The position numbers and the translations under genes were made by a program. From NCBI GenBank assembly GCA_965198235.1, contig OZ240248.1:4128001-4192000 (forward strand): a stretch of DNA of 64,000 nt. Reading direction: 5' to 3'. How positions within the stretch are numbered: position 1 is the first letter of the stretch; every line of letters begins with the position of its first letter. The notes below the pieces were generated by a model. It was not told the origin of the DNA and made no database searches. It saw nothing but the letters and a program-made list of their open reading frames with translations. Shown here one piece after another: positions 1 to 64,000 of this stretch. Origin of the DNA: Candidatus Poribacteria bacterium. GTDB taxonomy: Bacteria > Poribacteria > WGA-4E > WGA-3G.

Positions 1-1557
1 GTTATCCTGCATGGCGTGGTAGACCCCATAAGGACCCCCGAATCCCATGCTGACAGCAGGAATACCCGCATGCCCAACAAATGGCGAATGATCCGAACCG
101 CTTCCGAGGTTACCGACCTGCGGAATCTCCTTGCCTTGAGCCGTTTTCCAACTCTTGTAAACCGGTTTGAGTGTCCCCGGATCAACGACATTTTGGGTCA
201 CTTCACGCATTAACTCCCGCAACGATGGCGTTGCACTCACGTAGAATCGGCCACCCGTTGCCGCGATGTCTACATTGAGGTATGCGATCGTTTTCTGCTG
301 GAGCGTCGTTTTCAAATCCTCAACCCATTCCGTTGAACCGAGGATACCGAATTCTTCAGCGTCCCATGAGGCAAAAACAATCGTTCGCTTCGGACGTGCC
401 CCTGCTTTGGCAAGCTCACCCAGGCATTGTGCAACCTCTAAGAGCGAGGTCGTGCCGCTGCCAGGGTCCGCCGCCCCATAAACCCATGCATCGTGGTGGT
501 TGCCCAAGATTACCCACTGATCTGGATATTCCGTGCCCTCTAAAGTCGCAATAACATTATAGATTGGGCGGATGCTGTGTTCACAACGCACCTTGATCCG
601 CACCTTCGCAGGCCCCGGTCCAATGTGATAGGCAAAAGGTAAGCCACCCTGCCACTCGGACGGAACATTCGGTCCCGCGAGTGCCTTTAGAAACGGTTTG
701 GCATCTTTATACGCGAGAGGCACCACAGGAATCTTGGGAAGATCTGTAGCTTCGTCAAATGAGAGTCTATCGGCATCTTTAGTCGCCGCCCAACCGGGTG
801 TCAACGGGTCGCTGGCGTGCTGAAAGATATACTTCACGGTTCCGCGCTGTATTGCATCCGCTGAACGCCACGGACCACGAGGATAGACATCTCCACGCAT
901 GTATCCATCGTCCGCTGGATCCGAGTACAGAATCAAACCGACTGCCCCGTTATCGCCAGCAACTTTAGCCTTCACACCACGATAACTGCCACCATAGCGA
1001 GCGATACAGATCTTTCCCTCCACCGAGATGCCTTGGTCGGTGAGAATTTGGTAGTCCTTAGGTAACCCTTTATTGACGTAGATAAGTTCGGCTGTTACAT
1101 CCCCATCGGGCGAATAAGCGTTATACCCGGGCACAATCTCTGTTTCATAAGAATCCTTGTCCCATTCCCAACTCGCTTCTTTGCCGACAGCGAGACGCTG
1201 GATAGGCGAGAGCAGTTCTACTTGCACCTCAAGAGGATGCGGAAGATACACATGATACTCGTACATCTGAACCTGCAAACCGTAACTTTCATATTCACTC
1301 CGAAGGTATTCCGCTATCTTGCGGCTATTCTCTGTACCAGCGAGGTGAGGCTCCTCAGTCAGATAACGCAATTTATGTTGGCATCTTTCCGCTGAAACCA
1401 GCTCCTTAAAACGGGTTTCATATTGCTTTTGTGTAGCGGCACTCTCTGCGGTGAACCCACGCATACCGAAGACATTATGAGAAGAAAGTACAGAAGCAAC
1501 AAAAATACAGATAAAACAAAAATGTGGTCTCCAAGTCCGCCATGGCAGATGAGACAT
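1..1557 (-). CDS. M28 family glutamate carboxypeptidase II-like peptidase (PA domain), runs off the left window edge
   Basis: Not in the ORF track. Manual translation from ATG 1557 gives MSHLPWRTW..., PHLAGT, GNHHDAWVYGAADPGSG, WDAEEFG, AYLNVD, GSGSDH and YH; frame is consistent down to base 1. Confidence 0.9.
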   Translation of the reverse strand, partial: MSHLPWRTWRPHFCFICIFVASVLSSHNVFGMRGFTAESAATQKQYETRFKELVSAERCQHKLRYLTEEPHLAGTENSRKIAEYLRSEYESYGLQVQMYEYHVYLPHPLEVQVELLSPIQRLAVGKEASWEWDKDSYETEIVPGYNAYSPDGDVTAELIYVNKGLPKDYQILTDQGISVEGKICIARYGGSYRGVKAKVAGDNGAVGLILYSDPADDGYMRGDVYPRGPWRSADAIQRGTVKYIFQHASDPLTPGWAATKDADRLSFDEATDLPKIPVVPLAYKDAKPFLKALAGPNVPSEWQGGLPFAYHIGPGPAKVRIKVRCEHSIRPIYNVIATLEGTEYPDQWVILGNHHDAWVYGAADPGSGTTSLLEVAQCLGELAKAGARPKRTIVFASWDAEEFGILGSTEWVEDLKTTLQQKTIAYLNVDIAATGGRFYVSATPSLRELMREVTQNVVDPGTLKPVYKSWKTAQGKEIPQVGNLGSGSDHSPFVGHAGIPAVSMGFGGPYGVYHAMQDN

Positions 1558-1830
1558 ATTTATTAGCGTTGTAATAAGTCATTACCCCCTTCCGTTTTAT
1601 GAAATAATAACACATTTCTCGCACATTTTCATTAATTTTTTTACTACTGTCCGATTTCCATTATGCTGCTTCACGAAACTGGAAATTATTGCAGTTGCAA
1701 GTACCAATAGTTTTCTTGCAGGAGGGGAAACACCTTCACCGCCGCTGGTGAGAATTGTATCATCGCCTCCCTGCAATGCCCACGTAATTGTGGGTTTTAC
1801 CATAAATACCATAAAAAATAGTCCTAAAAA

Positions 1831-1860
1831 TTGACACAATAGCGCATAATTTGGTAAAAT
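1831..1860 (+). promoter_or_regulatory. sigma70-type promoter upstream of the response regulator
   Basis: TTGACA-18 nt-TAAAAT. Confidence 0.6.
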
Positions 1861-1872
1861 AGAAGTGTAACG

Positions 1873-2034
1873 GGACTTACGCAAATTGAACAGAGAAGGA
1901 TATATTTTGTGAAAAATGCCTCACAGTGAGCGTATTTTGGTGTTTTTAACCTCCTAAAGAATCAACGGTATGAATGCCTTGTGGCATTCCCCGCCCCTTA
2001 TCAGGGGGACTTTAAGAGGAAGTGCGTAAGTTCT
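1873..2034. repeat. MITE-like element bounded by short inverted repeats
   Basis: GGACTTACGCA ... TGCGTAAGTTC inverted pair enclosing a CCCC..GGGG hairpin. Confidence 0.45.
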
Positions 2035-2059
2035 AAAGATATTAAAAAGAAGGCAGGCT

Positions 2060-2755
2060 TTGATGGACGCAAAGATTCTAATTGTTGAAGATGAACGTGA
2101 TATTGTAGATTTACTGCGATACAATCTACAAGAAGCAGGTTTTGAAACAGATTATGTCCGAAACGGCGCAGATGCCCTTCATCGGGCTGTCGAAAAGCCG
2201 CCGGATCTCATTTTGTTAGACCTGATGCTCCCAGAGGTCGATGGACTCATCGTCTGTCGTTTACTAAAGAACGATCCAAGGACTAAAAACATTCCGATCG
2301 TGATGGTAACCGCGAAGGTCGAAGAACGGGACCGGGTGGCAGGGTTGGAACTCGGGGCGGACGATTACATCACAAAACCCTTTAGTCCAAGAGAAGTTGT
2401 ACTCCGGGTATCCGCTGTGCTACGCCGTATCCAAGCCGGTAAACAAACAGAGAGTACCAAACAGATCGAAACACACGGGTTAACAATCGATCTGGACAAA
2501 CATCAAGTCCTGACTGAAAACGGTTCAATCGATCTCACAGCAACCGAATTCAAGCTCATCACGTTATTCGCACGTTCGCCAGGACGCGTCTTTACCCGCG
2601 ATATTCTAATGGACGTGATATGGGGGCAGGAGTATTACGGCATCGATAGGACAGTGGACACGCATGTCAGCCGCCTTCGCCGTAAGCTCGGGGAATTCGG
2701 TAAGCATATTGAGACAGTACATGGGGTTGGGTATCGGTTCAAGGAAGTTAGTTGA
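2060..2755 (+). CDS. OmpR/PhoB-family response regulator (no adjacent kinase)
   Basis: Receiver motifs VEDE, LLDLMLP and YITKPF; winged-helix motifs RTVDTHVSRLRRKL and TVHGVGY. Confidence 0.95.
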   Translation: MMDAKILIVEDERDIVDLLRYNLQEAGFETDYVRNGADALHRAVEKPPDLILLDLMLPEVDGLIVCRLLKNDPRTKNIPIVMVTAKVEERDRVAGLELGADDYITKPFSPREVVLRVSAVLRRIQAGKQTESTKQIETHGLTIDLDKHQVLTENGSIDLTATEFKLITLFARSPGRVFTRDILMDVIWGQEYYGIDRTVDTHVSRLRRKLGEFGKHIETVHGVGYRFKEVS

Positions 2756-2787
2756 GGACCGCTATACCAGAGGCATTCAATCCTCTT

Positions 2788-2860
2788 GTAGGAGGGATCT
2801 CCGAATCCCGACTCTTAACTGACCGCTGATGGCTGACTGCTGATGGAAACCGACCGCTGA
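2788..2860. repeat. GTAG-type REP hairpin followed by degenerate 7-bp tandem repeats
   Basis: GTAGGAGGGATCTCCGAATCCCGAC then (G/A)CTGA(C/T)N heptamers, between convergent genes. Confidence 0.6.
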
Positions 2861-2950
2861 TGAAGTGCTTTCAAGCGAGAGGTACCCTTTAAGGTTCCTC
2901 CCGCATTGAAGTGCACGTGTAGGGTTGATATATAGATTCGGCTCTTGCAC

Positions 2951-3325
2951 CTACGGAAACTGTATCCCCAGTTTTCGGCACACCTTTCGGATTTTGTTAA
3001 CCGCACCGCCTATCTGTTTTCCGTTCCGCGTAACACCAAAAAGATGCTGACTTACAACACGGCGGGAAATACCGAGAATGTCCCCAATCTCCTCTTGTGT
3101 TTTACCTTTATAGAAGTAGAGTTGAATACATTCGGCTTGGCGTTTGGTTAGTTCGTTCGCGATAATCCGACGAATCTGTTTGAGAACTACCCGTCGCTTG
3201 GCGCGACGCATCTCTGTCCATTCGTCATCAGGTGCTCGATACCAAAAATAGTCCTCGGTAGTAAGCTGATCGAAATACTCCGGCGGCACCGGAATCTCCC
3301 AAAAGTCGGGATTAAACTTGGGCAT
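2951..3325 (-). CDS. sigma-70 region 4-like HTH protein (no region 2)
   Basis: LTKRQAECIQLYFYKGKTQEEIGDILGISRRVVSQHL. Confidence 0.8.
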   Translation of the reverse strand: MPKFNPDFWEIPVPPEYFDQLTTEDYFWYRAPDDEWTEMRRAKRRVVLKQIRRIIANELTKRQAECIQLYFYKGKTQEEIGDILGISRRVVSQHLFGVTRNGKQIGGAVNKIRKVCRKLGIQFP

Positions 3326-3378
3326 AGATAAAGCAACTCCCTCGAATGCGAGGCGATCGCGCCTATGCCTTAATCAAA

Positions 3379-3456
3379 CTATCGACAAAGGTCAGAGGCA
3401 CCATCGCCACAATTGAATACTTTCAGGTGAAGTGTGACGTGGTTCATTGACAACAT
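3379..3456 (-). CDS. 25-aa small ORF / putative leader peptide MLSMNHVTLHLKVFNCGDGASDLCR
   Basis: Tandem strong SD AAGGAGGATAAGGAGGT upstream of the ATG; stop lies 53 nt before the HTH gene. Confidence 0.5.
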   Translation of the reverse strand: MLSMNHVTLHLKVFNCGDGASDLCR

Positions 3457-3662
3457 AATGGTTACCTCCTTATCCTCCTTATTGTTTATAATTGGGAACG
3501 GTGCAAGCGGGTCAATGACATTTTGTAAAGACTGCCTTTTGCAAACCGCACATGATCGTTATCAAATAATATACCAAAAAATAGAAAAATATGCCATAAA
3601 AATCCGGTTCAGTCCGCGACGCGTAGCGAAGCCTCCCTTCTATCCCGAAAACAGCATACCTT

Positions 3663-3830
3663 CAAAATAGGGGACAGAGGGGTTTGAACCCCCCGTCCCT
3701 TTCCAAAGAGTGCGACACTCAGTGCCACACCCGCAAGGGCGCAACACTAAGTGTCACACCTCCTCTGGTTTGCTAACATAACAAATACCTCCTTTTCCGC
3801 AATACAGCGGTATTAGGATACCATCGTCAA
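3663..3830 (-). ncRNA. candidate structured small transcript with a 10-aa uORF (3747-3779), 23-bp hairpin and terminator-like hairpin
   Basis: SD AAGGAGGT + ATG; 23-bp stem at 3710-3759 fully paired only on the minus strand (6 G-U pairs); GC-rich stem at 3671-3699 followed by UAUUUU; 5' end is approximate. Confidence 0.55.
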
Positions 3831-3904
3831 AAAATGACAATGATTCACTTAAACACATTTTCGGATGCACTTTTGCATGTTTTTGTGAAAAAAATCAAAA
3901 AAAT

Positions 3905-3937
3905 AGAGGACAGAGAAGTATTAATTCTCTGTCCTCT
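3905..3937 (-). terminator. intrinsic terminator of the infA-rsgA-GNAT operon
   Basis: 13-bp perfect stem AGAGGACAGAGAA/TTCTCTGTCCTCT followed by a long U tract on the minus strand. Confidence 0.85.
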
Positions 3938-3997
3938 TCTAAAGGGCATGATGAACAGCGCAACACGCCTATAGACATCCAGTCTTTGCGAGAAAAA

Positions 3998-4828
3998 TCA
4001 TTCTTCGGGATCAAAAAACACTTTGAGCGGGGTACTGAGCCGTGGCGTTTCAGCCTGTTCATCTATTGACTTCTCGCCGCTCCACTCGCTGCGCTCAATG
4101 CCCATCGTGTAAGCCTGTTCTGTGGTGTCAGTGTAACTGAGGTATTGGAACCCGGCATTCTCAAAACAGATGAGTGCAGGTCCGTTGTCAGGTGATACTT
4201 GTAGTGTGATGTGCTCAGCCTGCAGTTGTTCAAACGCGTAACGTACTGCTTCAAGGAGTGCATCCGTGCCGTATCCGCGAGCGCGATAATCAGGTCGAAT
4301 GATGACGAATTTGAGGGTAACAGTGTCTGCATTATAGTGAAGGAGGACAAATCCGATGAGAAGGCGCGTCGTTCGGATATCAATAGCGAGCGCGTGCATC
4401 TGTTCACTTTCCATCCAACGGTGCCAATCTTCGAGAAACGTTTCAAACGACACCTGTGTCGCGTAGAAGAGATGCCTGATACCCGGTCGGTTTATCCATC
4501 CCCAAATTCGGCGAAGCTCATTTTCAGCGATCTGTCGGAGGTGAATGCCGCCACCGTGAAGCCGTTCCAACTGACGCAACTGACTTCTCAAGCCTTCCAA
4601 TTGTGCCGAGTGCGCGCCGACTTGAGCCCCCGCGGCTCGAACCATACGCTGATTCGGGCGATCCATGAATTGTGCTTGCTTTACGCGGTTCTGGAAATAT
4701 CCAAGTTTCTGCTCACTCCTTTCAATAATACGCATCAAGTTCTGAATGGCATCTTCCCATTTTTGTGGGTCAACGTTTACGTCGCCGCGTGTTTCGGTCC
4801 GTTCTTCTCTTATCTGTGTTTCGTTCAT
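3998..4828 (-). CDS. RimJ/RimL-type GNAT N-acetyltransferase with an N-terminal coiled coil
   Basis: PDYRARGYGTDAL, YAFEQL, DNGPALICFENAGF; start placed at ATG 4828 after GGGAG. Confidence 0.8.
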   Translation of the reverse strand: MNETQIREERTETRGDVNVDPQKWEDAIQNLMRIIERSEQKLGYFQNRVKQAQFMDRPNQRMVRAAGAQVGAHSAQLEGLRSQLRQLERLHGGGIHLRQIAENELRRIWGWINRPGIRHLFYATQVSFETFLEDWHRWMESEQMHALAIDIRTTRLLIGFVLLHYNADTVTLKFVIIRPDYRARGYGTDALLEAVRYAFEQLQAEHITLQVSPDNGPALICFENAGFQYLSYTDTTEQAYTMGIERSEWSGEKSIDEQAETPRLSTPLKVFFDPEE

Positions 4829-5840
4829 ATCTCCCTTCCCTGAATCCAGAGATCCGGAGGTAACTTTCATATCGGATCGGACTAATATCCCCAGTTTCAA
4901 CCGCTTGCTTGACAGCACACGCTGGTTCGTGCTGGTGCGTACATGCGGCGAATTTGCACTCCGGAATATAAGACCGCATCTCCGGAAAATGAATATCTAA
5001 TCCCTGTTCTTCATCAACTTCAAGCAAGCCGAGGGTTCGGATACCGGGCGTGTCGGCGACGAACCCACCGAATTCGAGTGGCAATAGCATAACTTCTGTC
5101 GTCGTATGCCGCCCTTTGTGGACACGTGTATCCACCTCACCCGTGCGTAATTGGAGTCCCGGTTGCACCGCATTGAGCAGAGACGATTTTCCAACCCCCG
5201 ATGAACCTACAATTGCAGAAATCCTATCCTGCATCACCTCCCGCAATTCTTCAACACCAACACCCGTCACGATACTTGTATAAACCACTTTATAACCTAA
5301 TTCTTCATATAAACTGAGTTCACGTTGTATATTCTCGAATTTCGCCAAATCAAGTTTGTTAATACAGATAACCGGCTCAACATCAGATGCTTCCGCTGTG
5401 ACGAGAAATCTATCAAGCATCCGCAACTTGAGTGTCGGATGCCGTGCCGCAAAGATAATGAGTAGCATATCTAAGTTAGCAACAATAACCTGTCGCCAAC
5501 CGTCCATGCGAATACGGCCAAACTGGGTGTCACGGGGAAGACATGCCTCGATGTATCCACTCTCCGCTGTGGACATAGCAGTAGAAATGCGTACCCGGTC
5601 GCCAACCGCGACGAGATCGACGTACGGCATCTCTTTTGTCTCAGCGAGCCGCCGTTTTTCATCTTCAATGAGGTGGTGCCGCAAAGCACAAGTGTAGCTT
5701 CGCTTGCCAACTTGTACCTCGTAGGCACCACTTCGCGCGTTTATTACAATACCTTCCATAGTCTGATCCAGAGATGGCATCAAAGAATTCCTCATACAAC
5801 AGCACCTAAGAGCCAGGATTCCGCCAGACAATGCGTCCAC
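4770..5840 (-). CDS. rsgA: ribosome small subunit-dependent GTPase A
   Basis: Circularly permuted G motifs [19 protein letters not shown] and DTPG; Zn finger [14 protein letters not shown]; exact start uncertain. Confidence 0.95.
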
Positions 5841-6069
5841 GCGTCAGGTCATAAGGAGAAAGTTCCACGGTAACCTGATCGCCAGGAAGCACCCAAATTT
5901 TGTGCCGCATTAGTTTACCAGCGAGGTATGCCACAACTTTGTAGTCGTTCTCTTCTAATTTCACCTGAAATAGGTTCCCCGGTAGGGATTCGAGTACAGT
6001 TCCGAGGACGCGGATCGCCACGTCTTTAGAGACTTCACGAGTCTTGGTTGTCACGGTTGCATTTTTCAT
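5806..6069 (-). CDS. infA: translation initiation factor IF-1 (divergent)
   Basis: GTVLESLP...[20 protein letters not shown]. Confidence 0.93.
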
Positions 6070-6156
6070 TTTCTATTTTCTCCTTTTTGTGATGACTATT
6101 TGTTACCTTTAACATTATATTGGATGCACTTTGTTAACGAATTGTTCGGAAAAAAG

Positions 6157-6185
6157 TTGACATCAAGCCTGAAAAGTTGTAAAAT
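6157..6185 (+). promoter_or_regulatory. sigma70-type promoter
   Basis: TTGACA-17 nt-TAAAAT. Confidence 0.75.
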
Positions 6186-6236
6186 ACACAAGTGGGAGAT
6201 TCCATTTCAAGTTTTTTATAAAAGGAGAAGAAAATA

Positions 6237-7040
6237 ATGAGCCAAGCCTTACCCCTTGTAGCCTATCCTGACCTCGAAGGCCAAGTCAAGGCAATGGAGG
6301 AAGACGGATATGCCTATCTACCGAAGGTTATCGAAGGCGAACAACTTGCGGAACTTCGTGACGCGATGGATCGGTTAACCGCAATTTCTGAGAGTTTTGA
6401 TCGGCACGGCACGCCAGAGAATGGAAACGGTTTCCTTAACAAACATATTAATAACGCCTTCAACCGCGACCCCGTCTTCTTACGATACCTTGATCGGTCT
6501 CCAGTTATCGAATTGGCAGAGGCAGTGCACGGCGAAGATTGTCACGTCATCGGGATGACGGCATGGGTAACGGGACCCGGGCGCCCCGACCAAGGGTTGC
6601 ACATAGATTGGCTGCCGATCCCACTGCCAGTGGACATTCTGGAAGATCCGCGCGTCAAGGTGCCAATTTTCATCTCAACCGCACACTACTACTTGGATGA
6701 CCTCTACGAAGACCTCGGTCCAACAAAGTTCGTGCCGGGCAGCCATCTTTCCGGACAGAGACCCGATGGTGAAACAGAATGGAAAGGCGCGTCAGGAAAG
6801 AGTATCCTCTGCAACGCTGGCGATGTCGTGATTTTCCGAAGCGAAGTCTGGCATCGAGGCACAGCAAATCGTAGCGACCAAACCCGGTACCTCTTACAAG
6901 TGCACTACGCGAATCGGATGATCACTCAGAAATTCCCACCCTATCTGAACCGGTTTCAGTTTAATGCGGAAATCTTGGAGCAGGCAACGGAACGTCAACA
7001 GCGATTAATGGGCAATCACCGCCCCGGTGCCTACGATTGA
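6237..7040 (+). CDS. phytanoyl-CoA dioxygenase (PhyH) family Fe(II)/2OG enzyme
   Basis: HxD motif (LHID), GPTKFVPGSH, WHRG. Confidence 0.88.
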   Translation: MSQALPLVAYPDLEGQVKAMEEDGYAYLPKVIEGEQLAELRDAMDRLTAISESFDRHGTPENGNGFLNKHINNAFNRDPVFLRYLDRSPVIELAEAVHGEDCHVIGMTAWVTGPGRPDQGLHIDWLPIPLPVDILEDPRVKVPIFISTAHYYLDDLYEDLGPTKFVPGSHLSGQRPDGETEWKGASGKSILCNAGDVVIFRSEVWHRGTANRSDQTRYLLQVHYANRMITQKFPPYLNRFQFNAEILEQATERQQRLMGNHRPGAYD

Positions 7041-7090
7041 TCCCAAATTTTTCAGAGAACAATGACCTCCACCGAGGATAACAGTTTCCT

Positions 7091-8011
7091 TTGAATAGAA
7101 AAGAGACTATCGGGACACCGCCAACACCAACCGTTATTAGCGAGGAGCCGCACGGGAAAATTATTGCCCTTAGCTTGCTCCTCGCGTTTCTTTGGGGCGG
7201 GAATTCGCCCTCCATAAAAATTGGCTTGGAAGACTTTCCTCCAATGGCACTGGCGTTCTTCCGTTTTGTGATTGGGCTCGTCGTTATTGGAGGTTGGGCA
7301 CTTTATCGCGGTGTCTCACTTCGCTTGCGCAGCGGTGAACTCCCTCGATTGCTACTGCTCACAACGATCTTCATCCTCCAAATTATTTCCTTGAACACCG
7401 GCACCCTACTCACGACAGCATCCCGCTCCACCATTTTTATTAACGTCTATCCCTTTTTCACCGCACTCTTTGCGCATTTCTGGATTCCCGGCGAACGTCT
7501 TTCTATCACAAAGACCTTGGGGATCGTTGTCGCCTTCAGTGGTGTTTTCGTAATCGTTGCCCCAAATCTCGGAGAAGGTGAAACGAGCGTCCTCGGCGAC
7601 ATCATCGTGCTTGTGAGCGGATGCTTTTTAGGACTACGCGTCGTCGTGACGAAGCTGCTAATTCAGTCCATTCACCCATATCGGCTCCTGGCGTGGCTGT
7701 TAAGCTTGAGTCTCCCCTGCTATGTCGTCATGAGTTTACTTTTAGAGCGTGGACAACCCATGCAACTGACCTTCAGAAGTAGTGCCGCCCTACTCTATCA
7801 AGGTGGCGTTATCGCCGGTTTCTGTTTTCTGGCGTGGACTTCAGTGCTTGAAAGATACAGTGCGAGCAAACTCGTTGTGCTTTTCTTCGCAACCCCACTG
7901 TCGGGTGTTGTGTTTAGTTACCTGATCTTAAATGACGAACTGACGTTCAGCCTGCTGATAGGTGCTGCACTCGTGGCAAGTGGAATCTATCTTGTAAATA
8001 TAAGGCGTTGA
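7091..8011 (+). CDS. DMT/EamA family transporter
   Basis: About 10 hydrophobic helices in two EamA-like repeats; LWGGN, PFFTALFAH. Confidence 0.9.
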   Translation: MNRKETIGTPPTPTVISEEPHGKIIALSLLLAFLWGGNSPSIKIGLEDFPPMALAFFRFVIGLVVIGGWALYRGVSLRLRSGELPRLLLLTTIFILQIISLNTGTLLTTASRSTIFINVYPFFTALFAHFWIPGERLSITKTLGIVVAFSGVFVIVAPNLGEGETSVLGDIIVLVSGCFLGLRVVVTKLLIQSIHPYRLLAWLLSLSLPCYVVMSLLLERGQPMQLTFRSSAALLYQGGVIAGFCFLAWTSVLERYSASKLVVLFFATPLSGVVFSYLILNDELTFSLLIGAALVASGIYLVNIRR

Positions 8012-8090
8012 TGTGCTTAGATGCACTGCTGGAGGTCGGAAGCATTTCTCATAACGGCGGAGGAACTTCAGATGAAGATTAATTTTTAAT

Positions 8091-8164
8091 TCGGTAATTT
8101 CCTATCCGCACGAGGTGGGTGTAGCCCCTACTGGCGAAGTTTCCTAACCTCGCCAAATTATCGA
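8091..8164. repeat. REP hairpin (GGCGAGGTT..AACCTCGCC family) enclosed by a short inverted repeat
   Basis: GGCGAAGTTTCCTAACCTCGCC; related copies near 16789 and 20179; flanks TCGGTAATTT/AAATTATCGA. Confidence 0.5.
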
Positions 8165-8202
8165 TTTATTTTTTCGGAGATGGGGTCTTCGCTCTTATGG
8201 CA

Positions 8203-8495
8203 CCATAAGTGTCAATTTTAAAAAAAACCGCATCGCAGCATCGTAGGTTGGGTTGAACGGACATCCTCGAAGCACTTATACGTCCAAGAAATGATTTTCC
8301 TCCATACCTGTTTCACACCAGAGATACCCAGTGAAACCCAACACCTTTCTTCTCAGCCCTATGAAGTTAGGTTTCACTCTCCTTTTGGGTGTATAGGCGG
8401 CTGCATTAGATTTGACGTGCAAGTGAGACTCGTGCATCAGATCTCACGGATTCGTTCAACCCAACCTACGGAAGCCCCTAAATTGACACCTATGG
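8203..8495. mobile_element. nested MITE: outer TIR enclosing an extended REP doublet (8242-8470)
   Basis: Outer CCATAAGTGTCAATTT/AAATTGACACCTATGG; inner CGTAGGTTGGGTTGAACG/CGTTCAACCCAACCTACG; 19-bp direct repeats at 8186-8204 and 8497-8515. Confidence 0.7.
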
Positions 8496-8505
8496 ATCTT
8501 CACTC

Positions 8506-9003
8506 TTATGGCACCTCTCTAATTTTTCCAGTTGCTAAAGTCCCTTTACCCGCTAAATACGGCGGTCGTCTTCGTGCCGTCTCCATATCCTTTAGACGAA
8601 TGAAGGGCCACGCTTCGAGATCACCCGCAGCAGCATCCAACAATTCCTTGCTACTGTATACAGGCACACGCCCGAAGCTAACCAGATACCTCAAATCTCC
8701 CAGTAACTGTTTCAGTGTGCTGTGTCGTGGCCACTGATATTCCTGATCGGTTTTAAGGAACAGAACGCATTTCGCAATTTCTCGTCGCTCATCGTCTAAG
8801 ACTCTATATTTCTCGGTAAGGGTATGTTCCTCGAAGTCATCATAAAGTGGCCATGCAGCAATCCACCATATTTCGTCGATGGCAAGGTCTTTTGATGAGA
8901 GCGGAACCTGATCTTCAAACGCATCATTCGTTATTCGACCGGATACGAAATGACGGAGGAGTTCTGCGAATTTGTCCCTTGCTTTTCTATCGACCATTTC
9001 CAT
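8506..9003 (-). CDS. hypothetical protein
   Basis: 165-aa ORF with SD GAGGTG; no recognised motif. Confidence 0.7.
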   Translation of the reverse strand: MEMVDRKARDKFAELLRHFVSGRITNDAFEDQVPLSSKDLAIDEIWWIAAWPLYDDFEEHTLTEKYRVLDDERREIAKCVLFLKTDQEYQWPRHSTLKQLLGDLRYLVSFGRVPVYSSKELLDAAAGDLEAWPFIRLKDMETARRRPPYLAGKGTLATGKIREVP

Positions 9004-9088
9004 TTCACCTCATCTTTCTTGCGCAATAAATATCGGTGGCGGCGAAGGTGCCATCACCGATATTTGCGTCGATTTCCATTAACTATAT

Positions 9089-10057
9089 TTACTGCTTTTC
9101 AAGGAAGCGTTTCACTTCAGTCTTATGCGACGAGTCAGGGTAGTGCTCCAGCAGTTGCGCAAATGTGCGCAGTGCGGCAACTTCATCACCCCATTCCATA
9201 TACGCTTGCCCAAGCCGGTACAACTCATCCGCAATATAAGGGAACCCGCTCTGCAGGGCAGCATCAATTTGTGCCTCAAGTTGCGCAAATACCCGTCGTG
9301 CAGCGGTTTCATCACCCAGCTCCATATACGCTTGCCCAAGCCGGTACATGATATCATATCTAACATAATCTCGCACCTCAAGTTGCGCAAATACCCATCG
9401 TGCAGCGGCTTCATCACCCAGTGCCATATATGCTTTACCAAGTCCGTACATGATACCATCTCCAATATCATCAATATGCGTCTCAAGCTGCGCACATATC
9501 TGCCGTGCAGCGGCTTCATCACCCAGTGCTAAATACACTTTTCCAAGCGCATACAATTCACCCGTAGGGTAATGCCCCTTGTGCTGCTGCAGGAAGATCT
9601 CAATTGCTTCCTCGTATTTGGCACGTGCCTCCTCATATCGTGCTTGCTTGAACAGGATGTATCCCCAAAGGTAGAGGATATCTGCCTGATCTGACTCGAG
9701 TATCGCGGTTTGGTAACTCTCTTTGACCGCATCTTCGGCTTTGATATAGAGGGAAACATCGGCTTCCATTTCCGCCAATTTGGCATAGCAAAAAGCGATA
9801 CGGTATTTGAACAGCGCAAGGTAGCTGACATCAATAACCCTTCTGTGGCGAGGGCGAATTTTAAAAGCTTGCTCATACTTCTTAACCGCCGCCCTGTATT
9901 TCCCATCATAACGTAGGTCTTCCGCCTCACTGTGCAGATCGACGTACAGATTCTGCAACGTGTTAGGAGTAGAGGAAAAAAGACACCCACACCCGAGCAG
10001 CCCCAGCGTGAGAACGCCTACAACGCTTCTACTGAATACTTTTATCAGAACATTCAT
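9089..10057 (-). CDS. tetratricopeptide-repeat putative lipoprotein
   Basis: Lipobox LLGC; repeats of Y.LG.AYM.LGDE.AAR..FAQL that are also similar at DNA level. Confidence 0.85.
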   Translation of the reverse strand: MNVLIKVFSRSVVGVLTLGLLGCGCLFSSTPNTLQNLYVDLHSEAEDLRYDGKYRAAVKKYEQAFKIRPRHRRVIDVSYLALFKYRIAFCYAKLAEMEADVSLYIKAEDAVKESYQTAILESDQADILYLWGYILFKQARYEEARAKYEEAIEIFLQQHKGHYPTGELYALGKVYLALGDEAAARQICAQLETHIDDIGDGIMYGLGKAYMALGDEAAARWVFAQLEVRDYVRYDIMYRLGQAYMELGDETAARRVFAQLEAQIDAALQSGFPYIADELYRLGQAYMEWGDEVAALRTFAQLLEHYPDSSHKTEVKRFLEKQ

Positions 10058-10176
10058 AGGAACCTCCGACTTGCGCTCCACTTGATAACGGGGTAGGGGT
10101 TGGAACCCTCCGCAATGCCATTTTATTGAAGGTGCTGATTCTATTCCTGTTTGCCAATCATTTCCGAGAAAGTACT

Positions 10177-10770
10177 TTAATCAAGACTCAGATGAGATAG
10201 CGTCTGATAGAAGATATCGTCCCCCATATAGGGGACCCCCAAGCGATATTCCAGCCGGTCAGGGACTCTTGTCCCATTCAAACGAATAATAAATCTCAGA
10301 GGTGCTGTTCGTCTCGGATAATACGCGGTATCCACCCAGAGAATATAAAGTTCTTCGGGCTCGAGAGGTAACGCCTTTACTTTCTCTTCATAGCCGGATG
10401 GCACTTCCCCGTACGTCAGACAAAATACAGGAGGTGCCAACAGCCACTGAAAGAGTCCGATAAAGAAATTATCAGCATCACGGTATTTTAATTGCAGTTC
10501 CCAAACCGTTTGCCCATTGTTCTGTACCGCGTCTAACTCCCATCGGTTTTTCTCTTCAGAGGAACGGCTCACTTTCTTAACTGTAATACGTCCAATGTGC
10601 AATCGTTCTTGAAAATATGGATCCTTATACATACAGAATGTCGGTTTCATCAATGCCGACCGCGAATCGATGGCGATATACCCAGGGAGAGGCGTACATC
10701 CAGCCGCAAAGACGCAGCTGATGAGAGTGCCAATGAGTGCAATAATGGCAATACCAATTCTATCTTTCAT
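10177..10770 (-). CDS. hypothetical putative lipoprotein
   Basis: Hydrophobic signal + AAGC; ATG overlaps the upstream stop (TAATG). Confidence 0.7.
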   Translation of the reverse strand: MKDRIGIAIIALIGTLISCVFAAGCTPLPGYIAIDSRSALMKPTFCMYKDPYFQERLHIGRITVKKVSRSSEEKNRWELDAVQNNGQTVWELQLKYRDADNFFIGLFQWLLAPPVFCLTYGEVPSGYEEKVKALPLEPEELYILWVDTAYYPRRTAPLRFIIRLNGTRVPDRLEYRLGVPYMGDDIFYQTLSHLSLD

Positions 10771-11345
10771 TATGTTGCCTCCGGCGGGATCCATTTTTTC
10801 GCTTCAGCCGATTTTACTAAATCTCGCAAGGTAAGTGCCGTTTCATCAGAACCTTTTCGTTTTTCTCTGTTAAACACCAAATCATATAACAAAACATACA
10901 TTTCTAATGGGTTAAACCCCTCTGTACCGAAATATTCCGTGTGGTCAATCTCATTCCTATTTTGGATCTCGAATTCTTCACAAAACGCCTCAAGAAGTTC
11001 ATAACCATCGTCACCGGCTATCCCTAAGTCGTCTGCTAAGAGCGTGTCTGAAGTGAGTTCTTCCTCCGACATCAGCCACTGTTCTGCTACGAAAGCCTTG
11101 ACGCGAGCGTAAAGTTCGGGATTTATTTCTTCTTGAGGCTTTTCCGCCGTCAGGGAACTCCGACAGCGTGAACACCTAATAGCCTTTCTTCTTATCGCCT
11201 TTGCACAGTTGGGGCATTTCGGTGACGAGAAGAGTCTGTAGACAACCCCAATCACCACATAAAAAACAGCAAGAATAAAAGAAATGCCGTAAACCAGAAC
11301 GACCGCGCCAAAAAGGAAAAGAATAAAAGACTTAAGAGATTCCAT
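10770..11345 (-). CDS. membrane-anchored zinc-ribbon + DUF1493-like (ACP-like) protein
   Basis: N-terminal TM, CPNC..CSRC, DTLLADDLGIAGDDGYELLEAF...YFGTEG...LTLRDLV. Confidence 0.7.
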   Translation of the reverse strand: MESLKSFILFLFGAVVLVYGISFILAVFYVVIGVVYRLFSSPKCPNCAKAIRRKAIRCSRCRSSLTAEKPQEEINPELYARVKAFVAEQWLMSEEELTSDTLLADDLGIAGDDGYELLEAFCEEFEIQNRNEIDHTEYFGTEGFNPLEMYVLLYDLVFNREKRKGSDETALTLRDLVKSAEAKKWIPPEAT

Positions 11346-11576
11346 CTATGTCCCGCTCAGTTCTTGACGCTCCTATAGAACAACGTGAGTTCGACCTATT
11401 GCTGCTAATGCAGATAAAAAAAATAAATTGGTAATCAACTGGCAATAAATTCCCTTACTACAAACGGGTTAGCTCGTAGTAGTGTTATTTATTGCACGTT
11501 CAGAAATTAACCAATTAAATTCTCAAACTTCATAACAGAACAAGTTATGCGTATTGGGTATTGGGTCTCCCTTTGT

Positions 11577-12038
11577 TCAATCAAGTCCACTGATATTCCC
11601 AAGACTATCTCTCGTGTAAACAACTCCGTTACCTTCATAGAAATCTAATGCCACACCCCCGGTTCCATTTGAGGAAAAAATCATTATGGATCCACCGTCC
11701 TCCTCCATTGTGACCTGAGCACCACCTTCCCCTTCTACATCGGTAACGCGTAAATACCCTCCATGTTTGCCAACCCCAAGACCCGCCTTACCGATTGGAC
11801 TGTAAGTTGTTACCCTTCCACCATCTTCATCCCAAGTAATTATAACTTGATGCTCATTATCGTCATTCATCACTCTTATACCTTTAAGAACAACCAAATC
11901 CCTGACGGTCAGTCTATCAATCGTCTCAGATCCAGATTGTGCTTCGGTATCCTTGTTCATATTCCCTAATACAAATCCGGTTAGAGCTATTAAAGCACCC
12001 AAAGCCATATATTTCAACTTTTCACGTAATCTAAACAT
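11577..12038 (-). CDS. hypothetical exported Gly-rich beta protein
   Basis: N-terminal signal/TM segment, repeated (D/E)xGG beta turns, SD AAGGAG. Confidence 0.7.
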   Translation of the reverse strand: MFRLREKLKYMALGALIALTGFVLGNMNKDTEAQSGSETIDRLTVRDLVVLKGIRVMNDDNEHQVIITWDEDGGRVTTYSPIGKAGLGVGKHGGYLRVTDVEGEGGAQVTMEEDGGSIMIFSSNGTGGVALDFYEGNGVVYTRDSLGNISGLD

Positions 12039-12070
12039 TATAGATTCTCCTTTTTATTTCTCGTTCCAAT

Positions 12071-12321
12071 TTATGAGAAGGAGGCGGTCGACTTATGAGA
12101 AGGAGGCGGTCGACCGATACATTCGGGATTATGAGAGCGTCAAAGTCGTTCGCACCGCAACCGCGGATATTGACAAAATCTCGCAGATTACCCGACTTTC
12201 TAAACGCGTTATCTCTCAATATCTCGACCTGATCCCGCAGCACCACCTCCAAGCTATGGATGCAAACCTCGCCAATTCATCTTCAAACGATGAAGCAACG
12301 CACCCAGGAGAACCCCAATGA
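12071..12321 (+). pseudogene. C-terminal remnant resembling a DUF1670-type mobile-element protein
   Basis: EAVDRYIRDY...ISQITRLSKRVISQYLDL; begins at a perfect 22-bp tandem duplication (12071-12114); no proper start. Confidence 0.5.
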
Positions 12322-12549
12322 GACCCTAACCGCCTGTTCCTGACGAACTTTACTTCGCAAAACCGGGGCAGTTGCCTTGAAAATACCGTTGACGGTCCGC
12401 TACCGGTTTTGCTATACTTTAGACACGTTTATCCCTAAGCGCATCATTTCTCAAAGATGATGCTAACTCACCCAACTCAACTCGCTCATCAGCGATGACT
12501 GGGAAGCTAATAAACATCAGCATCCCAGCTATCCTATGGTCATTTGATA

Positions 12550-15500
12550 CTATTTCAAGATGACCATTTTTCGCAGATACGATAAACCATCGGCTTGGAA
12601 TTGATAGAAATAGACACCACTGGCAACGCGTTCACCGGCAGCGTTTCTGCCATTCCAATAGGCGGCACGGCTTCGGCTCGTGTAATAGCCTTCGCGTTGA
12701 TGTCCGAGATCCAAACGCCGGACGACACCGCCGCGTGTATCATAGATGGTAATCCGCACATCACTGGGATTTGCCAAGTGATAGGGTATCCACGTCTCCG
12801 GATTGAACGGGTTCGGATAGTTCGCAAGTAACGTTGTTTCCTCTGGAATAAGCGATGCTAATAGGCGTTGAAGGTTAGCGATGCCTTGTTGGAAAGCGAT
12901 AGAACCGTCATCTTCAAGTTGGGCACGTTCTATCCACCGCTGTATCACCGCAGGATCCAACCCGTGTATATCGTCCACAGCGAGCATCGAAGGGGCAGCT
13001 GAGCCGTTTGATTCACCCATGTGTTGTGACACAAGGATGAGATCCAGGACATTGATAACCCCATCACCATTTATGTCAACTTCCGAATTGGCGGGCACAG
13101 TTTTCCCGAAGTGTCGAGCAACAAGAACCATATCCAGAATGCTCACCTGACCATCCCGGTTCACATCCCCGGTAGTATGTTCCCCCTCTACAGTAATGAC
13201 GACCTCATGTGGTCCTGCAACGATGGGCTTACCGGTGATAGAAGCGAGTTGAAAGTTATCGAGTCTCAATTGCGTTTGTCCAGATGCTTTCGCTGTAAAT
13301 GTTACTGATAACAGCGTGCCTGTGCCACTGACCCCGTCTTCGCTGAGCCGCGCTGCACTCAGACCTCCAATCTTACCCAACCGATTATCAATAGTCCCTC
13401 GCTGAAAGAATGTTGCTCCGCCTCCTGTTTTCAGAAAATCGCCTTCGTTGACTTCAACTGCTTCAATCACAGTACGGTCATAAGCAATATCAAATTGCCA
13501 CCCCGCTAAATTGTAGATATCTTCTGCCTTAATTTCAAGCGTAAACGTATCGCCGGCATCGATGATAGGTTGGGAAAAAGCGTATCCGACACGCGGATTT
13601 AACACGGTATACTCTGCCTCAGGGTTAAACCCCCAAAAACCGTTACCATACGTTCCTGTTGCAACTAACAGGACATTTGCTCCCTCTTTGAGCGTAACAG
13701 GAAAGAAATGTTGGTAATCCGACCCGGTTGTACCCCCTTTCTCATGAACCAAAGCACCGTTGAGCCACGCTTTACCACCGCCGTCATTCCCAACAAACAG
13801 CGTTACCTCTTGTTGACGGGGTGCATACAGAACAACACATCCATAAATAATGCCGTCCGGAATCGGACGCGTTTTTATCACATCCGCGACGGTATTCCGC
13901 CCTATAGGTGCTATCTTGTCAGAATACCAGACGTTATTGCCAACAGGATTCCCTTCGATCGCGCCATGGGTTGAAACCTTTAATTCTGTCACCGCGCCAC
14001 CACTCGCTTCTGCAAGGTAATCTATGCGACCTTCAGGATTAAAATTTATCCCTGGCAGTAGCACCCATAACCAGGGACCCTCTATTTTAGGACCCCCCTG
14101 AGGGAAACCCGGATTTTGGTGCCAGATGATTTTTACATCCTCGCGTAATCCATCTAAAGGCGAAAAGTCAGATATCATATTTTCCCCAACGTGCAACCAT
14201 GTCAACTGCTTTAATTGGGCAAGGGGAGATACGTCCGATATTTTGTTTATTGAAAGTTCTAACCATTTCAGGTTGGTTAGTTTCGCTAAGGGCGATATAT
14301 CCGATATACCATTGCCTACAAGACCTAAACGCGTTAACTCCGTCAATTTCGCTATAGATGAGACATCTGATTCCCCGGAAAAGTTTAAATACAGTTCTTT
14401 CAAATTTCTTGTCCCCTCCAAGGTTGATATATCAGGCTCTCCACCACAAATATCTATAACTTCGAGCCCTACGAGTGGCGACAGGTCGGACAAAGGGTTG
14501 CCCCAAGAATCAAACCTGTCCAGGTTGGGCAATCTCGCCAGAGGTGAGAGATCTGATATGTTGTTATGACTCACCTTTACAAGTCTAAGATTTTTTAATC
14601 CCGTCAGAGGCGATAAGTCACTTATTTCATTGGCACTGATATCTAAAAGATCCAGTTTCGTTAATCCCTCTATGGGGGATAAGTCAGATATTTGGTTCCC
14701 CTGAATTTTTAACCATTCCAAATTTGTTGCAAACTCAAGTCCCGTCAAATCGCTGATGCCCCTTTCTTCAGGAAAAATCCGCGACAATGTCGCCATCTCT
14801 TCCACTGTGATTAGGGCGTTTGGTGTTTTTCCGAGATTTTCTTCAATGACCGCACGCAAATTCGGGTCAGGGATGTAGACAGATGCTCCAGGGATACGTT
14901 CCGTCTGCTGGTCAACGGAAATAGCCACATCAGGGAAATCCAACGCGAACACGATTTCACTAAACTTCGATGTCCATGTATCTCTTTTCATCGTGCCAGT
15001 TTCTAAGACTAACACCCCTAAACTTTTCAAATTCGCGGAGGCACGAATCTTTTTGAGAAACGCCTCGGTCTCCAACCCAACGGCGGCAGCGGCATACGCC
15101 GCATCAACGGGTCTTTGAAACGCCTCGTGGAATCGCTGGACGGGTTCAATACCCCCGAATACATCGCCCGCTGCTTCAAGTGCCTGACGGTAACGCTCCG
15201 TATCCTCAGCCAGGCGTTCATCCATCGTCGCTTTCTCTACATAGAGACTCAACACTCGTTCTTTGTTAAATGGTGGATTCGGGTTCCTCTGAACAACGCC
15301 ACGCACCTGATCTTCAAAGTCTTTCATTCCCTCGGTGTGGCAACCGATACAGGAGAGTCCGTTACGGACGGTTGGATCACTCGCAGCGGGATTGCGAACA
15401 ATCTTTATCGGGGCTGCGTCCAGCCGTCTGCCGCCGGCATCCGCCAGATAGTACGCTTGCAAACCGTTGGGAAGGTTGAATATGATCTCGCCACCGTCGT

Positions 15501-16575
15501 GTGTGAAAGAGAGTGGATTCGTAAAGATGTTCTGTGTGCCGACACTCCCCGCAAAGTCGTAACTTTTCCAATACGCGCCATACCGAGAGGTGTGGCGTTC
15601 CACGACGCGGTTGTGATTCGATACACCTGAATCGCTGAAACCCGCACGCCAGACGCGCTTTCCTGCTGCGTTCCGAAGATTTTCAACAACATTTACCTCA
15701 AGCCGTTCCTCTAATTCTCGATCGGTATCTGGAAGATTCAGAATATCGTGATAGAGTGGTGGCAAAGATGCGGTCGCAAGAAACCAATCCACATGGATAA
15801 ATGGCACCTCGCACTCCACTTCTTCACGCAGGTTCGCTATTTTTTCACGGAGTGCTGTCTGTGTTGGGGCATTGAACTCAATACTATACGGATACACCTG
15901 TTCAATCTGTGTCCATCGGTTGGGTTCGATCTCCCATTCATAGTCTCGGAGATCAATATAGAAGATTGTTGCCTCTGGGTCGATGGGCTGCGGTTTGATA
16001 ACCTCGCGCCCCCAAGAGAGACTGTTCACGAGTTTCGAGAGCGCTCGCTGATAGGCGTGGAGCGCCTCTGCACTCTCACCGGCGTTATAGAGATGCGTCA
16101 TCGTAAAATAACGGGTGAAAGGACGGTCGAATGGTGACAGCGACTCGACGTGCTTCTCAATGGTGTCGAGCATTTCCTTAGATGTAATGAAGGCTCCATC
16201 TGCTTCAGAGGTGTCTTCCCAATCCGGCGCGCCTGCTTGAATCCAATTACCGATGGTTAGAATTGCGGTGGGAGGAAGTTGGGGTTGACCCAACGGCATC
16301 CGTTTTGCCGGATCGTTTTCGAGGAGTCGCCGATAGAGTTCAGACTCAATAGCGGGTTTCCCCGGGACAACTGCGCCCGTTTCGATGAGTGCCGTATGCT
16401 CAATAATGATCTCCTCAGTAAACGCCCCATGTTCTCCGTGGCAGTTGAGGCAACTTTGCTCAAAAATAGCATACGCCTGCTGTCCGAGGTTCTGTTGGGC
16501 ATCAACACTGTGAAAGTTGCCCAGAATGAGGGTCAACAGGGAAGCAAATGTGATAAAAATTTTCCAGTTCTTCAT
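12550..16575 (-). CDS. secreted multidomain protein: c-type cytochrome (2 CxxCH) + LRR + cohesin + dockerin + FlgD/T9SS-like C-terminal domain
   Basis: Signal peptide; CLNCH and CIGCH; internalin-like LRRs; LAGWQFDI cohesin; DVNRDGQVSILD / DINGDGVINVLD; ANYPNPFNPETWIPY. Confidence 0.88.
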   Translation of the reverse strand: MKNWKIFITFASLLTLILGNFHSVDAQQNLGQQAYAIFEQSCLNCHGEHGAFTEEIIIEHTALIETGAVVPGKPAIESELYRRLLENDPAKRMPLGQPQLPPTAILTIGNWIQAGAPDWEDTSEADGAFITSKEMLDTIEKHVESLSPFDRPFTRYFTMTHLYNAGESAEALHAYQRALSKLVNSLSWGREVIKPQPIDPEATIFYIDLRDYEWEIEPNRWTQIEQVYPYSIEFNAPTQTALREKIANLREEVECEVPFIHVDWFLATASLPPLYHDILNLPDTDRELEERLEVNVVENLRNAAGKRVWRAGFSDSGVSNHNRVVERHTSRYGAYWKSYDFAGSVGTQNIFTNPLSFTHDGGEIIFNLPNGLQAYYLADAGGRRLDAAPIKIVRNPAASDPTVRNGLSCIGCHTEGMKDFEDQVRGVVQRNPNPPFNKERVLSLYVEKATMDERLAEDTERYRQALEAAGDVFGGIEPVQRFHEAFQRPVDAAYAAAAVGLETEAFLKKIRASANLKSLGVLVLETGTMKRDTWTSKFSEIVFALDFPDVAISVDQQTERIPGASVYIPDPNLRAVIEENLGKTPNALITVEEMATLSRIFPEERGISDLTGLEFATNLEWLKIQGNQISDLSPIEGLTKLDLLDISANEISDLSPLTGLKNLRLVKVSHNNISDLSPLARLPNLDRFDSWGNPLSDLSPLVGLEVIDICGGEPDISTLEGTRNLKELYLNFSGESDVSSIAKLTELTRLGLVGNGISDISPLAKLTNLKWLELSINKISDVSPLAQLKQLTWLHVGENMISDFSPLDGLREDVKIIWHQNPGFPQGGPKIEGPWLWVLLPGINFNPEGRIDYLAEASGGAVTELKVSTHGAIEGNPVGNNVWYSDKIAPIGRNTVADVIKTRPIPDGIIYGCVVLYAPRQQEVTLFVGNDGGGKAWLNGALVHEKGGTTGSDYQHFFPVTLKEGANVLLVATGTYGNGFWGFNPEAEYTVLNPRVGYAFSQPIIDAGDTFTLEIKAEDIYNLAGWQFDIAYDRTVIEAVEVNEGDFLKTGGGATFFQRGTIDNRLGKIGGLSAARLSEDGVSGTGTLLSVTFTAKASGQTQLRLDNFQLASITGKPIVAGPHEVVITVEGEHTTGDVNRDGQVSILDMVLVARHFGKTVPANSEVDINGDGVINVLDLILVSQHMGESNGSAAPSMLAVDDIHGLDPAVIQRWIERAQLEDDGSIAFQQGIANLQRLLASLIPEETTLLANYPNPFNPETWIPYHLANPSDVRITIYDTRGGVVRRLDLGHQREGYYTSRSRAAYWNGRNAAGERVASGVYFYQFQADGLSYLRKMVILK

Positions 16576-16660
16576 GTATTTTTCCTCCTTGCCCTAAGGC
16601 TTTGATTGGCAAGTTGTAGTGAGTAATAGTAAAATATGGGTTCAATAAGGTTCGCATGAC

Positions 16661-16729
16661 TTTAGTCTTCTCCGAGGGCGTTAGCGACGATAACGAGATC
16701 CAGCACATTCACAACACCATCACCGTTCA
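16661..16729 (-). pseudogene. orphan dockerin fragment VNGDGVVNVLDLVIVANALGED*
   Basis: Manual translation; separated from the upstream sigma gene by a palindromic insertion. Confidence 0.65.
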
Positions 16730-16740
16730 CAGGCAGAGAT

Positions 16741-16874
16741 AAACTATAGTAGATTTTACAATTAACGAGACACTGTAGATGTATGCTTGGCGAGGTTAGG
16801 AAACCTCGCTAGCGGGGTGAAGGGTTTTCGCTTTTATTGAAGTGTCTGCTTGTTTTTAGAATTCACTATAGTTT
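16741..16874. mobile_element. MITE-like insertion with a REP core
   Basis: TIR AAACTATAGT/ACTATAGTTT enclosing GGCGAGGTTAGGAAACCTCGC. Confidence 0.6.
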
Positions 16875-16875
16875 T

Positions 16876-19569
16876 CTATTTCAGATAAATCTCGCCGTCT
16901 AAATCAGAGAGGGTGTGTTGAACGCCGATGATACCACTTGCGACACCGGATACTTCCTCTGGTAAATGGATCTTCTGTGCTTTTCCGCTGCGATTGTAGA
17001 CCGCCCAACCGTTGGTGAATTCCCGAATGAACACGCCTTCGCAATTTCGATACAACTGCGATTTCTCACCGACGGGTTGACCGAGGTCGGCATCCCAGAA
17101 TGGATACCAATAGTGTTGGTGATTGTGATGATGCGATTTACCTTCTATATGGTCTATCTCATGTCCGGGCGAAATCTCGTATTCATGCTCATGGATTATG
17201 CCCGATATTCCGATGACGTAGCAAACGTAGCCATCAGAATGTGTCAAGCCCAGAGTCGTAATAACACGCATCATTTGCTGGTTCCGGGGAGAATCCGGCG
17301 GCTCAATCGGAATCCCTCGACCTTCAAGCGCATTTATTTGCGGTTCACGAAAGTTCTGCTCCGACCATAACAATGTGTTTTCAATCTCTCGGAGTTCGTC
17401 ATGAGTATACCCCGTATCACGTTCGTCCGGAATAATTTCCATGAACGTCCCATTAACGTAGGATGCAGAAAGCCGAGCTTTACTCCGTCCGGCATTGACA
17501 ACAATCAGAAAATCGTCATCAACTGCCTCACGAATACGACGCACCATAGATATTCTCGCCGACCACTCGGCTTCAACATCTCGATAATAGCCCCCTTTGT
17601 CATCTTCAAGCGTAGCCGTGTCTTCCTGCCACCTTCCCAAGTAGATACCGTCGTAGAGACCGCATTTCGCTACGGCGAGAGCTTTCTGAACGAGGATGTC
17701 TTGGACGACAGGGTGTGTGAAATCTATCAGGAAGGTTGAACCCCCAGCGTAAGCTGGAACTCGATCGCCGTTCTCATCTCTTATCCAATACGGCCAATCT
17801 TCTCTTATCCGATACGGCCACTCTTCAGGATAATCTTTAAGATCGACATCGGTGTAGCCAAGACTCACAAGTCTTATAAAGTTGGGATTTTGTGAAAGAA
17901 GATACTCTCTTGTCCCATCAGCATCGTCTACTCTACCAAAGAGTCGCAGCCCTTCAGATGTAGGCTGCCATTGTAGGTGAAACCCGGGTCCACTCCGAAA
18001 TAGATCGTGATATATGAGTCTCTCATCAGCAGATAAGTTTGGTAAGTTGAGAATAGAGTGACCCGCCCATGCGGTAAAGATCGAAGGGTAATCTCTATCT
18101 TTGATACGAGGTTCCACTGCAATCCTCGATATATCATCATCACAGACCCGAAAATTGCCATGCTTGTGTAACACCTCTAAGTGAGTCAACCCATCAATGG
18201 GCGAAAAATCCCTAATATCATTATTCTCTATCAACAAATTTTTGAGATTGACTAACCCTGCGAGCGGTGAAATATCTTCAATTTGGTTCCTCCAAATGTG
18301 TAAAGTCTCTAAACGCGTGAGTGTTACGAGTGGACGTAGGTCTGAAATCTGGTTGCCTCCCAAATCAATAAAAACAAGTCCCGTTAGCCCAGACAAAGGA
18401 GATATATCGTGAATCTTGTTCTCTATCAGAACAAGTGCCTGCAAATCAGTCGCATGCTCTAAACCTGTAAGATCGACAATCCCTTTGTCTCGCACATCAA
18501 GGGCTGTTAAGTGTTGAAGATCCACTGGTGTCAATAGGTGGTGTGCTGGAAGATCAAGCGTTTCTCGGACAGCCTGTCGGAGCGCGGAGTCCGGCATCCA
18601 CTGTGCCTCAGAAAGTCTGAGTGAATCTTTTGAGGCATTGGGTGTTAAATTCCTCTCGGAATCGTGTAAGCCGGCACTGTTGCTTTTACTGATGGTGGTA
18701 GTTTGTCCAATCTGATTTCGCACGGATGGTTTTGCGTCAGTCTCGAGGACGATAGGTGCGTCAATAATTTCAACGGTAGGTGCGGATTCAGCCTCAAAAC
18801 TATAGGGTCTCTGAAAATGTGCAAGGTATTGGTTGCTAACACCAAGCATCAATAGGGTTACTAAAACCACAGCGGCACCAAAAGCCACCCATGGCAACAA
18901 CGGTTCCATTTTCGGAGAGGGTGTTGGTTTCATGTCAACAACTTCCCGCATAATGTTCTGCTTTATACTCGCCGATATCTGCACGCCACCGAGAACTTCT
19001 TGGATCAAGAGTTCTTCTGCTTCTCGTAACCGTTTTCGGGCACGATGCAGCCGAGTCCTTATCGTCTCCGCTGACACCCCCAAGAATTTGCTAATTTCCT
19101 TCGTTGTCATTTCGCCGAGATAATAGAGCGTCATCACTGTACGTTCACTCTCCGGCAATTTTTCCAAAAGTTTTTTGACGATTTCAAAACGATGTTCGGT
19201 TGCTTCTGTCTCGCGCCGTTCCAATACGTAACGTGCATAAGCAGATTTCGCCACTTCTTCCACAGGTGTGTCCTCCAACGATTGCAATTGCATCGCAGGT
19301 TTTTGTTTGCGTAGCCAATTCAGACAAAGCCGATTCGCAATGACGTACAGCCACCCAAGAAACTGGCTCGGATTTCTCAGCGTTGAAAGGTTTTGATAGG
19401 CGCGGAGGAAGGTATCTTGTGTAATTTCTTCTGCGTAGTGGAAATCACCGATTTTCCGCCACACAAGGGCGTGAACGCTTTTTTGGTATTTTTCAACTAA
19501 AGTGTTGAATGCCGCGTCATCGCCTGACAAAACGGCATGAATCAACTGAACATCGTCTTCTCTTTTCAC
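16876..19569 (-). CDS. ECF sigma factor fused to a TM helix, LRR and a putative glycoside-hydrolase-like domain
   Basis: Sigma region 2 (AEEITQDTFLRAY, WLYVIANR), region 4 (LPESERTV...RLHRARKRL), TM, LRRs, IDFTHP...YDGIY. Confidence 0.85.
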   Translation of the reverse strand: MKREDDVQLIHAVLSGDDAAFNTLVEKYQKSVHALVWRKIGDFHYAEEITQDTFLRAYQNLSTLRNPSQFLGWLYVIANRLCLNWLRKQKPAMQLQSLEDTPVEEVAKSAYARYVLERRETEATEHRFEIVKKLLEKLPESERTVMTLYYLGEMTTKEISKFLGVSAETIRTRLHRARKRLREAEELLIQEVLGGVQISASIKQNIMREVVDMKPTPSPKMEPLLPWVAFGAAVVLVTLLMLGVSNQYLAHFQRPYSFEAESAPTVEIIDAPIVLETDAKPSVRNQIGQTTTISKSNSAGLHDSERNLTPNASKDSLRLSEAQWMPDSALRQAVRETLDLPAHHLLTPVDLQHLTALDVRDKGIVDLTGLEHATDLQALVLIENKIHDISPLSGLTGLVFIDLGGNQISDLRPLVTLTRLETLHIWRNQIEDISPLAGLVNLKNLLIENNDIRDFSPIDGLTHLEVLHKHGNFRVCDDDISRIAVEPRIKDRDYPSIFTAWAGHSILNLPNLSADERLIYHDLFRSGPGFHLQWQPTSEGLRLFGRVDDADGTREYLLSQNPNFIRLVSLGYTDVDLKDYPEEWPYRIREDWPYWIRDENGDRVPAYAGGSTFLIDFTHPVVQDILVQKALAVAKCGLYDGIYLGRWQEDTATLEDDKGGYYRDVEAEWSARISMVRRIREAVDDDFLIVVNAGRSKARLSASYVNGTFMEIIPDERDTGYTHDELREIENTLLWSEQNFREPQINALEGRGIPIEPPDSPRNQQMMRVITTLGLTHSDGYVCYVIGISGIIHEHEYEISPGHEIDHIEGKSHHHNHQHYWYPFWDADLGQPVGEKSQLYRNCEGVFIREFTNGWAVYNRSGKAQKIHLPEEVSGVASGIIGVQHTLSDLDGEIYLK

Positions 19570-19694
19570 GGAGCTCCCTCCTCACGAACAGATTCGGCAG
19601 TGTTGACATCCACTGAAACGTCCAATTCGGTACTGAGTCTCGGACTTTGTGCAATGCAACACAGTTCACACAATTGTGTTATGACAATATTAAA

Positions 19695-19721
19695 GACACA
19701 ATTTTTACGCAAAACGTTACA
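19695..19721 (-). promoter_or_regulatory. putative ECF-type (auto)promoter
   Basis: TGTAAC-17 nt-TGTC upstream of the ECF gene. Confidence 0.4.
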
Positions 19722-19785
19722 TCAGGTGAAAAAAAGAATTTATCAGAAGGGAATTTACGATTTTGGGGAGAGAAAATATGTTTTT

Positions 19786-20133
19786 CTATGGTGAGTTGAT
19801 GAAGACATCTAAGGTAGTTTGACTATCAGTTTCAGGATTAAACGTGAACAGTCCTTCATTTTGTGATGCTCTAGGCGTTTGCCCTCCTTTGCGGCGATGA
19901 GAAAATCTATCGAAACGGGCAATGAAATCGTTATATATTTTTTTGTCTGGACCTTTCGGGACTCTGTTCTTCAAACCACGTAGAATTTCCCTGGCCAAAT
20001 GGGCCAAAAGATGGGCAGCGGTTTCAAACTCATCGGACTCTCTCATGCGAACCCAATCCGAGTAGAAATCGGCTATATCGGGATCAATAGTTCTCAGCAA
20101 TGCGCTGTGTCTTTCGTCAAATTTGTTACTCAT
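19786..20133 (-). CDS. hypothetical protein, possibly truncated
   Basis: 115-aa ORF with SD GGAG; helical N-terminus AAHLLAHLAREI. Confidence 0.5.
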   Translation of the reverse strand: MSNKFDERHSALLRTIDPDIADFYSDWVRMRESDEFETAAHLLAHLAREILRGLKNRVPKGPDKKIYNDFIARFDRFSHRRKGGQTPRASQNEGLFTFNPETDSQTTLDVFINSP

Positions 20134-20224
20134 ACTTCATCTCCAAGCAAACAATTTTCTTCTGTTAAACAAAAGTAAGACGAGGTAAAGAAAACCTCGC
20201 CTTACGGATAAATCAGGGATAAAC

Positions 20225-20848
20225 TTACTTGCGTTCAGGTTGTGTTTCCATCGCCGGATAGATTTCTATATCCGATCGCGTGATGAGTACACCGACGTAG
20301 AAAGTCAACCAGTCCCCACAAAGTTCAATAGACATGTACTCGTCGTTATCACTGGCGTATTCGTGGAGTTCAACCTCGAACTTCTCTTCCCCTTCGGCAT
20401 TGGTAAGGGTGAGCGTTGCGGGGACAACATCCTGTCGGTTATATTCGACAGCGATGTCTTCTCCCTCACTGTCTGGATTTGGAAAATAGAGGGTCATCGC
20501 ATCCGGCAACGGATCGCCGAGTTCACACTCATCGTCAACAATCCATCGGGAAATCTCGTAGTCGTCCTTAGTTCCAGCGACATGATCGACCCCGATAACG
20601 ACTTCCTCCTCCGCGTCACGGACGTGATACATATAACGACGGAGACTGTCACCTTCATATTTCTTACGTATGACCAGTTTGAAGGCGTGCGAAGTATCGC
20701 CCGTCTCCTCATAAGTGACGAGGTCGGAGAGTTCAATCATGCTATCAAGCGGAATGTCGACTAACTCGTGCCGCTCCGGTTTCTTGGGTTCAGCGTCCTT
20801 TCGTCTACCAAACAGGGATTTGCCATCTTTTCTGCCAAATAGTGCCAT
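20225..20848 (-). CDS. acidic protein, DUF4178/DUF2491(YjfK)-like
   Basis: N-terminal LFGRK/LFGRR repeat; C-terminal ...MSIEL...FYVGVLITRSDIEI; 3 nt after the upstream gene. Confidence 0.5.
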   Translation of the reverse strand: MALFGRKDGKSLFGRRKDAEPKKPERHELVDIPLDSMIELSDLVTYEETGDTSHAFKLVIRKKYEGDSLRRYMYHVRDAEEEVVIGVDHVAGTKDDYEISRWIVDDECELGDPLPDAMTLYFPNPDSEGEDIAVEYNRQDVVPATLTLTNAEGEEKFEVELHEYASDNDEYMSIELCGDWLTFYVGVLITRSDIEIYPAMETQPERK

Positions 20849-20851
20849 GTT

Positions 20852-21952
20852 TCACCTAAAAATAACCTTGTTATACATCACTAACACAATCACGCCAACA
20901 ACGAGGATACTTCCGAAGATAAGCAGGAACCAAGTCCCCCCCGATGCCCTCTTCTGGACAACAACGGTTCGTGTGGCAGGTGGCGCGCGCGTCGTACTTG
21001 TTGTAGTCGCCGGTGTTGTTACCGTAGGTGTTTCCTCAGCAGCGGCAAGGAGCTCCGACTTCAATGCCTCTTCATCTGGCAGCTCATCAACAGTGAAAGC
21101 CTCTGCACCTTCCCCATAAAACGCATCAGGGTTCTCCTCAACGTAACTTGCGGCATAATCCTCATCGCGGTTCGTGTCCGGATCTACGTAATTCGGGTTT
21201 GACTCAATACCTTGGTTCTCGTAATAGTCTCTGTAGTACTCATACTCCGCCTGTTTTTTAGCATCCCAATGCGAGCGGTCGTAGTCTCGATGGTGGTAAT
21301 GCCACAAGTAACTATGGCGAATCGAATGGTTGTAATAATCATGGAAATAGATGCCGAACATGAGGTTGTTAAACGCCATGGATGCACCCATACCGTACAT
21401 TGAATATCCCATCATGGGATAGTAACCACCGAAGTTATTGACGTTAATCGTTTGGCGTCCGTCTCGGCGAGCGCGTGCAGTTTGACGGTTCGCTGTTCTG
21501 TTCTGACGTTTCAAACTACGGTTTTCTGCTTTGAGTTGTCGAACCTGTTTCCGATTTTGCGCTTTCACCTGCCGTTGCTGGCCGCGCGTTGCATTCCGAG
21601 TCGCAGTCGTGTTTCGATTTGTTGAGGTCGTTGCTTTTGCACGACTCGTCGCAGTCTGTCTTTGGCGTGCTGTGGTGCTGGCACGCGTTCCGGTGCTTCT
21701 TGACGCGCTACTTCTGCTATAAGTGCTGCCCGTGCTACGGGTCGTTCGTGTTGAAGTTCGAGGACTGCTATAGGTACGCCTCGGTGTGGAACTCCGCCGA
21801 CTCGAGCTGCGGCTATAACTCCGGCTGCGACTGAAACTCCGTCCCCCCCGAAAACCACCACCGCGGCGGCTCTCTACGATATCCGGTGCCAAACTAAATA
21901 AAAAGACAACCAAAACCGCAAGGATTGAGAATTTTTGAAATTTACGTTTCAC
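20852..21952 (-). CDS. exported low-complexity (R/S/T-rich) protein with a C-terminal TM anchor
   Basis: GTG start after AAGGAGG; signal peptide, RRGGGFRGGRSFSRS, C-terminal hydrophobic helix. Confidence 0.75.
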   Translation of the reverse strand: MKRKFQKFSILAVLVVFLFSLAPDIVESRRGGGFRGGRSFSRSRSYSRSSSRRSSTPRRTYSSPRTSTRTTRSTGSTYSRSSASRSTGTRASTTARQRQTATSRAKATTSTNRNTTATRNATRGQQRQVKAQNRKQVRQLKAENRSLKRQNRTANRQTARARRDGRQTINVNNFGGYYPMMGYSMYGMGASMAFNNLMFGIYFHDYYNHSIRHSYLWHYHHRDYDRSHWDAKKQAEYEYYRDYYENQGIESNPNYVDPDTNRDEDYAASYVEENPDAFYGEGAEAFTVDELPDEEALKSELLAAAEETPTVTTPATTTSTTRAPPATRTVVVQKRASGGTWFLLIFGSILVVGVIVLVMYNKVIFR

Positions 21953-21990
21953 TCTGATTTTCCTCCTTAGATTTTTTTCATTGAAAAAAC

Positions 21991-22019
21991 TTGACAAAAG
22001 ACACTGATTTTGTTAAAAT
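21991..22019 (+). promoter_or_regulatory. sigma70 promoter of the tRNA gene
   Basis: TTGACA-17 nt-TAAAAT. Confidence 0.75.
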
Positions 22020-22079
22020 TAAAGATATATCTAAATCGGGGCGGTTTCGTTTACTTAACCTCCCTGAGCATAGATTCAT

Positions 22080-22153
<74 letters not shown>

Positions 22154-22216
22154 TTCTTTCTTTTTAATGGACGTGCAAGTCACATTCTCACTGCACGAAA
22201 CCTTATATCCACCATT

Positions 22217-23141
22217 GTGATACCACCCACACGCTAAAGCGTGGGGAGCTTCGGTTTCATAGCAACTGCGTTCTCACCAAAGGTTTGAACGTCTTATTGT
22301 CGCTCCACCTACAGGCTATTATCCTGTATTAGAACAGGTTTATCGTGTATCAAGACACGGGTACCCCAGCCTGCCAAATAACGTTCGCAGCATTTATATC
22401 CCTATCATGAGACGTGCTGCAAGAAGGACAGGTCCAATACCTGTCGGAGGGTTCAAAATCCTCGCAGACGAGCGTCAGAGAGTAATCACCGGCAGAATCG
22501 CGTTTGACGGTGACGGTCTTGATCGTGCCTGTGCATTCGCGGTGTTTCCAAAAGGTAAATGATTTTTTTAGACCCCCGATATAGATACGGTTACCTTCTA
22601 TTTTGAAACCCGCTTGTGTGAACGTCAATGAGTTATACTTGTGCTTCGCTTTGATTTTCGGACGACCGACTTTGCGTCGCGTTTTACCGCGTTTACGGTC
22701 TTCGATATTCTCAAAGAAATGCTGATAGCCGCTATCCATACGGATAGCAACGTCTTGGATAACTTGACTCGGCAGTTGATTCCAATGGGGTTTTGTCCGT
22801 TTCTTGAGTTTGGTGATACGCTTGAGGATACGAGAAAGCGATATGTACCCGCCAAAGCGACGGTAATATCGCCTTTGGAGTTTCAGTAAATGCACATGCA
22901 CCTCATGCAAATCATCTATCAGATTACCAACCTGTATCAAGTTAGATTGGTGAGACATCTCGTATTGAAACGTCTTACACGGTTTTTTGGAACGTCTACG
23001 CATTTTTTCGGATTCTCAATAGAGCCTTTGATAACTTCCAAGGGTAACACCACCACAGGAAAGGTAATGTCAATTATTTTTTACGGGTTATCGCTCGTCT
23101 ACATCCCCCAAGCTAAAGCATCGGGATTCGACGAGGGAACG
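22217..23141 (-). mobile_element. IS200/IS605-family tnpB-only element, internally deleted
   Basis: Left-end hairpin ATCCCGATGCTTTAGCTTGGGGGAT after TTTAA; right-end hairpin CCCACGCTTTAGCGTGTGGG ending in TCAC; no tnpA. Confidence 0.8.
22350..23003 (-). pseudogene. tnpB: TnpB with an in-frame internal deletion
   Basis: N-terminal TnpB region (SQVIQD, GRPKIK, IKTVTVKRD) joined directly to WTCPSCSTSHDRDINAA; RuvC-I/II segments absent. Confidence 0.85.
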
Positions 23142-23199
23142 TTAAAGACTATGCTAACATTAATTAAGAGAGTTGTCAAGAATATTTGAAAGGAACAAC

Positions 23200-24084
23200 A
23201 TGGCACTTGATGTCCGAGATGGACGATTAACGGATCTGGTTGACCCAGAAGCAGCTGTTGAACAAATAGCAACAGGATGCCAATTCACCGAGGGACCGCT
23301 CTGGCACGCTACAGAGCAGTTTCTGCTTTTTAGCGATATTCCTGCAAACACGATGCGGAAATGGGATGCCCACGCTGGAATGACTGTTTTTCGTGAACCC
23401 TCCGGAAAGTCAAACGGTTTGACTTACGATAAAGGCGGACACCTCATCGCCTGTGAACACGCAAACCGACGGGTCTCGAGAACAACAGCAGACGGACAAG
23501 TTATCACAATCGCATCACACTATCAGGGAAAACGCTTGAACAGTCCGAACGATGTCATTGTGAAATCCGATGGAAGCATCTATTTCACCGATCCGCCTTA
23601 CGGGTTAAACGCAGCCTACGGCGTTGAATCAGAGAAGGAACTCGACTTTCAAGGTGTCTATCGCCTCTCCCCAAACGGTGAGACACTGACCCTTCTCGTC
23701 GACGACTTTGATAGACCCAACGGTATCTGCTTTTCACCAGACGAGTCCATCCTCTACATTAACGACACCGAGCGGATGCATGTGCGCGCCTTTGATGTGC
23801 AACCCGACGGCACAATCACAAACGACCGCATCTTCGGTGAAGAGGAAGGGGATAACGGAAAACCGGACGGGATGAAAGTCGATACGCAGGGAAATGTTTA
23901 TTTAACAGGTCCCGACGGTATTTGGGTTTTCGCACCTGACGGAACACATCTCGGAATTATCCTCGTTCCTGAGCGCGCGGCGAACTTGGCATGGGGTGGA
24001 GATGACTGGAAAAGCCTTTTCATCACGGCGAGCACCTCCGTTTATCGCGTAGAATGCAAGACAGTAGGAGTCGCAGTGCCATAA
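23200..24084 (+). CDS. SMP-30/gluconolactonase/LRE family protein
   Basis: FTEGPLW, LNSPND, RPNGICFSPD, PDGMKVD. Confidence 0.92.
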   Translation: MALDVRDGRLTDLVDPEAAVEQIATGCQFTEGPLWHATEQFLLFSDIPANTMRKWDAHAGMTVFREPSGKSNGLTYDKGGHLIACEHANRRVSRTTADGQVITIASHYQGKRLNSPNDVIVKSDGSIYFTDPPYGLNAAYGVESEKELDFQGVYRLSPNGETLTLLVDDFDRPNGICFSPDESILYINDTERMHVRAFDVQPDGTITNDRIFGEEEGDNGKPDGMKVDTQGNVYLTGPDGIWVFAPDGTHLGIILVPERAANLAWGGDDWKSLFITASTSVYRVECKTVGVAVP

Positions 24085-24089
24085 CACCC

Positions 24090-24521
24090 ATGAAAATCAA
24101 TATCAAACGCATTGACAAAACGCTGCCGTTGCCGAAATACGAAACCGCCGGCTCCGTCGGCTTCGATCTGATTTGTCGGGAATCAGCAGAGATTGCACCA
24201 CAGTCCATCGTCCTCATCCCCGCGAACGTTATCGTTGAAACACCCCCCGGTTATATGCTGATGGTATGTTTGCGAAGTAGCACACCGCGCAAATTCGGCT
24301 TGATGATGCCACAAGGTGTCGGCAGTGTTGACAACGATTATTGTGGTGAAGAGGACGAACTGAAAATTCAGGTTTACAACTTCACAGACAGCATCGTTAA
24401 CGTTGAAAGAGGCAGTCGCATCGCACAAGCCATTTTCGTGCGTGTAGACACAGCAGAATGGAATGAGGTCGAACAGATGTCTGCCGCCTCCAGAGGCGGA
24501 TTCGGTAGCACAGATCGGTAG
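24090..24521 (+). CDS. dut: trimeric dUTPase
   Basis: GFDL, LRSS, VDNDYCG, RIAQ, RGGFGST. Confidence 0.93.
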   Translation: MKINIKRIDKTLPLPKYETAGSVGFDLICRESAEIAPQSIVLIPANVIVETPPGYMLMVCLRSSTPRKFGLMMPQGVGSVDNDYCGEEDELKIQVYNFTDSIVNVERGSRIAQAIFVRVDTAEWNEVEQMSAASRGGFGSTDR

Positions 24522-24590
24522 ACATGGAATAGGATATAGTAACGATTTTGAGAGGTTTGGTCTGAAGGAGGAATCCACAAAGAGGCAGCC

Positions 24591-25388
24591 ATGGAACAGT
24601 ATATAGAAGGACTTCGACAGATATTAGACACCGGCGTTGACCGTGAAGGTAGAAACGCCGTAACTCGCGCACTGTTCGGCATGCAAATGCGATACAATCT
24701 CGAAGACGGGTTCCCCGCCGTAACCACCAAAAAACTCGCGTTCCGGTCAGTAAAAGCGGAACTCTTAGGTTTTTTGCGAGGTTACGATCATGTCAAGCAG
24801 TTTCAAAAACTTGGCACACAGATATGGAACGCAAACGCTGAAGCATGGGGACGTGAGGGTTCCCTTGGACGTATATACGGGGTCCAATGGCGACGGTGGA
24901 AAACGGAAGACGGCACGATAGACCAATTAGGGGATGTCATCAAACAGATCCAAACCAATCCGCATAGTCGTAGACATGTTGTTTCAGCATGGAATGCCGC
25001 AGAATTAGATGAGATGGCACTCGAACCGTGCCATGTGTTATACCAATTCTTTGTAGCGGATGGCAAATTGTCGATGCAGACGTATCTGCGGAGTTGCGAT
25101 ATGTTCTTAGGGGTCCCATTCAATATCGCGTCGTATTCACTCCTCCTGCACATGGTGGCTCAGGTAACAGGGTTAACGCCGAGCGAGTTTGTCCTCACCT
25201 TAGGCGACGCGCACATCTATCGCGAACACTTTGAAGCCGTCAAAACCCAATTGAAACGGTGCCCTTACCCGCTTCCACGACTTGAACTGAATCCGAAGAT
25301 CAAGTCGATCGACGCTTTCAAGATGCAACACATTCAATTGATAGACTACCAATATCACGGGACTATTCGCGCGCCTATGATTGTCTGA
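24591..25388 (+). CDS. thyA: thymidylate synthase
   Basis: PHSRRH, LEPCH, RSCDMFLGVPFNIASY, DAHIY. Confidence 0.97.
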   Translation: MEQYIEGLRQILDTGVDREGRNAVTRALFGMQMRYNLEDGFPAVTTKKLAFRSVKAELLGFLRGYDHVKQFQKLGTQIWNANAEAWGREGSLGRIYGVQWRRWKTEDGTIDQLGDVIKQIQTNPHSRRHVVSAWNAAELDEMALEPCHVLYQFFVADGKLSMQTYLRSCDMFLGVPFNIASYSLLLHMVAQVTGLTPSEFVLTLGDAHIYREHFEAVKTQLKRCPYPLPRLELNPKIKSIDAFKMQHIQLIDYQYHGTIRAPMIV

Positions 25389-25480
25389 AAGCGGAATTAA
25401 AGCAGCAAAAACAAAAAGGCAGATACTTCTCGCAGATACTTCTCATCATAAGTCTGACGAGAACAGTATTTAGGAAGAGA

Positions 25481-25984
25481 ATGACAAAGAAAAAACGAAA
25501 TCAGGGCAATTTCGACAATTTAGAACAGAACGGTAACCCCCCAGGCACAGACGAACTTACGCTGGCAGAGGAAGCGGGATTTCTCATTCAAATCGCTTTT
25601 GAGGAATTTGAAGAGATTATAATCAATTACCCGCATCACGCTGCCTACTGCTTCGCATCGATTACCCGTTTAGTGGATACAACCGAGAATCTGTCGCACT
25701 TCGCACGACGGTTAGGAATGTGGCTCTGGATAGAAGTTCTCGCTTTTCAAATCGAAGAACCTCTCGATCTCACGGAATTCGTCGAACAGTTTGAAATCGA
25801 TCTGGAGACCATCCAAACCGGGATTAACGAACTTGTGAACGCGGAAGATTTTGAGATTGAATGGGAACAGGAAAAGCAAATCAAACTCGTACCTCGTATG
25901 TCAAAAGAGACAGTAATCCATTTTGCTGAACGGGTCTTGAGTGGGATAAGGGCAGGAAAACACGAGGAAGGAGCAGAACCCTAA
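25481..25984 (+). CDS. hypothetical acidic protein
   Basis: 167-aa ORF ending 2 nt before folA. Confidence 0.7.
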   Translation: MTKKKRNQGNFDNLEQNGNPPGTDELTLAEEAGFLIQIAFEEFEEIIINYPHHAAYCFASITRLVDTTENLSHFARRLGMWLWIEVLAFQIEEPLDLTEFVEQFEIDLETIQTGINELVNAEDFEIEWEQEKQIKLVPRMSKETVIHFAERVLSGIRAGKHEEGAEP

Positions 25985-25986
25985 AA

Positions 25987-26475
25987 ATGGTAGTTTCAAT
26001 GATTGCCGCGATGGATAACAATCGGCTTATCGGTAATGGACCGGATATCCCATGGCAGATGCCAGCCGATCGACGGCATTTCCGTGATATGACAATCGGG
26101 AAGCCCGTCGTTATGGGACGTAAGACCTTTGAAACGCTTAAACGTCCTCTGGGCAAGCGGCGCAACATCGTTCTCACACGAAATAGGACTTACGAGGCAC
26201 CGAAAGGTTGTATCGTCGCACATTCGGTGGAAGAGATTCTCAAACTTTGTGAAGAAACAGAAGAGCTCATGATCTGTGGCGGTGCACCTATCTACGAAGC
26301 CTTTCTACCGCACGCCAACCGACTCTATCTTACGCAGGTCCACGCGACATTCAAAGGCGATGTCTATTTTCCCGCATTTGATATGGACGCGTGGCAAGAA
26401 GTAAAGCGTATTGATGGTGAACCTGATGAGAAAAATCCTTATCCTTACAGTTTTTTGTTTTTAGAAAAAAAATAG
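25987..26475 (+). CDS. folA: dihydrofolate reductase
   Basis: IPWQMPAD, MGRKTF, RPLGKRRN, ICGGA, GDVYFP. Confidence 0.96.
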   Translation: MVVSMIAAMDNNRLIGNGPDIPWQMPADRRHFRDMTIGKPVVMGRKTFETLKRPLGKRRNIVLTRNRTYEAPKGCIVAHSVEEILKLCEETEELMICGGAPIYEAFLPHANRLYLTQVHATFKGDVYFPAFDMDAWQEVKRIDGEPDEKNPYPYSFLFLEKK

Positions 26476-26485
26476 GAGCAGATCC

Positions 26486-27118
26486 GTGCTTAATTTGTGT
26501 ATGCTTTCCGGTTCTTTTGAATACGATTCCGAGGTATCTTTGACGATCTTCAAAACGTTCGTTGAAAAACACTATCCGATCCAAGCGAATTTAGTTGTCT
26601 ACAATTCAGAAGATCACGACCCTTCTTTAGCAGCGTTAGATGATGCAGATGCGCTGTTGGTTTTCACACGCCGTCTCAATACAGACGGAGCATCACTCAG
26701 AGAATTTCAAGCGTATTGTGAACACGGCAAGCCTCTCGTTGGTGTCAGGACAGCCAGCCACGCTTATCAAAACTGGTTGGAATTTGATAAAACCGTGCTC
26801 GGAGGCGACTATCAAGGGCATTACGGCGACGGTCCCCCCACTCACATGGAATTGATTGCGACAGAACATCCTATCCTGAACGGCATTCCAGCGTTTGAGT
26901 GTTATGGAAGCCTTTACAAAAACCCATCACTCCGCGACGATACCTCGCTACTGTTGATGGGACATACCGGTGAACATTCAGAACCTGTCGCATGGACGCG
27001 TCTGCATAATGGCGGACGTATCTGTTATACTTCATTAGGGCACCAGAAAGATTTTGAAGTAGAACCCTTTTTGAGACTCCTCGCGCAAAGCATTTTGTGG
27101 GTATCAGAACGGATATAG
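26486..27118 (+). CDS. ThuA-like domain protein
   Basis: VFTRR, VGVRTASHA, EPVAWT, YTSLGH. Confidence 0.85.
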   Translation: MLNLCMLSGSFEYDSEVSLTIFKTFVEKHYPIQANLVVYNSEDHDPSLAALDDADALLVFTRRLNTDGASLREFQAYCEHGKPLVGVRTASHAYQNWLEFDKTVLGGDYQGHYGDGPPTHMELIATEHPILNGIPAFECYGSLYKNPSLRDDTSLLLMGHTGEHSEPVAWTRLHNGGRICYTSLGHQKDFEVEPFLRLLAQSILWVSERI

Positions 27119-27144
27119 GAAAAAATTCAAGGCACTTTGGAGAT

Positions 27145-28404
27145 ATGGAAACACTGACGATTGTGAATGGCGACATCTATACCCCAACGCATTATGGCCA
27201 CGGAAGTATCGTCATTCAAAACGACAAAATTTCAACGATAACATCAGAGGCACTGCAACCATCAGGGGAAACTATCTATGCCTCCGGATGCCTTGTCATT
27301 CCGGGATTGATTGATGGATTGGTGCACGGTGGCGGTGGCTATGATAGCATGACGGGTCACGTTGAAGACGTTGCGACAATCGCGCGAGCACATGCACGCA
27401 GCGGTGTCACCTCGTTGGTGTTAGGAATCTCCTCGGGGAGCATGGCACAAATCAACAGTGCCTTAACTGCTATTGCACACGTCGTTGACGAACCCGTAGC
27501 AGACGGTTCTCGGATTTTAGGGTCGTACGTGGAAGGAAAATTCGGGAGTCTCGCCAAAAACGGCGCGCAGAACGCGAAATACATTACACCGCCGAACTTT
27601 GAAGAATTCCATGCGATGTGGGCGGCTTCCGATGGCACCTTAAAGGTGATCTCCATCGCGCCAGAAAACGATGAAAATCTCCAGTTTATCAAGCATCTCG
27701 CGACCTTTAGAACAGATGCCTATAATAACATCGTTATCGCGATGGGACACACAAACGCGACATATCAACAGGCGATGGATGCGATTGACACAGGCGTGAC
27801 ACGCGCCACCCACACTTACAATGGTATGAGTGGGATGCACCACCGCACACTCGGTGCAGTTGAAGCAGTCCTCTCCCACCCAGACATCCACGCAGAACTC
27901 ATTGTCGATGAACACCATGTCCACCCTTTCTGGGGAAATAACCTCATCCAACGAAAAGGGATTCACGCCGTTGGGTTAATTACAGACTGCACAGAACTCG
28001 CCGGTGTCCCCGCAGAAGACTGGCAAACCTCGGCAACATATATCCCCGAGCTTGATGCCTATCGCCTCAATGAAGATACGATTTCTGGACACAACACAGC
28101 CTTTGAGAGCAATAGTACCGAGAAATATGTCCGTAACGGAGCGGTGTGGTTGGATGTAGGAGAGCCTACCGAACGCCTTGCGGGTGCAACAATTACACTT
28201 ATGGATGGTGTTCGTAACGTTATCAACTGGGGACATTCTCTGGAAGATGCCTTAACAATGGCGACTTTAACACCGGCGCGAAATTTAGGCGTTGCAGATT
28301 CGGTAGGTTCAATCGCAACCGGTAAAACAGCAGATCTCGTTATTGTTGACGAAAATTTGAGCGTTCAAACGGTTATTTTAGGCGGAAAATTACTAAAACA
28401 GTAG
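27145..28404 (+). CDS. NagA-like amidohydrolase (divergent N-acetylglucosamine-6-phosphate deacetylase)
   Basis: PGLIDGLVHG, EGKF, APE, MGHTNA, THTYNGM, TD, TPARNLG, GKTADLV. Confidence 0.8.
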   Translation: METLTIVNGDIYTPTHYGHGSIVIQNDKISTITSEALQPSGETIYASGCLVIPGLIDGLVHGGGGYDSMTGHVEDVATIARAHARSGVTSLVLGISSGSMAQINSALTAIAHVVDEPVADGSRILGSYVEGKFGSLAKNGAQNAKYITPPNFEEFHAMWAASDGTLKVISIAPENDENLQFIKHLATFRTDAYNNIVIAMGHTNATYQQAMDAIDTGVTRATHTYNGMSGMHHRTLGAVEAVLSHPDIHAELIVDEHHVHPFWGNNLIQRKGIHAVGLITDCTELAGVPAEDWQTSATYIPELDAYRLNEDTISGHNTAFESNSTEKYVRNGAVWLDVGEPTERLAGATITLMDGVRNVINWGHSLEDALTMATLTPARNLGVADSVGSIATGKTADLVIVDENLSVQTVILGGKLLKQ

Positions 28405-28451
28405 AAAATTCGCAGATTTTTAGTCTTTTTTGCTTTTTTTTTGAAAAAAAC

Positions 28452-28480
28452 TTGACATCGCCTAATTTATTGTGTATAAT
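28452..28480 (+). promoter_or_regulatory. consensus sigma70 promoter of the str operon
   Basis: TTGACA-17 nt-TATAAT with an upstream A tract. Confidence 0.92.
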
Positions 28481-28587
28481 ATTACTCTTGGGAACCCTAA
28501 TCAATCTTTTTTAGAAGCGGGGGGTAATTATCCAGAAACATTCTAACGTCGTACCTAAATTCCACGTTAATTTGTTGAAGTTGCAAT

Positions 28588-28608
28588 GCCCCGCGCGGGG
28601 CTTTTTTT
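28588..28608 (+). terminator. terminator-like hairpin in the rpsL leader (possible attenuator)
   Basis: GCCCC-GCGC-GGGGC followed by T7. Confidence 0.6.
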
Positions 28609-28652
28609 ATTTCTGTCACAGACCCGTAGAGACATTACTGTGGAGGTCCGAA

Positions 28653-29024
28653 ATGCCGACAATTAATCAGTTAATCAAAAAACCGCGCAAAAGGTCCCGG
28701 AAAAAAACAAAATCTCCGGTACTGGAGCAGTGTCCCCAGCGGCGCGGTATCTGTCTACAAGTGAAAACAGTAACGCCGAACAAACCGAATTCCGCACTGC
28801 GTAAAGTCGCTCGGGTGAGGTTCACCTCTGGCTACGAAGCTACTTGTTACATTCCGGGGATCGATCACAATTTGCAAGAACACTCAGTCGTTTTAGTCCG
28901 GGGCGGGAAAGTGAAAGACCTCTCTAATGTGCGTTACCACATCGTCCGCGGCAAATTGGATACAGCAGGTGTCGATAACCGTCGCCAAGGTCGTTCAAAG
29001 TACGGCGCACGGAAACCGGGTTAA
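28653..29024 (+). CDS. rpsL: 30S protein S12 (atypical loops)
   Basis: [24 protein letters not shown]. Confidence 0.98.
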
Positions 29025-29042
29025 ACAACGGAGGAAGAGTAG

Positions 29043-29513
29043 ATGCCGAGACGTGGAAACATCAGCAAACGGGATGTAAGCCCTGACGCGAAATATAACA
29101 GCAAGCTCGTGTCAAAATTCATCAATAGCCTCATGTTGGATGGAAAGAAAAGCACCGCGCAATCGATCCTATATGAGAGTTTTCAGATTATTGAATCCCG
29201 GGCGAACGAAGATGGCTTCGCCGTGTTCCGTCAAGCAATCAACAACGTCAAGCCGGTGTTGGAAATCAGACCTCGACGTGTAGGCAGCCAGACGTATCAA
29301 GTCCCTGTTGATGTAAAAGCAGAACGGAAACAGCGGTTGGCTTTTAGTTGGATTATTCAATCTGCTCGCGCCCGCGGCGAAAGACGGATGGCAGAACGCC
29401 TCGCAGGCGAAATACTTGAAGCGTCACAGAACGACGGCGGCGCGATCCGCAGGAAAATGGATCAGCATCGAATGGCAGAAGCTAACCGAGCTTTCGCACA
29501 TTACCGATGGTAA
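29043..29513 (+). CDS. rpsG: 30S protein S7
   Basis: [26 protein letters not shown]. Confidence 0.98.
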
Positions 29514-29568
29514 AAATGCCTCACGGTTTATAGCCGAAGCGTTAACACACAAAAGGAGTCGTCCAACC

Positions 29569-31686
29569 GTGGCGAACAAAAAAAATAGCGACCCACAACG
29601 CTTAGAACTGCCCCACATGCGAAATATCGGCATCATGGCACACATTGATGCCGGGAAGACCACTGTCAGCGAACGCATTCTCTATTATACCGGTAGAGTC
29701 TATCGGATCGGGGACGTAGACGATGGCACCACAACTATGGACTGGATGGTGCAAGAACAGGAACGCGGCATTACGATTACTGCCGCCGCAACAACCTGTC
29801 AGTGGAAAAAACACCAAATCAATATCATTGATACACCGGGGCATATTGACTTTACCGTCGAAGTTGAACGCTCACTTCGCGTCCTCGACGGTGCAGTCGC
29901 GGTTTTCTGCGCAGTCGGCGGGGTTGAACCTCAATCTGAAACTGTTTGGAGACAAGCAGATAAATACGACATACCTCGAATCGCATTTGTCAACAAAATG
30001 GATCGAACCGGTGCCGATTTCTTCCGCACTGTTGAAATGATGGAAGAACGCCTCGGTGCCACAGCCATCCCAGTGCAACTTCCAATCGGTTCAGCAGAAC
30101 AATTCACAGGTATCGTAGACCTCATCTCCATGAAAGGGCAGATCTGGAACGTAGGAACAGACGCTGGTAGCGATGGCACTGTCATCCAAGAGACAGACAT
30201 CCCCAAGGAAATGGAGGAAATGGCAACCGAATACCGCGATCGGATGTTAGAGGCTATCGCCGATTACGATGACGAACTTATAGATAAATACTTGGACGGT
30301 GTCGAAGCTTCACCTGAAGAGATTAAAGCAGGAATACGAAATGCTGTAATTGTTGGCAAAGTCGTCCCAATCCTGTGCGGAACTGCTCTAAAAAATAAAG
30401 GCGTACAACCCCTCTTAGACGCGATTGTCTCCTATCTACCCGCACCCACCGACATGCCACCTGTCGTAGGGTTTAACCCGAAGACCGAAGAAGAGGAAGC
30501 GCGTCCCCCAAATGATAATGAACCTTTCTGTGCATTGGCGTTCAAGATTACCACAGATCCACACGTCGGCAAACTTACTTATCTGCGTGTGTACTCCGGC
30601 ATCCTCAATAAAGGGAATACCGTCTACAACAGTAAAACTGGGAAACACGAACGAATTGGGCGGCTCATGCAGATGCACGCCAACAAACGGGAAGAACACC
30701 AAGCCGTTCACGCAGGCGACATCGCCGCTGTAATCGGGTTAAAAGACCTCTCAACTGGTGATACACTCTGCGATCCGAAGGCACATATCACATTAGAAAC
30801 GATGGTGTTCCCGCTGCCGGTGATGGCTATCGCCATTGAGCCCCGCACACAATCTGATATTGACAAACTCAACCTCGCCCTCTCGAAACTCGCTGAAGAA
30901 GATCCGACATTTAAAGTGCATCAAGACAGCGAAACAGGACAAACATTATTGTCCGGTATGGGTGAACTTCATCTTGAAATCATCGTCGATAGGCTCGTGC
31001 GTGAGTTTAACGTCTCCGCGAATGTTGGTAACCCACAAGTCGCCTATCGGGAAACGATCCTCAAAGCAGTTAAGTCTGTGGGACGTTTCATACGTCAATC
31101 TGGTGGTAGAGGTCAATTTGGGCACGTTGTGATCGAGGTTGAACCCATGGAAAAAGGGACAGGCTTTGAGTTCATTGACGCAACCAAAGGTGGCGTTATT
31201 CCGCAAGAATACATCCCAGCAGTCCGGAAAGGCATTGAGAACGCGATGAATACGGGTGTCTTGGCTGGCTACCCAGTTGTTGATGTATCAGTAAAACTGG
31301 TAGACGGTTCGCATCACGCCGTAGACTCATCAGAAATGGCGTTCTTCATCGCTGGTTCGATGGCGTTTAAAGACGCATTGAAGCGTGCGACCCCGACACT
31401 CCTTGAACCAATTATGGACGTTGAGGTTATCGTCCCCGACGAATACCTCGGTAAAGTGATAGGTGATTTGAATTCGCGGCGGGCACAGATACGTCAGACA
31501 GAAACGCAAGCGAAATCTCGTATTCAAGTTATTCATGTTGATGTCCCTCTCTCAGAAATGTTTGGGTACGTCAAAACCCTTAGGTCCCTCACACAGGGCA
31601 GAGCGAACTACTCTATGGAGTTTGCACATTATAACGAAGTCCCGACAAGCGTGATGGAAGACTTAATTTCATCAGCGAATCGTTAA
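29569..31686 (+). CDS. fusA: elongation factor G
   Basis: [31 protein letters not shown]; GTG start after AAGGAG. Confidence 0.98.
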
Positions 31687-31728
31687 TAAGTAGTTGTAAA
31701 TAAGTAGTTGTAAATAAGTAGTTGTAAA
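31687..31728. repeat. perfect tandem repeat, 3 x 14 bp
   Basis: (TAAGTAGTTGTAAA)x3 directly after the fusA stop. Confidence 0.9.
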
Positions 31729-31919
31729 GTGTCCGAACTGTGGGAGTGTTCACTTCCCATAAGCGGACACAGGATTTGGTTAAACGGTGTGTTCGGACAT
31801 CAAAACGTTTGAACACCTTATAGAAACGGGAATGCGCAGTTTTACAGTTATAGTGAAAATACTGGAAACCGCGTCTACAACGCCCTCAATAATAAACTTT
31901 TAGTGGAGCTCGGACAAAA

Positions 31920-33119
31920 ATGGCTAAGGAAACATTTGATAGGAATAAGCCACACGTCAATGTTGGAACAATCGGCCACGTTGACCACGGTAAAACAACG
32001 TTGACGGCAGCAATTACTATGGTGCTCTCAAAACTCGCCAACGCAGATTACGTCATGGAGTATGACGAGATCGACAGGGCACCTGAAGAAAAAGAGCGTG
32101 GTATTACCATTAACACAGCACACGTTGAGTATGAAACCGAGAACCGGCATTACGCACACGTAGATTGCCCCGGACACGCCGACTATATCAAGAATATGAT
32201 TACCGGTGCGGCACAGATGGACGGTGCGATTCTCGTCGTATCCGCCGCTGATGGTCCTATGCCTCAGACACGTGAGCACGTGCTACTCGCGCGGCAGGTG
32301 AACGTGCCATCTCTCGTCGTCTTCCTGAATAAGGCAGACATGGTTGATGACGAAGAACTGCTTGAACTCGTCGAATTAGAAGTTCGCGAATTACTCAGCG
32401 ATTATGACTTCCCCGGTGACGACATTCCTGTCATCATAGGGTCTGCTCTTGACGCGATGGAATCCGGAGGCGATCCGGAAGGCGAAGCATGTCAGTCTAT
32501 TCTCGAACTCATGGCAGCGGTTGATGAATACATTCCAGAACCCGTTCGCGATACCGATAGACCCTTCCTGATGCCGATCGAAGATATCTTCACCATCAGT
32601 GGACGTGGGACCGTTGTTACCGGTAGGGTTGAACGTGGAACCGTTGAAATCGGAAACACCGTTGAAATCGTCGGGTTACGCGAAACACAAGACACCGTTG
32701 TCACTGGTGTTGAAATGTTTAAGAAAAGCCTCAACGAAGGCCAAGCTGGCGACAACCTCGGTGCGCTACTACGTGGCGTCGAGCGCGATGAAGTCGAACG
32801 CGGACAAGTTTTGGCTATCCCCGGGACCGTTACGCCACATACGCAATTTGAAGCCGAAGCCTACATTCTCACAAAAGAGGAAGGCGGACGCTGGAATCCA
32901 TTCTTTAGCGGATACAGACCGCAGTTCTATTTCCGGACAACTGATGTAACCGGAGAGATGAACCTCCCTGAAGGCATCGAAATGATTATGCCTGGCGATA
33001 ATGCACAGATCACCGTAAGACTTGCTAAACCGATCGCGATGGAAGAACAACTCCGATTCGCAATTCGGGAAGGTGGACAAACCGTCGGTGCTGGTGTTGT
33101 CTCCAAAATTATTGAATAA
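31920..33119 (+). CDS. tuf: elongation factor Tu
   Basis: [26 protein letters not shown]. Confidence 0.99.
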
Positions 33120-33126
33120 AACGATT

Positions 33127-33152
33127 GGGCGGGGCTTATGCTCCGCCCTTTT
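33127..33152 (+). terminator. terminator-like hairpin after tuf
   Basis: GGGCGGGGC-TTAT-GCTCCGCCC-TTTT. Confidence 0.65.
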
Positions 33153-33237
33153 AAAGTAATCAACGCAGAGGATTCCCTACATCAGCATCAAGATGTAACC
33201 AACAAAACCCTCTGTTTGATGAAGGCGATACCAAAAG

Positions 33238-33549
33238 ATGGACAATCAAAAAATTCGCATCCGACTCAAGGCATTTGACTATCGGTTGTTAGACCTGTCG
33301 TCAAAGCAGATAGCAGATACTGCGAAACGCACAGGGGCAGCTGTCTCCGGCCCGATTCCATTGCCGACGAAAAAGCATATCTACACCGTTCAACGTTCTA
33401 CGTTTAAAGACAAGAAGTCGCGTGAACAATTTGAGATGCGGATTCATAAACGTCTGCTGGATATCTTAGAGACGACACCTAAAACTGTTGATGCCTTGAT
33501 GCGTTTGGACCTGCCCGCAGGTGTCGATGTCAAAATCACGCTTCTCTAA
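33238..33549 (+). CDS. rpsJ: 30S protein S10
   Basis: [24 protein letters not shown]. Confidence 0.98.
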
Positions 33550-33645
33550 CTATGGGAATCTGTTAACCATCGAAGAAACACCCAAGCAAAAACACTCGTG
33601 CTTTAACATCTATAATGGAGTCGAGTTGATAGTTAAACTGCTCCA
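33545..33645 (+). repeat. dispersed ~100-bp palindromic element, copy 1
   Basis: 98/101 identical to the reverse complement of 42407-42507; related to 45762-45838. Confidence 0.9.
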
Positions 33646-33858
33646 CTATGTTTCGCACGCGTCCCCAGTATCCCTTTCCAGTAACGGATGGGAACCCTGG
33701 GTGGGGACCTATGTTTTCGGTGAATTTTCAACCTGTTCCAGGTACCCAAAGGTTTCTCAATTTACCGAACAGCCCTTTCGGAAACTCAACCCCGTAGGGG
33801 TGGCATGTTTATAGAGGAACGATGCACAGATTCAATCATCTAAAAAAGGCGAAAGAAA

Positions 33859-34500
33859 ATGGTTAACGGAATTATCGGCCGCAAAGTCGGCATGACACAA
33901 GTCTTTGAGGATTCAGGTAAAGCGGTGCCTGTTACCGTCATCCAAGCAGGTCCCTGCCCTATTGTCCAACTCAAAACGCAAGAAAAAGATGGATATCAGG
34001 CAGTTCAATTGGGTTTCGGCGAGCAGAAAGAAAACCGTATGAATAATCCTAAACGAGGGCATTTCGCCAAAGCTGGCGTTGACCCGGCATTTGTGCTTCG
34101 GGAATTTCGAGTACAGAGCCTCGATGATGTGTCTGTAGGAAGTATTGTCGATGCAAGCGTCTTTTCAGAGGGTGAACTCGTTGATGTGACAGGCACCTCG
34201 AAAGGACGTGGTTTCTCCGGTGTGGTGAGACGTTGGAAATTCGCCGGTGGTAAGAAAACCCACGGCGGCGAGCAAGATTTGCGTCGTCCTGGCTCCATTG
34301 GTGCAAGCGCGACACCCTCCCGGGTCTTTAAAGGAAAACGGATGCCGGGACGTTATGGTGCCAAACGGCATACCATTCAAAACTTACCCGTGATCCAAGC
34401 CGATCCTGAGCGCAACTTATTGGTGGTTAAAGGTGCTGTTCCCGGACCACCCAAGGGTTTGCTGCTGATTAGAAAGGCATCTAAAGCACTGAGTGCATAG
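33859..34500 (+). CDS. rplC: 50S protein L3
   Basis: [23 protein letters not shown]. Confidence 0.98.
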
Positions 34501-34523
34501 GTAGGCAATCTTTACCAAATAGA

Positions 34524-34581
34524 TTTTAACCAGCAACTCGTGCTTTACAAAAATCTAATTGGTGCGAGTTGCTGGTTAAAA
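34524..34581. repeat. palindromic spacer element (TTAACCA.CAACTCG family)
   Basis: TTTTAACCAGCAACTCG ... CGAGTTGCTGGTTAAAA. Confidence 0.8.
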
Positions 34582-34590
34582 GAGGAAAAT

Positions 34591-35253
34591 ATGTCAACTT
34601 TAGACGTACACAACATATCCGGGGCTGTTCTCCGAGAAAAGGAATTAGCCGATGCATTCACCGAGGCTGAAGTGAATGGTCCTGTCATTCACCAGTGTGT
34701 CGTTGCTTACCTCGCGAATCAGAGGCAAGGGACCGCATCAACTAAAACCCGGAGTGAAGTAAAAGGGAGCGGGAGAAAACTGTACCGCCAAAAAGGAACC
34801 GGTAGAGCTCGGGTCGGACACGCCAAGTCCCCAATTCGAGTACACGGGGGTGTAGCCTTCGGTCCGAAACCGCGGAGTTACCGGCAGGCTACCCCGAAAC
34901 GGGTTCGCCAACTTGGACTTCACAGCGCACTTGCAGACAGGTTTCAGAACCAGCAGTGTACTCTCATTGAAGATTTCACGCTTGAAAAACCCCGCACCAA
35001 AGACATAGTTAACATGTTAAAGGCGGTGAATGCGGCAGGGAAAGTCCTGCTTGTTCTCGATGAACACAGCACGAATATTAATCTCTCTGTCCGGAATATT
35101 CCACAAGTTAACAACTGCACATGGGATACCCTCAACGTTTATCAGGTCATGTGGCATGACACGCTGATAATCACCGAGAACGCCGCTGAGAAGTTGGAAT
35201 CCAAATTTTTACCATCTACTCGTGCTGTACCAAAGGCTATTGAAGACGAGTAG
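34591..35253 (+). CDS. rplD: 50S protein L4
   Basis: [28 protein letters not shown]. Confidence 0.98.
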
Positions 35254-35293
35254 ATGGTTAAAACATCAGTTCAGATACAGAAGGATAAAACTG

Positions 35294-35593
35294 ATGAAAG
35301 ATATATATCAGGTCATATTACAACCGCTGATAACGGAGAAGAGCACAATACTCCGTGAATCTAACAAGTACGCGTTCGTTGTCGATCGCAAGGCAACGAA
35401 ACCACAGATTCGTCAAGCTGCGGAAGAATTGTTTGACCTTCAAGGCGATATTCTTAAAATTCACACGATGCGCGTTCGAGGTAAGCCCAAAGGGAAAATG
35501 TTGCGTTATCAACGGGGCAGAAAACCACATTGGAAGAAAGCGATCATTACCTTGAGAGAAGGCGCGACCATCCAAGCGTTTGAAACTATATAG
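35294..35593 (+). CDS. rplW: 50S protein L23
   Basis: PLITEKS, ATKPQI, WKKAIITL. Confidence 0.97.
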   Translation: MKDIYQVILQPLITEKSTILRESNKYAFVVDRKATKPQIRQAAEELFDLQGDILKIHTMRVRGKPKGKMLRYQRGRKPHWKKAIITLREGATIQAFETI

Positions 35594-35688
35594 GAATAGC
35601 CGTCAGGTGTCGGCTATCAGGTGTCGGAAACCATCAATAGTCAGCAATCTGACTACTGATGGCTGATTGCTAAAAAAAGGAAATCAGA

Positions 35689-36504
35689 GTGCCTAAAACT
35701 TATTCACCCATAACCCCAAGTCGCCGGTTCATGACTGGGTATACCTTTGAAGAGATTACGCGGAGCAAACCGGAAAAATCTCTTGTCAAAGGCGCGAAAC
35801 AGAAAGCCGGTCGGAACGCCAGTGGTCGCTTGACTGTGAGACGCCGCGGTGGGGGACATAAGCGCAGATACCGGGTCATCGACTTCAAAAGAGACAAGTT
35901 TGGCATCCCTGCCAAAGTTGCCGCAATTGAATATGATCCGAACCGGTCCGCGCATATCGCCCTATTACATTATGTTGACGGTGAAAAACGCTACATTCTC
36001 GCACCCGTCGGTGTTCAGGTTGGCGATATACTACAGTCAGGCGAAGATGCAGAAATCCGTGCCGGGAACGCCTTACCCCTTGAGAAAATTCCGCTCGGAT
36101 CGTCAATCCACAATATAGAGATGCGTCCCGGTAAAGGCGGGCAACTCGTACGGAGTGCTGGCGGTGCGGCGCAGTTGGTTGACAGAGAAGGGAAGTACGC
36201 GCGTATCCGACTCCCCTCAGGCGAGATTCGCCTCGTCCTCGTCAAAGCAATGGCAACACTCGGACAAATCGGTAACGTCAGCCAGATTGTTATCGGTAAA
36301 GCCGGACGTTCGAGATGGCTCGGAAAACGCCCGAAAGTTAGAGGCGTGGCTATGAATCCGATCGATCATCCGCATGGTGGTGGTGAAGGAAAGAGTTCCG
36401 GTGGTAGGCATCCAGTCACACCTTGGGGTGTTCCAACCAAAGGGTATAAGACCCGAAATCCGAAGAAGAAATCAAACCGATACATTGTTGGAAAACGGAA
36501 ATAG
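35689..36504 (+). CDS. rplB: 50S protein L2
   Basis: [25 protein letters not shown]. Confidence 0.99.
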
Positions 36505-36604
36505 TTTTTTTAATTACCTTGCGGATACGTTTCATCATAAAAACCTTCACAGATTTAACTACGGTCACTTATCCGCAAGGAACATTAGAAAAAGGAGAAA
36601 CACA

Positions 36605-36877
36605 ATGGCGCGTTCTCTCAAAAAGGGACCTTACATAGACCCGAAACTTGCTAAGAAAATAGCCGCTATGGAACGTTCTGGCAGTAAACGGGTGGTGCGG
36701 ACCTGGTCCCGCCGTTCAATGATTACCCCTGAGTTGGTAGGACACACCTTGGCGATATACAACGGGAAAAAATTCTTTCCAGTGTATATAACCGAGAACA
36801 TGGTAGGACACAAACTCGGAGAATTTTCGCCAACTCGCACCTTTCGTTCACACTCAGCTGGTGCAAGCAGAAGATAA
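36605..36877 (+). CDS. rpsS: 30S protein S19
   Basis: [22 protein letters not shown]. Confidence 0.98.
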
Positions 36878-37003
36878 CTTTGTGATAGCTTTCATCGTAT
36901 ACCGAGGCTCGCCGCAACTCCATCTTTTTATGAAACGATGCGTTTGGATGCCCGGTCGCGAATCACAACGAAACCAGAAAATTGCTTTTATTAGGAGACA
37001 CTG

Positions 37004-37357
37004 ATGGAAGCCAGATCTAAGATTAGGAACGCGTCGGTTGCGCCGCGGAAAGCACGTTTAGTAGCCGATCTCGTCCGTAATCAGTACGTTGAGGATGCGT
37101 TAAGTCAGCTGCGCTTTACGCATAAAGCCGCGTCCCCTATAATTTACAAACTAATTCAGTCAGCAGCTGCGAACGCGCAATATCAAGATCCGAACATCGA
37201 TATGACAGGCTTATATGTTAAAGAGATTCGGATTGATGAAGGGATTACGCGGAAATGGATACGTCCCCGGGCACGAGGTATGGCGAACAGAATCCTAAAA
37301 CGGAGCAGCCATATCACCGTCGTCGTTGATGAGGAGAGTAGTGATAATGGTGAGTGA
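37004..37357 (+). CDS. rplV: 50S protein L22
   Basis: APRKARLVAD, SAAANA, PRARG, KRSSHI. Confidence 0.97.
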   Translation: MEARSKIRNASVAPRKARLVADLVRNQYVEDALSQLRFTHKAASPIIYKLIQSAAANAQYQDPNIDMTGLYVKEIRIDEGITRKWIRPRARGMANRILKRSSHITVVVDEESSDNGE

Positions 37358-37436
37358 CACCGCGCACTTACAAAACACCAACAGCACTGCTTGCACTCCA
37401 CGTCGCGAACGGGGAAAAGTTCGATAGGAGGTTTGC

Positions 37437-38285
37437 GTGGGACAAAAAACTCACCCGCGGGGATTACGCTTAGGAATCATTGAGACGTGGGATTCAAAGT
37501 GGTACAGCGAGCGGGATTATGCCAAATGGCTCCATGAAGATTTTAAAATTCAGAAATTCGTCAAAGAGCAACTTGCGCGTGCTGGTATTTCGCGTGTTGA
37601 AGTCGAACGCGTAGCAGACCGTTGCAGTATTAACATCCATACAGCACGTCCAGGTATTGTGATCGGTCGTCGCGGTTCAGAAGCTGAGAAACTACAAGCG
37701 ATGCTCGAAAAAGAGGTCGGCTGCCCTGTACGGATTAATGTTTCGGAGATTAGAGAACCAGAACTGGATGCCCAACTCGTAGCAGAAGATGTCGCAACAC
37801 AAATAGAGCGTCGCGCAGGCTTTAAACAAGCAATGCGGCGGAAAATCTCTGGTTCAATACAAGCAGGGGCATTGGGTGTCAAAATCATGGTGAGTGGTAG
37901 ACTGGACGGCAAGGAAATCGCCCGCGCTGAATCCAGTATTGAGGGACGAGTCCCTCTTCACACCCTCAGAGCGAACGTTGACTACGGATTTACCGAAGCA
38001 AATACCCAATACGGTAAAATCGGGGTCAAGACATGGATCTTCAAAGGCGAAATTATCGGTGTCCCGGATAATTTGAAGGGTGCACCATCCGTCCGTCGTC
38101 AATCCGGACGACGTGAGGACACGGGTTCACAACGTCCTGAACGCAGACGCGGAGACAGACGTTCTGGCTCCCGGCAATCCGGGGAACAGGGTAGCGGAGA
38201 CAGACGTTCTGGCTCCCGGCAATCCGGGGAACAGGGTAGAGGAAGAGGCCGGCGCCGACAGCGTCGAAGTGACAGGGGTTCATAA
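37437..38285 (+). CDS. rpsC: 30S protein S3 with an extended basic C-tail
   Basis: MGQKTHP, RPGIVIG, GRVPLHTLRA. Confidence 0.98.
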   Translation: MGQKTHPRGLRLGIIETWDSKWYSERDYAKWLHEDFKIQKFVKEQLARAGISRVEVERVADRCSINIHTARPGIVIGRRGSEAEKLQAMLEKEVGCPVRINVSEIREPELDAQLVAEDVATQIERRAGFKQAMRRKISGSIQAGALGVKIMVSGRLDGKEIARAESSIEGRVPLHTLRANVDYGFTEANTQYGKIGVKTWIFKGEIIGVPDNLKGAPSVRRQSGRREDTGSQRPERRRGDRRSGSRQSGEQGSGDRRSGSRQSGEQGRGRGRRRQRRSDRGS

Positions 38286-38318
38286 CCGCACATATAGATT
38301 CTTAAGGAGGCATTTAAG

Positions 38319-38732
38319 GTGTTAATGCCGAAACGCGTGATGCGCCGCTACGTGCATCGTGGAAAACGCCGTGGAAAGCCACTTCGAGGTTCGCAGATTA
38401 ACTTCGGCGAATACGGCTTGCAAGCAATGGAAGCTGGCTGGATTACCAGCAATCAGATTGAATCGGCACGTGTCGCTATCACGCGATATGTACGCCGTGG
38501 TGGAAAAATTTGGATCAAAATTTTTCCACACAAGCCACTCAGTAAACAGCCTGCTGAAACGCGCATGGGTAAGGGCAAGAAGGGTCCCCCTGAACATTGG
38601 GTCGCCGTTGTTAAACCCGGCAGAATTCTCTATGAATTAAGCGGCGTTTCGCTTGAAGATGCAAAAGGGGCGATGAAACGAGCCGCCCACAAATTGCCAA
38701 TCAAAACTAAGTTCGTTGCACGGAATGAGTAA
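38319..38732 (+). CDS. rplP: 50S protein L16
   Basis: [22 protein letters not shown]. Confidence 0.98.
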
Positions 38733-38819
38733 TTTCGTCTGCGGCTCCGATGTTGGAAAAATTACGAGCCTGCTGACGCAGCCTCTCGGTTTTGACAACA
38801 CGCATGGAGGTTCGGAAAA

Positions 38820-39008
38820 ATGAAAGCGGATGAACTACGAGGAAAAACGGCTGAAGAATTGGAAGGTGAACTGAAAGTTCTCAAAGAGAATCTGTTTAAC
38901 CAGAAATTCCGAAGTGTTTTAGGACAACAAGAGGATACAACAAATATCGGTAAGATTCGGAAGGACATCGCACGCGTGAAAACTGTCCTACGACTCCGTT
39001 CAGAGTAA
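38820..39008 (+). CDS. rpmC: 50S protein L29
   Basis: MKADELR, RKDIARVKT. Confidence 0.96.
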   Translation: MKADELRGKTAEELEGELKVLKENLFNQKFRSVLGQQEDTTNIGKIRKDIARVKTVLRLRSE

Positions 39009-39121
39009 ATGGAACTCACAAGGCAAGGTTGCGTGCCACAGCCCGATTCCGTCTCACCAAATTTGTAGTGTGTGCTCAAAAAACGTACTTTAATAAGTTT
39101 TGACTGGTTTGGAGGATAAAG

Positions 39122-39397
39122 TTGAGCGAGGAAAGACGAAGACATCACAAATTCCGGACAGGTTTTGTTACCAGTAACAGTATGGATAAAACTGTCACAG
39201 TGTCGCTTGTTCGACGCTTTCAACATCCCCTTTACAAAAAGGTAGTCCGGAAAACGAAAAAGATTCTGGCTCACGATGAACAGAACAGTTGTAACGTCGG
39301 TGACGTGGTGCAGGTTGTCGAAACCCGCCCGCTGAGTCGTCATAAACGGTGGCGGGTCCAAGCGATAGTAAACGCAGTACAGACCGCAAACGATTAA
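39122..39397 (+). CDS. rpsQ: 30S protein S17
   Basis: MDKTVTV, HPLYKK, ETRPLSRHKRW. Confidence 0.97.
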   Translation: MSEERRRHHKFRTGFVTSNSMDKTVTVSLVRRFQHPLYKKVVRKTKKILAHDEQNSCNVGDVVQVVETRPLSRHKRWRVQAIVNAVQTAND

Positions 39398-39551
39398 AAA
39401 GTGTCACCAACAGCGCGCGTGGTTTTAACCCCTGTATAGGGTGAGAGACGCAGCAACGTGGCTCGTGCGGCACTTGAGAAGAAAGGGTTTCATCTCCACT
39501 CTGACGTTTCCAAAACAAGCCGTTTTGAAGACGGTAGAGGAGGATACAAAA

Positions 39552-39920
39552 ATGGTTCAATCATATACTCGATTAACCTGTGCTGATAATACTGGCGCAA
39601 GGAAGTTAATGTGCATTAGTGTGCTTGGAGGAACCCGTCGGCGCTACGCACGCGTAGGCGACGTGATTGTAGCAAGTATCAAGGAAGCGGCACCCAACAC
39701 GCAGGTAAAAGCCGGTGAAGTCGTTCGGGCAGTTGTCGTCCGCACTACTAAAGAATATCGACGCCCAGACGGTTCCTATATTAAATTCGACCAAAACGCT
39801 GCAGTTCTCATTGATCCGCAGAATCAACCGCGCGGCACTCGAATCTTTGGACCCGTTGCACGTGAACTTAGAGAAAAGGCGTTCACCCGAATTGTCTCGC
39901 TCGCACCCGAGGTTATTTAG
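39552..39920 (+). CDS. rplN: 50S protein L14
   Basis: [18 protein letters not shown]. Confidence 0.98.
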
Positions 39921-39930
39921 GAGGACAATT

Positions 39931-40164
39931 GTGGCACAGCGAAAACTACATATCAAAAGGAACGATACAGTCGTAGTCCTCAGTGGGCAAGATCGGGGGA
40001 AACAAGGAGTCGTTTTAGAGGTGTTCCCAAAGAAACAGCGAGCAATCGTTGAAGGTGTTCATATAGTCGTCTGTCACCTCCGGCCAAACCAAGCAGGACA
40101 AGGCGGTATCGTTGAACGTGAAGGCACCATCCACGTTTCTAACCTCAAAAAGATTGATGGCTAA
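39931..40164 (+). CDS. rplX: 50S protein L24 (short, 77 aa)
   Basis: GTG after AGGAGG; DTVVVLSGQDRGKQG, IHVSN. Confidence 0.95.
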   Translation: MAQRKLHIKRNDTVVVLSGQDRGKQGVVLEVFPKKQRAIVEGVHIVVCHLRPNQAGQGGIVEREGTIHVSNLKKIDG

Positions 40165-40252
40165 CCGGAACAGAGTGCCCCAGATACTGCTGAAGAAGCA
40201 CATTGCAAAGCATCTTTCACGGAATATGCAATCTCTATAGGATACAAGGCTT

Positions 40253-40816
40253 ATGAGCCCATTCAAAGAATTTTACCAAACGGAAGTCGTGCCCGCATTG
40301 CAACAGCATTTTAATTATCAAAATGTGATGCAGATTCCGAAAGTGGACAAGATTACACTGAATATCGGTGTTGGTATAGCAGTTCAGAATCCAAGCGCAT
40401 TGGAAGATGCCGTAGAAGAACTGACACTTATTGCGGGCCAACGCGCCGTGATCACCCGTGCGAAAAAGTCCATCTCCGCATTCAAAATCAGAGGTCCATC
40501 AAAGTTGGGACGTACGCCCGGCATGGCGATCGGATGTAAGGTTACACTGCGGCAGGAAAGGATGCATGAATTTCTCAATCGCTTAATCAACGTCGTCCTG
40601 CCCCAAATTCGGGACTTCCGCGGTATATCACCCGACGCTTTTGACGGTCGCGGCAACTATTCCCTTGGTCTCACGGAACAGTTAATCTTTCCCGAAATTG
40701 ATTACGACAAGGTTAACGATATTCGCGGACTGAATGTAACCATTGTTACCAGCGCCCCAACTGACGAAGAAGGCCACGAGTTGCTAAAACTCTTAGGGAT
40801 GCCCTTCCGGAGATAG
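40253..40816 (+). CDS. rplE: 50S protein L5 with an 8-aa loop insertion
   Basis: [29 protein letters not shown]. Confidence 0.98.
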
Positions 40817-40927
40817 ATGAGGTCTTTCGCTAAACTGCAGTAAAAAGATCTTACAGGCACCCTTTACCAGCAGCTAACCTCCAACACCCGTAGGTGTTAC
40901 GGGTAAACAAGAAAAGGAGTATCCAGG

Positions 40928-41113
40928 TTGGCAAGTAAATCATGGATTGCCAAACAGAAAAGAACCCCGCGGTTCCAAACCCGAGAATACAGTCGTTGTA
41001 AAACTTGTGGGAGGTCGCGTGGGTATCTTCGTAAGTTTGAGTTGTGTCGTATCTGTTTCCGTCTCTTTGCCCGCGCCGGTAAAATCCCCGGTGTCCGAAA
41101 GGCAAGTTGGTAG
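40928..41113 (+). CDS. rpsN: 30S protein S14, zinc-binding type Z
   Basis: RCKTCGR...[15 protein letters not shown]. Confidence 0.97.
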
Positions 41114-41199
41114 AGGACTAGATGAGTTGTCCCTCTCTACACAAACATGACAGGCATAACAGCTATTCAAAAACGAGAAAAATATAAGGAGAATCTTTC

Positions 41200-41601
41200 A
41201 TGTCGATGACCGATCCGATTGCTGATATGCTAACACGTATCCGCAATGCCAACATGGCAGGACATGAACGCGTCGAAATCCCCTCTTCAAAAGTCAAAGC
41301 TGAGATCGCACGCGTCCTGGCAGAAGAAGGTTTCGTCAGAAATTATCGTTTAATCGAAGATGGGAAACAGGGGATTTTAAGAATCTATTTGAAATACGGA
41401 AATACGAAAAAAGAGAAGGTCATCACAAACCTAAGACGTATCAGCAAACCCGGCAGGAGGGTTTACGCCAAATCCGATAAATTGCCACGGGTTTACGGAG
41501 GACTCGGAGTCGCTATTTTGTCAACATCCAGTGGACTCAAAACGACCCCACAATGCCGTCAGGAAAAAATCGGCGGTGAAGTTCTCTGCTACGTCTGGTA
41601 A
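41200..41601 (+). CDS. rpsH: 30S protein S8
   Basis: [23 protein letters not shown]. Confidence 0.98.
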
Positions 41602-41640
41602 CATCTTGCTGATGACGCTCAACGAGTAGGGAGAAACAGA

Positions 41641-42216
41641 ATGTCACGTATTGGACTAAAACCGATTCCAGTGCCCGACAAGGTGCAAGTCGCTTTAAAC
41701 AACAGCGACGTGCAGGTAGATGGACCCAAAGGGAGTCTCAATTGGAAACTCCCAGAAGGAATCAATGTGACGCTTGAGGAAAACGTCCTAATCGTCCAAA
41801 GAACGAGTGAACTAAAACAGTACAAAGCCCTGCACGGACTGGCGCGCAGCCTCATCGCCAATATGGTTACCGGTGTTTCAGAAGGCTTTGAGAAAAAACT
41901 ACGAGTCGTCGGGATGGGTTATCGTGCTGAGGTCAATCGTGAGAACAATTTGGTTCTCGATGTTGGCTATTCGCATTCCGTCACCTACGCTACACCTGAC
42001 GGCATAACACTGAGCATTGAACCCACTGAAACAGTAGATGGGCAGACACAGACACTTGTCATCGTCAGTGGCATCGACAAACAACTGGTCGGACAAGTGG
42101 CAGCTTCTATTCGTCAAATTAAGAAACCGGAGATTTATAAACCTTGTAAAGGTATCCGTTACGATGGCGAGCGCGTCCGAGATAAAGAAGGGAAAGCTGC
42201 TGCTGCTGCTGGTTAA
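41641..42216 (+). CDS. rplF: 50S protein L6
   Basis: MSRIG, GYSH, GIDKQLVGQ, KGIRY. Confidence 0.98.
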   Translation: MSRIGLKPIPVPDKVQVALNNSDVQVDGPKGSLNWKLPEGINVTLEENVLIVQRTSELKQYKALHGLARSLIANMVTGVSEGFEKKLRVVGMGYRAEVNRENNLVLDVGYSHSVTYATPDGITLSIEPTETVDGQTQTLVIVSGIDKQLVGQVAASIRQIKKPEIYKPCKGIRYDGERVRDKEGKAAAAAG

Positions 42217-42406
42217 CGTTGTTAGACTTTGCGCGCTGGCAAATAGTTTTTTAATGTATTGGCTTCTGGGCGTTGTTCCACTTCGTTTCACAACGATCCC
42301 CTTTCAACATTGAGAGGGCGTTCAACTTTACCGAAACCCACTGCGGAATGAAATTAGGTTTCCTTAAATAGCACAATTTTGCTTCGCAGTGAGAATGCTT
42401 TACATT

Positions 42407-42507
42407 TGGAGCAGTTTAACCATCAACTCGACTCCGTTATAAATGTTAAAGCACGAGTGTTTTTGCTTGGGTGTTTCTTCGATGGTTAACAGATTCCCAT
42501 AGTTAGA
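42407..42507 (-). repeat. dispersed ~100-bp palindromic element, copy 2 (inverted)
   Basis: 98/101 identical to 33545-33645. Confidence 0.9.
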
Positions 42508-42526
42508 AAAGTGATAAGGAGATCCC

Positions 42527-42895
42527 TTGGTAATTACAAAAAAGAAACGGATGAGCCATTTACGGCGCCGCAAGCGAGTCCGCCAAAAAATTAGCGGCAC
42601 CGGGGACAGACCAAGACTCTCTGTTTTTCGAAGCACAAAACATATCTATGCGCAGCTCATTAATGATGAACTTGGCGTAACGGTTGCCGAAGCCTCTACT
42701 TTATCTCCCGAACTGAGAGAGAACCTCTCAAACGGTGGAAACGTTAAGGCAGCGGAGAGCGTTGGCGCGCTTATCGCGCAAAAAGCCAAGCAGCAGGAAA
42801 TTGAGGTAGTTGTCTTTGACCGGGGCGGGCATCTCTACCACGGGCGCATAAAAGCCCTTGCTGAAACTGCGAGGGTGGAAGGATTAAAGTTCTAA
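42527..42895 (+). CDS. rplR: 50S protein L18
   Basis: [20 protein letters not shown]. Confidence 0.98.
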
Positions 42896-43049
42896 TCTTT
42901 TTAACTATTAAGTTTCTGCTCTGCCCTCCATTACATTTCGGGCAGGTTTTCAGTGTATCCTGTAGTCCTTTTTAAAGATGAACAGGAATTTCACCAGAAA
43001 CCCTCGCGAAACGAAGTGGAGCGAGGCCCAGGAGGCCATAGCCTAAAAC

Positions 43050-43562
43050 ATGCTGAAAGATAAAATCAACCCTGATGAATATGAATTTGAGGAACGCATG
43101 ATTACCATCAATCGCGTGATGCGAGTTGGTAAGGGGCGACGAACCCCCAGTTTTAACTCACTCACCGTTGTTGGAAATCGTGATGGTATTGTTGGTATCG
43201 GATTTGGTAGCGCAAGCGAAGTCGCTGGCGCGCTCCGAAAAAGTTTCGCAGATGCTCGAAAAAATCTTATTCGGGTTCCAATCACCAACGGTACGCTCCC
43301 ACATGAAATCATCAGCGAATTCAAATCTGCCAAAGTCTTGCTAAAACCGGCAAGCCCCGGGACAGGTATTATCGCAGGACATGCGACGCGTGCTATCCTT
43401 GAATTCGCAGGCGTTCGAGATGCCCTAACAAAATGCCTTTCCTCTCGAAATGTGAAAAATATCGCTGAAGCTACCATGCTTGGATTGAAGAACCTCAAAG
43501 ATATTAATGAAGTCGCTCGGTTACGAGACATACCTGTCGAAGAACTGCTCAAGAGACGCTAA
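43050..43562 (+). CDS. rpsE: 30S protein S5 (divergent)
   Basis: INRV, TVVGN, GTLPH, LKPASPGTGIIAG; spc operon position. Confidence 0.96.
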   Translation: MLKDKINPDEYEFEERMITINRVMRVGKGRRTPSFNSLTVVGNRDGIVGIGFGSASEVAGALRKSFADARKNLIRVPITNGTLPHEIISEFKSAKVLLKPASPGTGIIAGHATRAILEFAGVRDALTKCLSSRNVKNIAEATMLGLKNLKDINEVARLRDIPVEELLKRR

Positions 43563-43770
43563 TACAACTTTTCAAATTTTTTAATTATTAAGCACCTGGG
43601 CATCGTTCCAAATGTAAAGCAAAGACAAATTATGCCATTTAAGGCATAATTTCGTTTCACGAGGGTGTCTGGTGAATTTCAACGGAGTCTGAACCCCGTA
43701 GGGGTGAAATATCTGTAGAGGAACGGTGCCCAAGATTCAATTATTTAAAAAAGGAATGGAGTAAATCCTG

Positions 43771-44247
43771 ATGAAACTGAACGAACTTAAACCCGCACCG
43801 GGCGCAAATCGCTCAAGAAAGCGGGTAGGCAGAGGCGACGCTTCAGGTTGGGGCGGCACTTGTGGACGTGGCCACAAGGGTCAAAAATCCCGATCTGGTG
43901 CTTCAATCCCCGCATGGTTTGAAGGTGGACAGATGCCGCTGGTTCGACGGCTCCCCAAGCGAGGACCGCGGCGAACCGGACACAAACGACTTGAGTACGA
44001 CATCATCAACGTAGAAACCCTCAACATTTTTGAAGATGCCGCGGTTGTCAGCCCTGAAGCCCTTCGCGAAGCCGGAATAATCAAGCGGAAAAACGCCCTG
44101 ATAAAGATACTCGGCGACGGTGAACTCGAAAAACAGTTGAAAGTCCAAGCACATCGCTTCTCAAAATCTGCAATCCAGAAAATTGAATCCAAAGGCGGCA
44201 CAACCGAGGTACTCGGGATGCATGCGAACACTAACGACCCTGCTTAA
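43771..44247 (+). CDS. rplO: 50S protein L15
   Basis: KRVGRG, GRGHKGQKSR, FEGGQMPL. Confidence 0.98.
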   Translation: MKLNELKPAPGANRSRKRVGRGDASGWGGTCGRGHKGQKSRSGASIPAWFEGGQMPLVRRLPKRGPRRTGHKRLEYDIINVETLNIFEDAAVVSPEALREAGIIKRKNALIKILGDGELEKQLKVQAHRFSKSAIQKIESKGGTTEVLGMHANTNDPA

Positions 44248-44276
44248 GCATCCGCAGGCGAGGAGGAAAAAAATAA

Positions 44277-45608
44277 GTGATTAAGGCAGTTCAAAACGCT
44301 TTTAAAATACCCGAATTGCGGAAACGCATCATTTTTACAGCGTTGCTCTTGATTGTTTACCGCCTCGGTGCCCACATCACACTTCCGGGTATTGACGACC
44401 AAGCACTCGAAGCTTTTTTTCAGCAACTCATGGAGCGTGGTGGGAATGTCATTGGATTCATTGACCTGTTTTCTGGTGGCGCATTTAGTCAGATGACTAT
44501 TTTCGCACTCGGCATACAACCGTATATCAGTGCCTCAATCATTATGCAGCTCCTCGCCGTCATTGTGCCTTCATTGGAGAAACTCTCCAAAGAACCTGAC
44601 GGTCGGAAGAAAATTACACAGTATACCCGATACGGAACGGTTGTACTCAGTATCATTCAGGGTATAACGATTAGCATCGTCCTGCGGAACCCGGAAAACA
44701 TAACCGGACAAGCAGACGAAATCGTGAGAAACCCTGACCTCTGGTGGCATTTCCTTGTAGTGATAACACTCACTGCCGGAACCTCCTTTGTTATGTGGTT
44801 GGGTGAACAGATCACAGAGCGCGGTATTGGACAAGGTATTTCATTAATTATTACAGTCGGCATTATTGCTGGATTGCCTGGCGGTGTCACAACCGTTTTC
44901 AACAACCTCGTGACAAGACCGGAGTTCGGAATCCTACAACTCGCACTTTTAGTCGCGCTTGTCGTTGTAGCCGTTATGGGGACTGTGTTTATCACACTTT
45001 CTGTTCGGAGGATTCCGGTGCAATACGGCAGGCAGATTCGCGGACGAAGAGTGATTGGCGGGCAATCAACACATCTGCCGCTCCGCGTTAACGCAGCCGG
45101 CATGATTCCAATCATCTTCGCTGTGACACTGATCCAGTTCCCACCGACTGTCCTCGGTTTTCTACCACGGGACTGGGGATGGGTAACTGGTGTAGAAACA
45201 CTCATTGCTCCGGGGACACCGTTGTACCTCACCGTTTACGCGTTATTAATTATTGGTTTCACCTATTTCTACACAGCTGTGCAAATCAATCCAATACAAA
45301 TGGCAGAGGACTTACAGAAATACGGCGGTTTTATTCCCGGTATACGAGCAGGTAAACAGACCGCGGATTACATCAACACTACGCTTACACGCATCACACT
45401 CCCAGGCGCAGTTTTTCTCGCTGCTATTGCTGTGATTCCGATCATTATCACAAGCCAGCTTCAAGTTGGAAACATGGTGGAAGGTGCTTCTATTTTGATC
45501 GTTGTAGGTGTCGTGTTAGATACAGTGTCACAAATCGAATCCTATCTAACGGTCCGCCATTACGAAGGATTCTTAAAAGATCGAAAACTCAGAGGCAGAC
45601 GGCGTTAA
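44277..45608 (+). CDS. secY: preprotein translocase SecY
   Basis: [32 protein letters not shown]. Confidence 0.98.
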
Positions 45609-45633
45609 ACGCTTTCACCTGAAAGAGGATACT

Positions 45634-45750
45634 ATGAAAGTCAGACCTTCTGTTAAAAAGATGTGTAACCAGTGTAAAATTATTAAACGAAAAGGGATAG
45701 TCCGCGTCATTTGTTCTTCAAACCCGAAGCACAAACAACGCCAAGGCTAA
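45634..45750 (+). CDS. rpmJ: 50S protein L36 (Zn-binding type)
   Basis: Manual translation [38 protein letters not shown]. Confidence 0.98.
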
Positions 45751-45761
45751 TCCACTTTTTA

Positions 45762-45838
45762 AACTATAGGAATCTGTTAACCATCAACTCGTGCTTTAAC
45801 ATCTATAATGGAGTCGAGTTGATGGTTAAACTGCTCCA
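45762..45838 (+). repeat. dispersed palindromic element, copy 3 (lacks the ~21-nt insert)
   Basis: Matches 33545-33645 apart from the GAAGAAACACCCAAGCAAAAAC segment and a few substitutions. Confidence 0.88.
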
Positions 45839-45963
45839 CTACGTTTCGCAGGGGTTCTCGGTGAATTCCAACCCACTTCAGGTGCTCAAAGGTTTCTGAG
45901 TTCACCAGAAGCCATTGTGGAACGATGTCCAGGATCCTATAGTAAAAAAAAAGGAGGAAACCC

Positions 45964-46356
45964 ATGGCAAGGATCGCAGGGGTTGATTTACCCCGAAACA
46001 AACGGGTGGATATTGCCTTGACGGCAATTTATGGCGTTGGGCGTTACACCGCAGCGCAAATTGTCACCGATCTGGATCTCGATCCCGAGAAAAAAGTTGA
46101 CAGCCTCGCCGAAAACGAGATCGGTCAACTCCGAGACAAAGTTCAAGAGTATAAAATTGAAGGTGATTTGCGCCGTGAAGTCGATCAGAATATTAAACGG
46201 CTGATGGACATCAACAGTTATCGTGGTCTGCGACATCGTCGGCAGTTACCCGTCCGCGGGCAGCGCACGAATACTAACGCACGCACCCGTAAAGGGAAGG
46301 CACGAACCATCTCTGTCGGTAGAAAAGCCAAAGAGGCAGCACGCAAGAGCGGCTAA
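45964..46356 (+). CDS. rpsM: 30S protein S13
   Basis: [21 protein letters not shown]. Confidence 0.98.
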
Positions 46357-46467
46357 TGAGAAATGGTTTTGATCATCAACTCGTGCCTAAAATAGAATGT
46401 TAAAGCACGAGTTGATGGTTAAAACCGATAGCCGACTGCCGAAGACTCATAAGAAAGGAGAACCGTT

Positions 46468-46839
46468 TTGCGTGGAAGAAGACGAGAACGCAAGAACGTT
46501 CCCGAAGGTATCGCACATATACAAGCTACCTTCAACAACACAATCATTACAATCACAGACTTAAACGGGAACACTGTTGCTTGGGCGAACGCAGGGATGA
46601 CTTTCACAGGTTCACGAAAGTCAACGCCTTTTGCCGCACAACAGACAGCGGAAGCATGCGCCCGCAGAGCAATGGATCACGGCATGAAACGCGTGGAGGT
46701 TAGAGTCAAAGGACCCGGATCCGGGAGAGAGTCTTCTATACGAGCACTCGCTGCAGCCGGACTCGACATTACCTTAATGAAGGACGTGACTCCTATCCCA
46801 CACAATGGATGTCGTCCCCCTAAGAGACGACGGGTTTAA
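46468..46839 (+). CDS. rpsK: 30S protein S11
   Basis: [30 protein letters not shown]. Confidence 0.98.
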
Positions 46840-46915
46840 GTTGAGCCGCAACTCGACTCCGATACAAGACTTAAACGCACGAGTTGCGGGTCAAATTCAC
46901 ATACAAGGAGAGGGA

Positions 46916-47551
46916 ATGAGTAGATACTTAGATTCAGTCTGTAAATTATGCCGACGGGAAGGTGAAAAACTCTTTCTGAAAGGGCGTCGATGCAACGGAC
47001 CTAAATGTTCTTTTGAACGCCGCAGTTACCCGCCTGGCGAACACGGTCAGACACCGCCACGCAGAAGTCGCGGGGACAATTTCCGACGACAGTTGCGCGC
47101 AAAACAGAAAGTCAAACGCACTTACGGTGTTTTTGAGAAACAATTCCGGAACTATTACTTCAAAGCAGCGCGCCAAACAGGTATCGCTGGCGAGAATTTA
47201 ATTAGCTTCCTTGAACGCAGGTTAGACAACGTCGTTTACCGACTCGGGTTCGCAACCTCCCGAAATCAGGCGCGTCAACTCGTGAAGCACAACCACTTCA
47301 CTGTCAACGGCAAGCGGGTTAATATCCCATCTTATATCGTGAAAGTTGGCGATGTCATTATACCTCGCGAACGGAGCCGGAACCTTGCGACTATTCAAGA
47401 GGCATTAGAATACTCACAGCATCGCGGCGCACCTGAATGGCTCGAAATTGATGCGGACAAAGCAGAAGGGCGTGTTCAAGGGACACCCGTGGTAGAGCAA
47501 ATCGCCATCGACCTTGAAACGCAACTTATCATTGAACTTTACTCCCGATAG
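46916..47551 (+). CDS. rpsD: 30S protein S4 (Zn-binding type)
   Basis: CKLCRREG, PPGEHG, LERRLDNVVYRLG. Confidence 0.98.
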   Translation: MSRYLDSVCKLCRREGEKLFLKGRRCNGPKCSFERRSYPPGEHGQTPPRRSRGDNFRRQLRAKQKVKRTYGVFEKQFRNYYFKAARQTGIAGENLISFLERRLDNVVYRLGFATSRNQARQLVKHNHFTVNGKRVNIPSYIVKVGDVIIPRERSRNLATIQEALEYSQHRGAPEWLEIDADKAEGRVQGTPVVEQIAIDLETQLIIELYSR

Positions 47552-47791
47552 ACACATCCCCTATACCTGTGCGTTATCGAATACCGAGTGTTTCATTAAC
47601 ATGTATGCGACGCTATAGTACATCTACATAATAATTAAGAACAAATGGAAGCTTGCATCGTGCGAAGGAATCAGGGGATGGTAAAAAATACAATACAGGC
47701 ACAAAATTAAGAGTCCGTGCGCAACACAATAGCCCACTACCACTCAGTTTGTCCGTATTTTAACACTTAATTTAATTCTTATAGGAGGAAA

Positions 47792-48814
47792 TTGATGATA
47801 AGGTCCGAGCTAGAAATGCCCGAGCGGCTAAAAACTGATACAGATTCCTTACGCCCTGATTATGCAAAGTATACCGCTGAACCTTTTGAGCGCGGATTCG
47901 GAACAACCCTCGGCAATTCGCTACGCAGAGTCCTCCTTTCCTCAATTAAAGGCGCGGCGATTACAGCCATTCAGATTGAGCAAGTAAAGCATGAATACGC
48001 TACAATTCCCGGAGTCGTGGAAGATGTCGTACGGATCATTCTCAACCTCAAAGAGATCCGGCTAAGTATCGCAACCGACGACCCAATGCGACTCACATTG
48101 AAAGCGAAAGGATCTGGCGAAGTTACAGCCGCCGACATTCGTTCTAACGCATTCGTTGAGATTATAAACCCTGACCAGCATATCGCAACACTCGATGAAT
48201 GCGAAGGATTGGACATAGAAATTCACGTACAAACAGGTAGAGGATACTCACTCGCCGAAGAGCACAGAACCCAAGGACACGAGATCGGATTGATTCCCGT
48301 CGATGCGAAGTTCTCACCCGTTGAAAAAGTGAATTTCTGGGTAGAAGAAACCCGTGTCGGCGATATGACTAATTTCGATAAACTTAACCTCGAAGTCTGG
48401 ACGGATGCAACCATCACGGCAAAGGAAGCTGTCACACGCGCTGCCAACATTCTGCTACAACAACTCGAGATCTTCACAGAATTCGATGAAAGCTACGTTG
48501 AACCGGAACCTGAGATCGATGAGGCAAAACTCCGGCGCAATCGATACCTCGCCAAGCCCGTCTCTGAACTTGAACTCTCGGTCCGAGCCAGTAACTGCCT
48601 CGAAACGGCAAATATCAAAACTATACGAGAACTCGTCACAAAAGAGGAAAAGGATATGTTGGAATACAAGAATTTTGGGCGAACCTCGCTAAATGAAATC
48701 AAAGAGCAACTCGCCAACATGGGACTTGCCCTCGGAATGGAATTGGACGACTTAGACGACGCGGATATCGGCGAAGAAGATATGATGCAAGCACCTTTGC
48801 AACCCCCTATGTAA
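47792..48814 (+). CDS. rpoA: RNA polymerase alpha subunit
   Basis: EPFERGFGTTLGNSLRRVLLSS, LELSVRASNCL, NFGRTSL. Confidence 0.99.
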   Translation: MMIRSELEMPERLKTDTDSLRPDYAKYTAEPFERGFGTTLGNSLRRVLLSSIKGAAITAIQIEQVKHEYATIPGVVEDVVRIILNLKEIRLSIATDDPMRLTLKAKGSGEVTAADIRSNAFVEIINPDQHIATLDECEGLDIEIHVQTGRGYSLAEEHRTQGHEIGLIPVDAKFSPVEKVNFWVEETRVGDMTNFDKLNLEVWTDATITAKEAVTRAANILLQQLEIFTEFDESYVEPEPEIDEAKLRRNRYLAKPVSELELSVRASNCLETANIKTIRELVTKEEKDMLEYKNFGRTSLNEIKEQLANMGLALGMELDDLDDADIGEEDMMQAPLQPPM

Positions 48815-48847
48815 TTCTTCACGACAACGCGTAAATGGAGGAAGACG

Positions 48848-49252
48848 ATGCGTCACAGAAAACGCGGACGGAAATTGGGACGAACGACAAGCCATCGAAA
48901 AGCACTTTTCCGCAACCAAGCCACCGCGCTATTTGAACACGAACAAATTCGGACAACACTCCCAAAGTGTAAAGAACTTCGCCGTGTGGCTGAAAAGTTG
49001 ATTACGCTCGCTAAACGCGGTGACTTACCCTCACGCCGACAAGCCGCAAAAATGCTCTATGGGACCAATCTGCATTACACGCCCAGAAGAGGAGAAGAAG
49101 TGAGTGGCCTCAACAAACACGCCATCCTACGCAAACTGTTCGATGACCTCGGACCGCGGTATCAAGACCGGAGCGGGGGATATACACGTATTATACGAGG
49201 TGAACTCCGAAAAGGCGACGGGGCACAGATAGGCTACATTCAACTGGTTTAA
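48848..49252 (+). CDS. rplQ: 50S protein L17
   Basis: [18 protein letters not shown]. Confidence 0.98.
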
Positions 49253-49382
49253 TGGCTGTCGGCTATCGGCTATCAGCAGTCGGTAAAGAGGTTCTCTTTC
49301 TCAGACTCTCCCACGCGCTTCAAAAGTTTTGTATCAGTAGGCGTGGGCGCGTCTGCGCTGAAAGCCGACTGCTGACAACCAA
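49253..49382. repeat. inverted heptamer-repeat arms enclosing a GTAG-REP-like hairpin
   Basis: GGCTGTCGGCTATCGGCTATCAGCAGTCGG ... CCGACTGCTGACAACC; similar arms near 2820, 35600, 46425 and 56570. Confidence 0.7.
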
Positions 49383-50663
49383 TTAAAACCGATACGCAGC
49401 GGATACAAACACTCGATGTGTAAGCCGTTCTGTGGTCAATTCATTTCTGCTCCGCTGCCAAGTTCCCAACATATACCCCACATCAAACTTTAGGGAATCT
49501 TCAAAGATCTTTCCGACACCTACTGTTAAGAAATCGCGTGCGTTGTTAACTTCAGTATCAGTGAACGGAATCGTATCCCGAAAATAACCGAAACGGACAT
49601 GTGTATCGATAGTAGGTATCCTATATTCCACACCAAGCCGTGCCTGAAGCGTTGTGGCATAGAACTCCTCAAAATTATCCTGCGAAATGTCATCTGCTGG
49701 AGCTGGATCGTAGCGGGTCTGCGTCCAATCCGTGAGTTGAACATCACCTGCCAAAATCAATTGCTTGTTCAACAATTTCACAGCAATTCCCGTTCCAATT
49801 TCAAAGGGTCTCTCAATATCAAACGCTTGCGCTCCGCTTACAGAATCCGACATCTCTTCTCCATCGTCATAAACTGCCCGAGTCGATTGATACCAACGTT
49901 CATCAACCCCCAATTCAACCGGGGCGACCAGGGTTAAACCGACGCTAACAGCATCCGTCAGGTGCGCCAGAAGCCCTATCCGAGCACCTAAACCCGAGTA
50001 CTCCCGACCGATTTCGTCATCGTATCTGAAACGCGACAACTCGCTATCCACCTTCAACAGATCAGTTGCTGTCGTATCCAACTCATTTAGACTTTTACCC
50101 TGCCAAAAGTCCAAGGAACCACCAATGAGAACGCGTTTTGAAACGTACACGCTCGTGCCGAAACTCCAAATCCCAATGCCACCACTGTTCACGTCAGTCT
50201 CGTCAACAGCCAGTCCACTGAATTCAGTGTCTGAACTCGGATCAATCCCCTGAATCGCAGTCTGATAGTCAAAGTTCTGTGGACGATTGTAGCCGAAAGC
50301 GATCGCCCAACCTCCCTGCCTCGCATGGAATGGATAAACAAACCCGATCGAATTCGGACGCATCTGCGAGCGGGTCGTCCCCGTGATCTCATCACCCGTG
50401 AAATACGCATCCGTACTCGCTGTGTTATGTGAAAAGCTACTAAACAGCTCAAACTTTTGGATCTGCGCCATCCCTGCCGGATTCCAATAAAGCGCGGTGA
50501 AATCATCAGCGAGTGCAAGTGAGGCACCCCCCATTCCCATCGTCCGAGCACCAACACCGAACATATTTCCGATCGCCATTTCTTCTACTTGCGCCATACT
50601 GACAGTCGTCCAGAACACTGCAGCAAATAGGAGAATAAAGATAGTATATATTGTTCGTTTCAT
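49383..50663 (-). CDS. FadL/OmpP1/TodX-like outer-membrane beta-barrel protein
   Basis: Signal peptide, GARTMGMGGA..A..DD.TALYWNPAG, C-terminal YRF. Confidence 0.85.
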   Translation of the reverse strand: MKRTIYTIFILLFAAVFWTTVSMAQVEEMAIGNMFGVGARTMGMGGASLALADDFTALYWNPAGMAQIQKFELFSSFSHNTASTDAYFTGDEITGTTRSQMRPNSIGFVYPFHARQGGWAIAFGYNRPQNFDYQTAIQGIDPSSDTEFSGLAVDETDVNSGGIGIWSFGTSVYVSKRVLIGGSLDFWQGKSLNELDTTATDLLKVDSELSRFRYDDEIGREYSGLGARIGLLAHLTDAVSVGLTLVAPVELGVDERWYQSTRAVYDDGEEMSDSVSGAQAFDIERPFEIGTGIAVKLLNKQLILAGDVQLTDWTQTRYDPAPADDISQDNFEEFYATTLQARLGVEYRIPTIDTHVRFGYFRDTIPFTDTEVNNARDFLTVGVGKIFEDSLKFDVGYMLGTWQRSRNELTTERLTHRVFVSAAYRF

Positions 50664-50754
50664 CGTTCCGATCCCTCCATTCATTCTTTCTCATTGACGG
50701 TGTACTTTGCAAGCGCGTCCGTTCACAAAGATGCCGATTCCTCTATTACTAATT

Positions 50755-51339
50755 TTAGTTCCGATTTCTCGTCCGTCGCTGCGGCCGTTCCGATCTTGAC
50801 TTTGGTGAAGTCACACTCCGTGAACTCCGAGAACGTCGGTTTTCAGGTCGCCAGTCGCGTCTGTTGTAAGTCCGCCGTGAGAGGGGAACATACCGGCTCC
50901 TACCGTAATACCGCCGATAGACGTTCGTATACGGATAATATCCCCCGTAATAGCGGGAGTACGGCGCGTAACCGTAATATCCGTATCTGTAAAACCAAGG
51001 GTGTGAATAATACGGCATAACGGGCAGATAATAGCCATACGGATACGGTGCATAAGGTCCCCAATAGCTGCCGTAGTCCCTGCGTGGATAAACGTACGTG
51101 TCACGACGGGTATACTTCCGTCGTCCGTAATAGCCTTCCGACTCTTCAGCATCGGTATGCTCTGGCTCCAATTCCTCCGATTCTGCTGCAGAGTGCTCTT
51201 CCGTTTTCTCTTCCTCCAAAACCGTCCGGTATTTCCGATCGAAATCCGAAGACGCATAATAACCGAGTTGCGTATAACACCCGGCAAATGCCACCATTGC
51301 CAAAAGCAACGATAATACGAAAGTTACTTGCAACTTCAT
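50755..51339 (-). CDS. Tyr/Arg-rich putative lipoprotein
   Basis: Lipobox FAGC-YT; Y/P/G-rich core and R/S-rich tail. Confidence 0.8.
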   Translation of the reverse strand: MKLQVTFVLSLLLAMVAFAGCYTQLGYYASSDFDRKYRTVLEEEKTEEHSAAESEELEPEHTDAEESEGYYGRRKYTRRDTYVYPRRDYGSYWGPYAPYPYGYYLPVMPYYSHPWFYRYGYYGYAPYSRYYGGYYPYTNVYRRYYGRSRYVPLSRRTYNRRDWRPENRRSRSSRSVTSPKSRSERPQRRTRNRN

Positions 51340-51391
51340 GTCTCTTTCTCCTTTAGATTTATCCGTCAGTCCCGACTATTATAACATATTA

Positions 51392-51419
51392 TACGAGAGA
51401 CCCCTAAAAAAAGTTTACA
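51392..51419 (-). promoter_or_regulatory. putative ECF (SigW-like) promoter
   Basis: TGTAAAC-17 nt-CGTA, overlapping a TATAAT. Confidence 0.4.
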
Positions 51420-51601
51420 TCTGTTCTCGAAACGCGTGATAAAGCAGTGAAAGAAATCAAAAGATCCTTTCGGCACCCTCGATGCTCTTGACTGCGTAAC
51501 TTCTGTAGAGAAAAAAATTAGTCAGTAATTTCTCCAGCAGAGTCGCCCCCTACTTCCTCAGAAATTCATCTTCCTGTCTTCTTAACACCAACCCCTTTTT
51601 C

Positions 51602-51630
51602 TTGACCTCATCCTACCCTCGTGCTAAACT
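51602..51630 (+). promoter_or_regulatory. sigma70 promoter predicted to give a leaderless mRNA
   Basis: TTGACC-17 nt-TAAACT with extended TG; 6 nt between the -10 and the ATG; no SD. Confidence 0.6.
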
Positions 51631-51636
51631 GAAACC

Positions 51637-52542
51637 ATGAAGGTTTTCATTCAAATCGGACACGGCATCATCGGTGCTGCTGTTATTTCAGGTCTATGTA
51701 TATGGCAAGCAGGCAGTTTCGGTGAAGCGAGACACACGCTTAGCATCATCGGTGCGATCGCCATTGTCATTGCCAGTCTCTATCTTCTGCGAAGCCGCTG
51801 GATTCGGTGGGGCAATCGTCAAACATGGCTCAAATACCATCAACGGCTTGCCTCCTTAGGTTTGTGCTTGGTGCTACTGCACTCTGCATTCCAACCGCTC
51901 GCGTGGCACTCGTGGCTTACATTTCTGCTCGCCTTGTCGAACTTAGGCACCGGCATCGCCGTGAGCCTGACCTCTCGCGGAGCGCGACGCATTCTGCTCC
52001 GATGCCATCTCATCCTTGCACCAATCCTACTCGTCAGCATTGTATTCCATGGACAAAAAAAACTGGAGCATGACGAATTCTTCCCCCTCACGGAAGTTCA
52101 CGATGTGCCTTGCGCAAGATGCCATACACCCGATCGCCTTCTGTTCCATGTCGATTTAATCCTTCAGCAGGAATTGGACACATCAGAAACTGTTCCCGAC
52201 GATCTACACTGGTGGTTCTCCCAACACGAACTCAAAGTGCCGCCAACCGCTTCTGTCGCTATCCGAGAAACAGGAAACGCGTGGACAATTGCGGATAGCA
52301 AAAACAACCGCACCTATCACGCCCGGAAGGTAGCAGATAACATTGCCATCTACGCTGATTCCGATTATGGAAGTTACACCTGTCTCAAATGCCACGAACA
52401 CAATACAGAAGAAATTCGTTTAGCGCATGAGCTGCACGGTGTCGCTGATTTCCATAGATGTTTCGTCTGCCACCAGACCGAAATTGACGGCATAACTTAC
52501 GGGCGACAACGCGTCAATTGGGAATACGATCCGAACTGGTAG
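51637..52542 (+). CDS. membrane protein with His-containing TM helices and three CxxCH heme-c motifs
   Basis: About 5 TM helices with 4 paired His; CARCH, CLKCH, CFVCH. Confidence 0.8.
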   Translation: MKVFIQIGHGIIGAAVISGLCIWQAGSFGEARHTLSIIGAIAIVIASLYLLRSRWIRWGNRQTWLKYHQRLASLGLCLVLLHSAFQPLAWHSWLTFLLALSNLGTGIAVSLTSRGARRILLRCHLILAPILLVSIVFHGQKKLEHDEFFPLTEVHDVPCARCHTPDRLLFHVDLILQQELDTSETVPDDLHWWFSQHELKVPPTASVAIRETGNAWTIADSKNNRTYHARKVADNIAIYADSDYGSYTCLKCHEHNTEEIRLAHELHGVADFHRCFVCHQTEIDGITYGRQRVNWEYDPNW

Positions 52543-52543
52543 G

Positions 52544-54487
52544 ATGAAACGAGAAACCCCAAAAATGCCAAACAGAAACGTCAGCTTCCGCGCTGTCCTA
52601 CTTGCACTCCTCATCACTATCCCGAACTCCTACTGGCTCATGATCAACTGGGGTCCCAGCGGTTATGGCACAGGTCAGAGTTTCCCAACTGTCTCCACCG
52701 TTTACTTCAACGTCATTTTCGTTGTACTAATCTTGATGGCGGTAAATCCCTTGCTCCGAGCAATCGGGAAAAATGCAAGCCTCACCGATGCCGAGTTGAT
52801 GGTGGTCTACCTACTCGTATCCATCGCTTCCTCCATCGCAGGACACGACACACTCCAGATATTGTGGCCCCTGCTCACCTATCCCATCTGGTTCGCGAGT
52901 CCAGAGAATGAATGGGGTGAACTGTTTCATCGTCACATGCCAGATTGGCTCACCATCAAAGAACGGAACGTGCTGGCAACCTTCTATCAAGGGGACTCCT
53001 CACTTCACACTGTCCAACATTTAGAACTCTGGCTACCGCCTGTGCTCTGGTGGTCCGCCCTCATCATCGTGCTAACGGGCATGATGCTCTGCATAACAAT
53101 CCTCATCCGACACCAATGGGTGAACCACGAAAAACTCAGCTACCCCGTCATTCAGATTCCACTTCACTTGACAGAAAACGGCGGACGCGTCCTCCTGACC
53201 AATCGGCTGTTTCTGTTAGGGGTTGTACTCGCTGGTGGGATAAACCTCCTTAACGGTCTCCACTTTCTATTCCCCGTCGTGCCGGGATTAGGAGGGAGTC
53301 TCTACAACTTAGGGCAGTATTTTCAGACAAAACCACTAAACGCCATCGGCAGGCTGCCCATCGCCGTCTATCCATTTGCTATCGGGATGAGTTTTTTTAT
53401 TCCGTTGGAACTCTCGTTCTCTATCTGGTTTTTTTACCTCTTCCACAAAACGACGCGCGTATGGGGCACGATGGCAGGTATCGGACATCTACCGGGATTC
53501 CCATTTCTCGATGCGCAATCCTTCGGTGCCTGGTTCTGCTTAGGGATCTCCGCGATATGGCTTACCCGAAAGTTCATCGTACGGCAGGTAAAAAACGCCT
53601 TCCGAGGCGGCAATGTCGAACCAGACACAATGGGTACACCTTCAGCACATACCCGATACGCGATCATCGGGTTGATAGTCGGTAGCATCTTCATCCTTGT
53701 GTTCTTCAAAAGCGCAGGCACACCGATCTTCAGCACTCTCGGCTATTTTACACTCTTCTTTGCGTTAGCCATCGCCATTACCCGTATTCGTGCTGAAGTC
53801 GGACCCCCCGCACACGATGTGCCGTGGAGACCGGATAAGGTCCTTGTCTCCTTTCTCGGCACTCGCCGCATTGGCGCAGAGGGATTAACCACGTTTAGTA
53901 TGTTTCACGGTTTCAACCGATCCTATCGCTCCCATCCGATGCCGATTATGTTGGAGGGCTTCAAGGTGGCACAGGTCCGTGGGTTATCGCACAATCGTTT
54001 TATCGTTGCCATCATCTTGGTGACTATCGTCGGAACGATCTCATCAGCGTGGGCATATTACGCACAAGGCTATCATTACGGGGCGGCAGTCTATGGTGAG
54101 CAGGCACAATGCCGCTGGACCTACGAGCAGCTGAAGCAGTGGCTCATTAACCCGCAATCCATAGATGTCGGTGCGGTCTCCGCCTCTGGTGGCGCGATCA
54201 CCTTAACAACGCTCCTGATGGTGCTACGCCGCCGTTTCATCTGGTGGCCCTTCCATCCTGCAGGCTACGCCTTGTCACTCAGCTTTTGGAACACAAGTTG
54301 GTATTGGTTCTCGATCTTCTTGTCATGGGGAATAAAAGCGATTCTCTTTCAGGCGGGAGGACTACGCACCTATCGTCGTGCGATGCCGTTCTTCATAGGT
54401 TTAGTCATTGGTGAGTTTCTCCTTGGAGCCATCTGGACATTAATCGGCATCGCCTTAGAACGTCCGATGTATCGGTTCATGTTCTAA
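52544..54487 (+). CDS. polytopic membrane protein, DUF6785/DUF6784-like putative peptide transporter
   Basis: About 16 TM helices; RHQWVNHEKLSYP, RIRAEVG, WWPFHPAGY, PFFIGLVIGE. Confidence 0.7.
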   Translation: MKRETPKMPNRNVSFRAVLLALLITIPNSYWLMINWGPSGYGTGQSFPTVSTVYFNVIFVVLILMAVNPLLRAIGKNASLTDAELMVVYLLVSIASSIAGHDTLQILWPLLTYPIWFASPENEWGELFHRHMPDWLTIKERNVLATFYQGDSSLHTVQHLELWLPPVLWWSALIIVLTGMMLCITILIRHQWVNHEKLSYPVIQIPLHLTENGGRVLLTNRLFLLGVVLAGGINLLNGLHFLFPVVPGLGGSLYNLGQYFQTKPLNAIGRLPIAVYPFAIGMSFFIPLELSFSIWFFYLFHKTTRVWGTMAGIGHLPGFPFLDAQSFGAWFCLGISAIWLTRKFIVRQVKNAFRGGNVEPDTMGTPSAHTRYAIIGLIVGSIFILVFFKSAGTPIFSTLGYFTLFFALAIAITRIRAEVGPPAHDVPWRPDKVLVSFLGTRRIGAEGLTTFSMFHGFNRSYRSHPMPIMLEGFKVAQVRGLSHNRFIVAIILVTIVGTISSAWAYYAQGYHYGAAVYGEQAQCRWTYEQLKQWLINPQSIDVGAVSASGGAITLTTLLMVLRRRFIWWPFHPAGYALSLSFWNTSWYWFSIFLSWGIKAILFQAGGLRTYRRAMPFFIGLVIGEFLLGAIWTLIGIALERPMYRFMF

Positions 54488-54604
54488 TTTTTAATTGATG
54501 GGCATCTTATCTGCGCTCCATTACATTACGCGCAGGTTTCCGATCATCCTATGCCGCTTCTTTAAAATCAAGCAGTTTCTTTAACAATATCTGAGGAACA
54601 CACA

Positions 54605-55435
54605 ATGAGACTTAGTTGCCTCCCCGTCTCCCTTTACGATGACATCTTCACAGGAAAAAGCACCGTCGCCGATTGGATTCAGTTCGGTGCAGAATTAGGA
54701 CTGGATGCAGTCGATTTCAGTATCAAATTCTTCCCAAAGCGCGACGCAGAAACGGTAAAAAACACACGCACCGCTCTCGAAAGGTTCAGTATAGAACCGT
54801 GTATGCTCGCCTGTTATTGCGACTTCACACACCCCGACGCAGCACAACGCGCACAGGAGTTAACCGACCTGAAGGCGGACATCGAACTGGCAAAAGCGTT
54901 GGGAGCAAAATTCATTCGGGTGACAGCAGGACAAAACCATCCCGGCACCGGACGTGAAGCAGGCGTGCGTTGGGTAACAGACGGATTTCGTCGTGCCCTT
55001 GACGAAGCGGAAAAGCACGGTATCACCCTCGCCTACGAGAATCATACCAAAGGCGCACCTTGGGATTATTGGGATTTCTCACAACCCACAGAGATTTTCT
55101 TAGAAATCTTAGACGCGCTTTCCGACACACCCCTCGGCGTTTGCTTCGACACCGCAAACCCGCTCGTCCTCGGTGAAGATGTACTCGCACTTCTGGATAA
55201 CGTTATCCACCGGGTCGTCGTGCTACATATTTTCGATCTGCGTGCAGTTAGGGTGTTTGAACCTGTCCGCGTCGGCACTGGTGCCTCACCGATTCCGCAA
55301 ATTTTTTCGCGCCTGAGACAAATAGGCTACGACAACTGGCTTAGCATCGAGGAAGCCAGCCGTTCAGGACAGGAAGGGTTTGAACAGTCAATCGCCTATG
55401 TCCAAAACGCTTGGGAACAGGCATTATCCGCGTGA
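54605..55435 (+). CDS. sugar phosphate isomerase/epimerase (xylose-isomerase-like TIM barrel)
   Basis: LAYENH, FDTAN, HIFD, LSIE. Confidence 0.88.
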   Translation: MRLSCLPVSLYDDIFTGKSTVADWIQFGAELGLDAVDFSIKFFPKRDAETVKNTRTALERFSIEPCMLACYCDFTHPDAAQRAQELTDLKADIELAKALGAKFIRVTAGQNHPGTGREAGVRWVTDGFRRALDEAEKHGITLAYENHTKGAPWDYWDFSQPTEIFLEILDALSDTPLGVCFDTANPLVLGEDVLALLDNVIHRVVVLHIFDLRAVRVFEPVRVGTGASPIPQIFSRLRQIGYDNWLSIEEASRSGQEGFEQSIAYVQNAWEQALSA

Positions 55436-56275
55436 AGGTTCACTCATCCGCTCTTGTGCTTGGCGCGAGAGTTCAGCGAGATGCCCATCGTTTGCCCGCA
55501 CCTGTTCAAGATGTATCCACCGTTCCGGTGTCGCTGTGCGCACCATCTTCTCGCCGTACTTCCGATCGATCCAAAAGCGGGCAGACCCCGCGATATAGGC
55601 TTGCAGCGCGTCGAGTTTGCCATCAGGATACCGTTGACAGAGATTCATCGTAAACATACGCCGTCGTTTGCCACCCCCGAATGCCGCATGCTTGGTATTA
55701 TGGTTAAACAACACCAGATCGCCGGGAGTTGTCTCAAAGACCGTCGCTGGAACATCCTTCCCGTGCAACTCCCAAAAATCCTGGCTCTTCCCAGCCTGCT
55801 TAGAGAGTGCATCCGCATAGTTATCACCGAAGAGATGACTTCCGGGAATAACGCGAAGCGCGCCAGTATCGCGAGTCAGTGGATCGAGATAGAGCGCAAT
55901 CTTGATGTGCATCGGATCCTCTAACTTATGCCCACCATCTGAGTGCCACCCCGTACTGCCGACGTAAAAATTGCCGTCGCTCCCCATGTAGTTGAAATCA
56001 TCACCGAGCAACGCCTTCGCGATCCCCAAAATTCTTGGGTCATCCAGCAGTGACGACAACTCCTCACTCTGATCAATGAACGGCACGATGCAGGAACGTG
56101 CAGTGCCTTCGTGCGGTTTACCGTCATGTCCTCCGCCTCTCTCCTCCCAAACCGCTTCAAAAGCGTCCTGAATTGCGGTAATCCGATCTGCCATCAGTTG
56201 TGGGAAACTGAGATAACCGAACGTTTTGAAAAAATTAAGCTCCGAATCGGTGATGCTGAAATCGTGCTGATTCAT
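55424..56275 (-). CDS. phytanoyl-CoA dioxygenase (PhyH) family enzyme
   Basis: WHSD, GALRVIPGSH, PGDLVLFNHNTKH. Confidence 0.88.
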   Translation of the reverse strand: MNQHDFSITDSELNFFKTFGYLSFPQLMADRITAIQDAFEAVWEERGGGHDGKPHEGTARSCIVPFIDQSEELSSLLDDPRILGIAKALLGDDFNYMGSDGNFYVGSTGWHSDGGHKLEDPMHIKIALYLDPLTRDTGALRVIPGSHLFGDNYADALSKQAGKSQDFWELHGKDVPATVFETTPGDLVLFNHNTKHAAFGGGKRRRMFTMNLCQRYPDGKLDALQAYIAGSARFWIDRKYGEKMVRTATPERWIHLEQVRANDGHLAELSRQAQERMSEPSRG

Positions 56276-56442
56276 CTCTACATCCTCCAGTGTGATACAA
56301 TGGAAACCTACATTCGGTTCCCTTAACGCCAGAAAACCTCATTACTGATACGCTATGATAGCATATTTTTCCATAATTTTGCAATCTGAACTGTGATCGA
56401 GACTCAATAGTAGGAACAACCCCCGAATCGCTACAATCTCCT

Positions 56443-56547
56443 GTAGGAGCGAGTGTTTTTGCTTGGGTCTTTGCTTAAGAAATCCGCAGGGAAATACCCT
56501 ATCAAAAACCCCAAGCAAAAACCCCAAGCAAAAACGGTATTTCTGCG
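56443..56547. repeat. three-level nested REP element with CCCAAGCAAAAA inserts
   Basis: GTAGGAGCGAG...GCTCGCGAT outer arms; GAAATCCGCAG..AAATACC/GGTATTTCTGCGGATTTC inner inverted repeat; tandem CCCCAAGCAAAAA. Confidence 0.75.
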
Positions 56548-56680
56548 GATTTCCCCATGCTCGCGATCTTACTGACTACTGATGGCTGATTGCCAACGAC
56601 TATAACCCCAAAGAAGACTTGCAAAATCCACGAATTAATGGTAATCTAATTTAAGGTTAACATCCACTGAAAGGTTATAG

Positions 56681-57475
56681 ATGGCTCTCAATACGAATTC
56701 TTTTCCCGCCTATTTCTCACTCTTTAAAGTGACACTCCGCCAGATGTTTTGGAGTAAACGAACCGTCCTGATTCTGCTCGGATGTCTGCTATCACTCGCC
56801 ATAGCACTCGCATTCCGGTTCATAGCACGAGGCGGCGGAAGCGTCAACCGTTTCATCCCACAGATAACGTTGGCACTTTACGGGCTCTTGGTGAACCTAT
56901 CCGCAATTTTCTACGGCACCGCAATCATCTCTGATGAAATCGACGGAAAAGGCTTGACGTATCTCCAGATGCGACCGCTCCGCAAATCAACGATACTCCT
57001 TAGCAAATTCGCTGCATACCTCGTCGGGACTGTTACGCTTATCGGAACATCTCATCTGATTCTGACCGGCATTATGGTAACACATCCGAAACTACAGAAT
57101 GGCGTGTTTTTTCAGTTGGGTATGAGTCTACGCTACACTGCATCAATGACATTGGGCTTGTTAGTCTACGGGGCACTCGCTACAGTTTTGGCAGTCAAAT
57201 TCAAGAATCCAGTACTGTGGGGTCTGCTATTCGTAATGGGATGGGAAAAAATTACGTTGAGCCCAGTGATGGCGACAGGTATCAAGCGGTTATCTATATC
57301 ACACTATCTTTTTACGCTATTTCCACGCTATAAACTACCTCGAAGCGGTTTCAATGAACTTTTGGGAACATCACCACCATCAGCGTGGGTAGCACTTCTG
57401 GTAATCTTCATATTGACAGCGGTGCTGCTGTGGCTCGCCATCCGAATTTTCCGGGGACGAGAATATTTGATGTAA
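56681..57475 (+). CDS. ABC-2-type transporter permease (no adjacent ATPase)
   Basis: About 6 TM helices; ISDEIDGKGLTYLQMRPLRKSTILLSKF. Confidence 0.85.
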   Translation: MALNTNSFPAYFSLFKVTLRQMFWSKRTVLILLGCLLSLAIALAFRFIARGGGSVNRFIPQITLALYGLLVNLSAIFYGTAIISDEIDGKGLTYLQMRPLRKSTILLSKFAAYLVGTVTLIGTSHLILTGIMVTHPKLQNGVFFQLGMSLRYTASMTLGLLVYGALATVLAVKFKNPVLWGLLFVMGWEKITLSPVMATGIKRLSISHYLFTLFPRYKLPRSGFNELLGTSPPSAWVALLVIFILTAVLLWLAIRIFRGREYLM

Positions 57476-57537
57476 GCGATCCTCAACCGCGCGCCTTGAG
57501 AACCTATTTTTAATCAATACAAGGGTAGGTGTGGTTT

Positions 57538-58740
57538 TCAACCGCGCGCCTTGAGAACCCGCGCAGTCTCACGTGAGACAATCAACTCCTCATTCGTGGC
57601 AACAACCAGAATTTTGGCACGGCTGTCATTCGCCGAGAGGTCTACTTCGCCAGTAAGTTGCTCATTCTTCACAGCATCTAAGTGAATACCACACCATTCA
57701 AGCCCCTCACAGATCTTCGCTCGCGTTATTGGGCTTTTCTCACCGATACCACCAGCAAAAGCGATAACATCTACTCCCCCAAGTGCAGTGATATACGCAC
57801 CAATATATTTTTTCACACCGTAAGCGTAAGTATCCAGTGCCAATCGGGCATCATCGTTGCCTGCATCAATCGCCGCCTCTACATCACGCATATCGCCACT
57901 CGTGCCAGAGATCCCTTTCAACCCGGAATCCTCAATCAGCTGACGACGAATCTCATCAGTAGAGAACCCCTCTTTGTCGATCATATACAGCACCGCAAAC
58001 GCATCTAACTCGCCGCAACGGGTAGACTGAATCATCCCATATTGCGTAGATGTTCCCATCGATGTATCGATAGATTCCCCGTCTTTGATGGCACAGAGAG
58101 ATGAACTGCCACCGAGATGGCAAGAGATAATGCGTAACCCTTCCCCTGTCTCCTGTCCGAGCAACTGCGGCACGCGTTCAGAGATGTATCGGTGCGAAGC
58201 CCCATGGTAGCCGTAACGACGGATATCGTGCTGTTCCACCCAGAAGCGAGGCACACCGAATTCGGCGGCGTAATCCGGGATCGTCTGATGGAACCACGTC
58301 TCAAAGACTGCAACGAGTGGAGTTGTGGGAAGCAACTCCTGAAAGGCACGGATAGAGGCGATATATGCGGGGTTATGCATCGGCGCGAGCGGTGTAGATG
58401 TCTCCAACGCATCTATCACGTCTTCGGTGATTCGTGCAGAACGCCAGTACCCTCTGGCAAGAATGGTTTTGAATCCGACACCGTCCAAGTGCCCCAAGTC
58501 TTCAAGGCATCCGACTTCAGTATCAGTGATCAGATCCATCGCGTGCGCAATAGCCGCAGTATGTGTTGGTGCATCGATTTCGCCTTCGCGAGACGGTTTA
58601 CCGGGCACCGCATGTGCGAAGGCAGACGGCGAATTGCCGATACGTTCCACCCCTCCCTTGACAAGAGAGGTCGTGGTTTCCATATCAATAATTTGGTATT
58701 TGAACGAGGTACTCCCTACGTTCGCACAGAGTATACGCAT
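57538..58740 (-). CDS. acetate/propionate-family kinase (divergent active site)
   Basis: NVGSTSFKY, APMHNP, RRYGYHGASH, CHLGGSSS, GGIGE, TNEEL. Confidence 0.9.
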   Translation of the reverse strand: MRILCANVGSTSFKYQIIDMETTTSLVKGGVERIGNSPSAFAHAVPGKPSREGEIDAPTHTAAIAHAMDLITDTEVGCLEDLGHLDGVGFKTILARGYWRSARITEDVIDALETSTPLAPMHNPAYIASIRAFQELLPTTPLVAVFETWFHQTIPDYAAEFGVPRFWVEQHDIRRYGYHGASHRYISERVPQLLGQETGEGLRIISCHLGGSSSLCAIKDGESIDTSMGTSTQYGMIQSTRCGELDAFAVLYMIDKEGFSTDEIRRQLIEDSGLKGISGTSGDMRDVEAAIDAGNDDARLALDTYAYGVKKYIGAYITALGGVDVIAFAGGIGEKSPITRAKICEGLEWCGIHLDAVKNEQLTGEVDLSANDSRAKILVVATNEELIVSRETARVLKARG

Positions 58741-58805
58741 AGTGGCTTTTCGTCTCTCTTCTCAAACAAAGATACATTTAATGCGAGTTCAATATTAGAA
58801 TTCTC

Positions 58806-59039
58806 CGTAGGTTGGGTTGAGCGGTAAAAGACCAAGAACTCGCCAGTTTATACGGAGCATTCTGATTTTCGGTGAACCGTCCGTTTAGATAGAGATAGCG
58901 AAACCCAACAACCCAAACGCTACCGGTGTGAGAATACGTTGGGTTTCACTCGGGCTTTAGTAATTTCAGGTCTCTCGATGAATTTGACAGTCATCTTTTA
59001 TGTGAGTTTTCAATAAAATACCGTTCAACCCAACCTACG
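58806..59039. repeat. extended REP doublet, same family as 8242-8470
   Basis: CGTAGGTTGGGTTGAGCGG/CCGTTCAACCCAACCTACG with inner GAAACCCAAC/GTTGGGTTTC. Confidence 0.85.
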
Positions 59040-59336
59040 TGCTTCATCGTCCTTGCTATTCAAAACCTTCAGAGCAGTCTCGACTTCAGCATCAATATCT
59101 TTAGCACTGAGTTCAGCAAAAGGAGAAATTCCAGCTGCAGACATCAAGTCTGAGAGATCCCATCGGGAAATGTTGAGGAGTTTCGCAGCTCTATCGGCAC
59201 TAATATCCCCATGCCGAAGAAGTTCAAGTACAAAAGCCGCTTTCGCTTTACACTCCGCATCGGTTTTGTGTTGCAAAAAACTTTCGTCAATAGGAAGTGT
59301 AAATGTGAATTGAACTTCAACTTCTGTCTTTGCCAT
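59025..59336 (-). CDS. UPF0175-family predicted antitoxin
   Basis: LELLRHGDISADRAAKLLNISRWDLSDLM; stop codon supplied by the REP. Confidence 0.8.
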   Translation of the reverse strand: MAKTEVEVQFTFTLPIDESFLQHKTDAECKAKAAFVLELLRHGDISADRAAKLLNISRWDLSDLMSAAGISPFAELSAKDIDAEVETALKVLNSKDDEARRLG

Positions 59337-59424
59337 AGAGATTACCTCACTTACCTGTTTTGCTTTTACAAACAATTGCATTTGCCTCTAACAAGAAAAA
59401 ATTTACTTGAACTATCGGCTTAAA

Positions 59425-59832
59425 TCAAGACAGATGTGGTTCAACTACTTGCTCTACGCTTTTCTCCACAGCCGGGTTTACGTCTGTTCCGCCTTCGCGC
59501 TTAGGTTCAAAACAGTGGTCCGTGTCTGCTATTGGTTCAATCAAGAGCCGACATCCTAGCGCGCTGAGGATGGTGCCGAACGTGTCAATCCGCGGTGCTT
59601 CGTCGCTGGACAGAATGCCGGAGAGGGATTCTGGGGCGATTCCGGTTTGCTTGGCGAGTGCGGAAATCCCGCCCTGTGATTCTACGACGGTCCGCAATGC
59701 CAGCAGCAGCAAAGGTGTGTCACCGTCAACTTGGTATTCTTCAAGTGAGAATTTGAGATACCGAATTGCCGCTTCTTGATTGGCAGCAAATCGTTCAGTT
59801 AGATATGCGCGCCATGTTCTCAGCTTTCTCAT
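59425..59832 (-). CDS. addiction-module antidote (HTH antitoxin)
   Basis: LLLALRTVVESQGGISALAKQTGI..ESL..ILS....PRIDT. Confidence 0.85.
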   Translation of the reverse strand: MRKLRTWRAYLTERFAANQEAAIRYLKFSLEEYQVDGDTPLLLLALRTVVESQGGISALAKQTGIAPESLSGILSSDEAPRIDTFGTILSALGCRLLIEPIADTDHCFEPKREGGTDVNPAVEKSVEQVVEPHLS

Positions 59833-59999
59833 TGTTGTGTCTCCTTGTATTCTAACCAATAGTTTTTTGCGCGTTCAATATCCCGTGTCTGCGATGATTT
59901 ATCACCACCACAAAGCAAAAGTACAATTGTGTTATCCACTTCTCCAAAATAAACACGATAGCCTGCTCCGAAATGGATACGGAGTTCAAAAACCCCACC
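59829..59999 (-). pseudogene. C-terminal half of a RelE/ParE-type addiction-module toxin
   Basis: Alternate frame reads GGVFELRIHFGAGYRVYFG...LLLCGGDKSSQTRDIERAKNYW; TGA overlaps the antitoxin ATG; N-terminal half missing. Confidence 0.85.
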
Positions 60000-60430
60000 A
60001 CTGATGCTGCTAATCCTTCAAATAATGCATCAAAGCCAAATGAACCGCCTAAAAAGATAACTTGGATATTGTCGTTGTCTCCAAACATTAACCTATCTTT
60101 ATTCGGGAGGTCGTTTTCAAGAAGATCAATGTTTGTATACTCTTTTAATTTTTTCTTTCCTTGGACAACAGATATATTGACCTCTCCAATCTGTTTAAGG
60201 TCAATAGAAAACGTTTTGGGTCCATAGCGATGTTTTATTATTTGCTCACGGTAATAATTCTGTGTGTCAATCATTACGGTTGCATAGATGTTCAGTTCGT
60301 TATCTGTAGGTTTATCAATATCAGTTGCCTAAAAATAAACAACTTTTACAACAGGATTTACATTCTCAACCCCTGAATGTGCTCTTGACATAGATAAGGC
60401 TGCAAGTAGTAGAATTGTGATAAACTTCAT
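60000..60430 (-). pseudogene. AT-rich truncated secreted-protein gene with an in-frame TAG
   Basis: MKFITILLLAALSMSRAHSG...VKVVYF*ATDID...YGPKTF; TAG at 60329-60331; joins the toxin remnant. Confidence 0.65.
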
Positions 60431-60643
60431 CTATGGTTCCTTCTCTTGTTTGTAAGTGTTTTGGAGGCTGTGTCGTCGCTGACCTCTCCGCTAGTGATAG
60501 TAGAAATGGCTACGTAACCGCTATTGAATTTTAACTTCTATCTTTGCCATACAGATTACCCCACTTATCATCTCCTTTTTCAAACAGCGGAATGTGTCCG
60601 GAACAGACACATCTTTCCAACCGAACACATTACGCATATCATA

Positions 60644-63600
60644 TCACATCTTTGGCAGTGTGGGCAAGGTCAAGCGCGGACGTTCACCGAAATCGGGGAC
60701 TTCGGGCGGATTCTCTTCCATCTGTCGGAGGAGTTCTTCAATCGCGCGGTCAAGTTGCGGGTCATCTTCTGTCGCATAGTCTTGCGGACGATAGTCCACC
60801 TCAATATCCGGATCCGTCCCGTAGTTCTCAACGCTCCAACCAACATCAACGAACCAGAAAGAATACTCCGGCTGCGTTGTGCCACCTCTATCCACAAACG
60901 CCTGATGCGGTGAGATACCGATAACGCCACCCCATGTCCGTTTCCCGATGAGCAATCCCAACTCCATCAGCTTGAAGCAGTGCGAGAAAATATCGCCATC
61001 GGAACCAGCGTTTTCGTTCGTGACAGCCACCATCGGACCCAAAACGGAAGCGTCTGGATACGGATGCGGCGTGCCCCAACGCGGAACGTCATACCCAATG
61101 CGCCGGCGAGATAACTTCTCTAAAAGCAGTTGCGAAACATGTCCACCGCCATTGTAGCGCACATCGACCAGCAGACCGGGATAACTCACCTCGGCGAGAA
61201 AACCGCGGTGAAATTCCGCATACCCGCGCCGCCCCATGTCAGGAATATGGACATACCCGACTTTACCATCCGTCTTTTCATGGACATACCGCCGATTTTT
61301 GGAGACCCATTCTCGATACCAAAGTTCGCTTTCGCTTCCGAGCACCTTGAGTGTAACGACGCGTTCCTCACCATCGTCCGCACTTTGGAACGTCGCTTGA
61401 ACCTCCTGATTTGCGAGACTCACGAGCAGTTCACCCGGCGAAACCGTTTCACTGACACGTTGTCCAGCAATAGCAAGCAAAATATCGCCTTCGCGGATAT
61501 TAATCCCCGGGGCATTGAGCGGCGAATCCTTCGTCGCCTCCCAGCCATCGCCGCGCGGGATGTGCGTGATACGATAACCATTGATCTCGGCATCGTAAGC
61601 AAAATCCGCACCGAGAAACCCCTGGGCGTAATTCGGCGAACTCCGATAATCCCCACCCATTTCATACGCATGCGAGGTACCGAGTTCTCCCTGCATCTCC
61701 CACATCAAGTCCGAAAATTCACCGCGCGTCGCAATCCGTTCAAGGAGCGGCAGATAGCGTTGATACACATGCTCCCAATCCACGCCAGACATATCCTCTG
61801 TCCAGAAGTATTCCCGCTGGAGCCGCCATGCCTCCCGATACATCTGATGCCACTCAGCCGTCGGAACGACGGAGGCTTTGATACGATTAAGGTCGATCCA
61901 ACCGGTCTGTCGGCTCGGACCACCTCTGCTCTCAGACTTGGAGTCCCCCTCAGCCTTTTTGCCCGCCCTGATAACACGCAATCGATTTCCAGTGGAATAG
62001 ACGAGCGTTTTCGCATCGCGCGAAAGTTGAAAGTCATTAATGCCGGAGACAAGCGTCTCCTTTTTCTGCTCTTTGAAGTCGTAGGCGTGAAGTACACCTC
62101 TCGGTCTGCTACTACTTTCATCATCATCCGGGGGTGTATCTTGTACCGGAAACGACGTAAAAATCGCTTTGCCCTCAATACCAGCGATCTGTCCATAACG
62201 TCCGTGCGGATACGGGAACGCGACGACGCGCTGCGTAATGCCTTCCAGATCTATCGTGATCAGTTTCTCCACCTTCTGCTCAGATTTCTCGTCAGATGCC
62301 TTATCCTCGTCATCCTGTTTCTTCTCGTCCTCATCCTTGTCTCCGTCTCCCTTCTCCTCCTCAAACGGACGGGGTTCAGGGATGAACGGATCGCCCAACG
62401 CCTTCTGCAAAGTTACCAACAACGGACGCATCGCCGTAGGAAACCCAAGATCAAAGTGGAGCGCATCATAGACAGGATTGAACTCGCGATAGGAGAGAAA
62501 ATAGAGATATTTCCCCTCGGGATCCCACGATGGACCAAAATCGTTGAATTCTGGATCCGTGACGAACCACGTCTCACCCGTCTCAATCTTGCAGAGTTTG
62601 ATTGAACGAGTGGTTTCCGTAGATGCAAAACTATAGGCACACCATTTACCATCAGGCGACCACGCTACATCTCGGATATTCTGATAATGCCCCTTCTCAA
62701 GCACCCGCATCTCTTGTGTCTCTAAATCGATGTGCAAAAGTTCAAGACGATTATTGATAAGAAGCAACCGATTCTTCTCGTCGCCTTCGGTTTGCGGAGC
62801 AACCGCAAGTTGCCGAACGTGTCCGATGTCAAGAGCATCAAGGCGGACAACGTCAGCACTCCCATCGCGTGTATGGATCTCAAGTGCCTCTTCACCCTCA
62901 GCATCGGAGAGAGTGACGAGACGTTTACCATCGTTGAGCCATTCAGTAAAGCGGTAACGTGTCCCACTACGCTCGCCGTGCTGGAGAACCGCGCCCTCCC
63001 AATTCGCCATTGTAAAGGATTTTCCTCGGACCGTCACTGCCAATGCGTGACCGTCTGGGGTCGGGGCATAATCTTGGAGGTAGCGCGACGAACTGACAAA
63101 CTTTCGTTGCCGCTGGGCACGCGGGCTGCGGAATTCGACTTCAACACGGGTTTCAGTGTCGCTCTCAATTTCATAAACAAACAGGTCGGCACCTGCATGA
63201 TAGACAATACGTGTGCCATCCGTCTGAGCAGAACGACAGTAGTAGGTATCCTGATGCGTATGGCGTTGAATGTCCTCACCCGTCGGGAGGCAGGAGTAGA
63301 TATTGCCAACACCTTCATGGTCGGAAATAAAATAGATACGTTCGCCGACCCACATCGGTGTCGTGAAATTACTGTCCACGGGTGCGAGAGGCTGAAATTG
63401 CCCATCCCCCTCCGGGTCCACCCAGATTTGCCCTGCAGTGCCGCCGCGGTAGCGTTTCCAGCGCGCCGGTTCACGGGTCAATCTACCGAGTACAACGCCG
63501 CCAGTACCGCCGAAATCAATATGGTTCGCGGGACCGTAGGAAAGACGTTGCGGTTCGCCTCCGTCTGAGCAGATTTTCCATATCCATGGATCAAATGCCA

Positions 63601-63919
63601 GACCGGCACCACTCGAATAGAGAATCGTCTTGCTATCGGCATCCCAGTCGACGATAGCAGCGTTGCTCCCCTGATAGGTGAGCCGCTTCGCTTCACCGCC
63701 AAGCGCAGGCATAACATAAACCTCTGACGGACCCTCTTCACGCCCTGTGAACGCAAGTAGTTCACCATCCGGTGATAAGCGCGGAGAACTTGCTGCGCCG
63801 AGATTCGACGTGAGTCGCCTCGCAACCCCGCCTTCGACTGAAACCGTCCACAAATCATCTTCACACACAAAAACAATGGTATCCTGACAAATTGTCGGAA
63901 ATCTATAATATCCTGACAT
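60644..63919 (-). CDS. tricorn protease (S41 family)
   Basis: EDDLW, WKRYRGG, ELGTSH, DVRYNGGG, AGSDGD, GKRTWGG, ENYGTDPD. Confidence 0.95.
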   Translation of the reverse strand: MSGYYRFPTICQDTIVFVCEDDLWTVSVEGGVARRLTSNLGAASSPRLSPDGELLAFTGREEGPSEVYVMPALGGEAKRLTYQGSNAAIVDWDADSKTILYSSGAGLAFDPWIWKICSDGGEPQRLSYGPANHIDFGGTGGVVLGRLTREPARWKRYRGGTAGQIWVDPEGDGQFQPLAPVDSNFTTPMWVGERIYFISDHEGVGNIYSCLPTGEDIQRHTHQDTYYCRSAQTDGTRIVYHAGADLFVYEIESDTETRVEVEFRSPRAQRQRKFVSSSRYLQDYAPTPDGHALAVTVRGKSFTMANWEGAVLQHGERSGTRYRFTEWLNDGKRLVTLSDAEGEEALEIHTRDGSADVVRLDALDIGHVRQLAVAPQTEGDEKNRLLLINNRLELLHIDLETQEMRVLEKGHYQNIRDVAWSPDGKWCAYSFASTETTRSIKLCKIETGETWFVTDPEFNDFGPSWDPEGKYLYFLSYREFNPVYDALHFDLGFPTAMRPLLVTLQKALGDPFIPEPRPFEEEKGDGDKDEDEKKQDDEDKASDEKSEQKVEKLITIDLEGITQRVVAFPYPHGRYGQIAGIEGKAIFTSFPVQDTPPDDDESSSRPRGVLHAYDFKEQKKETLVSGINDFQLSRDAKTLVYSTGNRLRVIRAGKKAEGDSKSESRGGPSRQTGWIDLNRIKASVVPTAEWHQMYREAWRLQREYFWTEDMSGVDWEHVYQRYLPLLERIATRGEFSDLMWEMQGELGTSHAYEMGGDYRSSPNYAQGFLGADFAYDAEINGYRITHIPRGDGWEATKDSPLNAPGINIREGDILLAIAGQRVSETVSPGELLVSLANQEVQATFQSADDGEERVVTLKVLGSESELWYREWVSKNRRYVHEKTDGKVGYVHIPDMGRRGYAEFHRGFLAEVSYPGLLVDVRYNGGGHVSQLLLEKLSRRRIGYDVPRWGTPHPYPDASVLGPMVAVTNENAGSDGDIFSHCFKLMELGLLIGKRTWGGVIGISPHQAFVDRGGTTQPEYSFWFVDVGWSVENYGTDPDIEVDYRPQDYATEDDPQLDRAIEELLRQMEENPPEVPDFGERPRLTLPTLPKM

Positions 63920-63962
63920 CAACTCCTCCGTGATAACTTAATGAAATACAAACACAAATAAA

Positions 63963-63996
63963 CGTAGATTGCGTTGAACTGGAAGTGAAACCCAAT
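63963..63996 (+). repeat. short REP unit related to the GTAGGTTGGGTTGA..GAAACCCAA family
   Basis: CGTAGATTGCGTTGAACTGGAAGTGAAACCCAAT at the window edge. Confidence 0.55.
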
Positions 63997-64000
63997 CCAG

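Follow-up and report, generated by a model that had tools for sequence, protein, structure and literature searches.

A conserved gene pair for an RsgA paralogue and a GNAT acetyltransferase in Poribacteria points to a possible ribosome-linked accessory module

In the usual view, RsgA is present in one copy and acts as a checkpoint of 30S maturation, and the acetyltransferases of bacterial ribosomes are stand-alone enzymes. As described in excerpts from PMC9032327, the OB and GTPase domains of RsgA clamp h44 at the decoding centre, and RimJ is a GNAT acting on pre-30S particles; excerpts from the same source and from PMC2440530 report that the S5(G28D) defect of E. coli is suppressed by rimJ in high copy. 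A third system of relevance is the WblC/WhiB7 regulon of Streptomyces coelicolor, linked to translation-targeting antibiotics, for which an excerpt from PMC7157823 lists an RsgA paralogue (SCO6149 beside SCO5211) and 16 GNATs.

The window analysed here, a stretch of 64,000 nucleotides from the genome of a Candidatus Poribacteria sponge symbiont, contains three minus-strand genes that encode homologues of IF1 and RsgA and a GNAT acetyltransferase. The first, infA2 (5806..6069), encodes a divergent, 87-aa paralogue of IF1, the second, rsgA2 (4770..5759), an RsgA/YjeQ paralogue of 329 aa, and the third a GNAT consisting of an N-terminal extension (4544..4828, about residues 1-95, predicted to form a helical hairpin) and an acetyltransferase domain of the Acetyltransf_3 type followed by a C-terminal tail with a conserved APLK motif (3998..4543). 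All three genes had originally been described as overlapping, which proved correct for rsgA2 and the GNAT gene and incorrect for infA2 and rsgA2, which are separated by a 46-nt spacer (5760..5805, minus strand). The latter two genes were taken as non-overlapping because the rsgA2 start, MEGIV at 5759, was kept in all relatives compared and the frame 5' of it was not conserved and contained stops in many of them. In relatives, the corresponding spacer measured from about 20 to 260 nt.

The tail of rsgA2 and the N-terminus of the GNAT are encoded by the same 59 nt (4770..4828), the GNAT being read in the +1 frame from an ATG at 4828, 59 nt inside rsgA2, which ends at 4770. A Shine-Dalgarno sequence of the GGGAG type, GGGAAGGGAG (4840..4831), also lies within rsgA2. 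Start codon and Shine-Dalgarno sequence were present in 24 of 24 loci of the genus, a TTG start occupies the same place in a second genus (g6), and the 59-nt overlap with its internal Shine-Dalgarno sequence was conserved across two families. From this arrangement, rsgA2 and the GNAT gene appear to be translated as a coupled pair. A fusion of RsgA2 to the GNAT by programmed +1 frameshifting was considered and rejected, as the GNAT frame 5' of the ATG was not conserved and the RsgA frame in that region was.

A strong terminator behind the operon had been predicted, and an intrinsic terminator with a 13-bp stem and a T-run was indeed found at 3905..3937 on the minus strand; its predicted folding energy was -21.3 kcal/mol (z = -6.1), and none of 200 shuffled sequences folded equally well. 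Immediately beyond the 3' end of the operon, and preceding a gene for a sigma-region-4 protein, there is a conserved upstream ORF of 10-11 codons followed by a terminator. On the 5' side of infA2, a putative and weak promoter-like site on the minus strand (6181..6210; TTGAAA, 18 nt, TATTTT) agrees with the consensus at 9 of 12 positions. In metatranscriptome contigs from one run, a single contig covered 3934..5868, stopping at the terminator, and further contigs covered 5839..6102, those over infA2 stopping at 6102; such assembled contigs, all from one study, cannot establish that there is one transcript or fix its strand and ends. Stretches of the window that lacked cover in some runs were given no weight. 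The infA2 gene is probably co-transcribed with the rsgA2-GNAT pair. A search of 2700..6400 against Rfam gave a single, sub-threshold match (31.8 bits against a threshold of 60).

A reading of infA and rsgA of the window as the cell's own genes was not borne out, since infA is present twice and rsgA three times in the genome. RsgA2 scored 243.7 bits against TIGR00157 (cut-off 100) and is one of three copies above the cut-off, and a housekeeping RsgA, 43-52% identical to RsgA2, was found in every one of the order's 61 genomes. Likewise, infA2 lies above the cut-off of TIGR00008 (89.6 against 61.15 bits, over profile positions 1-68 of 69; 81.7 bits against PF01176), and a second, more canonical infA (126.3 against 89.2 bits) is located 265 kb from it; the two products are 54% identical, so that the window contains the divergent infA and not a single, canonical one. 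Both window genes are therefore extra paralogues rather than housekeeping genes. The absence of infA between secY (44277..45608) and rpmJ (45634..45750), the next gene after it, was also confirmed, but is nothing special, as secY is directly followed by rpmJ in E. coli K-12 too.

InfA2 aligned over its full length to solved IF1 structures and its core was near-invariant among about 35 orthologues. It has the IF1 fold, from which it differs by a one-residue insertion and by a conserved signature, which begins AYLAGK(L/M) and runs on for 11 further residues in place of the usual AHISGKMR...IRILPGD. Within this signature, Met stands for the Arg of GKMR and Trp for the Arg of IRIL, two residues which we take to be rRNA contacts in IF1. 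The second infA copy was present in all 21 genomes sampled from family f1, and infA2 alone was retained in all six genomes examined that lack rsgA2 and the GNAT gene; conversely, it was absent beside the pair in family f3 and in distant metagenome contigs. This distribution is that expected of a separately maintained IF1 variant, and infA2 would thus be a neighbour and not an obligatory part of the rsgA2-GNAT pair.

The pair itself was inherited strictly together. Both RsgA2 (at least 69% identity) and the GNAT were found in an identical set of 24 of the 61 genomes of the order, and the other 37 hold neither. Furthermore, 44 of the 45 loci tested had rsgA2 directly 5' of the GNAT gene, namely 26/26, 6/6 and 9/10 loci (the last set from further genera, including another order) and 3/3 distant metagenome contigs, in which the GNAT was only 32-39% identical. 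The order infA-rsgA-GNAT was seen in 23 of 24 loci of the genus, the 24th ending at a contig end, and in further genera of the same family. Hence the gene order put forward in the original prediction was kept within the family, and what failed was the tie of infA2 to the other two genes. The flanks of the pair varied, comprising PhyH, infA2 and the sigma-region-4 gene in family f1, an acyltransferase gene and a terminator in genus g6, and other genes again in contig L185. Adjacency being kept while flanks change, the conserved functional unit would appear to be a two-gene cassette of rsgA2 and the GNAT gene. In genomes of genus g9 without the pair, the PhyH-infA2 flank was intact, and loss or gain has therefore affected the pair as a unit. 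As it was not found in 37 of the 61 genomes, among them 15 of the 18 from genus g9, the pair is dispensable. It is also rare: among 1.84 billion proteins, only nine representatives were retrieved at E <= 1e-30, and of 80 genome loci, 78 were titled Poribacteria and two 'uncultured bacterium'.

Two neighbouring genes were also considered as components of the module and rejected. The distribution of the sigma-region-4 gene (2951..3325) does not follow the pair, as it was found in 0 of 16 g6 genomes with the pair, and in 4 of 4 g3 and 10 of 10 g5 genomes without it. The PhyH-family gene (6237..7040) has orthologues and paralogues across the whole order.

RsgA2 comprises an OB domain, a circularly permuted GTPase domain and a Zn-finger. 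The motifs N134-K-x-D137, G188-V-G-K-S-S and D236-T-P-G, as well as the Zn-finger residues C268, C273, H275 and C281, were invariant in two alignments (A3 and A4). These conserved motifs make a 30S-dependent GTPase activity and binding to h44 putative properties of RsgA2. At its C-terminus, RsgA2 has a tail of about 22 residues, rich in Lys and Arg, that the other two paralogues do not have; it is mostly Arg in the genus of the window, and its Lys positions vary between families.

The GNAT scored 50.1 bits against PF13302 (cut-off 25.4) and 44.2 bits against PF00583, and is one of five Acetyltransf_3 matches in the genome. The acetyl-CoA pyrophosphate-binding loop of GNATs has the form R/Q-x-x-G-x-G/A. 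It is represented here by R182-A-R-G185-Y-G187, of which R182-x-x-G185-Y-G187 was invariant in alignment A1 and G185-Y-G187 across the wider family (alignment A2). At what is presumably the position of the normally catalytic Tyr of GNATs, in the motif preceding GF, there is an invariant Phe, which stands in the sequence Cys-Phe-Glu (alignments A1 and A2). The N-terminal hairpin of about 95 residues is unique to this GNAT family. In an AF2 model it consists of helices 21-53 and 60-91 (pLDDT of the block 62-78), and its most conserved block in alignments A1 and A2 is the tip, YFQNRVKQAxFxDxPNQR, with F/L-x-D-x-P-N-x-R as its pattern. No Pfam match was obtained over the extension, and a search of the ESM Atlas with the N-terminal 110 residues gave no usable match. 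A search for fused RsgA-GNAT proteins, or for other long ones with the N-terminal extension, scored none of 137 candidates, which is weak evidence.

With regard to kinship, profiles of the GNAT family scored 30.7 and 44.1 bits on E. coli SpeG, 21 on RimI, -1.1 and 6.7 on RimL, and -0.8 and 1.1 on RimJ. The best match of the GNAT profile in the E. coli K-12 chromosome was speG (28.6 bits), the nearest solved structures were SpeG (E = 1.8e-8) and then AAC(6') and PseH, and in a Foldseek search the first six ranks, and 24 of 30 listed matches in all, belonged to SpeG. The closest stand-alone GNATs likewise matched PseH, SpeG and AAC(6') models. The GNAT remained far below the curated cut-offs of these models, with 16.6 against 218 bits for the SpeG model NF011709 and 32.7 against 93.1 for PseH; SpeG is its nearest known relative, but the GNAT itself falls outside the SpeG family. 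The RimJ model NF008072 had no match anywhere in the genome at E <= 0.01, and matched in 10 of 14 control genomes. Contrary to what had been proposed, the GNAT is therefore not RimJ-like, and its grouping with a polyamine-type acetyltransferase, at a weak similarity of about 20% identity, is an outcome that the original prediction itself had set against its model. A toxin-antitoxin pair of the TacT/AtaT type was considered as well and rejected, as the partner is a 329-aa RsgA and not an RHH protein; no molecule with a toxin name was present in the PDB profile list for the GNAT, and among the PADLOC defence models neither the GNAT nor IF1 had a family, RsgA2 giving only weak P-loop matches.

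The reading to which we tentatively give most weight, with a probability of about 0.4, is that the locus is an accessory module and that RsgA2 serves in it to direct a dedicated acetyltransferase to the 30S subunit. Since h44 is clamped by RsgA at the decoding centre (PMC9032327, as cited above), it is reasonable to expect a ribosome-linked role of the locus. RsgA2 would bind the 30S at the top of h44 in the fashion of RsgA and, once there, would bring or license its partner acetyltransferase. The latter would dock via its hairpin and move an acetyl group from acetyl-CoA onto an amine that belongs to the small subunit or is located at it, and subsequent GTP hydrolysis would release the factor. 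Contact between RsgA2 and the GNAT, and of either with the ribosome, is hypothetical; a predicted complex of the two proteins scored 0.00 in two runs with the controls not folded, and counts neither for nor against binding. As substrate, an amine in a protein of the 30S, or in one of an assembly intermediate, is slightly favoured over a small molecule bound to the ribosome. A protein substrate is not favoured by homology, because the nearest characterised GNAT relatives (SpeG, AAC(6') and PseH) act on small molecules. The Phe at the presumed place of the catalytic Tyr and the dispensability of the pair also count against the targeting reading. The patchy distribution of the pair argues for an accessory, condition-specific function and not for one in core ribosome biogenesis. 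A more elaborate form, which we consider doubtful, could be envisaged in which RsgA2 is a GTP-dependent delivery factor placing a SpeG-like acetyltransferase, via the hairpin tip, at the 30S decoding centre, and in which this, together with the variant IF1 and with ribosomes carrying S12 K42N/S and S5 G28R, amounts to a lineage-specific system by which sponge symbionts under translation stress remodel or protect the decoding site.

Several other explanations were weighed against targeting to the 30S. The kinship of the GNAT is what would be expected if the locus were a module for translation stress or antibiotic tolerance, in which the enzyme acts on a polyamine or an aminoglycoside-like sponge natural product and need not act on the ribosome at all, with RsgA2 (and the IF1 variant in family f1) serving as alternative decoding-site factors. 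Such a module would also fit the accessory, patchy distribution, finds a precedent in the WblC/WhiB7 regulon of S. coelicolor (PMC7157823, in the part cited), and would be in keeping with the short conserved ORF and terminator ahead of a sigma-region-4 regulator gene. That gene, however, does not co-occur with rsgA2 and the GNAT gene, the similarities to SpeG and AAC(6') are far under the curated cut-offs, and the strict linkage to an RsgA paralogue and the unique hairpin would be left without explanation; we regard it as possible, if somewhat unlikely. Linkage is likewise the difficulty for the supposition that a general metabolic GNAT has come by chance to lie behind a duplicated rsgA, the two being co-transcribed neighbours with no shared function. 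GNAT genes are numerous and often lie in unrelated operons, the five Acetyltransf_3 matches of this genome being an example, and single deletions can remove adjacent genes together without any functional link, which limits the targeting reading also. Chance is nevertheless distinctly unlikely to account for an adjacency that persists down to 32-39% GNAT identity in at least two orders and in unplaced metagenome lineages with varied flanks, for a conserved overlap, and for the finding that neither gene's orthologue occurred without the other in 61 genomes.

Strict linkage and coupled translation would also be in keeping with a regulatory pair, in which the GNAT acetylates RsgA2, for example on its basic tail, or the IF1 paralogue, and so switches ribosome binding on or off; the tail is specific to RsgA2 and is encoded exactly at the start of the GNAT gene. 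Since this tail is mostly Arg in the genus, with Lys positions unconserved between families, and since neither family f3 nor the distant contigs have infA2 beside the pair, we hold such regulation to be very unlikely. The original prediction, finally, saw in the locus a co-adapted module for quality control of the 30S, with a RimJ-like enzyme that would acetylate or chaperone S5 and so offset an S5 Gly28Arg change and an atypical S12. The observations on which it drew were confirmed: R30 of the window S5 aligns without gaps to Gly28 of E. coli, and S12 reads TPNKPNSA and KDLSNV against TPKKPNSA and KDLPGV in solved S12 sequences, with Asn at the first Lys of the former motif and Ser for Pro in the latter. 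Gene order is conserved within the family, and suppression of S5(G28D) by rimJ in the excerpted sources would lend it a rationale. The variants did not, however, go with the GNAT as co-adaptation would have it: S5 KGRR and S12 TPNK were also present in 6 of 6 genomes of the family that lack the GNAT, and canonical S5 KGGR was found in 5 of 5 GNAT-bearing genomes of family f3, so that the S5 Gly28 to Arg and S12 variants go with family and not with the GNAT. In addition to the missing RimJ match and to family profile scores on RimJ of at most 1.1 bits, the substrate of E. coli RimJ is, according to its gene product name, the N-terminal Ala of S5, whereas S5 of the window begins Met-Leu-Lys, its N-terminal processing or acetylation not being readable from sequence. 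An S5-directed role of this kind is thus extremely improbable.

As a spare RsgA and an acetyltransferase are always inherited together, the rsgA2-GNAT pair points to a ribosome-linked accessory module, which is so far unstudied; a full-text literature search, supplementary files aside, returned no paper on a pair of an RsgA paralogue and a GNAT, and none on Poribacteria with RsgA. If the proposed targeting is true, duplicated assembly GTPases can take on a new use as adaptors for chemistry directed at the ribosome, and the pair would offer a way to study specialised or stress-adapted ribosomes in a symbiont phylum that is uncultivated. RsgA2 as a delivery factor would be the first case in which a paralogue of an assembly GTPase has become the targeting subunit of a modifying enzyme. 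The locus also contains a trap for annotation, in that infA and rsgA beside a ribosomal-protein cluster are here not the housekeeping genes.

In comparison with known systems, the WblC/WhiB7 regulon shares with the locus an RsgA paralogue and GNATs deployed with alternative translation factors (PMC7157823, in part); the Streptomyces genes form a regulon, with no linked pair reported in the part cited, and the likeness is one of analogy only. RimJ and the window GNAT both have the GNAT fold and both match Acetyltransf_3, and JGI labels some relatives of the GNAT 'RimJ/RimL family'. There is, however, no specific similarity between the two; RimJ is linked to the small subunit and the window GNAT so only by proposal, the latter has an extra hairpin of about 95 residues, and the S5 that accompanies it begins Met-Leu and not Ala. 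SpeG, a spermidine N-acetyltransferase, is the best match in sequence and fold among solved structures, at an identity of about 20%, and has neither the N-terminal hairpin nor the RsgA partner of the window GNAT. With RsgA/YjeQ, the late-assembly GTPase of the 30S, RsgA2 shares the three-domain architecture and the invariant GTPase and Zn-finger residues, and it differs from it in being an extra paralogue with a basic tail and a dedicated GNAT gene on its 3' side.

The three genes of the operon lie on the minus strand, and their products are shown by homology to be the predicted IF1, RsgA and acetyltransferase parts, each intact. infA2 (6069..5806) encodes an 87-aa IF1 homologue (89.6 bits on TIGR00008, cut-off 61.15), rsgA2 (ATG at 5759) an RsgA homologue (243.7 bits on TIGR00157, cut-off 100), and the third gene (ATG at 4828) a GNAT acetyltransferase with an intact acetyl-CoA loop (50.1 bits on PF13302, cut-off 25.4). 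Gene starts were set by comparison with relatives. That of rsgA2 is the conserved MEGIV; a longer ORF overlapping infA2 was rejected, as its extension is not conserved and contains stops in many relatives, and infA2 and rsgA2 are thus 46 nt apart. The GNAT start, preceded by the Shine-Dalgarno sequence GGGAAGGGAG, is kept together with it in 24/24 loci of the genus, agrees with 276-aa gene calls in public data and sits 59 nt within rsgA2 in the +1 frame. A second family has the same overlap, with TTG as the start codon, and the layout shows translational coupling of rsgA2 and the GNAT gene. Of the three overlapping genes in the original prediction, only these two overlap, while its strong terminator is borne out by a 13-bp hairpin with a T-run at 3937..3905 (-21.3 kcal/mol, z = -6.1), whose fold energy was matched by 0/200 shuffles.

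RNA runs holding this stretch were labelled sponge metagenome. One run of a sponge metatranscriptome gave a single assembled contig over 3934..5868, which reaches from the edge of the terminator through the GNAT gene and rsgA2 into the final 62 nt of infA2, and further contigs cover 5839..6102; another three runs from that study also cover parts of the stretch. This is consistent with an infA2-rsgA2-GNAT transcript ending at the terminator, although contigs from RNA libraries prove no single transcript, strand or ends.

Both infA2 and rsgA2 are shown by gene content to be spare copies. The genome holds two infA genes, the canonical one (126.3 bits) lying 265 kb from the window copy (89.2 bits in this comparison), and the two products are 54% identical. 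The absence of infA between secY and rpmJ was confirmed but carries little meaning, as E. coli K-12 is arranged likewise. Three rsgA genes score over the family cut-off; a housekeeping RsgA, 43-52% identical to the window protein, is found in 61/61 sampled genomes of the order, while orthologues of RsgA2, as we name the window protein (69% identity or more), occur in only 24 of them. Set against the two other paralogues, RsgA2 has lost none of the GTPase and zinc-finger residues and carries an extra Lys/Arg-rich tail of about 22 residues. The third paralogue (406 aa, L005:1483-2703 in the C1:1988462 region of the same genome) has an N-terminal extension of ~110 residues, is present in only 4/61 genomes (G000, G045, G072 and G078) and has two ORFs downstream, one resembling a nucleoside phosphorylase and one a GNAT. 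The canonical IF1 (L001:1354-1713, C1:4398801 region) lies within an ORF of 119 aa whose N-terminal extension, ~45 residues long, is very basic, and stop-to-stop frames of 125-227 aa around canonical infA in 61/61 genomes of the order suggest that Poribacteria have an extended IF1.

The conserved unit is shown by gene neighbourhoods to be rsgA2 plus the GNAT gene, in strict linkage. RsgA2 and the GNAT are held by the identical 24/61 genomes of the order and neither occurs in the remaining 37. Full-length GNAT was found in 104/176 genomes of the phylum, in families f1 (the family with infA2) and f3 and in one genome of another order of the same class. The GNAT gene is directly preceded by rsgA2 in 26/26 loci, then 6/6, and then 9/10 in further genera; the one locus that departs from this holds a genome's second, divergent copy, and there an rsgA-like gene begins ~1 kb downstream of the GNAT gene instead. 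Distant GNAT family members on three metagenome contigs, 32-39% identical to the window protein, each sit right behind an RsgA2-like gene (57-61% identical). On one of these contigs, L185, a sigma-region-4 gene also follows the pair, and after that cluster comes another RsgA-like gene (L185:4973-5893; 306 aa, 38% identical to RsgA2). The flanks of the pair vary by lineage. infA2 is missing beside the pair in f3 and on the distant contigs.

A second infA was found in 21/21 sampled f1 genomes and only sporadically elsewhere, and infA2 adjoins a PhyH-family 2-oxoglutarate dioxygenase gene (6237..7040, plus strand, divergent from infA2 and syntenic throughout f1) with or without the pair behind it. 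In genomes of genus g9 without the pair, both of these neighbours are still present, and thus the pair is gained or lost as a unit. The infA2 core is almost invariant, with a fixed departure from the usual IF1 (AYLAGK(L/M) and 11 further residues not shown) that includes a one-residue insertion. Since it is also present independently of the pair, infA2 is a maintained IF1 variant that neighbours the pair and is no obligatory partner. The order has a greatly enlarged PhyH family: first-look candidates number 11 to 186 per genome, and there are several close paralogues.

Between the terminator and the sigma-region-4 gene (2951..3325, minus; 124 aa, little beyond sigma-70 region 4; 48.4 bits on PF04545) lies a 570-nt non-coding stretch (3326..3898, minus) of 73-91% identity in the genus. 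It holds an upstream ORF of 10-11 codons, MLANQRRC(D/G)T, preceded by a perfect AAGGAGG and kept in frame and stop in 9/9 aligned species despite indels, and then a conserved terminator-like hairpin (3699..3671) with one compensatory pair change. The stretch thus resembles an attenuator that depends on the ribosome and precedes the regulator gene. Word depth of the RNA-library contigs over 3300..3630 and 3651..3884 exceeds that over the operon. The sigma-region-4 gene occurs in 21/21 f1, 10/10 g5, 4/4 g3 and 0/16 g6 genomes (the last three being genera).

The original prediction tied the operon to variants of S5 and S12, and the variants themselves are real: Arg30 of S5 (43050..43562) aligns with Gly28 of the E. 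coli protein, and S12 (28653..29024) reads TPNKPNSA and KDLSNV. In a sample of 33 genomes, S5 KGRR with S12 TP(N/S)K was found in 13/13 of the f1 genomes compared, of which 7 have the pair and 6 lack it, while 5/5 f3 genomes with the pair have canonical S5 KGGR, as do 14/14 others that yielded an S5. This distribution shows that the variants follow f1, and infA2 along with it, and have no link to the GNAT; because f1 is one clade, the infA2 association is inseparable from shared descent. f1 ribosomes combine Asn/Ser at the first Lys of S12 TPKKPNSA, Ser for Pro in KDLPGV and the S5 Arg; the S12 Ser is also present in family f2, which reads NPKK, and some f3 genomes have TPTK. These S12 positions are classical streptomycin-resistance sites, and those of S12 and S5 together are classical streptomycin and ram positions.

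Nor did the GNAT prove RimJ-like. A RimJ model matched nothing in the genome, and no NCBIfam model scored the protein over its cut-off (best RimI 34.7 and PseH 32.7 bits; RimJ and RimL unlisted). Two profiles of the GNAT family gave SpeG 30.7/44.1, RimI 20.8/21.4, RimL -1.1/6.7 and RimJ -0.8/1.1 bits. By sequence and fold its best solved relatives are SpeG, then AAC(6') and PseH; the top hit in the E. coli chromosome was speG, followed by rimI and yhhY. These similarities are all weak, at about 20% identity, and show the place of the domain in GNAT space, saying nothing of substrate. An AlphaFold model of only moderate confidence (mean pLDDT 60.7) has long helices at 21-53 and 60-91 before the GNAT fold; the best-conserved block of this extension, YFQNRVKQAxFxDxPNQR, runs from the end of helix 1 through the turn into the beginning of helix 2, and is in the model the hairpin tip. 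The family is rare, with only 9 representatives at E <= 1e-30 among 1.84 billion proteins, and of 80 genome loci encoding it, 78 have titles that name Candidatus or uncultured Poribacteria and two have the title 'uncultured bacterium'. A full-text literature search, supplements aside, found no paper on an RsgA-GNAT pair or on Poribacteria with RsgA; the genes might appear in supplementary gene tables to papers on Poribacteria genomes.

Co-adaptation of S5 with a RimJ, as first proposed, is very improbable given both the ribosomal distribution and the profile scores. Our preferred reading, to which we give a probability of about 40%, starts from the binding of RsgA at h44 of the 30S subunit, as described in PMC9032327: RsgA2 would bind there likewise and would thereby direct the acetyltransferase, its partner, to the small subunit. 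The main alternative, that the GNAT has a small amine as its substrate and serves in a response to translation stress, draws on its SpeG-like affinity and accessory distribution; we regard it as rather unlikely. It also has a parallel in a known system, the WblC regulon of Streptomyces, which according to PMC7157823 includes an RsgA paralogue and 16 GNATs.

Follow-up and report, generated by a model that had tools for sequence, protein, structure and literature searches.

Asn43 in ribosomal protein S12 of a Poribacteria family, and changed 16S rRNA bases of the streptomycin pocket

Described S12 variants and the rpsL gene of the window

Few parts of the bacterial ribosome are as conserved as Lys43 of ribosomal protein S12 and bases 13, 526 and 915 of 16S rRNA, and replacement of this lysine by asparagine (K43N) serves as the textbook case of a resistance mutation with a fitness cost. 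In the classical literature the same change, as K42N, is a restrictive allele, and R43 is non-restrictive; S12 mutants at P90/G91 of E. coli and Thermus thermophilus are streptomycin-resistant, dependent or pseudo-dependent. In the Thermus 30S structure, streptomycin is contacted by Lys42 together with 16S bases 13-14, 526-527, 913-915 and 1490-1491. K42N lowers the growth rate of Salmonella by 22% (PMC5954217), streptomycin resistance has been linked to the 530 loop of rrs and to its 915 region (PMC6183457), and rrs A514C, C517T and A908C are reported from streptomycin-resistant M. tuberculosis isolates (PMC8402983). Base identity and spacing suggest that C517 and A908 of M. tuberculosis correspond to E. 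coli 526 and 915.

Intrinsic variants have been surveyed in a preprint (bioRxiv 10.64898/2026.06.09.731231) that examined 15,721 species for eight substitutions of rpsL, which affect positions 43, 86, 88, 91 and 92. This curated panel of high-confidence resistance substitutions counts 43N among its members and includes 91L and 92D, with S91 and N92 absent. A variant was present in 7.57% of species (88R in 830, 43R in 359, the remaining substitutions in 7 species), and rrs variants in 8 species; citing fitness costs for K43N, the authors call this change costly but K43R and K88R low-cost. Clade-fixed 88R or 43R is described there for Planctomycetia, Sphingomonadales, Devosiaceae, Wolbachia and Coriobacteriia. 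The main text of the preprint does not mention Poribacteria, and a literature search on Poribacteria and streptomycin returned no rpsL work among the matches listed, judged by title and abstract.

The window analysed here is a stretch of 64,000 nucleotides from a Candidatus Poribacteria genome, a metagenome-type assembly of 5.17 Mb in 2 contigs (96.3% complete, 5.3% estimated contamination). Its rpsL gene (28653..29024, + strand) begins with ATG at 28653 and encodes a uS12 of 123 residues (28653-29021) followed by a stop codon. The translation scores 116.6 bits with Pfam PF00164 (Ribosom_S12_S23; cut-off 22.3), and a phmmer search matches it to its nearest solved S12 chain at E = 3.4e-58. Columns 43/86/91/92 read K/R/P/G in the three solved S12 chains displayed in the gapless phmmer alignment, and because the E. 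coli chains align with an offset of one residue, K43 corresponds to K42 of the mature E. coli protein. The window S12 departs from the canonical residues at all four columns: codon 43 (28779..28781, + strand) is AAC, giving Asn within TPNKPNSA in place of the usual Lys; codon 86 (28908..28910, + strand) is AAA, giving Lys for Arg; codon 91 (28923..28925, + strand) is TCT, giving Ser for Pro; and codon 92 (28926..28928, + strand) is AAT, giving Asn for Gly. In addition, codon 71 (28863..28865, + strand) is GAT, such that Asp71 lies in GIDHN where other S12 proteins have G-x-G-H-N. The PNSA motif is kept, as are Lys88 and Asp89 (28914..28919, + strand; Asp89 is GAC, 28917-28919). A preliminary description of this DNA had named K43N, R86K, P91S and G92N, the GIDHN reading and the retained Asp89 beside the changed residues, and translation and alignment confirm each of them; the interval that it gave, 28779-28928, runs exactly from codon 43 through codon 92.

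The residue, its replacement and the single-base step from AAR to AAY are those of the K43N (K42N) mutants of E. coli, Salmonella and mycobacteria. However, laboratory and clinical K43N alleles are single changes in a canonical S12 that carry a growth cost, whereas the Poribacteria Asn43 occurs on a background of S91, N92, D71 and altered 16S neighbors and is inherited by 77 species, rather than being a single recent substitution in a wild-type S12. Like the clade-fixed variants of the preprint, the Poribacteria allele is a resistance-type S12 state fixed in a clade that predicts intrinsic resistance; it differs in that the fixed state is the costly 43N, that a single genus holds several alleles, and that the 16S pocket is altered as well. 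The low-cost residues 43R and 88R are both absent from the window allele (43N, K88) and are instead combined in a sister allele, R43-K86-R88-A91. Clade-fixed resistance-type residues such as 43R and 88R are therefore already known; the new elements are the fixation of costly 43N across a large clade, allele classes that coexist and are exchanged within one genus, and linked changes at near-universal 16S bases.

We give practically no credence to an artefact, whether through erroneous assembly or consensus, through a pseudogene, or through a duplicated rpsL whose canonical partner lies elsewhere. The metagenome-type assembly in 2 contigs and its estimated contamination could invite such a reading, but the frame is intact inside a complete, syntenic ribosomal operon, and the same S12 states recur in dozens of separately assembled species. 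PF00164 has one match in the whole genome, making rpsL the sole S12 gene of an assembly that is 96.3% complete, and a second copy is rejected on this ground. Assembly or read error at the altered codons is ruled out by identical contigs from other sequencing runs: those of sponge metatranscriptome RNA run X1 span 28639-28881 and 28871-29336, and those of runs X2 and X4 span 28725-28874, all with zero differences, and the matches listed from other runs contain no alternative letters at codons 43, 86, 91 or 92. The two objections raised in advance by the preliminary description, a canonical second rpsL and read-level error, were thus both checked and both fell away. Transcription of rpsL is likely rather than proven, because an RNA library can contain DNA. 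The T-run upstream of rpsL differs in length by one base in contigs of other strains.

The gene heads the str operon (rpsL-rpsG-fusA-tuf), the order of which is the same in 61 of 61 genomes compared. It is followed by rpsG for S7 (29043..29513, + strand; next after rpsL in all 61), fusA for EF-G (29560..31686, + strand, start approximate; part of the flanking sequence in the tree and recombination analyses) and tuf for EF-Tu (31920..33119, + strand), and then by the S10-spc-alpha ribosomal protein cluster, which ends with rpsD (about 46805-47551). All 28 reference operon proteins were found in synteny in each of the 61 genomes. Upstream, a GC-rich inverted repeat with a T-run, read by eye (28588..28608, + strand), looks like a candidate terminator between an amidohydrolase-like ORF (27097-28404) and rpsL.

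The 16S rRNA side of the pocket and the search for compensation

The single 16S gene of the genome (G000:C1:1250147-1251696, L197) was aligned to E. coli 16S together with those of 30 relatives from families f1, f2 and f3, and carries A13, A18, C20, A505, U526, G915 and U917. Three of these bases, A13, C20 and G915 (U13A, U20C and A915G), are present in 31 of 31 sequences, accompanied by the compensated pairs A18-U917 and C19-G916. At the pseudoknot pair 505-526, G505-C526 has been replaced in 29 of the 31 (A-U in 22, G.U in 4, G/A in 3), with G-C in 2; the G505/A526 combination occurs in both species with Ser43 (G094 and G093) and in G173. The Rfam RF00177 consensus has upper-case C18, U20, C526, A915 and G917 where this genome differs. 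Deeper lineages extend part of the pattern, as A13 and A18-U917 were found in 15 of 15 Poribacteria-like 16S sequences, and U20, A915 and G505-C526 persist in f11, the deepest lineage. For comparison, a base other than C at 526, scored in a 19-mer context, was seen in 1 of 401 genomes of another phylum, a denominator that includes genomes without an assembled 16S.

These changes can be set beside the 530- and 912-loop mutations of M. tuberculosis rrs. Under the mapping suggested above, U526 would be the same base change as C517T, and G915 would lie at the equivalent of A908, albeit A908C is another base change than A915G. Unlike those mutations, the Poribacteria changes are germ-line traits of a single rRNA operon; in most cases a co-changed A505 lies opposite U526, and G915 comes with A13 and C20. 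Literature searches found no paper on streptomycin with 16S A915G plus C526U, or with C526, A914 and G1491. The changed bases of this genome also fall in the sites of primers 27F, 515F and 907R/926R, and they explain mismatches of 'universal' primers for Poribacteria.

Several further 16S observations were made in the sampled assemblies. One of the two 16S genes of G088 (L291, G088:C232), a sixteenth sequence beside the 15 from deeper lineages, is 78% identical to that of the present genome and has all canonical bases; its contig is probably foreign and mis-binned. Family f8 sequences (L296, L299-L302) have U at 1491, in the helix 44 aminoglycoside site, and G056 has C1410-G1490 as well. Contigs G092:C2 and G004:C2 gave weak SSU rRNA matches of ~1.8 kb (472-546 bits), with six matches spaced about 8.86 kb on G092:C2; their appearance is that of a foreign rDNA array, perhaps from the host, that ended up in the genome bin.

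The species of genus g1 with Lys43, Asn43 and Arg43 have one common 16S pocket, and the RNA changes are for this reason permissive at most and not specific partners of Asn43. To the same effect, Lys43 has returned in 21 species on this background, which therefore does not require Asn43. Also weighing against the reading favored below, the A-U replacement at 505-526 is a compensated one, and the drug may still bind as before.

Compensation within the operon was sought by scanning, in 45 genomes of g1, all columns of the 28 operon proteins, to which L19 does not belong. Neither S4 nor S5 has a column that separates the S12 allele classes, which rejects compensation through either protein. The few columns that do separate the classes belong to SecY, L4, S11, EF-G and EF-Tu, and mostly follow phylogeny or operon mosaicism. 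The preliminary description had proposed fixed, compensated evolution rather than a single resistance mutation. Fixation stands, with Asn43 in 77 of 112 f1 genomes, substitutions nested at different depths and no paralog; compensation finds no support in the S4/S5 null result or in a 16S pocket common to the allele classes.

Modifying enzymes of the decoding centre were considered as well. Asp89, the target of RimO in other bacteria, is present in the window S12, and no RimO gene was found in the genome, where the best match to TIGR01125 scores 292 bits against a cut-off of 357. This best match (G000:C1:3534455-3535768, L289) is MiaB, with 476.7 bits to TIGR01574, and Asp89 is therefore probably not methylthiolated; at 96% genome completeness, absence of RimO is likely rather than proven. 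A second methylthiotransferase-like stretch (G000:C1:4457545-4458708) contains two internal stop codons. RsmG/GidB is present (151 bits), and loss of this methylase therefore plays no part.

Distribution and history of the S12 alleles

S12 was read from 30 relatives, 12 further members of family f1 and 9 deeper lineages. Asn92 and G[IV]DHN occur in every Poribacteria S12 read, across 10 families. Ser91 is found in six of the ten sampled families (f1, f2, f6, f9, f10 and f11) and Pro91 in the other four (f3, f4, f5 and f8); position 86 is Lys in f6 and f9, and position 88 is Arg in f8 and f11. All S12 read outside f1 retain Lys43. The f8 proteins read GG[NR]VRDLPNVGY; of the three available sequences, L193 has R86, and L189 and L195 have N86. 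Positions 91 and 92, with the initiator methionine counted, are those altered in the P90/G91 loop mutants; unlike these, S91 and N92 are not conditional mutants, because N92 is universal in the phylum and S91 is shared by several families.

A pattern census located Asn43 in 77 of 176 Poribacteria species genomes, all of them in family f1, with the following shares by genus: g1 33/65 (including the present genome), g9 3/3, g10 1/1, g12 1/1, g13 39/40 and g11 0/2. Asn43 is thus carried by most or all species of a clade, as in g13. The 112 genomes of f1 comprise 77 with N43, 21 with K43, 10 with R43-K86-R88-A91, 2 with S43 and 2 incomplete genomes in which no S12 was found. The K43 form within f1 is confined to genus g1. 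Ser43, encoded by AGT, is the state of both g11 species (G094 and G093; L153, L154), and the R43-K86-R88-A91-N92 allele (TPRKPNSA ... GGKVRDLANVRY) that of ten g1 species (G008, G013, G001, G010, G002, G019, G173, G138, G167 and G159; L143-L152), combining both classic low-cost substitutions, 43R and 88R, in one protein. The Asn43 codons are AAC or AAT, Ser43 AGT is one step from AAT, and the Arg43 codons, AGA or AGG, are one step from Lys. The allele with Arg43, Lys86, Arg88 and Ala91 (R/K/R/A) also varies synonymously at its own codons, and it is this synonymous variation within each state that indicates that Asn43 and R/K/R/A are old and maintained. Within S12, K101 accompanies N43, and Q101 accompanies K43 or R43.

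Such persistence of Asn43 through many speciations, together with the slow growth of K42N Salmonella cited above, would fit tuning of accuracy against speed, in which Asn43 persists because a slow-growing symbiont is well served by a restrictive ribosome, more accurate but slower, and streptomycin insensitivity is a by-product. We consider this explanation distinctly improbable, since N43 has given way to K43 or to the low-cost, non-restrictive R43 in close relatives whose genomes are of similar size, and S4 and S5 show no matching change.

Outside the phylum Asn43 is very rare. The N43 motif pattern, which demands flanking residues and may miss divergent S12, gave 111 matches in 185,579 species genomes, of which 69 are Poribacteria-type S12, 14 other S12 and 28 not S12. 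The 69 read N-R-K-S-N (65), N-K-K-S-N (2) or N-A-K-S-N (2) at positions 43-86-88-91-92. The 14 others, from Anaerolineae and Chloroflexia (4), Saccharibacteria (2), Streptomyces aureus, Nocardia inohanensis, Bacteroides gallinarum and five other MAGs, all have G92, and P91 except for T91 in two. The suspicion that the NKPNS/DLSNV variants might prove widespread is borne out inside Poribacteria; elsewhere it does not hold for N43. A Saccharibacteria MAG (G179, L077) with N43 and T91 in S12 also has A at 16S position 526.

To place these states in time, an operon tree was built with FastTree from 27 proteins of the operon that runs from rpsL to rpsD, without S12 (5176 columns, 61 genomes). Selection of the genomes favored long contigs and was not random, sampled kin are not independent, the support values are local, and the trees draw on one operon only. 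The outgroups f3 and f2 have K43; g12 plus g13, g9, g10 and the first clade of g1 have N43, whereas g11 has S43. Parsimony sets the Lys-to-Asn change on the stem of f1, because the outgroups are K43 and the basal f1 lineages N43 or S43, and the Lys43 of one g1 clade is on this placement a return. Positions 43 and 86 each change at least seven times on the tree, and rank joint fourth of 124 S12 columns by number of changes, after three surface positions. On the N43 allele, K86 occurs only at three separate tips (the present genome, G014 and G174), each of which has an R86 sister species, with AGA at codon 86 in the relatives; in these pairs rpsL is less diverged than its flanks (ratio 0.31-0.48). 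The R86 sisters and the low rpsL divergence mark these as separate in-place AGA-to-AAA mutations.

The R/K/R/A allele has another history. It is interleaved with K alleles in an eight-species ladder and also forms a separate five-species clade, and no intermediate between K/R/K/S and R/K/R/A was seen among the g1 S12 read. We compared divergence of rpsL with that of its flanks in 19 close pairs, with the five codons masked: same-allele pairs (n=14) gave ratios of 0.36-1.24, and the two pairs of a K with an R/K/R/A species gave 2.20 and 2.38, i.e. between G008 and its sister species the divergence of rpsL is 2.2-2.4x that of the flanks. In a codon-masked rpsL tree, the five clade B1 species that carry R/K/R/A group with clade B2 (support 99/95), and the rpsL data reject the operon-tree grouping at a modest AU p = 0.026. 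Several columns of L4, S11 and EF-G side with the rpsL tree, and the operon is therefore a mosaic. Recombination in the operon is indicated; a clean whole-gene import of rpsL is only partly supported, as other operon columns share its signal. In the eight-species ladder, residue 247 of EF-Tu is Pro in 4 of 4 K43 species and Thr or Ser in 3 of 4 R43 species, and S7 and EF-G, which lie between rpsL and tuf, show no break matching this pattern; it may reflect linkage, chance or a functional S12-EF-Tu coupling.

This history is also the ground on which direct antibiotic selection has to be weighed, that is, a process in which streptomycin-like or other decoding-centre ligands of the dense sponge microbiome cause S12 alleles at positions 43, 86, 88 and 91 to rise, recombine and be replaced in an arms race. 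The changing residues are the positions of the curated resistance panel (43, 86, 88, 91 and 92), four different residues occupy position 43 inside one family, and positions 43 and 86 are among those changing most often; the absence of intermediates to the interleaved R/K/R/A allele, the excess divergence of G008 rpsL over same-allele pairs and the AU rejection point the same way. Against this, Lys43, presumably the sensitive state, is back in 21 species, N43 is stable in 39 of 40 g13 species with no sign of turnover, the agreement of L4, S11 and EF-G columns with rpsL means that the exchange may not target rpsL, and drift in small symbiont populations can fix such changes. On balance we regard direct selection as unlikely. 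A wider form of the idea, in which the whole pocket (S12 and 16S) has been rebuilt, with several functionally different S12 alleles of one family recombining between species, as the trace of a long contest with a decoding-centre inhibitor produced in sponge holobionts, also seems to us rather unlikely. Antibiotic selection and accuracy tuning are not exclusive explanations.

Proposed order of events and meaning

The reading that we favor, with somewhat more than even confidence, is of a stepwise, co-evolved streptomycin pocket in which earlier S12 and 16S changes were permissive for Asn43, with predicted insensitivity to streptomycin. Four steps may be distinguished: (i) G92N and G71D, present throughout the phylum, would have come first, with U13A in helix 1 of 16S; (ii) U20C, A915G, replacement of G505-C526 (mostly by A-U) and P91S, all older than the family, would have followed in whichever order; (iii) K43N would have occurred on the stem of family f1; and (iv) R86K, from AGA to AAA, would be a recent change in the present genome's own lineage. 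The earlier protein and RNA changes may have altered or relaxed what Lys43 has to do, such that Asn43, usually a costly residue, could become fixed and persist, with later exchange for Arg43, Ser43 or Lys43. The viability of four residues at position 43, including a returned Lys, alongside the long stability of Asn43, argues that the earlier changes made this position tolerant. The outcome would be a ribosome unresponsive to streptomycin and with its own decoding balance. By analogy with mutants of several species, we are fairly confident that Asn43 should abolish the streptomycin response. The sequences themselves establish the residues, the single gene copy, the distribution of the states, their scarcity in other groups and the 16S changes; insensitivity to the drug, a permissive role for the older changes and effects on decoding accuracy are what we infer from these patterns.

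The survey of intrinsic rpsL variants is hereby extended to Poribacteria, and the predicted streptomycin insensitivity would be useful for enrichment attempts. For the family itself, a family of uncultured sponge symbionts, the finding means that Asn43 has been kept through dozens of speciations. Its relatives with Arg43 plus Arg88, with Ser43 and with a returned Lys43, all on a common altered RNA background, provide a natural series for tests of cost versus context.
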